Source: Octopus bimaculoides
Lineage: Eukaryota
Length of the DNA: 64,000 nt
Direction: 5' to 3'
Assembly (NCBI RefSeq): GCF_001194135.2
Contig: NC_068982.1
Span: 60,671,149 to 60,735,148 of the forward strand
The notes under the pieces were generated by a model. That model had not been told where the DNA came from. It worked only from the letters and a program-made list of their open reading frames with translations, and did no database searches. Shown piece by piece: positions 1-64,000 of the stretch (position 1 is the stretch's first letter; every line of letters starts with the position of its first letter). The position numbers were made by a program, and so were the translations under genes.

Positions 1-520
1 TAATCTCATAATCCCTGATCAGTTTTGGTGGAGAGATCTGTAATGGCCACGGTCTCTGCTCCTTCCTCTGAACAATAAAAAAAATGCTATTAAATAACAT
101 TTCAGTATTATTTTACAAATAATAATAGATAATGCCTTGTGTAACAAAAGGCATAAAACTTATCATATATCTGAAGTGGAGCCCCTAAGATGTTCTGATA
201 TTTGATTTGACACTCTACTGGCAATTCTTTTAATCAAATTGATGTCAAATATACTGCTCTAAATTCCTTTGGAACACACGTACAAGGTGAAAAGAAGATT
301 CTGGTATCTTGGTAACTCAAGATCTTCATAGATTCTACCTCGTCTTGCATTATGGACTGGTTATTTCAGTCTTATTTTGAGATGCAGCTTAAATCCTAAC
401 TGAACAATGATGCAAGACTACTTTGCCCCACCAAGTCAGGTAGATGCCAAGGAGATAGATTATAATTTGTTAAATTAATAGGAGAAACAGCTTTGAAGTA
501 ATCATACAGCAACCATATAG

Positions 521-680
521 TGATTGACAGGGTTATTAGAGCATTGGATAGACTACCATTCTGACTCTGTGCTCTGAGTTCAAATACTGCCATGATCAAA
601 TTTTCCTTTCATCTTTTTACAGTTAATAAAAAAAATGTACTTATACTGTAATGGACAAAATCAGTTGTGATAAGACACGG
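521..680 (+). mobile_element. Degenerate tRNA-derived SINE, family B (Meta-domain-like centre)
   Basis: B-box CTGAGTTCAAATACTGCC followed by GATCAAATTTTCCTTTCATC...AATAAAAAAAATGTAC; same layout as the other family B copies. Confidence 0.6.
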
Positions 681-1127
681 AGAGGGATAGGCTCCATTTG
701 ATCTAAAAATACCTAAAGCACAATGTGTGTCACAGTGGTGCCCCTAACACACCATGAGGAATTGAGCATCCAAGAAAGGATCTTATTACTATCATTGTGC
801 CATGCCTTTGAGCACTGGCTCCGGGTTGTCTCACTAAACAAAAACATGCACCACTCCCTACTTCACATTTGAGTGGTTAGTAATAGGTGCCAACAAATAA
901 ACAATCACTCATTAATGTGGTATGAAAGAAAAATGACATAAAATGTTAAATCAAAAGAAAAGGTGTGTGATCAGCTTCACAAAGAGAAAAATAATTACTA
1001 AAGCTTGAGAATTCTCTTTCATATATTTTATCTTACCTTTCTTCTAGTCAAAGAAAGATAAACTGAAGTTCCACTCAGTCTCTGAGTCAAACTATATCCA
1101 TCAATATTGAAAGCTGACTCACAGCAC

Positions 1128-1135
1128 AGCACACA

Positions 1136-1208
<73 letters not shown>
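1128..1208. repeat. (CA)n microsatellite
   Basis: Long AC dinucleotide run; another at about 1610-1650. Confidence 0.97.
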
Positions 1209-1606
1209 CACATATATATCAGTAGAGAAGAATATAAGTGAAGCAAAATAATATTTATATAAAGACTAGTAAATTAGATTACCAAAATAAATAAATGAAT
1301 AAAAATATAAGAAAGAAAAACTTTACTAATAGGATTTGGAATAAGTTTGAATAGTTATATTTCTATGCTTTACTGACTGAAGTTGGAATATTTTCATTCA
1401 AAAATCAATCATTTTCTACATTCAAAATTCTATGAGCTATGCAAAAGGTTCATGGTTTATTGATTTACTTCTCTTCCATCATCTAATCTTTCAACTCTTT
1501 TCAATAGATATTACTTAATTGATAATTATAAATAATGGCTTTGCTTAAAAATCTGTTAAAAGATAAAGGGATAAAAAAATAATGTATGCACACACAAACA
1601 CACTCA

Positions 1607-1653
<47 letters not shown>

Positions 1654-2016
1654 CTGATAGTTTTGTGCTTGAGATACATTTTACTCCACCTTTTATTAAA
1701 AATGAAAATAAATGTTCACCTAATGTATTTGAACTAATTCTGGTTCATTAATACCCGTATAGTTATTTTTAATATTCATAATTTCATAGAACTAACACTC
1801 TTCTTTATTAACAAAATATTAATCTTGCTGAAAATAACAGTAAATTTTCTGGTAATATACCATAGAAATACTCCATTCTCAAACAGGAATTCTGGTTGAT
1901 ATTTCCAGAGATTATTCAAAAACATATGTTCCTTGGAGCCTCTACCGTCTTACTTAATGTATGGATTAAAAGATATTTCCACCAAAATACCACCTAGTAT
2001 GATTTATTTCAGAGGT

Positions 2017-2238
2017 TTCTCCTTTTGATACCAAACCACCCAAGACCACCTAAGGATACAAACTTCCAATTTAAAAGTGAACTAAATTAAAACCTTCCAT
2101 AAAAATTTTATATTAATTCATGTTCCAAACTCCAGGTTAATAATAGTAGGGTTATTTTATTAAATTCTTCATTATTATCAAAATTAATTCAAACAAAGGC
2201 AATACATTTTAACAGGAATTTGGTAACGAAAGTGTTAA
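2017..2238. mobile_element. About 220-bp MITE, piggyBac-type ends
   Basis: Ends CCTTTTGATACC... and ...GGTAACGAAAGTGTTAA; colinear with the reverse complement of 54343-54576. Confidence 0.7.
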
Positions 2239-5200
2239 CTATCTCATAACACTTCAGTTTCTCACTGATAATCTCAGGGTGTACTGTGAAATTAGGTCAA
2301 ATCTCATCAATCTTTACAAATATTTGATCATGAAATATATTTCAAATCTGATCACTTTACATATGATGTGATTTTTAATTGCTTATTTATTAATTTTGAT
2401 AATTTTATGTCACAAATATAACTTAATGTGACATGAAATACTTGTATTCTTTTAAAAGTTTATTGCCGATGTGAAAAGTTTGGAAAACTGATTATTTGAT
2501 AGAACTGATGACCTAGTTAACAGGGTACTCAACAACGAGCTGATGAGTTGTGTTGTAATATTTCAATGTTCATGACATTTATTAGTAAGTTTAGTACACC
2601 TGCGTGCAAGTAGGTACCACCATGTTGTAGATTAGAATTCATTGCAGTAGTAGCTTTGTAAAATATATAAAGGATTCACTGGCTTCATATGTTAGATTTG
2701 GTTAGGTCTGAAAGATATTACCTGTGACTGATAACCATACTATCCAGAAGGACATTTTTCTCTCAGGTTTAATGCTATAGAAATAGAAAAGAACACAAGA
2801 TCTGGTGAACAGGTAAAGGAAAGAAGGATGACAACGATGATGATGACCTATTTGATGACTCAATGATTATCAGTTCATTCTTTATATGTAACTGTTGTAC
2901 ATCTACACACATAAACACATGCATACTTAAGCAGGCATACATATTTCCACATGAACTTTATATTAGATTTTGCTTTTCTCATTGAGGTACTATGTTCTTT
3001 TCCTTACTCTCAGTTGTATTATGTGAATTTGTTTCAGGGTGACTGACTTTCTTTGACATATCACACAAAATTAACCATGATTTCTGCTCTTTTATTTGAT
3101 AACCATTTTCTAACTTATATAACATGATATTCTCATAGTATTGCACTTCTTCAGAACAACTCTTCCCAGAAAATTTCAGACATTTTATTACAGTCAAGCA
3201 ACATATTTTTTTTTTACTCTGTATATGTTACCATCGTCCTTTAACTCAACTTTTGGCCCAACTACAAGATGAACTGTGCCATAACATCAGGCAGATTACT
3301 GTACACACATTTCCATTATCTGAATTCACTATCTGAGATAGCACATAGCCTTATACTTAGAATAATCAGTTGCCATGTGCAAATGCAGTGAATCCCATTA
3401 CAGTGTCTATACTGTATAGTCAAAGACACAATGTTAACTAACATTATTTTATGGAATAAAGGAGCTAATGTAAGCAATTAAAGTAAATGCAGCTCAACAA
3501 ACAAACAAAAAGAATTCATTATCTTGTGTTACATCTTAACTTCTAATTTGTTATGAAATGTTTAGAAGATTGGAAACCATTAAGAAAATGTAGACATGAA
3601 TACATGAACATATATATATATATGTTTATATAATAGAAAATGGAAGTTAGATATACATTTGATTGAGATTGATTTAGATTATCATCACCTATGAAGTGCA
3701 ACAGCTCCAGGTAGAAACCAAAACTATTTTGCGAGCTTAATTCAACACTGGGATAGGTAAAAGATTCATCTCCTTTTCAAATCATTTGATGTTTACTTAT
3801 ATATAATATCAGTTATGTTTAAGTTAGTTTTTGTTTTATAGCGATCATTAAATCCAAAGATATGTAACATTATGTCTTGGAAAGAGGTCAAGTTAGCAGT
3901 GACTTTATGATTTCCAAAATAATTAGTATTGTCTTTCTATACATATATCAGATGCAAAAAGGTTTCAGTGATAAGTCACAAAAATTAAGCAGTATAGTTT
4001 TTGGCAGATAATTTCAATTTGAATGAAAGAAATCCTCACTTTTCTAATTTTCCATCTAAAAATAAGTTTACGCATGTACGTATACATACCCACACATGCA
4101 CACTTACATTCTCTCTACTACTTACTTTCCAGCTATAATTAGGTATTTTTAGCATAAATTACTATGTAAGATGCTCCTGATATTTACTAATGCATATAGA
4201 TAGACATTTCAGCATCCACAACTAATATCTTCTAGATAGAAACTTTTGTTAGTTATAGCTTAATGAATAAAACAACTAAAAACAACTTCAACTGTAGCTA
4301 AGATGATCTCATCTCTTATTAGAATAATTCTATTTTACCAGTCGTATATAGACACATAATCTATTAGTGTTCTGCCTTCAATCAAACTTTAATATTTTTT
4401 TTATGTCTTTACTCAAAGATACTTCTTATAAATATCATATATCTGTATAAATATCATTTATCTGTGACTTGATGGCTTTTAGCGTAAAATAAATCACGTT
4501 GGTCATTTAAAGTAAAGTAAATCTGTTTTCATACTTAATGAACAATTTGCGCTCTAAGTAAATACTTCTGACAAATTAGTAACTGCATGTGCTTGTGCAT
4601 GTCTATCTATTATTACATATTGATTACTCAGAAATATACGTTTTAAACTTCCTTTATCAGTTGAGAAAACAGTGTAGATAAGTTATTGCAAGACTAGTTT
4701 TGATTTGTTTGCATTTAAGGTATTTTTTTAAATGCCATTATTCTCTTTTTTTGTATTTGTATTCATTTTTTGTTTATCTTACTTGGCTCGACATAAATTA
4801 ATATTCTCTCTCTCATAGTTGAGTGATTTGCAAGAAGAAATCTTTCCAGTTGTAAGACTACTACTGAAAAACAAAAGAAAAAAGCTGCTAAATTTGCACT
4901 AGTGTTTATTTTGAGTTTATATGTATAAAAGTGTCCCCTCTACCATTGTCACCACCAGAAGAAAAAAAACAACTTTAAATCAAGTTTACTTTTGATTAAT
5001 TGTCATATACAAAAAGTTAATTCTTTACTTTACATCTGGTTTTAATACTATTAACTTTAAAAATAGGTTTTGCTTTATTTACTGTTTTGATGCCAGGAGT
5101 TCAAATTTTCTAGAGCTATTATGCTGGTTGCCTAGAATCACTACACAACTATAAATAGGATCCATTTTCAATTGGCACAAGTCTGATCAACAATACAACA

Positions 5201-5618
5201 TGCATAGAACTTTAAAATTATTTTTCATAGTAATTTTTGAAGTTATGAGCTTTCCTGCTGCTAGACTTTCCTAATTCCTTCTGTTTATCTATAATTTGTC
5301 TGGTAAAAGCAGTTCTTTATTTTAACTGACAATGTAGAAGAGATATTTCAACCATCCCAACCTCTCAGCTTCAAAAATACATGGCCCATTCTATAAATCA
5401 TGGAAACATCTTAAAACTACCAATAAATGTTATCATGGATGGTAGATATAAAAATAGTTCTTAAAATATATTATGTAATCAAACCAGAGTTTAGTTGTAA
5501 GTTGTTAATTAATTTTGAACCTTTCTGATTTCAGAATGTTTAGGAAAAATATCCTAACAATCTTAATTGAAATACATTTTAAACTTAGTGTATTAGCTGG
5601 GTTTTCATTCCTTCCACT

Positions 5619-5655
<37 letters not shown>

Positions 5656-6397
5656 TGTGTGTGTGTGTGTGTCTATTTATTTGATCAGTTATTAGCCAAG
5701 TGACATAAAGTTTTGAATTATTGCATTTTAATCATATTCATAACACTATTTGTACATAATATTTTTGTAATATATTTACACAAGTAGGTATTTCTGAAAA
5801 AACAGTAATAGAAAAATAGTATTTTTATGGCTAAATATATGTAGACAATTATATTATGTACATGTATTTATCTCCTTGATTAACACCACTTAAATTGATA
5901 TATTGATATTTGGTTATATAAACACAGCAACACTTTTTCAGATCTGATATTGTTTGTTGTAGCAATTAGTACATGATGATTAAATGTTTTATACTGTGAA
6001 TCTTACAATCAAATAGCAGCTATGAAGGTAAATGTTAAGCAAACAAGTTAACCCAATCAATTCTTCAGTACATAGTTTTTAGTTGTTAAGAGTAATAACT
6101 AAAATTTTCTCTCTTTATGTAAATAATTTGTTTACTATATTAACTCTTGTTCTCCTCTTCGTTTCCACTCCCTTTTTATTTCCACACCCTCATATCGTTT
6201 ATACATAAACTGCTTTTATAGTTTCTCTATAAATTGGCCATAAAAGGACTCTGAAATACTTTTATTCAGTTTGTCTTAGACTTTTCACTCTAAGTAATGA
6301 ACAGTTTGTGAAAAATAGGGCTTTATGTGCGTGTGTGTGTACATATAAAGGGAAGTAGCTTGACACAAACAGGCAGATTTACCCATGCACACATATA

Positions 6398-6776
6398 GGT
6401 GCACGTATGGCCATGTGATAAGTTTGCTTCCCAACCACATGCTTCCAGGTTCAGTCCCACTGCACGGCACCTTTGGGAAGTGTCTTCTACTATGGCCAAC
6501 CAAAGCCTTGTGAGTGGATTTGGTAGGCAGAAACTGAAAGAAGCCTGTCATATATATATGTATGTATGTATCTATGTGTGTCTTTGTTTCTGTGTTTGTC
6601 CCCCACCCACCACTGCTTTACAACCGGTGTATGCTTGCATATTTACATCCCCATAACTTAGTGGTTCAGCAAAAGGGATTGATGGAATAAGCACTAGGCT
6701 TTAAAAAAATTAGTCTTGAGGTCAATTTGTTCAACTAACAAAAAACCCTTCGGGGTGACTGAAACAAGTAAAGGAA
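6398..6776 (+). mobile_element. tRNA-derived SINE, family A (CORE-like centre, internal microsatellite)
   Basis: Pol III-like head with B-box GGTTCAGTCCC, then GGCACCTTTGGGAAGTGTCTTCTACTAT...CCAAAGCCTTGTGAGTGGATTTGG and tail GACTGAAACAAGTAAA. Colinear with the copies at 36552 and 39503. Confidence 0.9.
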
Positions 6777-9700
6777 TATATCTATCTATCTAGGTCGTCC
6801 CTAGTATTTATATACTAAAAGAATATATATATATATATTCATATACTAAAAGAATATATATATTATATATATATATACTAAAAGTAAAGAAGCAAGGAAA
6901 ACTAACTGAATCAATTACTAATAGTACTTGAGGCAAGTATGGCATTATTGTTAGTAGCTTTGTAGCATTGTCTAAATTGAGTTATTTATAAAACATTCAA
7001 ACCGTTTGTTTAATTAACATTGAAAATATTTTGTCAAACAGATGAAAATTACTTTCTAAATTAGTATTTTTCATGTATTTGTAGATAGAGTATTAAGAAA
7101 CATAAGAAGTGCAACTTTCCTTAGTCATTTTGAAAATGTTGTTACACTTACAACCATGAATACACATACATACAGATATAGTAGTGCATACATACACTTA
7201 CGCGTCTATTGTATAACCTCAGCAAATGCTGTGAGAAATTAATTCAGAAGAGAAGTAGCAATTCTTTTTTAATCTTCTTGAGCAGCGACATTATCTATAA
7301 TGTGATTTTAGCAGTGTTAACATAAGCTTTACATACTCTATTTCTTAGAACATTTCCTAAGATCAACCTTTCTTAATTTTTAGTTATTATTCCAAATAAG
7401 GTTCATGGTGTTGTGCTCAAAGATATATAAAAGCTCATTGAATGAGTTTATGCATATGACCCTCTGCATGCACATTCATTTTGTACAGTTCTATGTGTTC
7501 ATGTGTGCAAATGTGAGTGAAAGACAAAGCTGTAGATACTTTACCATCTAAAACCTTAAGACTGAAACACCTTCCATTAAAAAGTGTCATTGAATAAAAT
7601 AAAAGCAAAATGTCTCTATCTTTTATGAAAATGTTATAGTTCCAAAAGTAAAAATTAATTTTTATTTATAACTTCAATCAAGATTTGACAAGGCTTAGCA
7701 ACAACATAAAACATACAATTATTGAGAGAAAATAATAGCTTTTTTGTTTTTGTCTTTTCCTGAACTGAGTTTCCATGATTTATGTTTAGAAAAATCTTTT
7801 CTATTTAATTTTAAGGGGCTTCTTTCAAATACAGCTAAATTAAGAAAATACCATTTGTTTTTGTCCGTCAAGTTGTTTTAAGAAATTTTTCCTTTTGAAA
7901 TTTGTTTTATCTAATCTGTCAACTACCTTTTACAAAATGCCTAAGATTTATAAAACATTTCATTTTTTTTTATTATTCTTTTCATAAATGTTTCTTTTTT
8001 CACTTTCCTTTTATTGATAATGTCTCATTTTTTTTTTAAACCACAAGCAATCTATGTTTCTGTTTTTATATATTGCCAATTCACAAGTACACTTCAATTC
8101 ACTTATTAAAAATTGCTTATATTGTAAATAGCATTACCATAAATTAACTACCTATTTGTCAAAAAAATTTGCTGTTTCGTGTATATATAATGGTTGTAAT
8201 ATTTATCCAAATTTCACAACAGTTTATTGTAAAATTTGGATTCAAAATGGGAATTACACAGAAGTAATTTTGTAATAATAATTAGAGTATTTCTAATCTA
8301 GTGATGTAAAAATGTTGACTTAAAGTAAATTGAAAGTGTAATAAACTGAAATCACTGTGATAAATAAATAAAATTTCATGTCAGAAAGCATACTAACCAC
8401 ATTAGATTATGTAACTATTGGGAAATATAAAAGAGGCATTACAAAGCTGTCAAGTCAAAACTTTAATATTCCAAACAACAGGTCGTATTTCTTGTATTTT
8501 TCTCATCATATCTTAAAAGAAAAGAAAAAAATTCTGATAATTCTCATTTACAACTAAAGCTTCTGTGGCTACTTAGCAATTTTTTTATTAGATATTGTTG
8601 AAAGAAAAGAGACTTTGGGAAAAAAAAAATGATATTTGTTTTTTTCCTTATTACATTTCATTTAATGCTATGGTTATCTCACTTAACCTTATGACATAAG
8701 TAAATACCCCCCAATAGCGAAACTATTTTATTCCCTTGTGCCTCCTTTATTTGTGTCTGTTGTACTTATCAAGTTTATGCTCGAGTGAATTTGACAGTAA
8801 ACAGTTTTCATAAGTGGATCTCTCAGAAAAAGGGGGAGGAAAAAAAAAAAAGAAAACAAAAAAAACGGAAACATGACGAGGAAAAAAAGCTTTGTTGATA
8901 AAAAAAAATGGCATATTTTTTTGTTGACAATTTCCATAAAGTCTCTTTGAGGAATGACAGTGTTCTATCAATTGTTGAAAGAAATGGTTATGTATTTTTC
9001 ACCAGTAATCCTCCCAGATTACTTCTACTATGCAATTCTAAAGAAGGTTTTAAAACATAAGGGAACTGAAACATGTAAAAAGCAAAAATGAAAGAAAACA
9101 TAAGCTTTTTATTTATCCTTTCCCCTTGAATTACTTGCTCACTGCATGTGGTTTATTCCTTCAAATGTTTTTAGAATCAATTGTCTTTTATGTAATAACA
9201 TATCAGAACCAACATGTTAGACAAATATTCTTAAATATATGTAAAAAGCTTTTGCTCGCAGAATATATATGATCTAGAAATATCTTTTTACACACACACA
9301 TACACACACACATGTTTGTGTGTATGTATATAGCTCAAAATAATTTGAAATTCAACAGTTTTCCTTTTCAGTTTTGTGTTATTAAAATGGATTACTTGAG
9401 ATTATTTAAGAGTGTACTTCATATGTTTTTATGAATATATCATGAAATATCAGATGTATATTTTTTTTATTTCATTGAAGTCAGTAATTTTTTTTTCTTG
9501 ATATTGATTGTTATATTAATTGAGGATTTTATTTAAATTATCCAATATTACTTTAGTCTGTTTGAAATGAAATAATTCATAAGGGTATGTAGAAATGTGA
9601 AATATCTGCTAATCAGTTTACACTGTGTGGCAATAATATGTTACCAAATACTTAAACCTTAGTAACAAGTATCTGAAAGTTAGTGATATTGTCAAGGAAA

Positions 9701-9829
9701 ACTACTTCAGGGAGGTGATCTGCATAATAAACATGCTATGTCTCACATATGTGATATGCTTAGTTGAAAAAGTTTGATCAACTGAGATTATCCAAGCCAT
9801 GAGTAGACAAAACCACTCCTTGAGGATGT

Positions 9830-10057
9830 TTAACCATTTATCATTCACATTGGTCTGTCTAATATAATTTTTATTAATTCACATTTTTAAAAATTAATCA
9901 TACATTATCTCATGGCTTTGAGATTTCAGTAATGTGATTGTTTTGTTTTAAAATAATGTTGCAGGGTAATTGCTAGAGACTGGATCTGGCCAGTTTGAAC
10001 ATAAAGTAGCTACAACATTTGAGCTGGCTATGACCAGTTTCAATGCTAAAGAGTTAA
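9830..10057. mobile_element. 228-bp MITE, TTAA-flanked, second piggyBac-type family
   Basis: TTAA-CCATTTATCATT... and ...AATGCTAAAGAG-TTAA form imperfect TIRs (implied consensus TTAACCCTTTAGCATT) with TTAA at both ends. Confidence 0.7.
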
Positions 10058-11569
10058 AATCTAAAAACTGATCACAAGAGAGATAATTTTTATTAGATTT
10101 ATATGGACAATGTAGGATAATCTCAGTTGGTCAAGGTTTTTCACTTCACTGTATTGCAAATGTGAAACCTTCTGTGTTTGTACTTAGTAAATTGAATATT
10201 CACCTGAGATGTTATCCTCTCAATCATATCATTGAACCATTTCCTTTGTTTCTGTATATGTAGTGAATGCTTCTTAATCATACCATCTGAGTGGAATATG
10301 CTTGTCCAAAAGAGATCCAACATGACTAAAGCATATCTATTACTTTTACCATCTGGCATTAAAGACCAGATTTACTCCAATCTGCATTATCTATGTTATC
10401 TCCAAATTTCAATCCCTTGATGTTTTTGGAGTTACCCTGTTTGCATGTTTTTAGATTTTAGTCCCCTACAAAGAGATATTTTGTTTACAAAATTCTTCAA
10501 CAATCTTAGTTGATCAAAGGTCTTTTTCTAGTTCACTGTATTACATATGTGATGTTTTAAAGTCTTATTTAAACACATCAGTGAATAAAACTGAGTTTTT
10601 TATTGTTATATATTAAGACATAGACCAATTCTATATTGATATACCATTTTGATGATAAACATATTTCATGAGGCAAAAATATCTTTTATTCAGAATTTTA
10701 CCCTTTTTTTAAATTAAACTTTCAATAATATGATTGGTATATTGTTTAATGTGAGAAAAAATATAATGAAGAAAGAAATCTGTATCAACAATCGATAAAT
10801 AATTATATCATGAATGGAATTTTTTTCCATATTGATAAAAATATAAGAGTGCAGTCTGTATTATAATCAGTTACAGTTCTGAGAAAATGTTTGTAAATGT
10901 TTTGTAAAAATAAGAGAAAAAAAAATATTGTCATCTATATGTGTTAAATTTTTTACCTTTGACATTCTTCATTTGTCAAACCTTTTCATAGAATGCAATA
11001 TTAAATATACATTGTACAACATTTAGAAATATTATAGCTTACTGTTTGCATAAATATTCTATATTTTATACTTCCTAGTATGTACAGATATATTCACATA
11101 TTTAATTATTAATTATTGTAATCTTTATTAATTTTGGAATTTCATCAAGATTGTCAATATGCTTACAAAAAATTGAATCCATGTTTCATTATATACCTTC
11201 AGCTGGTTTTTTTCATTTTTATATTAAACTAGGCAGATGTGTAGCTTCATGTAGCTAATAGAGATGATTTTAAGCATGTTATTTTGACTTCCAATCTATG
11301 CTAATTTTTAATATATGTAATATCAATTAAAAGAAATTAACTGTCATCAAAATTAATTATGAATTTCCCTCTTTTTGATTAAAACAGTTGCAATAATTAT
11401 GTTTCAAATCCTTGAAATTTTTTCCCCCCTATAATTACTACTCTTCAAAAAGAAAGAAGCTGGTTGATTCACTACCTGTAAATAAACTTACTAAATTAGC
11501 TTCAGTTTCTTCAAACAGTTCACTTTTACCAGCTGTAATCACTTACATGCAATCTTGCTAATGAACGAT

Positions 11570-12059
11570 GCCCATCTTCAATTATTATAGCAATAAAGGT
11601 TGGTTCATCTATGGTTTAAATCCAACAAGGATGAGAAAGGAATGAAAAAAATAAATATTTGTAGTATTTGAAAAAAAAAATGTAATCTTAGAATGAAAAC
11701 TGCTCACAGTATATAAGGTATTGTATAGCAAATATTTTTTTATTAATCATGAGCAATACACTTGGTGTTGTTGAAAAGTTCTTCAATTCATTTCAATATT
11801 AAAAAGCTTTAAGAAGTTTGCATATTATCTTTATTATTGTCATTGACACTACATCCAACAACACCAAGTGTACTGCTCATGATTAATAAGAAAATATCTG
11901 TTATGCAATACCTTATATACTGTGAGCAGTTTTCATTCTAAGCCTACATTATTTTTTTCAAATACTACAAATATTTATTTTTTTCATTCCTTTCTCATCC
12001 TTGTTGGATTTAAACCATAGATGAACCAACCTTTATTGCTGTAATAATTGAAGATGGGC
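11570..12059. repeat. Long inverted repeat: 204-bp arms (11570-11773 and 11856-12059), 82-nt spacer
   Basis: Direct alignment of the left arm reverse complement with the right arm: 9 substitutions, no indels (about 96%). Confidence 0.97.
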
Positions 12060-14104
12060 TACCTTTTCTTGGAAGTAATTTTATGCACAGAGTAAAAATA
12101 TATTATTTTTCAAATTGAAATTTCATTTTGAAATTGAATAAGTTCACCAATATGTTAAAAATAAGATGCATTTCATGAAATTTATCATCCCTTTAAATAT
12201 TTTCTATGTAGATGTGTCACTACACATGGTGACTAAATAAAAATGGCGACATTTTTAAGCTTCTAAATAGTGATTAGACTGTATGTCCTATAACTTACAT
12301 ATGCAGTATCTCTCAAAACGTGAAGCAAAAATTATCCATTAATACTTAACCACTTGCTTTTTCCTGAGTCAGACCAAGCCTTCTTCACACACAATTGGTC
12401 CCTGAATAATGGAAGCTTTGTAAAAAAAAGCAGTATCTTGCAGTTGAAATTTTGTGCATTTTCATTATTAGCAATTTTTTGCACATAAAGAGTTATACCA
12501 TTTGTTGACTGACAAATATTCTCTTTAACTCCCTTCATTCTTCAACTTTCTTTAATCTCTTCTACTGTTAAAACAACTTCTCCACAGCAGTCTCTGTTCC
12601 TATAGTATATTTATTGTCTTATGTTTGTCCTTATACTGCATGTATTTTCACTTAAATCAAACATTAACTGCAATAACATGGTTTAAAAGAGTCTCTGCAA
12701 GCCATATGCATAACTGTAGTTAGTTAAAACAACTTTGTCTACTTGAAACACACTGGCTAACGATTCATGTTAGGGTTAGCATGTGTGTGTACATGAGCGC
12801 ATGTGTGTGAGATTATACACAAATAATACTTCTGTTGAGATAATGCAAATGGTAAGGAGCCAGGTCAGATGCTTTACAATATTTATATTGGTATCTCACA
12901 TTTCTTCTTTAAATTGCAGCGAGGTTTTCAACCTTCTAAAGTCAATAAAATGCCAGTAATATATTGTGAGCAAATGAATAGCTTTCTGAGAAAAATGTTC
13001 TTGTTCTTCGTCAAAAGGAATTCTTACATACAAAAATTTTTTTAAAATGTTTTCTTAGCTCATAATGTTATTACATTGTAAATTATCTCAATGTTATAGA
13101 AATAGATGATCATGTACCCATTATTTATATATGGATTAAAACAACAAAAGTTTATTGTTGAGATGTTTTCTTAATTTAATGATATGACAGTGACTCATTA
13201 AATGTCATTACACTATATTTCAAAATTTTGCTAGCTTAACATTTTTTTCATCAGAATGACCTGATTATTACTAATTCTGTTTGTTTTTTTTTTCTATGAA
13301 TCTTTTCCCATAAATTTAAATTGTAATAATTATTTATGTAAGCATTAGCTATCTAGATTTACATACACTTATAGAAATACTGCTTATACAATCACTGGTA
13401 GTTTTAGTATTATTATTTATGCTTGACAGTCTGTGATTGTTGTCATAGGTTATACAATAAATTTCTGATTAGATGAAATTTTTGTTTCATTAATGAATTC
13501 TTTTTAGTAGTATAAATAAATAATGCCTTCCCCCAACTCATTATCTTCCTCTCTTAAAGCAACATTTTGATTTTCATATATTTTCAGAATTGTATTTCTT
13601 ATATCGTTGCCAATTCAATCTTCCTAGAAAGATTTTGATGCTGGGCTAAATTTGACACCTCTTATAAGTTATAGCTATAATTTTCAACTCTTCCTTGTTA
13701 TAAATAGTCTATGTCATTAGCACCCCTAAGAAGAAAGAAATATGTTCAGTCACATCAAAGGCATCAAATTTATATAGTGCAATTTATACACAGATGATGG
13801 ATGGTACTATGTTAGCTTCTTCACCAAACAACGAAGTTCTGATGGAAATTGGTTAAAGCTTCCTTATCCTTACTTGTGTCATCTACATCTGTCTGCAAAA
13901 TCATAAGTATTATTGGCCATTGTAAGCTGGTCAATTACTTCAACACATTTTCTACCTTTGTAAATGTGGTTGTAAAATGCTTCAGGCAATTTGGAATAGT
14001 CAAGGAGAACTGGGATCAGCTCTCACTAGATAACTGCTGAATTTATGAAGTCTGTGTTATTTACATATTACAATGGATCAACAGCAAACATAACAGAACA
14101 AAAA

Positions 14105-14560
14105 AAAAGTTCTTGAATTCATTTCAATATTAAAAAGCTTTAAGAAGTTTGCATATTATCTTTATTACTGTCATTGACACTACATCCAACAACACCAAGT
14201 GTATTGCTCATGATTAATAAGAAAATACTTGTTATGCAATACATTGTATACTGTGAGCAATTTTCATTCTAAGACTGCGTTATTTTTGTCAAATACTACA
14301 AATATTTATTTTTTTCATTCTTTTCTCATCCTTCTTGGATTTAAACCATAGATTAACCAACTTTTATTGCTATAATAATTGAAGATGGGCTACTTTTTCT
14401 TGAAAGTAATTTTATGCACAGAGTAAAAATATTTATATTATTTTTCAAATTGAAATTTCACTTTGAAATTGAATAAGTTCACCAATATGTTAAAAAAAAA
14501 TAAGATGCATTTCATAAAATTTATCATCCCTATTAAAATTTTTTATGACTAAATAAAAAT
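14105..14560. repeat. Direct duplicate of 11774-12244
   Basis: AAAAGTTCTT(C/G)AATTCATTTCAATATTAAAAAGC... through ...GACTAAATAAAAAT is present at both sites; 2 differences in the first 82 nt, 15 in the next 204 nt, plus small indels. Confidence 0.97.
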
Positions 14561-14581
14561 ATTACTTATATTCATTTACAC

Positions 14582-14596
14582 ATTATTATTATTATT

Positions 14597-14652
<56 letters not shown>

Positions 14653-14680
14653 TATTATTATTATTGGTGTTGTTGTTGTA
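14582..14680. repeat. Compound trinucleotide microsatellite (ATT)n(ATC)n(ATT)n(GTT)n
   Basis: Read directly; begins just after the end of the 14105-14560 duplicate. Confidence 0.95.
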
Positions 14681-16479
14681 GGTTACTTCAATTATTTTTG
14701 TTTCCTCTCAAGCATTTTGTTGCATAAACTAAATATGTATTTTATCAAAGTTCACAAACAGCGGAAATGCTTCAGTAACTATGTCATCATTTCTAATCTC
14801 AAGTGAAGATTGTTTTAAAAATTAAGATAATAGTTGTAATTCTTAAGTACAATGAAAATAATTTCTATTTAGGTATTTCTAATCTTTAGAATCTACAGCA
14901 AAAGAAACATGTGAAACATTTATGTTTGTTTTCTAACTCTGGAAAAGAAGAAAGACTATATATTCAAGAAAATCATTTTCCTTGTTCTTTCTTCACCCTG
15001 AAAATTTTGTGAAATTTTACTATTGTTATCTTTAGATTTTATGTAGTATGTTTTCTTTTTTTACATCTGATCTGATTTATTTTGTTCTACTTTTATGATT
15101 CATTGAAGTGGGTGGAGTCTTTTTCATTGTAAGTTATTGTATTTCTTAATGTTTAGTTTTGATTCATTCTTCCCTGACCTATCAATTTAGCTTCCTGCCA
15201 TTAACCCTTCATGTACCAAAGTTTTATTGAAACTAGTTTTTTTAATCTGAAATATGAGTTCAACAAAGTACTTGTAACTACTTTATTACATTTTCAGCAG
15301 AATTTTTCTAACCTTCTGTTGCCACTGTATAGACAACAGCTGTGAATATTTTATTTACTAGAAATTTAAAACTTTTTACACTTGTATTTCTTTAAACACA
15401 TTTTATATATAAGAAAAAAAAAAAAATTCTGGTATGTTATTATCAATACTTTTGTAAACATGTTATTTATTTTCTTCATAAACTAAAAATCCACATGTGG
15501 GACTACTTTTTTTAATAATTTTATATTATATCAAAAGTGAAGAAGTTCTCTAAATACTGATTTATGTTTCTTTACATGAATTAACTTTTCAGTTAGCTAT
15601 TCCAAATCAAAGCATCTTTACCTATAAAGCTGCATTTTCTCGTAGATTGTACAACATACAACTGGTAGATAATATATATAAGAGCTCCTGAAAAGGCTCA
15701 TTCATTCATAAAAAGAAATGAAAACAATAATTTAAAGTGTAAAAATTTATTTAGTAAGATTTTAAATAGTTTTTGTATTTCAAAAATAAACTAAGCTATT
15801 GTTGAATTACTCTAGTGTAACAAAATACTGAAGTTGGTAAAGAGCTTTTTAGAATAAAAGGATATATAGACGGAATTTTACAAATTTGTGCTGTTGTATT
15901 AAGTTTAAAAGATGCATGCATCTTGTCATTTAACGGTTAATGTTTAGGTACAAACATACAATGTTCTTTTACTAAAACCACAGTATCAATTTAATAGAAT
16001 CGTTCTAAGACAAATGTACATACTTCCATGAATCCCAACAGGCTTACTAAGGTTGCTACTTAGCTCTTATTTTATAGTTAAATAAGTAAATTTTTCTTTA
16101 ATTTGAATATATACCTTATCATAAGAGATCAATTAACTAAAACCCACGTGGTTAGGTGTACTTCACAAATATAGAGTGCATTGCTCACAGGGAGATAGAA
16201 CAGAACACTTACTAGTTAGTATTCAATGCTATATGAATTCATAAATCTAAGTAGTATGGAATCAAACACTTTATTTAAGTACAAGCAAATTATCCTGATA
16301 TAGCTCAAATTGCTTTGCTTTGAGCTCTCTGTGTTGGGCTCCCCACGTTGGGCCCCCTGTTTTGAGCTCTCTGCTCATGTCATGAGAAGTCAATTCTGAC
16401 AAAACTCATCTCTCTCCTCTTCAGGTCTGATTATTGCTGATTTCTACCAGAGGTAGAAAGAGAGAGAAACAAGATTATC

Positions 16480-16630
16480 AACTCCAGTACTCGACTAGTA
16501 CTTTGTATATCAACCCAAAGTGAATAAAAGACAAAGTTGACTTGGTAGGATTTGAACTCAGAGTGCAAAGAGCTGGAACAGACATCACAGGGAATTTTTT
16601 TTTTTTTTTCAATGCTCCAGTGATTCTGTC
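16480..16630 (-). mobile_element. Degenerate SINE, family B
   Basis: GTACTTTGTATATCAACCC...ATAAAAGACAAAGTTGACTTGGTAGGATTTGAACTCAGA is the reverse complement of B-box plus GTCAACTTTGTCTTTTAT...AGTAC. Confidence 0.7.
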
Positions 16631-17145
16631 AATTCACCACATTAATCTAATTCGCTAGTGAAGAAAACTAAGGCATATAGAATTTACCATGTCTTGCCTA
16701 GAGCTACAGCAAAATGTCGATAGTAAGATTTTGAGCTCATGACCCATGAAACAGTAGACTGCTACCATTCATAGTGCACATATATACATATGTATGTGGC
16801 CAGAACATTACCACTTTCATCAAGTATATACAAAGGAGAGAGGTAGCAGGGGTAATTTCATAAGACGTCACTGTTGCTATGTATAAAACCAGGATAGCTA
16901 AGAGAACTCAACTCATCGATATGAACAGTGAATGGAATTAAATTGTGTATGTTAATGTATATGTGTGTGTACATATATACACATGCACACACACACATGC
17001 ACTTTGTTATATATATTATATACACATCATGAATAATAGATATTATATAATATATGCAATATATATATACTATATAAATATACAGATATATTATGTATAT
17101 TTTTATATATATACACATACATGTGTGTGTGTGTGTGTGTATACC

Positions 17146-17193
<48 letters not shown>

Positions 17194-20100
17194 NNNNNNN
17201 NNNNNNNNNNNNNNNNNNNNNNNNNNNNNNNNNNNNNNNNNNNNNNNNNNNNNNNNNNNNNNNNNNNNNNNNNNNNNNNNNNNNNNNNNNNNNNNNNNNN
17301 NNNNNNNNNNNNNNNNNNNNNNNNNNNNNNNNNNNNNNNNNNNNNNNNNNNNNNNNNNNNNNNNNNNNNNNNNNNNNNNNNNNNNNNNNNNNNNNNNNNN
17401 NNNNNNNNNNNNNNNNNNNNNNNNNNNNNNNNNNNNNNNNNNNTATATATATATATATATATATATATAGTTAATGGAAATTAACTAGAATATTGTAAAA
17501 GTAGATTAGCTTTTTCCTAATTCTTTTTCTTTTTTTATGGGAAACAACATTAACATGATCAATATATAAAAAAAAGTATTAATCTGAACAGTCTTTCATT
17601 TTCTCCATTTTTTTTTTTTTTTACCACCCACCCACCTTTTGCAGTTCAGTTAAAGCTAAGGATATTTATTAAATGAATTTGTTAAACATTACATCTCTGG
17701 GTTTGGATAACATGTAACTAAACTGTGGCTATGGTTGAGTGGTAGGTTATTTTATGAATGTTGATGTTTTATTGATAGTACTGGGTATATTATTGATTGA
17801 AGAGTATTGGGATTATGTACAAAATCAAATATTTTCTTTACCATGACTTTGATCAAAGCACCATTTGCTTACATTACAATATAATATCTGGCTTAGTTAC
17901 TCAGAGTGCCTTTGTTCACTGAAATGGTTAAGTTGTTTAAATTTAAATAGAGGACTTTCAATTACTTGTGTAAAGTGAAATATGGAGCTAATATAGTTGA
18001 AGTCAAAAATGTATGCAGACGAAAACTACTGAAATCATAGGAACCAGTCTAAGCTAGCTTGTTCTTTATCATTTTTACAACTTTGTCTTCTTCATTGTTG
18101 TCCTCTTTTGTTCAACTTCAAGCTAACTTAGGAATGGTATTCTCACTTTGAATACAGCCCACAATTGTGAACACATATTGATCCTCTGTTATATTGAATA
18201 GTGAACTGCTCTGCATGCATCAGTAGCAGGAGTATGTACATTCCTTTAGATCTATTTGTTGTTCAGGGCAGCACATGGTCATCCACGTCTTTTAGCAGTA
18301 GACAACCAAGCCACAAATAGCTCTTAAGTAGACTGCTTGAGAAGCAGGCATGTAAATGAAATGGCATTGTACACCTATGTTAGTATCACAATATAATGCT
18401 GACTGCATATTACAAACTTGCTTTTATTTTTAAGAGCTATTGACAAGTTTGATTTCATTCTTCTTGATATATATTAGTCAGGACCATCCAGAATTGCCGG
18501 CTTCTTCATGAGTATGTTTACTTCTTCAGATCATTGCTGTAGCTAGTTGGGGTCTTTTTGGGGTCATATTAAAACTCATTCATCCTGAAATATAAGTATA
18601 TTATGCATAGTAAATCTCTACATTGCGGAAATAGGTGCAGTATTTTCCTGACCAAAGAGAAGAGTGAAAGCAGTTGTTCTGAACTATCAAAGTCAAAATA
18701 CAATAATTATATCATAAAACCTTTGATAAATTCATGCGTCATAGCTCATAGAAAAACAGAAAGCTTCTGTTGAAAAATAAAACAATATGGCTATATTACA
18801 TTCCTTGCATTAGTAAAGAACTGCCGAAGGCAATAATTACCATTATAGTCAAAAGAATTTCATTGCAAACATGAATAACAATAATATAAAGTTTGTATTT
18901 GTCATGTAATTCATAACACAAGTGTTCTCAACAAATCTCTCTTCTTGTTAATATTAGTGTCTTCCTCTAAATATATTTCTCTATTTGTTAACAGCTTTCT
19001 TAATCCATAACATACATGCTACTTGGCTTTTTCTTTCTACTAAAGAAATATTTATAAGATATTCCGAATTTTCAGGTAAAAGCAATCGTAGTATTATTGT
19101 AGATGACAGAAAGCCTAAGATGTGTGTGTGTGTGTGTGTATACACACACACACAAACACACATATATATATGCACTTTACGTATATAGATATCTATATCA
19201 CATTTCTGAGTTTAAATCTCACCAGGGTCAACTGTGTATTTTATCTCTTATTTATATTACCCTGTTTTAAGTTTATCTCTTCATGCTAGCATTGTGGAAA
19301 GGCTTTTGTTACATTAACTGTTACAGCTAGATGCCTTTGCCTGCATTTCCCACCACTCATCTGTACAGGAGCAGAGCTTCTTCCTAGTGATAAACTGAGT
19401 GTGGTGAGGGGTGGGTAGACAATATAGTAGATGTAGGGAAATTTAAACATGCGACGATGTGGTCGGCAGTCCAGCCACCTTAACCTCACTGGCTTTGTAC
19501 CCAAAAAGTCAATAAAATAAATATAATTATTGCATTGAAGTTGAGTCAATCAACTATTCTCCTTCACTTTATGAAAAATATGTTTCACCAAAAAATCAAT
19601 ATCTCCATGCTGTAATACAAAGTAGATAACATTGTATGAGATCGGTAATTTATATAAACAGTAAGTAGAAAAACACAGGATAAATTTAATAACTTCTCAA
19701 ATCCATTTTAGATTTTAAAAGATACTAAACATAAATGAAATGAAACTTTTTAGGCACAAGCTATGCTATAGTAACAATGTTATAGTGTTAAACTTATGTT
19801 CTTATACTGATATCAAATCTTACCATACTTTCTTTGCCTTTCATCATACATTTTCACTCTCTTCAGCTATTATAAACATCATTAACTTCACTTCTATTTT
19901 CAGTGCTGACATAAGTTGTATAAGGTCTGTAATACATGACTTATCTCTATCATTTGCAGCTCCAACAAAGTATGTATCAGTTAAAAACAATGCTGTTGGT
20001 GGTAGTTTTAGTTATGTTGTATGTATTTCATGAGGTTTTTGGCATAGTTTTTTATTGCTGGATAGCCTCCCATCATTAATCTATACAATGGGGTGAACCA

Positions 20101-20838
20101 GCTGTATTTATCTTAACACAAACCCAAGAGAAGTTATCAACAACGTATTGGCATGAAACACTGCAACAAAGTGGACTAGATGAATTAATCAGAAAAGAAG
20201 TTGTCCTTTCCCAACCCCAACTCCTTAATTCACAATAGAATACATATCAATAATATATCAGTCTTGGTTTTGAATGCCTATTCTAACTTCTGTGTCATTA
20301 TTTAAAAATCAGTTGTTTCTGATTTGTTTTTTGTTTTTAGCATCTTTGAAACAAAAGAAAATTACCTGATTTAATGTTTATCAAAGACAGTTACTTATGT
20401 CGAATTTATGCTTGTAACAGACATCATTCAAATCAGATTTTGAGATCTTGAATTGTTCATTCATTTCTTCTCCAATTCATGGTGTGCTCTACTTAATTTT
20501 TGGGCATTATCTTAAACTCAAATTAAATTACATAATAATTCACCTGCTTCCAAGCTATTCTAACAATTTCAGAATTTCTTGTAGATAACTTAGTAAACAA
20601 TATTTACAATTTCTTTTCTACTTTTTCCTCTTTTTTTTTGCACTTCTGTCAACACATTCCTAATTGATTTCCCTTTTTATTTGGTATATTTATTAATTTA
20701 TTTCAGCACATTATAAGTACGAAAGCAATTACTTGATTTTTAACTAAATCTTTCTCAAAGCAAAGAAAGTTTCTCACATTTATTAACTACACAAGCTCAC
20801 CCCCTAACATAAATACTTCTTTTATTCTGTTATTTTTA

Positions 20839-20871
<33 letters not shown>

Positions 20872-22783
20872 TGCGATTGCCTAAGCAAAATGAAACATCT
20901 GGAGGAGGTACCATGCCAAAATTTAAAACCCACGTAACCCACAAATCTGATAGGCTGATAATAGGCCAGAATGATTTCTAGCTTGAAACAGAAAGTATTA
21001 ATCAATGAAATATCTGCCTGAAGTATTTGTGCACCATCAAAATGATTATGACAACAATGATAATTTTAGTATCAAATTTTCCTAACAGTGTTTCTAAACA
21101 TTTTAATTTTATAGAAAACTTACATAAAACTTGGAGTACTTTTAAATCATGCAGCCTCCTTAATAGGTCAGTTGATTGATCCTTAAATTAATTAATAAAC
21201 TTAGTAGTTTTAAACTAGTTTGTTAATGTGCAATGGATTTCCATCAGCAGTATCAAGAAGCACCACCAGATTACCAAATGTAACAATGCTATCAACCTGT
21301 CTTGAATTAAACTAAAATCCTAAGAGAGTGTTATCTAAGATGCTACTTAGAGATCCTCTCTGCAATGACTAATATATTGAGAAAAAATATTTTTTTGAGA
21401 ATTAAAATACCTGTTTATTTGAAATACTGTCTTAATATGTATATTCTATAACTTTAAATTATAATCTTTATATACAAAGGAACAAAAAGCATAGTGGATA
21501 TATTTAAAGAGTGGAACTTGTTTTCAATTAATTCTATCATTCGATACCACTTTTATTATTCATTTAGTACAGTAATAGAAAAAGCTACCTGAATTTAAAA
21601 CAATAACCTTATAACTTTGAATGAAATTATTAAATAATTACTTGTCACGATTTGCTTTTGGAGAATAAATGAATTTAAATCATGCCTTGTGTAAATTTTA
21701 TCATATTCCCATAAAATATCAAAATTATTAGTTTCTAATTTGAAAATTCTATAAAATTTGTCATTGTTTAAAAAATGATTTAGAACTAATAATGAAAATT
21801 TGTACTTTTTATTGAATTAATATTTTGTTTTTCTTTAAATCTACTAATTGTTTTCAGTGATTATAGTTTAATGTACTTCTTCAAAATGTGATCTTTTTTT
21901 AAATATTGAACCTAAACAAAAAAGGAAAAGGTGTACATTCTCGTATGATTGTTTCAGGCAAAATGATAAGTTCTTATGTGTAATTCCTAAAGCCTAAGAG
22001 TTGTAGAGTTAAGGTGAATGAATGGAAGCTAGAACATTCATGCATTTATCAGTCACTTGTCTTATGAATAATACATACATATGTGCAACTGATTGTAAAT
22101 GAAAGTAGCTACCTTACTGCATTGTGGACTCAATATATGTATATATATGTATATACATTCATATATCTATATATGTTTGTGTGTGTATGCATGTATATAT
22201 GTGTGTGTGTATGCATGTATATATATATATATATATGAAATCTACAGCTTGATGAGGTAGCTGTGTTGCTTCATGTATTTGGAAATTTTCTTAGTTATGA
22301 AAATAAGGATGTAGTATAGCATATTAACATTCATTTATACCAACATAATCAGTTGTATCATAGCAGAATAATATTTTACATAGATGACTTCTGTTTCATT
22401 TATTAAGGTTATTCAAAACATTTATTATGTACAATGTTCTTCCAATACATTCCCCAATAATTTTGATAACATAGTAACACTAGAATGGCAAAGGGAAGGG
22501 AACCATTTTTTTGTTGTGGACAATTTGCATTTATCTCTTTCTAGATCACATCCACTTTTTGGTGTAGATGAAAATAATGAATAACAACTCTCAAAGCAGA
22601 AGTGATGACAAGTATAATAAAGAGTATAGTTTTCAAAAAAGTTCGCTTTTGAAACTGTATCTGACCACCTCAATGATCAAATACTTCATTAAAAAAATGC
22701 AATTTCAAAAGAAGTTAAGGAATTATATATTTCATAGTTATGAAAAACCATTGAATTTCCACAGGTACACCTAGTTTGTATCA

Positions 22784-23110
22784 ACATCATCATCCTCATC
22801 AGTTAACATCCATTTTCCATGCTGGCATGTGTTGGATGGCTTGGCAGGATCTGATGGATCCAAGGACTGCATTATGCTCCAGTGTCTACTTTGGCATGGA
22901 TTCTGTGACTGGATGCCTTTCAAAATGTCAGCCACTTTACCATGTGCAATGGCTGCTTTTTCTATACTACCAGCACTAGTGAGAGTGCCATGCAACTTGC
23001 AAGCCTAGGCAGGTTTATGCCAGAAAATGGTATGGGCTAAAGTATGAGAGAAGGGGCCAAAACAAAACAGGTTTCTTGAAATAGAGGAGTTACATGACTC
23101 CACAATTTTA
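22784..23110 (-). mobile_element. Interspersed repeat family C (SINE or LINE 3' end with a (GAT)n tail)
   Basis: Plus strand CATCATCATCCTCATCAGTTAACATCCATTTTCCATGCTGGCATGTGTTGGATGG...CTGGATGCCTTT is colinear with 50031-50390 and, inverted, with 59825-60020. Confidence 0.8.
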
Positions 23111-24354
23111 GAAGAGAGGAGCTGTTTGGAAAATATAAAAATAGTGGAAATGGGTATGTAGAGGTTGCAAGAGTAAGACATGGGGAATGGGTGAAGGAGT
23201 GAATATAATGAATGAAGAACAAGTGTTGAAAGATAATAAATTGGCAAGGTAGGAAAGAGTAGGTGACAACTGTAGAGATTGGATAGGGGTGAGGAGTTGA
23301 TGTAGCAAATAATGGATAATGGAGGGAGCGGAATGTATGTGGGTGAAGAGCAGCAGAAACAATTCCCTTCATACATGAAATTAAGACTGTACTCTTATTA
23401 CTCTTTAGAATTTTATACAAAACTCAGATTGAGAATATTTTTACTGCACATTTCAGTAAATATTTACATTCCTCAATCAATTAAATTTCATCTTTTTTAT
23501 TACCTTTTTCTATTTTTACTCTTTTGTCTCTTGCTAAATATCAAGAAACAACTTGGGGTGATTTTCTTTAGTGTGAAAGTGTCTCAGCCCTCTTTTGCAT
23601 AATCTCCACTCCATTTAGTGTTGACACTGAACTTTGATGAGGTCATTCTTGGCTCTTTGTTTTCTTCAGCATTTATTTGGAACTCTAAACCAGATACAAT
23701 ATTTGTTAGCATTTCTTTCTATTGAGGTTTTACAAATTAATTCTATTTTTTCATTTTTTGTTATATTCCTCCTTTTTAATTTTAATATTTCTAGGAGTTT
23801 TTTGTTTTGTTTTTAATAGAGTTTTCTTGTTTTATAAAATCAATAACTTAGTCAATATAAAACTATGACTGATATTCATTCTATTCATAATTGCAAGGTA
23901 TTAAGAAAAATAACTTGAAAGAAATATTACCCTATTTTTAATATCTTTTTTTACTCTTTTATTTGAAAATTATAGATTCTATCATTAATATAAAATAAAA
24001 TATGCTAAGTTTTATTTCATTTTTGCTCATATACACACACAAACACATACTCACAAACATATACGCATCCTTATGCTCCAGTTTGTGTCTAAATTTTATA
24101 CAAAATATGAATAAAAACAAACAAAATTCCATGATTGTGCCATTTTCTAGATAAACTTAATGTACATGGTTATGATTTGGCATGAAAGCTATAATTAATA
24201 ATGTTTAAAATACTTATAATCTACCTACTTCAACATATAAATTACCACTTACTTTTCTCTATGTAAATTTGACAGGACTAAAAATTTGTATAAGAATTGC
24301 ATTTTATACTGTTGATATTTTATCGTTTCTACATTCAATATTTCTTTATTTCAG

Positions 24355-24381
24355 GATCAACTGAGTACCATAGGCGAAAAC
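24355..24381 (+). CDS. Candidate 27-nt symmetric microexon (DQLSTIGEN in phase 0), possibly an alternative BNC exon
   Basis: tttctttatttcAG|GATCAACTGAGTACCATAGGCGAAAAC|GTAAGT: strong acceptor, perfect GTAAGT donor, 9 codons, no stop in phase 0. No transcript evidence available. Confidence 0.4.
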
Positions 24382-25103
24382 GTAAGTTCATCCAAACTAG
24401 TCCAAAAGTTTGCATATATAATACATTAAAATGTAAAACTTTATATCAAGTTTATCTAGAATTGATAGGTTGTTTGGGATTAAAATAAGTTGGTTTCTTT
24501 TTTTTTTTTTAAAGAGAGATTACCTTTATATAAGATCTAGAGCATTCAGCACCTTTATCAAGATATAAACATGTGTGTGCATGTGTTGATTGTATATTTA
24601 TATGTATACATTATATGTGTATATACGTATGAGTATGTACATAATATATGTATATGTGTGGTGGGGTATACATACACGTATGTTCAAATGCTACTTTTGA
24701 TATAGCATTTTATTTCATAGTATTTTACCCTTCAGCAAACCTGAAATGTAGATATCACTACTTGCCCTTCACCATCGCTGTTTAGCGGCCTGGCTTTAGG
24801 TAAAACAATAAACAGGAATAATATTCAATCCAACAATATATGCACAAATAAACTTTTTTTTTTCTATTAGCCAACCTTACCTACTTTGTAAAAGCAGCTA
24901 TGCAGTGTATATGTGCATGTATGCACATCTACATGAATGTATGTGTGGGGTTTTTTTTTCTATTTTTATGGGAATTTCATGAATTGAAATAGTGTTTTTT
25001 ATTTTGGATTTTTTTTTTTTTTTGTAGCTAGTATATTGTTTTAATCATTAATTCTTGTAACAATATTTCTTTAGAAAAAATAACTTCAAACAATTTTTAC
25101 TTT

Positions 25104-25135
<32 letters not shown>

Positions 25136-25417
25136 NNNNNNNNNNNNNNNNNNNNNNNNNNNNNNNNNNNNNNNNNNNNNNNNNNNNNNNNNNNNNNNNN
25201 NNNNNNNNNNNNNNNNNNNNNNNNNNNNNNNNNNNNNNNNNNNNNNNNNNNNNNNNNNNNNNNNNNNNNNNNNNNNNNNNNNNNNNNNATGTATATAAAC
25301 ATTTTTGTATTTACATTTTGAAATTTCATCCTAAGAAAACAAATACTTGGATTTCTTAAGGAGTTGTTAATATTTACTAAACCATTCTTTTTTGTAATTT
25401 ACCCCATCACTAGCCTG

Positions 25418-25429
25418 TTATTGTTGTTG

Positions 25430-25491
<62 letters not shown>
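25418..25491. repeat. (GTT)n(ATT)n microsatellite
   Basis: Read directly. Confidence 0.95.
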
Positions 25492-25492
<1 letters not shown>

Positions 25493-25713
25493 CCCTTTAT
25501 CTTGATCACTATGTATTAAAAACTATTATTAAAAAGCAATGATGTTACTTTTAACAACCAATTTGATTGTTACCAGTTTTTCCAATTTCCCCACCACCAA
25601 ATTAAACAAAATCATTTTTTTACATATTTAACTACAAAAGCTGAAGGATGTAACTTACTTTCTTATAATTTACACACATACTATGTAATTATATATATTT
25701 GTATATTTATGTG

Positions 25714-25768
<55 letters not shown>

Positions 25769-25984
25769 TCACATTCAGTATTTATACTTTCAGAATTTTT
25801 TTCTGAGTGGCTAAGCATGTGTATGTATCTATATATGAACTTAAATGCATACAGACATTGTTTGCTTTGGTGTGCTTCATACAAAACGTTAAATATTAAT
25901 TTGAAGGGTCATTCAATATCTTTCAATTGAGTACCATATATGCTTTATTTTTTATACTGACGCATGACTTCTAAATCCAACTTT

Positions 25985-26090
25985 TTGAGGTTCATTCTCA
26001 ATGTGTGACACTTTAGACAAGAGTTTTCTACTATAGCCCCAGACCAACATAACCCTTGTCAATAGATTTGCTGGGTGGAAACAGTGTGTG
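25985..26090 (+). mobile_element. Degenerate family A SINE fragment
   Basis: GGTTCATTCTC...GACACTTTAGACAAGAGTTTTCTACTATAGCCCCAGACCAAC...CCTTGTCAATAGATTTG aligns to the family A head and centre. Confidence 0.65.
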
Positions 26091-26410
26091 TATGTGTGCA
26101 TATGTGCTGTTGTGGTTGTATTTCCTAGTTTTAGTCATTCATGAGGCTGTAAATGTGTAACATTGTCATACAAATCTTCATGTTGGTCATGGGGAAATAT
26201 TATCTAGCACACACACACATGCACATGTGCCACAGTGATGCATTGAACATAGCAATTCTACTCTAAAATGAACTGTTTTCAGTACTCACTTTTAGAAGAA
26301 ATAGTGCTAAGTACAATCCGCTACTGTGTCTGAGTGTGCATGTGTGATTAATATTCAAAATATCCATTTCTAATAAAACTCAATATATATATATTATATG
26401 TATTATTATA

Positions 26411-26453
<43 letters not shown>

Positions 26454-26463
26454 NNNNNNNNNN

Positions 26464-26507
<44 letters not shown>

Positions 26508-26872
26508 ATAAATTATGTATATATACACAACATATATATATGTGTGTGAAAACATATATATATATGTATGTATATGAACGTTTGTGACATTTTTATTATA
26601 TGTTTGCATATGCGTACTCTGTGTAACATACACATACACAACGGTTCAAGGAAATAAGCTTCACCTAAAGGCTCCAAGTCCACTAAAGGTGACATTTTAA
26701 TACCAACACTAGGACACTTAGGTAGGCCTGGCTCCCTTCTAGTGTCAGGAACCAATGAGCTGAAACGAAACACTTGCTTGACAGAGTTCTTCCTTTGAAG
26801 ATTTCTTCTGCTGTCCACTCACCCTATAGCAAGTTTTCATTTGCTTTTCAATATTATATATGATTATATATT

Positions 26873-26904
<32 letters not shown>

Positions 26905-27485
26905 CAGAGAGAGAGAGAGTGAGAGAGAGAGGTAGACAGGAAGATAGAGGCAGAGATAATTTGTATGTATGTTCATATGTATGTATGTTAACCTGTGATA
27001 TGGTACTTATTTAAAATATACATATGTAATATATATTATCTGTATGTACATATGTATGTGTTCATGTGTATTTTTTAACAATACTTATTTGAAATTTAAC
27101 AACCAATGTATTTTTGCTATTTTTTCTAAATTTCCATTTTTGTTACATTTGTATTTTTTATAAACTTCAAATTACAACACCAATAATCATATTAAATTCT
27201 ACCAACTTAGTACAAAATTTGCTACTTTGTCTCATCACTTATGAACTGGTCTATTCTAATGTAGTTTCTCCACAACAATTATATGGTTGAGAATTTCATT
27301 AAATCAATTAAGAGCAGATAAGTATTTATTTTGACTTCAGTGATTTAATATATTGTACCAATTCCCCCCCCCTCCCCCTTTTTTTTTGTAAGTAATACTT
27401 TTTTTAATAGCTTGTGGAGTGCAGTGGTTTGAGCACCTAGAATTTTCTTGGATGAGTTTATGGGATTTCAGCATATCAAGTAATA

Positions 27486-27901
27486 NNNNNNNNNNNNNNN
27501 NNNNNNNNNNNNNNNNNNNNNNNNNNNNNNNNNNNNNNNNNNNNNNNNNNNNNNNNNNNNNNNNNNNNNNNNNNNNNNNNNNNNNNNNNNNNNNNNNNNN
27601 NNNNNNNNNNNNNNNNNNNNNNNNNNNNNNNNNNNNNNNNNNNNNNNNNNNNNNNNNNNNNNNNNNNNNNNNNNNNNNNNNNNNNNNNNNNNNNNNNNNN
27701 NNNNNNNNNNNNNNNNNNNNNNNNNNNNNNNNNNNNNNNNNNNNNNNNNNNNNNNNNNNNNNNNNNNNNNNNNNNNNNNNNNNNNNNNNNNNNNNNNNNN
27801 NNNNNNNNNNNNNNNNNNNNNNNNNNNNNNNNNNNNNNNNNNNNNNNNNNNNNNNNNNNNNNNNNNNNNNNNNNNNNNNNNNNNNNNNNNNNNNNNNNNN
27901 N
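27486..27901. other. Assembly gap (416 N), the largest of seven
   Basis: Other N-runs: 17194-17443, 25136-25288, 26454-26463, 38380-38525, 40069-40332, 59467-59516. Most abut (AT)n or (CA)n tracts. Confidence 0.99.
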
Positions 27902-27903
27902 TA

Positions 27904-28940
27904 TATTAGACTAAGCAACGTTTTGAAACATGAAATTCATTACAAGTTTGTTTATTCTGGTAACATAAAAATCTGGACTTCTGGAGCTAATGAACTCTTT
28001 GAATGCACTTTCAGCATCAGTTAGATTTTTGAACTCCTCTCGCAGGAAACCATCAAGGTGCTTGAAAAAGTGGTAGTCTGTAGGCAAAAGGTCTGGGGAA
28101 TAAGCTGGGTAGGGAAGAACTTCATAGCCAAGTTCCCTCAACTTCTGAAACATCATTAGGGAAACGTGTAGTTGAGCATTGTCATGAAGAATGATTGGCT
28201 CTCTTCTGTTGACCAGTCTGGGACAGAGGAGTAGCAGTTTTTCATTCATTTTGGCAATATGTTTCTGCAATAATGGTTGTTCCAGATTTTAAGAAGTTAC
28301 AGCAGATGAGTCCAGCAGTACACCACCAAACAGTCACCATAACTTTCTTTTTGATGAGCTCAGGTTTAGGGAAGGTTTTCAATGCTTCATTTTGGTCCAG
28401 CCACTGCAAAGAATGTTTTTTATTATTGCACAGAATCCACTTTTTATTGCAAGTTACAATACAGTCAAGAAATGGATCGGTTTGGTTACAGAGAAGTAGA
28501 GATGAGCAAATTTCATATCTGCACATTTTCTGATTTTCATTCAAATCGTGTGGTACCCATTTGTCGAGCCATTTTGATTTCCTGATCCCCTGCAAGTGAT
28601 CGCAGGCAGTTTTCTGGCTAACTTGAAGTTCTTTTGCCACTTCAAGTGGTTTTATGTGGATCTTTCTCAATGACGGTCTTTAATTGACCGTCATCAATGA
28701 CAGATATCACAAGCAGTTTCAGCTGCTTTATGTCCTTTTTTGAAATTGAATAGCAAAATTGCTCAAATATTGTGCTTCGACAGTTCCATTTCAGATTATT
28801 GTAACAACGGTGAAGAAAATATCAATGTTAATTTATTGAAGCATTTGGAAGTCAATAGCAAAAAACTTCAAAACTCTGTAAAAATCCAGTAAAAATTCTT
28901 CATTGTTCAAAACCTTTCTTACTTTATACTCAACCTAATA
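27904..28940 (-). mobile_element. Degenerate mariner transposon (Hsmar1/cecropia-subfamily-like), internally deleted
   Basis: Right end on the minus strand reads TA-TTAGGTTGAGTATAAAGTAAGAAAGGTTTTGAACAATG. The left end is a deleted version, TA-TTAG...TAAGCAACGTTTTGAAACATG. TA dinucleotides lie at both ends (27904-27905, 28939-28940). Confidence 0.93.
27911..28789 (-). pseudogene. Mariner DD34D transposase pseudogene
   Basis: From ATG at 28789: MELSKHNI*AILLFNFKKGHKAAETACDI, a deletion, then ...WVPHDLNENQK...FLDCIVTCNKKWIL...KKVMVTVWW..., a frameshift, then ...HDNAQLH...YSPDLLPTDYHFFKHLD. The first catalytic Asp is mutated (TCDEKW to TCNKKW). There are stops and frameshifts, and the C-terminal RWQKCV...YFD is missing. 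Confidence 0.95.
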
Positions 28941-28990
28941 AATATATATATAGAAGGTAGAAAAATAACACACAAGTTGATATGTAATAA

Positions 28991-29523
28991 GGAAAATAAG
29001 ACAAGGTAGAAAATACTAAAATAATTTGATCATGAAGTTCACTTTAGTACTAGTTTCCGTCTTTTAGACATTTTCAACTAAGAGTAAAATAAGAAAAACA
29101 ATTAAATTGGAGAAAAAAATTGAGTGAAATGTTTTGTAAATATTTTCATAATCTTCAAATAGTCTCTGTGTGTATGTGTGTGTGTGTCTCTCTCTCTCTC
29201 TCTCTCTTTTCCTTTGTGAATGATAGGTAGGTAGCTTGTAGTAAATCTGAAGGAATCCTTCAGATTTACTACTATCTACCTATCAAGCATTCAAAGGAAG
29301 AGACAGACAGACAGACAGACAGACTATTTGAAGACTATGGAAATATTTACTTATTTGAAGACTATGAAAATATTTACAAAACATTTCACTTAATTTTTTT
29401 TCTCCAATTTAATTGTTTTTCTTATTTTACTCTTAGTTGAAAAAGTCTAAAAGACAGAAACCAGTACTAAAATGAACTTCATGATAAAATTATTTTAGCA
29501 TTTTCTACTTTGTCTTATTTTCC
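28991..29523. repeat. 533-bp fold-back palindrome centred on 29255
   Basis: Perfect central GTAGTAAATCTGAAGGA-A-TCCTTCAGATTTACTAC; outer ~170-bp arms with about 10 differences; diverged microsatellites between. Confidence 0.96.
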
Positions 29524-32500
29524 AAGTTAAGCTATGGTACAGAGTAAGATATTTCTTATAACTGGATGCTATGTTGATTAATGTTAAACATGATTTCATT
29601 AGCACCAGTGCATTTGAGCATCAGTAATTCATTCGAGTTTTATTTTTAAACTTCAACCAATTTGTTTACTTCTTTCATTTCTTCCCTCAGCTATTTCTTT
29701 TGAATCCAGAATCTTAATTTATTTATTTATTTATTTTTTACTTATTCAATGCTAGAATTTTTTTTTTTTTAATCTTACTCATGCTGATTTCTGGCTGTGA
29801 AGAGATCAACATCTCTGGTGCTGGAACCTGCTTTTCTGTCTACATATCTCAGTCAGAATTTCTACTACATAATTGTTGTCTAGCCATTTTTAAAATCACT
29901 TCAATGAATGCTAAATGCCAAATATATCCAATTCAAATGCAAGCCAACATGAAGTTAAAATAATTCTACTTCATCAGTCTTCTCCCCATACCTTAGTGTC
30001 CTCTCTATCTAATTATGTTTATCAATGCAACTTACTTGTTTGACCCATTTTCTTTCTCTCTCTCCTTTCTCTCCCTCTCTCATGTGCACACATTCCCTCA
30101 CACACACACTCTCTTTCTATTTCTTTCTCTCAACTTTCTTATATTTTTATTACACTTTCCTTTTTTAAAAAATAAAAAATCTATCTAACAAACAAAAGAT
30201 GTGAACTGAAATGGCTCTCAGAAAATCGGAGATTAAGGTTTGATTAATTTCTTTGAATTCAGAAATTCATATTCTTTTATAACAAGTACAAAAATATCTT
30301 CTGAGAAAATACATCTTTGTTGTTAAAATCCTTCCTTGATGGATTTCTTTCTCTATATTTTGAAGAATGGTCACATTAACATCATATATGTATCTATTAT
30401 GCAAAATATGGCAATCATAGTTTTTATATGATGCAGCTTTTTATCTTTTTTGACTTCCAGTACTTTATTAAGAATCCTTTTCATATACATACACTTGAGA
30501 CAACTTTACTCCCTATTTAGATGTATTGATTCATTTTTCTCTTTTTTTGTCTCTCTTTCATTTTTCCTCTTTTTCTTTTTGGCATTGAAAATGTTGTCAT
30601 TCATGTACGATAGATGTTTTATATAATACTTTTTAACTATGTATGTCACAATCATTATTTTTTACTATTTTATATTCACAATATTTATTGATTATTGATA
30701 GATATTGTTAATAAATAAATTGTTAATATTCAAGGAAGAATATCATTTTTTTTTATGTTCCAATTCTCACTAAAATTGAGAAAATCTATTCATCTTCATA
30801 TAAGTCTTGTCACAAATTGAATATTAACAGCCTCCATAAACTACACATATATTATCTTGTTTTAGATCTTCTGTCTTGTCCAGTAACTTTTCTGAGACAA
30901 TGGCTGTTGTTTCTTTTGGGCTTTTTGTAAAACTAGGATTAAAATATTTTTCTCTTTTCTTTTTTTTAAAGAAGGATTTAACAAAGATCTTGAACCTCCT
31001 CACATTTTCATATTAAGCTTAGAAAAAAAATAGTAACATCTCCACTATTAGTTGTTTCACCAACTAGATGGTGAAACAATTCTGACCTTTGGATATATTG
31101 GATTATAATACACAATACCATAATCCTGCAACTTTTTCTCAGAAATACAAGATTTAAAAGACAAACATTCCAAGAAGATATCAATATCACTCATTAAAGT
31201 TCATTAGCCTCAGTGAAATTGGTTGAATTTTTAAATAATTATAAATGATAAATTAGAAACATGAATTAAACAAAACACTGGTAAAGGATACAGTATGAAT
31301 TGTGAATTATGAATTGTGGTACACAAGTTCACTTGATTTTTCAGCTGAAATTTGGAAAGGTGCATTTGAAAATACAATGTACTGGACCATTTCTATTGTT
31401 ACCAAATCATTTCTGTTGCTGATTTTGCTTTAAAGGAACTGTGATAAATATGCACTTGAATTACATAATTTAGTTTTCATATTCTTATAGACAGTCCAGT
31501 CCCTTTGTCCCATGTGAGCAGTTATGCATAAATATAAGTGTGTATGGTTTTGTGTAAAGTAAACACACACACATACACACACATATATAAAGCTATACTA
31601 TTCTAATATGCACACATACATTCAACTGCAGACATGCTTTTTCAGATTATGATTTTTCAGATCTAACCTCTAATTCTTTTATTATATGTTTTTCCACTTT
31701 ATATTATCTTTACTGCCAGTGAACCCACCTAATCTTTATGATGAAATGTTTGAAAAGTAACAAAAAAAGCTCTCTCTTTGAAAGTAGAACAGACATTTTT
31801 TTTTTAATGTTGTAAAACATTTTTCAGTTTCATTCTGGGAAAGCTCAGCAAACATCAAATAAACTTCCTATCAGATATTGCATGAAAGAAGCTTTAAATC
31901 AGAAATTTACAAATATATTTTTACTCTTGCCATATCCCATAAGTTAATAAACCAAATAATTGATGCTTAGCGCTTCACCATGAAAAAATAAATATATATA
32001 AAACACATACACATGCCTGTTAAGCTTTTACTGTTGATAATCCTTCTAGGAGGACAGTTACTTTCTTTCACATAGATAAGGTACTTTAACTTGTCTCACA
32101 GGATATTTGTTTTCATTCTTTGTTCAGATTAGCACAGATATAATTTATTTACTTCTTTTTTCTTTCTCTTTTTTTGTTGAGAAAGCAAAGAAAAAAAATC
32201 CATTGCATCGTACAGCAATGGTGAGACATATAGATCAACATAGAAGTGAGGCAGACTTAGATGGAAATATCAACTCCCTGATAGACAATCAATCAGTCCA
32301 ATAGGCTGGAACACACATGCACACATTTGTTTGTTTGCTTCCTTTCCTTTTTTTTTTGTTTTTTTTTTTAAATACTTACTGATAGAAAAACATGTGTAGC
32401 TACATACCCAACATGCTTTATGTTAGTGTGCAATAGCTGTCTTAGAAAATCATTTTTATCTTTTGGATTGACAGAATATTTTTTCCTTCCTTTTCAGTCC

Positions 32501-33629
32501 AAACTTTTTGTTTCATATCTCTCTTTTTTTTATTATTATTTTAATATAGTTTTATTCTTTCTCCTCTAAATTCCTAAACCTTCTACTCCATACTTCATCT
32601 GTCTAATATAATATCTGCTCACCAGTGTCTACCAAATATCGTTTTCTATCTGCTGTCATTCTTCATGTGTATGCTACTTAATATAGATTAAAAGCTGCAA
32701 AGCTGTTCGTCCATCACCTACTGCCTGTGAAATGGTTAGCAAGATATTGATACTTTATGACAGAGTTTTCTTCTGGGCATACATCTCATGCGATGAGTGC
32801 AATCTAGCCCCACTGGTTTTGGTAAAAGTAAAAGCTGTAATTGGGCATGCTTCCAATATCAAGTCCATTGCTTTATATTGCTTTTGGTCAGAAAAAAAAA
32901 GAAGAAATGCTCATTGTTATTTATTCATATTAGGTTTTTGTTGTTGTTTAGATAATTATATCGTGCCTATATGTGTGGGTGTGTATATGTAGTATATGTA
33001 TGTTTCTATGTATACGTGTGTAATATGTATGTGTGTGTGTGTATGTATGTATATAATATGCATACATTTTATAGAGATAGATTTATATAGATAGATGCAT
33101 ATTTATATGTATATAATATGAATGAACATAATGGATAGTTGCTCTACTGTTTTTATTGTTTCATTACTTTATCAGTTCATTCTTGCATTCCTTAGCATAT
33201 ATTGTAGCTATTAGAAGATTTGATAGTTTAGACTCTGGTTAAATAACTGACATGGATATGTGTGTTTCAGTTTATTATCTCTCTTCATAACTACACTATC
33301 AAGTTGCTCTTTACTTAGTTTCAGCTAAACGTATGTATGTTAATATTGTCTTTCACATGTCGAAAATATGTCTCCATTCATCTATGACTATATCACTCAT
33401 TCTAATGATAGCTCACTTTGAAAACAATATTGTTTCAAAGTTAAAGTTACACATTATTCATCAGTTAAATTATAAGATTCTTACAGGTCAATTAAATGTA
33501 GATATTACGATTCATTAATTTAGAGACTAAGGATCTCTGGTATCTAATAAAGACAGCCTAGTTGTTTTGCATATATATTTTTACGAAGACAAAAATTTGT
33601 CCTACATACATATTTAAGTTAGACAATAA

Positions 33630-34347
33630 CAGCATTGTCAAGAAGAGTAGCTTCTAGACATTTGATAGGTAAATCCCATCTAGAAGGTTACACTTTTTCA
33701 ATCCAAATACACGAGATAGCTACTAAATACCTGATTGATAAAAGAGATGATGATGTTTCCAAATCTCTGTGTTATAGAAAATATTCATACCAACATGGAA
33801 GATATCACCCAAATCATCAACAGCCACAAAAAGTAACTACGTGGTGCTACCTCTCTATGAGACATAACTTTTTCTTTTTTGCCAAAATTTAGTACAATGC
33901 TATCTGCAAGAAAGATTGTTCTGACAGTCATGCCCATGACACACCAGAACCAGAATGTATCCATGCCTTTAAAAGTGAGGAATACTAGTGGAACATTCCG
34001 ATACAAACAGCAACCCACTGAAAACGCAACAGGGACAGGAAGTAAAGTTATGCACTGTTATAGATGTTGGTTGCTTAGCCAGTGTGAATCTATCTAATGT
34101 TGTAGCAAAATAATATCTATGGTGTACTAATGCAAAACTTGAAGCTCTTGTACCCAAGCTATAGATTCATATTTATACCCGTTATAGCTGCATTAGGCTA
34201 TATATCAATGGACATGCATAAAAGCTTGGAAACATTGAAGTCTTCCAAGAAAGAACAAATAAACTAATTTGCATCCTCCAAATACAAGTAAATTGGGATT
34301 CAGTGAAGATATGGAAACTGTTACAATTATTTCTTCAAGTTTCGTAG
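33630..34347 (+). mobile_element. Fossil 3' end of a non-LTR retrotransposon with a C-terminal restriction-like endonuclease (R2 group; R4/Dong- or Hero-like)
   Basis: Joining frames gives HLEGYTFSIQIHEIATKYLIDKR...; EDITQIINS (decayed CCHC); YLSMRHN; YNAICKKDC...EPECIHAFKSEEY*WNIPIQT; KLCTVIDVG; NIYGVLMQNLKLLYPSYRFIFIPVIAALGYI. This is the order of motifs expected in RLE-type elements. Many stops and frameshifts. Confidence 0.8.
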
Positions 34348-34864
34348 AACAAATATGCACATACTATGACATATGCATATAGTATACAATACACCCACAT
34401 AAAAAGTAGTCACACACTCATGTATTAAAGAGACACATATATATATATATATATATACATCTATTACATGAATACAAGTATATCCACAAACACATTAACT
34501 CACATATTCACAAATCCTGAAACAGTCTGAAAAGAACTTAAAACAAATCTCAAATACATACAGTTTCACACACTTACATATAATTGAAACATTTCAGATA
34601 CACTTAAACACTTTAGATCTTAAATTAATAATACTATATTTTCTCCTTTTATTTAATGAGAAATGGGTGTAAAATGCTTACATATATAACTCTTCATAGT
34701 ACTTTCGGTCTCTTGTCATCTACATTTTATAGATAACATCTACATTTTACTTAGAAAAAATATCTTTCCATGAAGTAATTACATGAGTCATTACAAACTA
34801 AAAAAAAAAAAAGGATTAAAATAAAGACACCTTTCTTATTATTTTATAAGGAGTGAATCAGAGT

Positions 34865-34990
34865 ATGGAACAGAGTAAGCTGTAGCATTTAGTTGTGTCA
34901 CTTTATGTTCTGAGTTTAAATCCCACTGAGAATGACTATCTTTCTTTCTCAAGGATTAATAAAATAAACTCTTAGTCAATCACTGGTAGT
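34865..34990 (+). mobile_element. Degenerate SINE, family B
   Basis: TTTATGTTCTGAGTTTAAATCCCACTGAG...TAATAAAATAAACTCTTAGTCAATCACTGG. Confidence 0.6.
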
Positions 34991-35783
34991 AGTTTCTCAC
35001 AGTGTATGGATTCATTTCATGTATGCTCTTCTGACTAACTATTCCTCTGCATCTTCATCTTTCCTGCTTCTCGTTATTTAACCAGAGATCCAGCTATGTA
35101 CAGTAAATACACTAATGCACACAAGCAGACAAAAGACAGACAGTTTTTCAATAGTCACACAAGTTTTAGTTTTGATGAAATTTATCAAATTATATTATAA
35201 ATTTTTTATTCATTACAAACTTAAAACTTTTTAGAATGTATTCATTATAATTCAGTATTTTGTACTCATAAAAAAAAAGCCTTAATATTTCGAAACCACT
35301 GTTTGTCTTTGACAGAACAGTGGATCATGATAGGTTTTTTCTATGTTTCAAAAGCATTTGGTAACAGATAAAAGAGCATATAGCTTTGAAGACAACCATT
35401 TTTATGTGAAACTGTACACCGGCTTACACTCATACAGACATGAAGGAATTTCTCCTCCAGCAGTTTCCTCAAAAGCAAATCATTATTCATCAACTTGGAC
35501 ATACTTGGCTTCTCAAACCAGGCCTCAACTTATGTGACTACTGGCTTTGGTATGTGTGTAGGAGTAGTGGTGACTTAAACAGAAAGTCTACATAAAAAAA
35601 AAACAATGCTCCACTAATATTCAAATAAATTGTTTAAAGAAAGCACCAATTGTGCTGCATCTGAAATAATGCATGAGCAGATGAGATAAGAAATGTTACA
35701 ATGTACTTAGAAAGACAGATAAAACTATTGAAAAAAACAGTTCCTGTTGAACAGCTAGTTTATATCAAATTCCAGTCTCTTTT

Positions 35784-35785
<2 letters not shown>

Positions 35786-35827
<42 letters not shown>

Positions 35828-35951
35828 TTGTATATGAGTTTTGAGATTCTAGATTTAAAGATTTTATGTTTAACAGTCTCTGAACCTTGGGTACTCACAA
35901 GCTTCTCACGCAGTTTTTCCTTCCTCTCCTTCACATGTACACATGCCTATA

Positions 35952-36045
<94 letters not shown>
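35786..36045. repeat. (CT)n tract (about 35786-35824) and (AT)n tract (about 35950-36035)
   Basis: Read directly. Comparable (AT)n, (CA)n and (CT)n tracts lie at about 5625, 17150, 25715, 26415, 37015, 43000-43104, 54650-54790, 60220 and 61420. Confidence 0.95.
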
Positions 36046-36289
36046 CACACATGCACATGCACATATTTGGATTTTCCTCAGCAGTATTCAGTTCAATAAA
36101 TTAAACTATCTGCTTATTGAATTAACATGCGAATAGTTAGGCATTCCAGGTACTGTTAACTTAAATCATCAAGTAGAATCAGCATGCCACAAAATATGAC
36201 AAGGCTGGGCCTTTTGAATTGCAGGTACTATCCATCCATTCATCCAATCAGCTTTTACAAAGTTTCCAGCAAACCAGTTTGCTCGAGTG

Positions 36290-36360
36290 AGCTAGAGGCT
36301 GTGGTAAATGACACTTGCAAAAGATGCCATAGAGTGAAACTATAACTAGGATTATGTGCC
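36290..36360 (-). mobile_element. Degenerate SINE head fragment (family A-like)
   Basis: AGAGGCTGTGGTAAATGACACTTGCAAAAGATGCCATAGAGTGAAAC resembles the plus-strand view of the 39503 copy (GGGGCTATAGTAGAAGACACTTGCCCAAGGTTCCATGCAGTGGGAC). Confidence 0.55.
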
Positions 36361-36551
36361 ATAATGGATGGTCTTGAAACCACAGCATGTAAGTCAATCA
36401 CTGGCAAGTTGAGATCCATAATAAACAAATCCATGTCATTAGTATTTCTTCCTATTGAGATTTCCTTCAACAATGAGAAACTGAAATTCTTGGACACAAG
36501 GAACAATTGATGATAATGCATGTATGCATTTATATATGTATGTTCATAGTT

Positions 36552-36903
36552 GCCAGCATGGCTGTGTGGTAAGAAGCTTGCTTCCCAACCACATGGTTCC
36601 AGGTTCAGTTCCACTCCATGGCACCTTGGACAAGTGTCTTCCACTGTAAACTCAGGCTGACCAAAGCCTTGTGAGTGGATTTGGTAGATGGAAACTGAAA
36701 GAAACCCATCATGTGTGTATATATGCATGCATCTGTGTTTGTCCTCCACCACTGCTTGACAACCAGTGTTGGTGTGTTTACATCCCTGTAATTTAGCAGT
36801 TCGGTTAAAGCAATCAATAGAATAAGTACCAGGCTTAACTAAAATTCTTCAAAGGCAGTGTTCTTGCATGGCTGCAGTCCTATAACTGAAACAAGTAAAA
36901 GAT
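36552..36903 (+). mobile_element. tRNA-derived SINE, family A
   Basis: A-box-like TGGCTGTGTGG, B-box-like GGTTCAGTTCC, CORE-like GGCACCTTGGACAAGTGTC, tail AACTGAAACAAGTAAAAG. Confidence 0.92.
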
Positions 36904-37012
36904 GTATATATGCACACATTGGTCGATGAGTATGACCATCACTGACAAATTCTCTTATCCTAGATGTTAAAGACAATAACTGTTAGCAACACACACACAC
37001 AAATATATATAT

Positions 37013-37079
<67 letters not shown>

Positions 37080-39502
37080 CCTGCTCACCAACCTGCCTGC
37101 CTTGCCACTGGGGCGCATGCAAGAAAGCACATCGTGACCACCATTGTATAACAACATCTGATAGTCTGGTCGATACAGTAACACACACATATTCTTAATC
37201 ATATACCCTAACTATAATAATCATATGTCCTAATTATTTTAACTTCTATTACTCAACATTCAAACTAATAATATATAATTTTCTGTACTGCTGCTTGATT
37301 AGTAATTTGTCTTTCCATATTTAAAGCAATATGCCTCTATAATAATCTGTAAGTGACACTAATGCATCTGTTAGGCTTTTACTTTTATAATATGACTATT
37401 ACTAATACTACTACTATCTCTACAATTGATCTTATGTAAAGATTTTACTATAATTTCTGTAAGAGTATTTGTCTACTTATAAACTGTATTTATCAATATA
37501 TAACTTTGACAGCAGTGTTGATAGTAACACTGGCCTGCAAACTTGTATACTTAATTCTTTCTTACTTACGTATTGTCATTTCTTTATTTCCTATCATTTA
37601 TTCTTTTAATGTTCCTTTTTGCTTGTTAAATGATACTTATGGTATTCTTCACTGGTATTTATCACTCTGCTTCACCTCTTCCACTCGTTCTTACCTTTTG
37701 CGTTATTGGTTATGGTCAAGTAGTCACTGTCATCTACAAGAGAAACATTTCTTACAACACTTACATGCATGGTAAGATCAAAGAGTATTGATTCCTTCAC
37801 AAGCAGCTAACTTATTGGTTGTCTTTATCCAACACTCAGCCAGCATCACTACATTATATTCATACACATTAACAGAAACAAGGACATCCTTCTACATCAA
37901 AATGATGCTAATGATGACAACTAATGGAACAATTCCAAAATGACGATTCAGAACTATGTGAGAAAATACTTTTAATGTCACAGATTCTTTTTGCATGAGG
38001 TATTTTTTCCTAAAAGGCAATCTGTGTCACTGTCAGTAGCTAACTTTTTAGTGATTCTTTTCTTTCTCTTGATATCCTTAATTGTAGCTACTGGTTTTTC
38101 CTTTTAGGTGTATTTAGTTTCTATTAAAAAGATATTTTACAATTTTCTGTTTTTACTTTTTATTTTCTAACGTTCATTTTTTTTTTTTTCCTACCAGTTA
38201 TTATTTTTCCATCTTTCCATATTTCCCTTTCATTTTATTTTCTCCTCCTTCTTTCCCCTCTTCTCTAAATCTTCTTCCTCAGCCTCTTTTTCTTCACTTA
38301 TCTGTTTCTATTGTTTTAGAAAGAAAGATATTGGTGAGCTTTCCATATTTGACATGCTATAAAATATATACATACACACNNNNNNNNNNNNNNNNNNNNN
38401 NNNNNNNNNNNNNNNNNNNNNNNNNNNNNNNNNNNNNNNNNNNNNNNNNNNNNNNNNNNNNNNNNNNNNNNNNNNNNNNNNNNNNNNNNNNNNNNNNNNN
38501 NNNNNNNNNNNNNNNNNNNNNNNNNTATATTTCCTGTGTAGATCTCAAGAGAATAGAATGATTATGACTCAACATTCCGGTCTGATTGCAACTGACCATT
38601 ATGCTGAATCTCAGAACAACTGCATGCTCTTATGAGATTTACATTTTCTTGAACTGTTTAAGATAGAACGTTCTAGATTCCGGCAGTGTTTCCACTCACT
38701 GAGCAGGTGACGATGCTGCAAACGACAAGGGATAAATGTGCTGTGATAGGGATAGACTTTGATTTAATGCTGAAGTGGGATGGATTCTGACTGATCCTAA
38801 AGTTTTGTGCTGATCACAGAGGATAGAACATTAATGCACACAACCAAGATATTGGCACCAATTGACAAGTACATTGGAAATTAGAGAGTAGCACACAGCC
38901 CTGCCTTCATTCCACTGGCTATATTCAGCAACTGCTGTTTAGTGGATTACTATTAGCATTTGTCTTATAATGAAAAAGGCAACATATTATTGCTGTGGTT
39001 GCAGATTAAGTAGCACTAATTTAGCATTGCTGCAAGCTTAAATTTTCGTGCACATACCTGAGCAATAAACAGAGCTTTAATTTGAGGATTCATTTGCCCA
39101 TATAGAAACATGCCACTATATTTCCAATCTTCACTATTGAGTTTTTCTTATTCCAAATTATACTTGCCATATTTTGAGTTTTCAGATATTGGCATGTAAA
39201 TTCTTTCAATGACTTTTGTTAAAGTTCATTACAAGTTGCTTATAATTAGTTAAGGGTGCTTTGCATATCCACTCATCCATGAGACAAAGAGAATGAAAGC
39301 ACATTGTACTTGAAATGGATTTAAGTTCTGTCAGGAGTTAAGACTTTCTTTCTCTCTCACTCTCTCTCTCCAAATAAGTAAAGTAAAAGGAGAAAGAGAT
39401 TGATGAAAACACAAGAATTGAAGTCAATGCCCAGAATTATTTCTTATAAAGAAATCAAAGAAAGTTGTTTTAAGAATTATTTGGTAAATTTATGATTCTT
39501 TT

Positions 39503-39906
39503 ATTCTTTTACTTATTTCAGTCATTTGACTGCAGCCATGCTGGAGCACCACCTTTAGTCAAACAAATTGACCCCAGGACTTATTCTTTGTAAGCCTAGT
39601 ACTTATTCTATCGGTCTCTTTTGCCGAACCACTAAGTTACAGGGACGTAAACACACCAACATTGATTGTCAAGCAATGTTGGTGGGGACAAGCACAGACA
39701 CACAAACATATACATATATATATATATATATATACATACATACAACAGGTTTCTTTCAGTTTCCATTTACCAAATCCACTCACAAGTCTTTGGTTGGCCT
39801 GGGGCTATAGTAGAAGACACTTGCCCAAGGTTCCATGCAGTGGGACTGAACCTGGAACCATCTGGTTGGGAAGCAAGCTTCTTACCACAAAACCACACCT
39901 GCGCCT
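39503..39906 (-). mobile_element. tRNA-derived SINE, family A (full length)
   Basis: Reverse complement reads GGCGCAGGTGTGGTTTTGTGGTAAGAAGCTTGCTTCCCAACC...GGTTCAGTCCC...AAATGACTGAAATAAGTAAAAG. Confidence 0.93.
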
Positions 39907-40354
39907 GATGTAGAATATTTTAAACATTTTCAGTAATTTGTAAAATTTATCATATTATAAAAAAATATTCTATTTTCATCTTTCTGAATTAATTTTATTT
40001 ATTTTTTTCTAAATTATGCATTGAAAATTTAATCTGAATTATTTACTGTGAGAAACAAAGTTTCATTANNNNNNNNNNNNNNNNNNNNNNNNNNNNNNNN
40101 NNNNNNNNNNNNNNNNNNNNNNNNNNNNNNNNNNNNNNNNNNNNNNNNNNNNNNNNNNNNNNNNNNNNNNNNNNNNNNNNNNNNNNNNNNNNNNNNNNNN
40201 NNNNNNNNNNNNNNNNNNNNNNNNNNNNNNNNNNNNNNNNNNNNNNNNNNNNNNNNNNNNNNNNNNNNNNNNNNNNNNNNNNNNNNNNNNNNNNNNNNNN
40301 NNNNNNNNNNNNNNNNNNNNNNNNNNNNNNNNTATATATATATATATATATACA

Positions 40355-40386
<32 letters not shown>

Positions 40387-42639
40387 CATGTGTGTGTATC
40401 ACTTCTTCATTTAATTTTAGTGATTAAACCTACAAATCTGTCTCTGTGACAGATTTTGCTTCACTTTGTTATCTAGTTTGTTGTCAACAATTTTGTTTGT
40501 GCAAATGTTAACAAAGCTTAAAATTAATTTTAAGGAACTGTTTTTGTTTTTTTTCTTCAGTATATTGTTTACTGGTCGATTTTTCATAATCCATAATCTG
40601 CTAATGATTCTGTTTGTCACTCATTAGCTTATGGAACCTTCTCATAATACAGTTCTATTTGCTACAAAGTTATAGACTCCACTTAGAAGAGATTTCAAAG
40701 TAACATTAAATGATTTAGTAACTGAAAGCTTTAAGAGAAAGTGAACTATAATGTCCACATGCTCATGTGTATATGTAATTCAACTGCAAACTGCCTAAAT
40801 GGCAAGACACCTGAGCAATCCAATGTCAAAAGGCCACTTTTCATGCACAGCAGGTACTGTTAGTTAGCAGGAGAAGTAAATAACCAACCATTGCTGTGAC
40901 TGAAATAAATGTTTATGTCCTCTGCTGGCATATTGCCTCACCATTACAACCTCCAGCATCTCTACTCGTTATTGGACAGAAAACCATGCATTGAATCCAA
41001 ACTAATTTGGAAAATAAGTTCTCTTGCTAATGATGTCCAATACATAATATCTATTTGGTCCTTACTGGTCTTAATGTCATCTTTTCCATCTACTTATTCT
41101 TCAGCCATATTACTTGTGGAAAAGATAAACATACTCACAAGTGTGTGTGAGAGAGAGAGAGAGAGTAAAGGATGGACAAGTATCATTATATTGTGGATGA
41201 CATAGTCTGGTGTATTTGATATAGATATGATATCTGATATTGGAATAAAATATACTGTACTAAATCTGGGATGTAATGAAAATTTGCTATGGGGACAGAT
41301 TTATAAATAAAAAAAACTTTATAAATAGATATGTTGTCACTCAGCATTCTTAGGTTTAGATCACTGAATGTGAAAATGTTTATATTTTTGACATAGTCAT
41401 AAAATTAAAACTTGTTTCTTCAGGATGCCATTAAATATCAACTATCAAATAATTTGGGTGTTAATTGCATTTGTTGAGGGCTTTAAACTTTCGTTAATAA
41501 CTTTAGCTATAGTCTTTCTTTGGTGAAGTGTCAAAATATGAATTAGTTTAAAATGATATAATTTTATTCTTTTGTTAGTTGAGTATGTGCATTCTTTCTG
41601 AAAAGCTAAAGCTAGTATATGTGGCCTTTATTATTTTCATAGTGTTTTGAAGTATCTGAATAACAGTAACCAAACTTCTTAGAAGAGCAATGTTCAAATA
41701 GGTTACACCTGTAAAAGTAGTTAGATATCACAAAGAACTAACAAAAATGGCTACATTTAAGATATTACTGTATATGAGAAGGAAGCTTTGTGGTACATTT
41801 TTATTTTTGTTATATCTTCTTTTTCCTTACTTTTTTTTATCAGTTGTAATACATCATTGAAATTTTTATTTTTGAATAATACAACAAAATTGTAACAATA
41901 TATTTTGGTCTATCATCTACATGTTGTAGATTATAAAAAAAAAGGAGTCCATTAATTTTTTGGTTGTAGGTGTCTAAAAACATTTGTCTGTGAAACTGAT
42001 TATGTTATAAAGGAAAAAAGTAAATTGCCAAGTCAAACAAAACAGAATGGTTTAATTATATCTTGCAATTTGTGTCTTACTATCAGGATTTACATATGCT
42101 TACATATGTCTGCCTTCTCTCTAATAACTGAACAGAAATCTAAGAGCAGTAATTTGTAACAGATTGAGTAATTGTTTTCCAGTAAACTTTTTTTTATCAA
42201 CATTAATCAATTTCTATTTATCTACCTTCAGTAAAGTGTTAGATAATAATTTGTCCAGCTGAAACATGCTCTTCATCTTTTAACTCAAATACATAATTTT
42301 TTATTACATTACTTCAGTAACAAAGATCCAATGGTATTGTTATTTTTCAAAATATAGTTTAATGTAAACAGCATAGTTTGCTATATATCACAAATTAAAT
42401 TTTTTGTTTTTATTTCTCTGAGCCTTAAAATTTCTTCTAACTTATCTTTTATGGAATTAATGGCAGTAACTCAAGAGAGAATTAATTAACTAGCACTAAT
42501 GATTGTTTTATTAACTACTGATTGCACTTGATAACATCAGCTATGAATTTTAGTTATGTCTGAATAAACAACTTTGTGACTCCAAATGTCTTGTTTCCAT
42601 ATTACATCAAAGAAATTATCTGGTGACATTTGTATTATT

Positions 42640-42860
42640 AATAGTTAGGTTAGTGGATTGGCATGTGAAAAAATACCTTGTAGAATTTCTTCTAAGTCTA
42701 AGGGTTCTGAGTTCAGATCCTACAAAAGTCAGCCTTGCCTTTTATCTTGTCAGTGTTAATAAAATAGAACACCTGTCAAATACTGTAGTAAATGTTAACA
42801 ACCAGCCCTTACCTTCAAAAATTGTTGGTTCCGTGCCTAAGTTAGAAACAATTACTAATT
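42640..42860 (+). mobile_element. Degenerate SINE, family B (longer tail variant)
   Basis: GGGTTCTGAGTTCAGATCC...GTCAGCCTTGCCTTTTATC...AATAAAATAGAACACC...CCTTCAAAAATTGTTGG...GTGCCTAAGTTAGAAACAATTA. Confidence 0.65.
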
Positions 42861-43029
42861 ATTGATGTAATCGTGACCTTTCATCAAAATTTTTAGTACA
42901 ATGGAAGTATTGAAAATGCAGATATAAGTATATGAGCAATTCTTCTTTCCTAAACGAAGCTATAAATGTAAGATTTTTGTAAATCATACTTTATATATCT
43001 ACATACATACACACACACACACACACACA

Positions 43030-43106
<77 letters not shown>

Positions 43107-46100
43107 TTTTTCATTTGTATAATTTTTTAAAATCTTTCTCATGTGGATAGATTTAATTATAGTAAATGGAAGAAAAAATATTAAATAATAGATTCTCTAA
43201 AAACAGGAATTACTGGATATTTGTTATGTGTAGAATTTAAAATTTGATACCACTTGATATTGGAACAGTTAGTTTGGCACCAAAACTAATGAAATATACT
43301 AATATACAAAACAAATGAAATATGCCTTTCAGTTATAAATGTGATAGGAATGTATCTCTGCAGTTAGTAACTTGTGTATGTGGTTGTGTATATGGAAAAC
43401 AAAGAAAAAATCATATTTCAACTGAAATTATAAACTCACACTTATAAATTCAAGATTTCAAGAATAATCCAAATTAATATGATGCATTTATCAATATATT
43501 TTTATTGTCATCAAATATTTGTATTTGTATCTTAGAAATGGCATCTACCAAATCTGAACATTCATTTAGGTAACTGTAGTATAATATTTCTACACTGCTC
43601 CTAACACTTTTTTTTACTTGATTTGTTTTGTTTTTTTTGTGGTTTTGTTTTTTTAACCTATATTGGTTAATGAAAAGGTTATTGGTCTTGACTGTTCTCT
43701 TCTAAACTGCATCATTTTTCATCTTTTTCCTCATGGAAATTATTCCTGTTCTATTGTGTTACCTGTTTCCAATTTTATTTCTTACAATCTTTGCTTTGTT
43801 GATATATGAAGATTGATGTGCATATAAAATAAGAAAAAATTGTGTGGGAAGAGAATTATATACATGTATGTTTGTTCACCAGCTATCAACTAGGTGGTTC
43901 AAATTTTAAGATAGTTGAATCCTATTACATATTTTATTTCAGCTATATTTTTTAAAGCATTTTTTTTCTTTAATGTCAAATCATATAAAAATGCAAATAT
44001 CAACAAAAAGATCCACGCTTTTTTAGCTGTAAGCTTAAACTAAAACATTGTAATTTAAACTCCTTTCTTATTCCTTCTCAGAAGCCTTACGTCTTCTGTA
44101 TTTCATTCAAATACACATATATAAACCTAACAATAAATGTTTCCCTGGGTAATTTTATCAGCATCTAAACTAGATTTAGCAAACTTGAAACCACATCTCT
44201 ATTACATAAAAATCCTAATGGCACTTTGTTAAATAATAGCCAGAATTGTCAGCTACTGGTATCATTCAATTTTTGTTATTTACTTAAAATGATACTTTTA
44301 CCTTTTGGCAACAAGCACTTATTTGAATTTATTGATAACAAGCTTGCATCAGTATTATGTTCCTACATTCTAAACTAGTACTCCAGCAACTTAAAAGTAA
44401 ACTGATCTATCTAAAACTTATTTCCCTCAGAAAAGAGAGAATAGAAACTAAAAGAATAAATTAAATTAATAAGAGATGAGTTGTTTTTTCCTCTCATATT
44501 CCAACATCACTTTAGAACATTAAAAGAACATTCATTTAAGATTTTAACATAGACATTTATTGTATTAAATCTATTAAATTCTTATTGCATATAAATTATC
44601 ACAAAACAAATGTTTAATGTCTAAAAGCAACATCAAATTTTTTTTTTTCCATTTTCCTTTCTTTCCATCATTTTAGATTTGGATTCAAATCACTATTGAA
44701 CAAGGAAATGTTCCTCCATATCTCAATTTTATTAACATTTAAGACAACTCTAAATATTTCTTCTCTATTTTGTGCTATATATATACCCACAATGTGAGAC
44801 AATTCATTTTACGTACGTCACACAGTCCTTTCATATAGATATAGATATTATGTCTATATTATTATGGAATATTGACATAATAATTTCATTATAGGTGTTT
44901 TCATTAATTAAGTGGATGATTTTACTAAGTAAAATTATAAATTATATATGTACAACAAATCCTTAATTTTGCACATATTTATTCATTTGATCACACTGCT
45001 TAGTGTTTCATTAGGGCTAAGTGTCATTAGTTATTAGCTTTCACAATATATTACTACAGAAGTTAGACCCAAACTGCAAGGTTTTTTATAAATCACCAAA
45101 TTCCAAGGTTCAGATTTTTACTAACCAATATAAGACACCATTTTATTTTGGCAATTTTTTTAATGCCTCAAGTATCATCTTATATGTTGACTTGTATAGT
45201 ATTTATTTATTACTGTCAAATGTTTGTATATTTATGAGGTTTTCCCTACAAATTTCTATTTGTCTATCTAGTCATTTGTTGGGTTTTTTTTTCATTCTTC
45301 CTCATTGTTTAATTTTCAGTAGTTAAAGAAAAGGCAACTACATGATTTGTAAATCTCTTTTCATCCACCTTTATTATATTTCTATTGTCTAGTCACAAAC
45401 ATCTTTTTTGTTTGTCTTACCTGTCTATTGTAATTCTACAATAATAAAAACCAACAGTAAAGGAAATAACATGCTATTATTAATTATTAATTGTAGAATG
45501 TGTACCTAGCCCATAATTCAAACAACTGATGATTATCTGTTATACATTTTTATTGACTAAATTAAAAACAATAGTCTTCACAACATCACTGAATACAATC
45601 ATATCTATTTCAGCAAAGTTTATTTGCCTACTTTGCTGCTCACCATTTATCTTTCTTCCCTTTCCATAATTCAGATTTAATTTACAAAGTTAAAACAAAA
45701 ACTTCTTCTATAATGTCAAATTGACTTTATGGAATATATTTTCATCAGATATTCCCTGTTCATTAGCTACTTGCATTGCTTCAGCCTCTCTATTAACTAT
45801 GACTAATAAAATTACAAGAAAAGCCTCTGAGATTCAAATAAATACCTGCTGATCAAACCCCATTGAATTTTCTGTCATACATATCTGTTGTAGATTATTG
45901 TAAATTTCGTTTTTTTAAACTCATTTCATTTACTTTCATAACTTCCATGTGTTTAAAAATGTTGTAGTTCATGTTTTTTGAAGAGTCATATTATTGATTT
46001 TAATCTCTTATTGATTTGAAATATCATTTTAATCTGATAACAATGGTTAAGTCTTAAAGATATCTTACCATATTACAGCAACTATTGAAAATATATTGCC

Positions 46101-46869
46101 TTCAAGATGTTCTTCTCAAAGAGTAGAACAACAGGTGTAAATTATTTGATTCAGTAGTCAAGATTTGCAGCTTTGCTAGTAGCAGTAGCAAATTTATAAG
46201 CTATTTAAACAATAACAATAACATAACATACATACATTAAATGCAAACAGAAGAGTAGCCAGATAATAAAGTTGGTGTTTCATAATACCATTTAAAGTAG
46301 TTTTATTAAATACTGAATACAATCAAAAGAGAAACTGTGTGTATTCATGTTTGAAAACATGGTCAAATTAATTTGCATTACTATTTTCTTAACAAAATAA
46401 TATCAGTGAATCTTTCAGTTTACTTAATTAAAATGTCATTTCATACATCACCAAAATATATTGTTACCATGAATAGAATTTTTAAACAAACTTATATTTG
46501 AGAGACAATTACTACATAACAATGGTAGTCTCTATTATGTTTATGATATTTGTCACTATTGTGTTATGTAGTAGATATATTTAGTCAGGAATAGTTATTT
46601 CATTTGATTGTTCATTCTGTGAAGTCTTTATTATTAATTTTAACATTCTTTTGATCAATTTTGTGTATTGAAATCAATTAGCAAATACCTCCACACTGTT
46701 AAAAATGACTTAAATTCTGAAATATATTATGTGGTATGAAGCTGTTATGGTTTAAAGGATTAAACGAGAATATTAAAGTATGTTGAGGTTTCTATTCTTT
46801 ATTTTCTTTGCCCACTGAAGTATTATTTTTCTTATTGAATGATCAAAAAATCCATTATCACAATTAAAA

Positions 46870-46990
46870 GTTGATAGCATCAGTGTTGATACTTTACACT
46901 ATCCTATTTTGCCATTTCTAGTTATGAGTTCAAATCTTGCTGAGGCCAAATTAGCTTATTCGCTTTTTTATGGTTAGTAAATTCATAAAC
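46870..46990 (+). mobile_element. Degenerate SINE fragment, family B
   Basis: AGTTATGAGTTCAAATCTTGCTGAGGCCAAATTAGC matches the family B B-box region. Confidence 0.45.
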
Positions 46991-49900
46991 CCCATTAACA
47001 ATTTGTGTAGCACTTCCTGTTATCTTTGTAGTTTAGAAGAAAAGTCTTCAGCTGGTATTTACCGACTTCAGTAAAGATAATTTATTCTCACACTTTCATT
47101 TATATCTAAAACTTTTTACATAAAGAAATGTTTTATCAAAATAATCTAATGCTTGTTCATATTTAAATATTTTTGGCTGATTTATAAGTTTTACCTCAGA
47201 TTTAATCAATTTAATCAGCTATATTTTAAGTCATTAATAAACCAATCCTTTTTTTCTTTTTTTTTTTCAAAATTTACAGAGGCTATGACTTTGAGAGTAA
47301 TTTTACAAGTCCTTATGTTCCCACTCAGTAAATTTTCTATCTACAAACATCCTGTCTAGCAGATATTGAATATCATCTTCATTATATTTTAACATCTGTC
47401 TTTTCCTTCTGTTGCCTTAATTGAAGCAGTAGTTTAAAAGTGATTGTAATTCCTTATTAGTTACATTTTACTCAACCCTTTGCCTACCCAAAGCATTTTC
47501 ATGTTTGTCCTAAACATCCCTGTTTGCTTTCAGCCTTTAGTCTTTCTTTTATACATTCTGACTAATATAAAGCATTCCTTCCATGAGTTCAAAGTTACTC
47601 CTGTGGTCTAGAAAAAATTTGGAAGATGTTTCATATATGATGTATGGATGCCAGGGAAATATGTCCTGTATATCACATGTAATACACAGGACATTTAGGA
47701 CATGGCATGACCTGAAATTTAATTTAAAAATTAATCATGTTGTAAATATTATTTAAATATAATGTTAACAATCAAAGTTGGCAAGATGTTTTTTTAAAGT
47801 TTCTGTGCCACTTAATTCTTAAATATTGTAAAAATGTCTTTATATGTTGGTAGTTTTTAAAAAAATCATTTATAATGTAATTAATTATGTTACATATTCC
47901 CTACTGATAGATATTGAAATTGAGGTGACAAATATATATTTTTAGCTCAGTCCCACTTTAATATATGAGAAGTTTATACACTGTGACCACTTCATACGCA
48001 CTCACACACTCCATGTCACTGTGAAAGCTGTTGCATCAAGCATATCTTCAGAATAAAGTCCAGCATGTTCCATTCGATACCAATATTCCCATTAAAATAT
48101 GTTTATCTTTTAGAATTTGTTGCTGATATTAAGCTTCCAGACTATTTTATAATGATACAGTTTTTTCAAATGTTACAACCTAATCACCTAAATTAATTAC
48201 ATGTCATATTATTCTTTAATTCATCCACAATAAACCCACTCCATTCCTTAAGCTGTGAGATTTTTTTAAAATTATTTCAACTTCTATTTTTTTAATCTTT
48301 TTCCTCCCTCTCTCATCCCCCCCCCCCACTTCTTTCATTCAAGTCATTTCTAAGATGTTTGCCTCACAGTGGATAACATTACTCTTATTGCCATTCCCAT
48401 TCACAAGAGCCCTGAAATTATTCTGTTAACTGTTTAGCACATCTCCTTCAACTAAATGCGGAACTACAATTTCAATTATGAATGATTTCACCACTTATCC
48501 ACTTATTTGAAGTAAAATTATTCCAAACTACATCTCAGCCCCTAATAACATCAGGCATTCATCTGACACAAAAGTCTTGAAACAGAAATTTGAAAAAGAA
48601 ATAAAATCAAGATGGTAGTAGTAATTAATAAGTGGACATTTATTTATTATTATTATTAATATTAATTCAAATTTTACTTTGCTGAGACCTATTAATAGAT
48701 TTGTCATAATTTTATTGAACTAATTTCTATTGTTTTCACATATTCCTTACGATAATTGATATTTCCACATATTTTTTTCTGTTCTACTTCTTATATTTAT
48801 CATATAAAGAAATGCAGTAAATCCAGGCAAAAATCTGTTAATTACATTTAATTCTTATTGCTTATTATTCAATTAAATTATATCTCAGGATTATCACTGG
48901 AATTGGCAGAACAGATTTCTGTGGATAATGACTCAATATGCAATCCAGATTTTAAAATGTTTTTCTAGGTGATACTTAAGAATGTTAATGAGTATTGATG
49001 TCATTTTCTATGGCAGTATTCATCTTCAATTAATTCTAACTTCAATACTATTAAACTATGTCAATGTGCAAATTTCTCATTAGGTTTCAGATAAAAACAC
49101 AAATTGTACTCAGCATTATTGTCCCTATACAACATTCCAGTTTTCCTTGATTGATTGTGTTCAGTCATGTTGGCTGGAAGAAATCACATCAATACTAATT
49201 TCTGTTTAATGCTATAATGTTCTGGCAATGGGAAGCTTTTATTAACACACTTAACAGTTATTCTAATCCTAAATATTCTTTGATCTATTCTTTAATTCAC
49301 TCTTCCACTGTCCTCTACACCGTCAAGTCTAAACGAGTCCTTTAACAAATTATCCATATTTTCTTTTGTCATCATTTGTTGGTTATACACTTGCTCTTTG
49401 AGAAAATATTTCTGCACATACATTGACTTGTGCATTGAAAGGTTTCCTATGATAAACATTTCTGTTACTTTTGTTTGGCTTCCATAATAACATTCTTACT
49501 TTGGAGAAGGCCTACTCAGCTTGCTATGCTTTCTTCCTTTGTGCTAAAAGGCCTCAATCAAAGTATCACATTATGCACTCCAAACAGCTTTCAATTGTCA
49601 CTTTAGAAAAGCTTATATTTTTCCCAATAACCAACTTCATAGCGATTACAATATGCAAGATGCCATATTGACATACTGGTGTGTTGATTCCACAGAGGGG
49701 CTACTGCAGACATTTCTTATGATATAATGAGAATAAGATAAGAGAAATAGTATAAAGCATTAAAAAAAAATGTCTGTGATGTCAGAGCAAATATCTATTA
49801 TAGATAGCTAAATACAAAGAGGAAGTTGTTAACTGTACAGATATAAATCTTTGTCATCCTTTTCTCTCAATGTATTATATAACAGAAGTATTATATAAAT

Positions 49901-50030
49901 GAATAACTATATATTTAAAATTACAAGTATTTCTGTTAGTGTTTTATATTTGTGTGTGTCTGTCTGTCTGTGTATACATGCAGTCTGTTAAGTAGCTTCT
50001 TCTACACAAAGTTAAGAGAACTAGTACTGA

Positions 50031-50390
50031 GTCATCATCATCACCATCATCAATTAATGTCCATTTTTCCATGCTGGCCTGGGTTGGACGGTTTCTAAAA
50101 CCGTCTGGTTTGTGAATCTGCCTCCATCTGGCAAGCCAGAGAATTGCACCAAGTTCCATTGTCTGCTTTGGTGTTTTTTCTATGATTGGATGCCCTTCTT
50201 AATGTCAAATACTTTACCGAGTGTACTGGATACTTTTTATGTGACACCAGCACTAGTGGGGTCACCAGGTAACTTGCAAGACAAGGACCCCGCTCAGCTG
50301 GGAGAAGGAGTAATACTGAGACAAGTGGCTTTGTGCCGGTTGAGTGGTTAAAGTATAACAGAACGATAGAGATAGGTGTTTTACTATTGA
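50031..50390 (-). mobile_element. Interspersed repeat family C
   Basis: (CAT)n-AATTAATGTCCATTTTTCCATGCTGGCCTGGGTTGGACGG...TTGGATGCCCTTCTTAATG...CACCAGCACTAGTG...AACTTGCAAG. Confidence 0.85.
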
Positions 50391-53300
50391 GTGTGTTATA
50401 TATTTTACAATGATTATTTATTCATTCCTAATTTTATTTCATTACTTTTAAAAGTCTGTATTATTAAAATTATTTTTCAAAGTTCTCATTTATTGTTTTT
50501 TGAATATTTTTTAATCATTTGGCGACTGCTCATTGTGAAATTCAGAGCAATGGCAAAATTGTTTAAATTATAAATTCCCAATAGATGATACACCCGGGTT
50601 GTTTTAACATCCATTATCTCAAGTATGTTTGTGATGTGTATACATTTTTTCCTATCTTTTCATTGTGTATCACTATCTATAAGGCCCAGTATACCCATGC
50701 ATTTCCTTGAGTTTTTAATCCAACATGTGTCAGGCATATGTCTGCATGGATGTAATATCTAGCTGGCAGAACCACATGTGAGAGCTTGGACGTTTATAGA
50801 AATCTAAGAAACTGTTATCCAGAGTATAGACTGAGCAACTAATGTACTAGAAAATTTACATAACACCTCATGGGGCATATAAATTAATCACAATTAATTC
50901 GTCAAGAATGTATTTCTAGCCTTACTCTAAATAATTTGGGGGTTATAACCCATGGAGAGAACATGCTGCTCTGACAACTAAAAGATTGCAATTCTGACCT
51001 AACATCTGAAAACACTATAAGAAAGAGTAAATGTTTATTTTGATTCCAAAACATATGCTGTCTTCTTCATCATATCTGGCATCCAGAATGTTAGTATGTG
51101 AAAAAGAAATCTGCTTCGGGAATCTATTTCCCTTAAAAACATTTTGCTTTGCTTCAGTTACACACCTGCCTAGTTCTTACTTTTATTACCTTTTTAAAAG
51201 ATCAGTAGAACAGAAATAATCAGAAACTTTTGTTGAGGATTAATGATTGAAAGGAGCTTTCATTTAAGGGCCTCATGGTGTATGTGATTCTCTGTAAAAA
51301 TTATGTTTTTGTTTATTTTTTTCTCTACATGTTGCTCTTATTATTAAAAACAAAAGTACTTCAGTGTTTTTTTGTATAAGTCAAATTTTTTTTTTTACTT
51401 ACACTATTTTTCCTCTTCTCTTCTCAAATATTCTTTTTAAAAAATTTGTTACAGTCTGCATACTATTTCTTCTGTCTTTCTACTGCAAGAATTTAAAAAA
51501 ATAAAGTTATGAATTTTAAAATGCTTGCAAAATTGTGAGATATTGTATGAAAAAATATAACCTGAAATGTATCATTATTGAAAATATTTTTGAATAAAAG
51601 GGATAGATTTAGTCTAAACCAATCCTTTCCCTAATAAGTCAGACAAAATGGCAAATGTTTTAAAGCCTTAAAATTTGATATTGCTAAACTTATCAAGGGC
51701 AAAATAAGTGATAAAAATGGAACACTTTCTGTGAGAGAACAAAACTCAGTCAGAAATGTCATTTGTTACTGCAATAATTCATAGTTAGTTTCAAAGTACC
51801 TCAAAATACTTTGGCATTACCACCTCAATATAAGTATTTTACACAATCAATTAGGATTCCATTATTTGTAAATCTTGAATCTGAGTAATTACATTGATTT
51901 CTTGAGAAATTTCAAGTTGTGAAGTGACCTGAGTAGCGGTCTTCTATCAAATATTGCTAATTGGGAAATATTTTTTTTTATGTTTTAGAATGTTCTTCAA
52001 ATATTATTTGAAGAAATTTGTAAAAACAACAAATATTTATATTTGTTGTTGTCATTACTGTTGCTGCAGTAGTAAGAATGGAGAAATATTTAAGAAATAC
52101 TCCTTGGTCTTTCCAAATACAATCCCATATTTAGGAAAATATTTCAAACAATATTAGAGATAATTCTGCATTTGTTTCTTAGGAATATTTCAATACTTCT
52201 TGGCATATATGCTCAACTGTTTCTTTTGCCCAATATATTTTTCAAAATCTAAATCCTGAATAAATTCCTTATTCACATGTGTATGCAAGACACATATGAA
52301 TGTAAATGCAAATATATTGTACAATATTTCCACAGCATATATTCTACAACTTATAATCACGTAACATTTAAATTGTTTAAATATTTACTTTTTATTTGCT
52401 GTCCTCATGCAAAAATTACATAAGAAAATATAGTTATTCAGGCATGTTAAATTTATTTTCAACTCCAAGAAACCAGAATTATTGGAATACTGATGTTGCC
52501 AATTCACTTTTATTTGTTTATTGTTTCTACAGCTGATCCATAAACTATCCATTTTATTTCTTATTTTACAAACACAATCATGTAGGATTTTTCAAAAGAC
52601 CTTTTCATTTTTAAGATAATTTTCATTTCTGTTCTTTTTATGTATTTTTTTTCTCAGTTTCTGTTCTGAATTTGTTTACTTTCACATTATAGCTCCACAT
52701 GAATAATTAATGCATATATATGTATATGTATATTTGCTATAACTATTGTGAAAAGTAATTTAAAGAATTTAAATATCTTAGAGGGAGACATTTATTGATT
52801 GCTGCTAAATTTACAAGTTATGCAATAGCATGATCTCTCGGTTTCTGATAGCATGATCACTCTACTTCTAATTAATTTAAAGTTTGAAATGAATTTCAAA
52901 ATTTCTTGCAACAGCATGAAAAGGAATCACATTAGTTAAGCAATGCAATTTTTTGTATTCGTTTGAAAATTCCTGCTGCTGTTCATTTATTTCCTTCCAC
53001 TACTTTCGTGAGTGTGAGAGAAAGTAAAGTTATCATTTTTTATAACTTGGACTGTTCCCTGAATTTCACTTACATCTTAAAAAACAATAGAATTTAGGAC
53101 AGGAGTTTATATGAATGGAACTGATTCAAGTATTCATCCACAGAATCTACTAATTTACTATGATTTCATTTTGAATTTATTTTGCAAAAAATTATTATGG
53201 CTAGTTGAAATTTTGATAGCTGTTGATTCATTACCCAAGGTTATTTAGGGTGTCCGGCAACACACTGATAACTCTCAAAGTATACTCCTACTTCTATGCT

Positions 53301-54342
53301 ACAGGCAGGAAGTATAGGTTTACAGCAACCAGAATCTTCTAAACAGCTTCTATCTTTGCCTCACCCACTGTCTGCTGGAAATGTTTCCATGCCATCTTAG
53401 TAATATTCCTTGTTAACTTTGTCTTAAGAAAGAACATTGTTAGCATTTCCCCCTACCACAACATCATTATTACTGATTTTTTTTCAAATATCTTGTCCCT
53501 AAACTAGAAAGTCACTTTCATCTCTCACTGTGAAAACTTTCATTACCTCACGCATTAGCAGTTAAAAAAGAAACAACACTTCCACTATTTTCTCTAACCA
53601 AGATAACACATATAGATAGCAGCCATAATTCTGCTGTATACAGTATTTTCACACAACTAACCTAATATAGTATCTAATTAACAGTTAGTTGTAGAATAGA
53701 TATTTTTGTCTGATGTTTACTTACAATACAAGACATAGAAAAAAAAAGACATAATATGATGGAACTAGTATAAGTTTAATAAAATGCAAGTTAGTTCTCA
53801 AACGATTTTCTTGATTTTTATCCATTTCAGCAGCTTCAGGTGGTGAAAGGGAGCTGGGTATTTAAATTATGTGAAGTGAGAAACGGATTTAAATGAATAA
53901 CTTGTTGGGTCAACATGTTTTCAAAACAGAGTGTCGCTTCATGTCAACTAAATCTGTTCTCAGTATTTCAATTAAATAGTTAGGAGACCAATTTATTATA
54001 TTATTATTTCATTAAGTGTGACAATAAATTTTCCTTAACATTGAAAATAAATATTAGAGAAATTAACTGGACTATTTCGTTTCATATTTTCTCATTTAAT
54101 TTATAGGGAAAGAATCTAATTTGATGAAAGTGAATTAGATTTGTATGCAATTTGCATAAGTTTAAATCATAAAAGCTGCATGTTTAATTTTAAATTTGAT
54201 ACGTTTTGTTTTGTAAAAAAAATTAAACCTATGTAAATAACAAGGGAAATAATTTGTATGAGTTACTTCCCTTGGTCAATTTTTTTTTTAGTCTACTTTA
54301 AATAAAACTTAATGAATATATTGATTAGTATTGTTGGTTATG

Positions 54343-54576
54343 TTCAACTTTTTTGTTCTCATATTTCTGTTGAGATGCTCTATGTTTCTTTCAATTAATC
54401 TTAAAATTAACAAAAAAAAACATAGTAAAATAACTTAGTTAGCATTAAGCTAGTGTGAGAAACATAAATTGTAACTAAGGTTTGGTGGAAGATGTTAATT
54501 CAGGACTTTTGAAAACAAGACATTTGTACTACAGAGCCAGAGGCAGTTTCAGGCAGGCTGGTATCAAAAGGGTTAA
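54343..54576. mobile_element. About 230-bp MITE, piggyBac-type ends (related to 2017-2238)
   Basis: Right end GGTATCAAAAGGG-TTAA intact, left end decayed; body aligns in inverted orientation with 2017-2238. Confidence 0.72.
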
Positions 54577-54644
54577 GAAAATTATCGAAATTTTAAAAAA
54601 AATGTTCATATATTACACATGAATTAACAGATAATACTTTCCTC

Positions 54645-54706
<62 letters not shown>

Positions 54707-54747
54707 CTATCACTTTATCTGTGTGTGTGTGTGTGTATACAGTATGT

Positions 54748-54784
<37 letters not shown>

Positions 54785-57700
54785 CTATTATATATATAAT
54801 CAATTTCAGATTTTCTCTTACAGAAACTATTCTGTAATATTCTCAGTGATATTCTTGGAATGATTCCATAATTATTTTCCAGCAAGGGATACTTTCTCTT
54901 AAGTAGTTGCTTTCTCTTCTCTCACTTTTTTTTTTTTTTTAAACTCAGTAGTTACCTTTCATTTTAACACATTTGGTGTTAAAGTCGTCTACTAGCAATC
55001 TGTTTAAGTATTTATTAACAATATTTCACTTCACAGTATTTGATAACTAGAATTATTTTACTCAGAACTTCCTGTTAATTTATTCATTTTGCTACATAAA
55101 AGTTCTTTAGATAAAACCAGCGCAAATCTCAAGTATCAGTTGTCAAGTACATATTACAGATATATCTATAATACTTGCCAACTGATCTCCAAGGGCTTCC
55201 TCTGTTTATTTACTTATTATGTTACTCAGTGAGTCATAACTTTAAGAATACCACAATATGAAACTATCATTTCCAGATGTGGTATCACACAAATAAATAA
55301 ATGAATAAATAATACCTAAATAATATCACCCTTCACAGTTAATCTGAGCTGCTAGATTTATTTCTATTTTTAAAGCATTTCAGTTGATATCCTGTAAACA
55401 TTCTAGTTACTTGTTGATTTCACCTTATTCTGATTTACTACTTTAATTATTCCTAATAAAAGACTATTGTTTTCATAATGGTAATTACAACTAAGTACTT
55501 TAATCATATTTCTGAGAGTCCATGTAAAGGAAATGTTCCAGTTTAAATTATTTGTCAGTGCCAAAAACAATTTCTTGTTTCCTACTCTGATATTCCTGCT
55601 CTGTCACTATTAATCATAGCATTCAGCTGTACATTTTTTCTTCCCATTGAACTTTCAATCAAATCTAATTTCTCTTTGCTTCTCAAAAGTAACGTTTGTC
55701 TTTACTTATCCTAATCAGTCATTGATATATTGCATCTGCTCATGGTTATTTTCAACTGTATCACAGAAAAAAAATTCTTTGAAATATTTCTTTCAGTTGT
55801 TAAAAGTGAAATAGCATGTCATACCTTATTTTACTTTACTTACATATAGTCATTACAATTCTCAAATTTGTGGTCTTTTTTTTCTTTTTTAGGCCATTTA
55901 AGAAATTATATATGCCATTTACAACGACCTGCTAATATTAACAATAACATTCTTTTAAAATTTGGTCTATAGTCATTGTATATAATCAGATTTTTATATA
56001 TTGTATTTCATAAATTGTTATGCATACAAAATAATCAAATTGCTCAAAGATCCAACAGGAGAGCCTTTGTACAGATGCTTGATCTGCTAGAAATAGAACA
56101 GAAATCTCTCTGAACTCACATTACCATCTTAAGAAAGAAAGGACACATTGGATAAAGTAATTCTAGACAACTTCACCTGTCTGAATGCAAACTATTAATT
56201 AACAGCAACAAATTACTCATTTTTATTTCAAAGTGTGAATCCTAAATCTGTTTTGCATTCATTCGTCTTATATCTCTTTACGGTTTTGTGTTCCTAAATG
56301 AAAACTTTTCATGTAGATTTCTCTTACTACTAGTAGTTTAAAAAAAGAAATATATTAGTCATGAAGGAGAGGCAGTACTCATGACCTCTTGAGACCCAGA
56401 GTGAGGATTGAGAAGAGAAATGTGTGCTGGAAAAAAAACCCAAAATTCTGTTCCAACCAATTATAATAGAGTGATTACATTCCCAAATTCCACCATGCAC
56501 TAGTAATAGAATAAAGGGTATGTCTTATTTCTACTACAATAAAATAATTTCACATTTAGTGGGGCTTTTTTTTTTTTTTTGCTTTTGTTATGTTTTCATA
56601 CAATAAATGTGAACAGTTCTATGACACAGATGCAGTAGAACTGTGTTAGTGGCCAGGCTGCAGAAGTGCAGCAAAACTTGAATATAGCAATTTTTATGTA
56701 TTGTTAAAATGACTAAAACAACTTTTCAGTGTTGTAATTGTTTCAAGTTACAACATAGTCTCATATCAGATCACTTGCTCAATATATATAATAATAAACT
56801 CTGCAATCTATGATTCCAATTAAAAAGAAAGGAACACTATATGCTAAAAACACCTAGTCAAAATTTACATGAGCTTCCAAATTGTTTATTGATATTGTTT
56901 GGATTGTTACTTGAATGGTAATATTTATACCGAGGAGTAATGCTGGGGGATTACTTAAATGTTTATAACTGAAAAAGAGAAAAGGAAAAAATAGTATTAT
57001 ATTTTCAAGTTTGTGATAGTTATAATAAATACAAGCTAAATGTAATTTATTGTATGTACCCATGACATTATAGCATATTGGTAAATACTAATAATTTGTT
57101 TTTGCATGTGTGTGTGTATGCACATGCATGCACACAACAATGTGGTGGGGAAAATGTATATTTGTGTGTTGACACAGTACTTGTTATTTCTTTTTAATAG
57201 GGGTTGAATATTAGAGATGAATTCAACTACATACTTGTGATACTCTCTCTTTCAATCGAATGTCAAAGTTAAAAATCAGTGAGATTTTAATATATACTGA
57301 ATCACTGAAATTTCTGCTGAGAATTATGTATCCAGACTCTTTTACATCAGATGATCTAATGTACTTTTAATTGATAAGATTTCTTTTTTATTTGCTTCAT
57401 GAAAAACTATTTTTGCTTTACTTTGTTAGAAAAAGAATCAATTACTTGTTATGGAATTAACAAGTATTTAACTTTAGAAATACTTCTTAGTAAATTAAAT
57501 AAGTTTAATTGGTAACATTTCTTGCCAAATGTCAGTGATATAAGATACAAACAAGTTGTTTTATAATGATTCTGTAAATTTTATAACTGTCTCCTTGTTA
57601 ATTTATTTTAGATCCACATGTTTATCCATTCATAAAAGACTTCATGCATTTTGCATAGATAATCAAACATCTTGACCCAAATTAAATTTTAATTTGCTTT

Positions 57701-59824
57701 ATAAGTTGAAACAAATTAAAATTACAAAGGTCTAACTTTGCATCTTCATATTGATTATTATATTGATTTTGGTCACACCTTAAAATTTACAAACAAGAAA
57801 TTAATCACAGTAATCAAAACTTTGTGTCATCTGTTTGTTGAAGATAAATAGAAATCTTAATGTTTGATTTCAAACACTTCAATGCAAGTGTACTGTGAAG
57901 ACATTCTTTAATAGACCAGTGGTTACCATGTGTTGTGTATATTAATGAATTCATTAAGTGTAGCCAAAATTTTCTTTTAATGTCTCTTAGTTTTTTTTTT
58001 GTTCCCCCCCCCATAACATTCTTTTTCCTTTTGTTTTTTTTTCCTCCATATCTCAAATAGTCACATATGAATTGCAAAATTGTACAGACTTATGCAGATA
58101 TGTCTATAAAGTGTATGTGATTTTTTTTTTTTTTTTTTTTTTTTACACATAACCTCTCCACTTTTCTCTTCATTACCATTTTTGATTGGGATATAATGCT
58201 TATAATTAACCTGAATAAATCTGGACTCTTAGGGCTTGGCTGTAAATGATTCCCAGCTGTCCAGACTGGTCCAGAAATGACCGCCTTATGACTTGCTAGT
58301 TAATTGCATGTTGGGGTAAAAATTATTCAGGTATCATCTCGCTACTACTACTATTACTATTACTGTTGCTGCAGTCTGAGGTAAGTTCAGTGGACATGCC
58401 ACCAAGAACAATACTACAGCCTTACACATCCATACATTTGGTTGGAGATGGGGCAGTTTGTTTCCATTCAGCACATCTCCTTTCGGCTTTTGTCCAACCC
58501 AATGATAGTGAGATAATCAATAAGATGATGTGCTCTGCTCATGTAGTAGGAGTAATTTGGAGTCTTTTTTCATAATTGTATATAGCTAAAAGATGTTTGT
58601 ATTGATCACTTGTGGAAGTGGCTGTACAGAATGCACTGACTTAAATACAGTGCCAACATACCACTACAATAATCCATAGGCTGACCCCCCCCCCACACAC
58701 ACACACAGATACCGTTACCACCCCGCCCAACTAATCTTACACCCTCCTCTCTTCATTGAATTGTAGGATTGTTAACTAAGTGGCTTGGCACTGTCGAGAA
58801 ATTACAAAGAGGAAATTTTCATGCAAGCCAATTACTGGTCCCATGGACTCAGATTTTGGGAAACATCAAAAACAAAGTAGTGGTGTGTGTGTGTGTGTGT
58901 AAGCTTGCAGTCATCTGTACACTTTCTAAAAGTTGGGGCAAGTAGTATATTATTAAATGAGTAGAAGTAGTAGTTGTAGTAGTTTGTCTCTTATACTTTT
59001 CCTATGTATCTTTTCATTTACTTACCTTACTTTTTACCTTAAGAAAGGTAAATATAATTAGCTACAGCTATTTAACTATCTATTTTCCTGAAGCTCACTG
59101 TTATATAGATAGATAATATTTATATATTACATTTATATTATATATATATATATGCATAGCTTTGATGAAGCAAACAGGAAAATAGAACTCAAAACACGAG
59201 TATACACATGTTTTTTTTTTATTAATAATTGGCAGAAATTACAGAATGGCTTGAGAGCCAATGGACAAACCTCTTGGCCCTTGAGTCACTCTGTAACATC
59301 TGCTACTTCAGTACCAGTTGAAGACTGGGGTCAATATAATCAACTAGCCCCCTTCCCCATAAAATTTAGGCTCTGTGCTTATTGAAGAAAGAATTATATT
59401 TATATATGTATATTTTATGCAATTCATACGTATTTATGTATGTACATACATGTGTATATATATGTANNNNNNNNNNNNNNNNNNNNNNNNNNNNNNNNNN
59501 NNNNNNNNNNNNNNNNACACACACACACACACATATATATATATGCTCTTATTGCCCTCTTCCTCACAGCTTCTCTGTCACCTCAATATTCCCTTATTCT
59601 TTTTCCTTTTCCCTATTAACGCCCCCCCCCCCACCTGTCTCTCTTCCAATGACTCTTTCTGGTTCCTCTCTCCAATCATTTATATTTCTTGTTCATGTTC
59701 CCTTCTAGCACACCTGCGCAAACTCACTCTTGTAATGCGGGATAGCCCTGGACCCTCTCTTCTCAATCGGACTTCACCTAGAATCATCAGTCCCTCTCTT
59801 CTATTCTCCATCAGTTATGGAGGT

Positions 59825-60020
59825 TCCCATTAAGCCATGTAGTTCTGCTTGCAAGTTGCAAGGCAACTTCACGTGTGCTGTTGCCATGAAAAAGCACCCA
59901 GTATTTTCTTTGTAAAGTGGTTGTCATTAGGAAGGGCATCCTTCAGCAGAAACCATGCCAAAACAGACAGTGCGAATGTAACATGCTCTTACTGAATCCT
60001 GTTGAACCATCCAACCCATA
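59825..60020 (+). mobile_element. Interspersed repeat family C (opposite orientation, truncated)
   Basis: CTTGCAAGTTGC...AAAAAGCACCCAGTA...GTCATTAGGAAGGGCATCC...AGAAACCATGCCAAAACAGACA...GAACCATCCAACCCAT. Confidence 0.8.
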
Positions 60021-60213
60021 CATATATATAATAAATATATTTATTAGTGTGTGTGTGTGTCTGTGTATGTTAGTGTGTGTCAAAAGAGAGAAAGATAGAG
60101 ATACTGAATGAAGAAATATGAAACAGTAAGAAGATAAAATCTACTTTTCCTTGTTTGTGTAAGCACAAATACACAAGTGTTTGTGTGTTAATATGGACAG
60201 ATAGATATATACA

Positions 60214-60264
<51 letters not shown>

Positions 60265-61104
60265 GCATACATACAAATTTGTGGGGAAAAGGGATAGAGA
60301 CATGTGTAAACCCATATGTGTATAAATAAGCAAACACACATGTGCATATGCACATGTACACCTACATACACACATGCACACACCTTCATTGCAATTTGCT
60401 TTTTATTTTCTCAATAATGGATGAGAATGACCATCCCCACACCTGACAAGAGTCAATCAAATATCATTATAGCATTTTTTAAAGATGAATTTATACTTAG
60501 TGCATAGTGATCATCTGAGAAAGAAGACTTATTACTGAGACAAATTTATAGTAGCCTATAGTAGATGAAGTATGTTATCCTCATTCAGCCGGAAGTGATG
60601 ATAGCTTTTATCATTAGTTGCAGGCAATTTCAATTTTCGTTATTACTGAATACTCTGACTATCAATATTCTCTATAATATGCATCATAAATTGACTGTAA
60701 GGCTTGTGTACTCACCATCTAGAAACAACATTTTTGTAATAAAGAAAATACAATACTATTTATTTATCTTCTAATTTAGTGTGCTTTTTAGATTAGCTGG
60801 TTTATGCATTTGTTTGTTCAAACTGGTAAAGCATTGCATTGCAGGAATCTCAGCAAACAAGTTAGATTCTTTCTGCTCTAGAGACAGAAACTTTTAAGCT
60901 ATTTATAGCATTAGAAATACTTATGCAGAGCCATCTGAGAAAATGAAACAAAATTCCAGTTCAACCATGACTTAGATGTTCTTTTGTCCAGTGTCTATAA
61001 TGAAATTTTGAAATTCTAAAAATATATCTTTGAAAAATATACTTTTCCAAGCTTAGTTCAATGCACCTTGCATTGTTCTGATATACTGCACTTGATCTCA
61101 AGAA

Positions 61105-61170
61105 TATGTCATTTATGTCCACCGCTTTCCATGCTTGCATTGGTTGAACAGATTGTCGTGGTCTTAGTTC
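61105..61170 (-). mobile_element. Family C tail fragment
   Basis: ATTTATGTCCACCGCTTTCCATGCTTGCATTGGTTGAACAG resembles the family C terminus. Confidence 0.5.
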
Positions 61171-61416
61171 TTATCCAGAAAGGTTTGAGTTAGTTCCTAT
61201 TCAGAGTTGCTACATTCCTAGATTGTTCAAAGGGTATTGTCATGATCATATGTTTCCTTTTTTATTTGAATTCTATATTTGGGTTGACCACTTTGCAGAT
61301 TACACTGAGTGCTTTATCCAGTCATAGAAGCTATGCCGAAGTAAACATTAGAGCACAATGCAGTTTTTAAACCTGTTGGATTTTGTTATTTATATATATA
61401 TATTTATATTTATATT

Positions 61417-61449
<33 letters not shown>

Positions 61450-62424
61450 TACATTTATGTTGATCTTAACATTCCTACCTGAGTCTTTTAAGATATGTTT
61501 TAAGCTATCATATGCTCACACAAGTAGAGAATTGTTCTTGAGATGTAAACAACTAGTTTCTGCTATTAGTATCATGGTCATGTTATTGTAGTTTTTAAAA
61601 TGGTAATAATAAATAATAATAACTATCATCATTATTATTATCATCATCATCTTTAACAATAATTTCTATACCAATCTGAATTTATTGAATTTGTTTATTT
61701 CCTTCCAAACTTTCCTGTAACTCCAGTAAGATCTTACAGGGCAACATCAAAACCCCTTTCTTTTGTATGGAGAAACATTGTAACAGACAGTTCATGAATT
61801 ACAAAACTAACACTTTTCTTTGTTTTTTGTTTTTTTTTTCTGTAGTTGCTTTTTGTTTCCTGTCCATTGGTCAAAGGAAGATTTTTTTTTTTTGCATTGA
61901 TATTTATCTATACTAAGCCTCTCAAGTACAATGATATGCTTTACTTAACTACACAATGAAATGTCTGAAGTGCAGCCTAGAGGTGTTGGTAATCATTGTG
62001 TAGTTAAGCAATATAATTGGAAATGTTACATGTGACAGTTTGGTGTCCCATCCAGAGGAAGAGCTATTTCTCATCTGTTTAATATCATAAAACTTGTGCT
62101 AGACACTTGCCTGTAACAGTTTCTCAGCACTTCAGAGATATTTGCCTATTTTTAGTGCTGTGTATCAGACTTTCTTATCTGATTAAATATGAATCTTTAC
62201 TTAATTATTACATTTTCATTCTCACAAGAAAATTATTGGCAAACATCTCATACTTTCCTACTCCCAAGCCATTCTTTTACAGAAAGCAATATTTTTCTTA
62301 CTTGTACAGTTGTTATTCTTTTTATTAATAATATGTAACTTATGACAGTAATAGTAATAAAAGATTCATTTATTTATATAATACTTACAACAATAACTTA
62401 TTTTTCAAAAATGTACCACAATCA

Positions 62425-62455
62425 CCTAACTCTTCTTATTTTATTTTATTTTCAG
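62425..62455 (+). promoter_or_regulatory. Branch point, polypyrimidine tract and 3' splice site of the BNC exon
   Basis: CCTAAC (branch A at 62429), then tcttcttattttattttatttTCAG|GAT. The exon start matches, from memory, the vertebrate BNC exon junction GY(I/V)LQ|DA(A/S)GKVLD. Confidence 0.93.
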
Positions 62456-64000
62456 GATGCATCTGGCCGAGTTTTAGATAAATGGACCATTGCCACTCGG
62501 GAAGAGGAACATATAATATTACAACAGTTTCTCCGATTTGGAGAAACAAAATCTATTGCTCAGGAAATCATTCTTCAGGATACTAAAGAGAAACAAGAGC
62601 TTTATGTCAAGCAAACTTCTCGGGCTGAGTCTGAAATCAAGAAATTCATTGAGAGGAGTAACCTAAGTATGCAAAGCTACATGCGTCCCTACGAATCACG
62701 GCATCTGTTCTCAAATCGCATGCCATTCGTATCCCACAGTAGTAACCGCCTTGTAGCACCGACTGCAATACAGTATACTGCCACTACACCCCCACGGGAT
62801 TTACGCCCCACAAGTATGCCTCCCACTCCTGTACCTACATCGAGTCCTGTTACCTCGTCCCCATTAGGCCGTCTGCAAACCATGTTGCCCATTGATTTTC
62901 GAAGGGAACGCTTAAGTCCTGCTGTTAGCCCAGGACTATCAGAAAAACGTGCCTCTGTGCCACAGCTATCACAACCACCTCTGCCACCACCACCACCACC
63001 ACTACCTTCCCACGGTGATGAAAGTCCCAAAAATCTGAGTACTACCCCAACACCAACACCAACATCCACAAGTCCTCCCCAGTTCCAGTCAATGAAACCG
63101 CCAGATATAATTGAAAATTCTAAACATGCGCCATGCATAAATATGCCAAATATTAGCCCAGTCATTATCTCCCAAGAAGATTCACCTATGAATGCAATAA
63201 ATTATTCTACCAAAGACTGTGAAGAATCAGCACTGTCTGTGTATGCAGATCGCAAAGTAAAACACCTCCGAAAGTCGGCTAATCCAATCAAACGTCAATG
63301 GACTCCTTCGGCATCATTTGGAAGTACACTGATTGCACCCAACGGCAAAAAGCGTGTTCTTTGCACAGCTTGCAATAAAACTTTCTGTGATAAAGGTGCT
63401 CTTAAAATTCATTACAGTGCAGTACATCTGAAAGAGATGCACAAATGTACAGTTGAAGGCTGCAGTATGATGTTCAGTTCTCGTCGCAGTCGTAATCGCC
63501 ACAGTGCCAACCCTAACCCTAAGCTCCACATGCCTCAAAAACGCAAACTCCCAGAAGGAGCTACTTTAGTAGCTGAGTCCAAACTCCCTTCGAGGCTCAT
63601 TAATTCTCCTCCTACCATGGTCGTTACTTCATCTTATCTCTCTAGAGCAGTGATTCCCTCACTCGATTCAAATGTCCTCAACAGGAGTGATCAGTCATGC
63701 TTTGTAGATGTGGGAAACAGCCTTTCATATATGTCTTCTGGGAAAAAAATAAAAATGGAAAATAACGATGGAAGTAATGAAGCCATTGATATGACTGATG
63801 ATGTGAAGTCGCTGGACGATACATTGAAACCAGATGTAAGCAGCACACAGCGTGGCTTCAACAGAAGGAAAAGCTTGATTCCTACCCGTTGTGCCCAGAT
63901 GGAAGAAAATTACAGCATGAGTGATGAAAATTCAATCTCAGATGAGAAAGATGCAACTAAACACAACAAGAAATGCTTAAATGATGCTGAGAATGTAAAA
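62456..64000 (+). CDS. BNC: Large internal coding exon (phase 0, 515 codons, open to window end) of a basonuclin/disconnected-family C2H2 zinc-finger transcription factor
   Basis: Stop-free frame from 62456 reads DASGRVLDKWTIATREEEHIILQQFLRFGETKSIAQE..., matching the conserved BNC1/BNC2 block (DASGKVLDHW...LQQFLRFGETKSIVE). It later reads GKKRVLCTACNKTFCDKGALKIHYSAVHLKEMHKCTVEGCSMMFSSRRSRNRHSANPNPKLH, the diagnostic BNC/disco finger pair. A canonical acceptor precedes it. BNC1 vs BNC2 vs disco orthology cannot be resolved here. Confidence 0.97.
62984..63064 (+). repeat. Coding low-complexity repeats: (CCA)6 polyproline and CCA-ACA PTPTPT
   Basis: ctg(cca)6cta encodes LPPPPPPL; ccaacaccaacaccaaca encodes PTPTPT. 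Confidence 0.9.
63362..63529 (+). other. First C2H2 zinc-finger pair of basonuclin/disco (finger 2 has the family-typical HSANPNPKLH ending)
   Basis: Translation CTACNKTFCDKGALKIHYSAVH-LKEMHK-CTVEGCSMMFSSRRSRNRHSANPNPKLH. Confidence 0.96.

Follow-up and report, generated by a model that had tools for sequence, protein, structure and literature searches.

It is very probable that the window, the 64,000-nt stretch of Octopus bimaculoides DNA analysed here, holds intron sequence and a large exon of a single zinc-finger gene of the basonuclin/disconnected family, and that positions 24355–24381 of its forward strand form a genuine 27-nt cassette microexon of this gene, which can be included or skipped. 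The evidence comes from annotated isoforms of octopods and from RNA contigs of a decapodiform, in which the same short exon is found both spliced in and left out.

Host gene and splice signals

The large exon begins at position 62456 and runs to the end of the window at 64000, continuing past it. It is constitutive and in phase 0, and its translation opens with DASGRVLDKW and extends through the first zinc-finger pair. In blastn the decapodiform transcript L001 matches the window from 62453, the exon proper starting at 62456, and the translation of the exon is contained at 100% in two protein models of the window genome, P0242 and P0246. The preceding exon, which ends in GYILQ, lies outside the window: tblastn with the N-terminal 125 residues gives no match within it, and GYILQ occurs in none of its forward frames. 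Since the window holds no upstream basonuclin exon, positions 1–62455 are all intron around the microexon, which divides them into an upstream intron (1–24354) and a downstream intron of ~38 kb (24382–62455) leading to the large exon. The gene model P0242, on assembly GCA_001194135.2, spans 202.6 kb, and the basonuclin gene of Argonauta spans 177.5 kb.

The host gene belongs to the basonuclin/disconnected family, as its product contains the N-terminal blocks AIRCT...CxCECF...HGWV...LKILLDRLFSVL...GYILQ...VLDKW...QQFLRFGET together with paired C2H2 zinc fingers. The N-terminal blocks are invariant columns in an alignment of 117 family members. Pfam returns zf-C2H2 matches only, the N-terminal domain being without a Pfam model, and the source databases name these proteins basonuclin-2-like.

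The window is AT-rich, with a G+C content of ~29%, and simple repeats are abundant in the intron. Seven runs of N mark assembly gaps (17194–17443, 25136–25288, 26454–26463, 27486–27901, 38380–38525, 40069–40332 and 59467–59516), and these are mostly flanked by microsatellites of the (TA)n, (CA)n or (TATG)n type. The 416-nt gap at 27486–27901 adjoins a mariner-type transposase relic on the reverse strand (27911–28670), which consists of two adjoining ORFs, one of them matching Pfam Transposase_1 (PF01359, E 6e-19). Further downstream within the intron, the arms of a 129-nt inverted repeat (28991–29119 and 29395–29523) are 95% complementary and 275 nt apart; the repeat encloses shorter nested inverted repeats and has a foldback or MITE-like appearance.

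The microexon itself reads GATCAACTGAGTACCATAGGCGAAAAC, nine codons without a stop that encode DQLSTIGEN. It is preceded by cattcaatatttctttatttcag, with a pyrimidine-rich acceptor ending in ttcag, and followed by gtaagt. Its length of 27 nt, phase 0 on both sides and canonical AG/GT sites are those of a frame-preserving microexon (27 nt or less). From 24295 to 24352 the sequence is free of AG dinucleotides, which gives the acceptor a 58-nt AG-free zone. Within it lies a candidate branch point of the YTRAY type, TTGAT, at 24312–24316, 43 nt upstream of the exon. Together with a pyrimidine tract (15 of 20 positions) and the cag acceptor, these elements make up a region (24295–24354) that probably functions as the 3' splice site, judging by its match to the splice-site consensus and by where the exon boundary falls in transcripts. 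The 5' splice site, GTAAGT at 24382–24387, follows an exon end that coincides with a transcript junction. The original prediction, made from the window sequence, had described the open frame of 27 nt, its splice signals, phase 0, the peptide and a TTGAT about 40 nt upstream, and all of these statements are confirmed.

No second copy of the 27-mer occurs in the window, even when three mismatches are allowed, and neither the nearby inverted repeats nor the mariner relic overlaps it; the microexon does not appear to lie in a repeat or transposon. Its donor is one of only nine sense-strand GTAAGT hexamers in the 62.4-kb intronic stretch. On the antisense strand of positions 1–62455 the hexamer occurs 22 times, a difference which is only marginal once the skew of G below C is allowed for. 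This sense-strand deficit might be the outcome of selection that keeps cryptic donors out of so long an intron.

Isoforms in octopods and in a decapodiform

The cephalopod basonuclin proteins came from a protein search, first using the downstream exon and next a longer query, and the members of the top cluster were compared. Among the models of the window genome (GCA_001194135.2), P0242 (1076 aa) and P0247 read ...YEDYARGYILQDQLSTIGENDASGRVLDKW..., while P0246 (1067 aa) reads ...GYILQDASGRV... with no insert. In Octopus sinensis, DQLSTIGEN is present in the RefSeq isoforms X1 (XP_029658427.1) and X3 (XP_029658428.1 and others) and missing from X2 (XP_036356253.1). In both species the isoforms differ solely by these nine residues at the predicted junction (P0242 and P0247 versus P0246; X1 and X3 versus X2), and the insert peptide is unchanged between them. 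The O. sinensis isoforms X1 and X3 show 99% protein identity to P0242 and carry the insert at the same GYILQ/DASGRV junction, although they come from another species than the window and were compared at the protein level. Argonauta hians (GAB1604920.1) has DQLSTIGET at this junction, while both models of Octopus vulgaris are without the insert. The insertion falls exactly between GYILQ and DASGRVLDKW in P0242, P0243, P0244, P0241 and P0248. For the window species, use of the microexon is thus indicated by deposited gene models.

At the N-terminus the octopod isoforms come in two versions, MKPLEAIRC... in P0242 and P0244 and MVSSGNIIGRK...FLKISKAIRC... in P0121 and P0243. This difference suggests that first exons or promoters are used alternatively, a feature also reported for vertebrate BNC2.

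Splicing of the exon is seen directly in RNA of a decapodiform. Logan assemblies from the runs of one project contain basonuclin contigs of 2.0 to 3.7 kb, which represent spliced transcripts, since the basonuclin reading frame is uninterrupted in each. The source is identified as a decapodiform by its protein, whose identity is 93.8% to an Acanthosepion-like protein and 82.6% to the protein of the window. Contigs from four runs, SRR27666075, -65, -62 and -61, include the exon and read ...ctccag-GATCAACTGAGTACCCTAGGCGAAAAC-GAAGCC... (L002, L003, L009 and L010), while those from three others, SRR27666064, -87 and -73, skip it precisely and join ctccag straight to GAAGCC (L001, L004 and L005). 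Both contig forms occur among the decapodiform runs, and the exon is therefore a true cassette, used and skipped. The boundaries of the microexon in the window coincide with the decapodiform transcript junctions. One Logan contig, SRR27666073_5610, is frameshifted (at about 1777–1801 of L001) when compared with the remaining decapodiform transcripts, and from there its reading carries on in a different frame; an assembly error is the probable cause. No paper citing the runs SRR27666061-87 came up in the literature search.

The original prediction had placed an insertion between GYILQ and DASGRVLDKW, and this position is exact in the isoform proteins, the RNA contigs bearing out a real cassette that preserves the frame. 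Its suggestion of an undescribed isoform of cephalopod basonuclin was mistaken, because the inclusion isoform already stands in the public annotation of the window genome (P0242, P0247) and of two other octopods (XP_029658427.1, XP_029658428.1 and GAB1604920.1). The microexon isoform is already known in the sense that it is present in public gene models; the literature search returned no paper on basonuclin microexons and none on cephalopod basonuclin.

Conservation and rival explanations

The decapodiform exon is identical to the window microexon at 26 of 27 nucleotides, the one change, ATA to CTA, replacing Ile with Leu. The adjacent large exon has a nucleotide identity of 80.1% over 1535 nt between the window and L001, and at this rate at least 26 matches in 27 would be expected with P ~0.02. 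Third codon positions are identical at all nine sites of the microexon, but at only 58% of sites in the 88 codons that follow it (P ~0.007), although 85 of the 88 residues there are the same. As neighbouring third positions match so much less often, the nucleotides of the microexon are constrained beyond their coding function. The microexon is conserved across coleoid cephalopods at almost every nucleotide, synonymous sites included, according to these alignments. The perfect conservation of synonymous sites suggests that its sequence also carries splicing signals by which an exon of this small size can be recognised in a gene of ~200 kb. The original prediction had proposed a search of cephalopod transcripts and a comparison of the exon across cephalopods, and both return it: the former yields the nearly identical exon in decapodiform RNA, and the latter the excess of conservation over the next exon together with DQLSTIGET in Argonauta.

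The microexon is absent from the Acanthosepion pharaonis locus L006 and from the ENA contig L007, which reach no further than 10 kb upstream of the large exon. A protein search with six concatenated stop-to-stop ORFs from around the microexon, aimed at cephalopod genomic contigs, gave no match.

How often such a signal arises by accident was estimated from simulated introns, generated by Markov chains of first and third order. Under criteria fitted to the microexon (a GTAAGT donor, a length of at most 27 nt that is a multiple of three, an open frame and at least 15 pyrimidines in 20 positions), ~0.1 candidates are expected per 62 kb, and slightly looser criteria raise this to 0.3 to 0.9. Taken by its sequence alone the microexon signal is within chance expectation; what proves the exon is evidence external to the window. 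Given these expectations, the original prediction was fair in warning that one such candidate in 62 kb could be due to chance. The same scan also returns a second candidate on the forward strand, the 6-nt ctgcag/TCTGAG/gtaagt at 58375–58380, which is in frame. This one is probably a chance match, since the corresponding 2-residue insert is absent from all cephalopod isoforms examined.

The microexon could in principle be an accident of the same kind, a pairing of AG with GTAAGT around an open frame in an AT-rich intron that is never spliced in, and both the expected number of candidates and the unused second one are what this explanation would lead one to anticipate. However, its peptide stands at exactly GYILQ/DASGRV in annotated isoforms from three octopod species, and an exon with 26 of 27 nucleotides identical is spliced into decapodiform transcripts, a conservation beyond chance. 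The octopod isoform proteins and the decapodiform RNA contigs refute a chance pseudo-exon, which is rejected as extremely improbable. That splice signals were sufficient for a reader without tools to find a true 27-nt exon, 38 kb away from the nearest exon, provides a calibration point for such readings. Another explanation accepts the exon as real in cephalopods and holds that the inclusion model of the window species is a carry-over by homology or an ab initio prediction, the exon being rarely or never used there. The O. vulgaris models, which are without the exon, agree with this. Against it, of three models of the window genome that differ in source, two include the exon (P0242, P0247) and one excludes it (P0246), the splice signals of the exon are intact, its coding sequence is the same as in O. 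sinensis, and its retention across the octopod-decapod split argues for continued use. Rare use or disuse in the window species is accordingly considered quite improbable, and a cassette microexon used in both lineages is the preferred reading.

Many bilaterian microexons of 27 nt or less are neural and depend on Srrm4/eMIC. The octopus exon resembles this class in its length, which is a multiple of three, in its alternative use, in its extreme nucleotide conservation and in its insertion into a conserved domain, and by analogy with this general profile it may be a neural-enriched microexon whose inclusion requires the Srrm234 eMIC domain. Such a reading would refine the cassette reading and does not compete with it, and it is put forward tentatively, as possible and not as the expected outcome. 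The coexistence of both isoforms across the runs of one project is consistent with it. Microexons of the Srrm3/4 (eMIC) programme are expected to have a UGC motif shortly upstream of the 3' splice site, beside the pyrimidine tract. The octopus exon has no UGC close to its acceptor: the nearest upstream UGC is at -57 (24298–24300), with none between -56 and the AG, and within 300 nt TGCATG occurs once, at +197, in a TG-rich repeat. The position of the UGC argues neither way. The motif rules were drawn up for vertebrates and may not hold in cephalopods. In the literature search no paper connected basonuclin with a microexon programme, the one hit having no more than the words in common, and neither basonuclin nor BNC is mentioned in a 2026 comparison of splicing across species, O. 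bimaculoides among them (bioRxiv 10.64898/2026.09.05.749416).

The GYILQ/D junction and the N-terminal domain

The junction that receives the octopus insert is also variable in other lophotrochozoans. In basonuclin-2 of Lingula anatina, isoform X1 has a 15-residue insert at GYILQ/D, while X2 has none. Reading of the DNA shows that this insert is a separate 45-nt cassette exon, PIQPSTDAGLSQIPI, at 22743–22787 of L008 (LFEI02000748.1), bounded by ttcag and gtgagt and located in the homologous 1-kb phase-0 intron between GYILQ and D-x-x-G-x-VLDKW. The Lingula exon is thus like the octopus microexon in lying in the same phase-0 intron, in being an alternative cassette and in having canonical cag and gtgagt sites, and the two have a common in-frame core, TCAAC..AGTAC (Q-x-S-T). 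However, they differ in length, 45 versus 27 nt, and their overall similarity is weak, with P 0.02–0.04 for the local score and a total number of matches that is not significant. Homology of the two exons is weakly suggested by this sequence comparison, and a common origin is possible.

Isoform pairs with shorter inserts at the same junction are found in Haliotis (VGQ, P0125/P0264), Mytilus trossulus (VKK, P0287/P0293), Mya (VQ, P0137/P0303) and Ostrea (VNNS, P0141/P0308). As all four begin with V, encoded by GTN, these inserts would be explained by read-through to a downstream alternative donor. The chiton Liolophura has an insert of 48 residues (TSSSGK...NYQNKE) at GYILQ/D. No insert at this junction is present in the arthropod, vertebrate or amphioxus sequences that were aligned. 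A second variable site of the N-terminal domain is HGWVAHA/LDKLG, which contains IQSDAYA in Mercenaria (P0299 and P0300, versus P0301), a long insert in Ostrea X1 (P0306) and GVS in the onychophoran Euperipatoides (P0146).

The exons of cephalopods and Lingula may descend from one alternative exon of a lophotrochozoan ancestor; together with the V-inserts of Haliotis, Mytilus, Mya and Ostrea they would then mark an ancient N-terminal loop of tunable length, which in cephalopods might have come under eMIC or neural control. This scenario is speculative and regarded as rather unlikely.

Among vertebrates, BNC2 belongs to the same family and is credited with six promoters and a large number of alternative splice sites (Vanhoutteghem and Djian 2007, cited in PMC13304701). 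As far as that citation goes, extensive use of alternative first exons and splicing in BNC2 is paralleled by the two N-termini of the octopus protein, while the GYILQ/D insert of octopus basonuclin has no counterpart among the aligned vertebrate sequences.

Inclusion of the microexon adds nine polar or acidic residues between the invariant ...YEDYARGYILQ and DASGRVLDKW... segments of the N-terminal domain and leaves the frame unchanged. AlphaFold modelling of the skipping isoform gave a mean pLDDT of 56, fit for local secondary structure only; here the Q119/D120 junction is located in a turn between helices 109–118 and 134–146, with a local pLDDT of ~62–71 and values of 62–76 around the site. 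The model of the N-terminal domain with the insert (mean pLDDT 46, ~35 over the insert) is too poor to interpret. From the skipping model, the insert is predicted to lengthen a surface turn or loop between two helices, and so might tune an interaction surface of the N-terminal domain. A Foldseek search of the PDB with the N-terminal domain model gave no match with E below 0.8, and a profile search of PDB sequences with this domain returned no solved relative.

Isoform-specific functions of BNC2 remain undefined (review PMC13304701). Between octopuses and decapods the exon has hardly changed, synonymous sites included, and the domain that holds it is the most conserved of the family and functionally uncharacterised; for this reason the two isoforms offer a natural handle for asking what the N-terminal domain binds.
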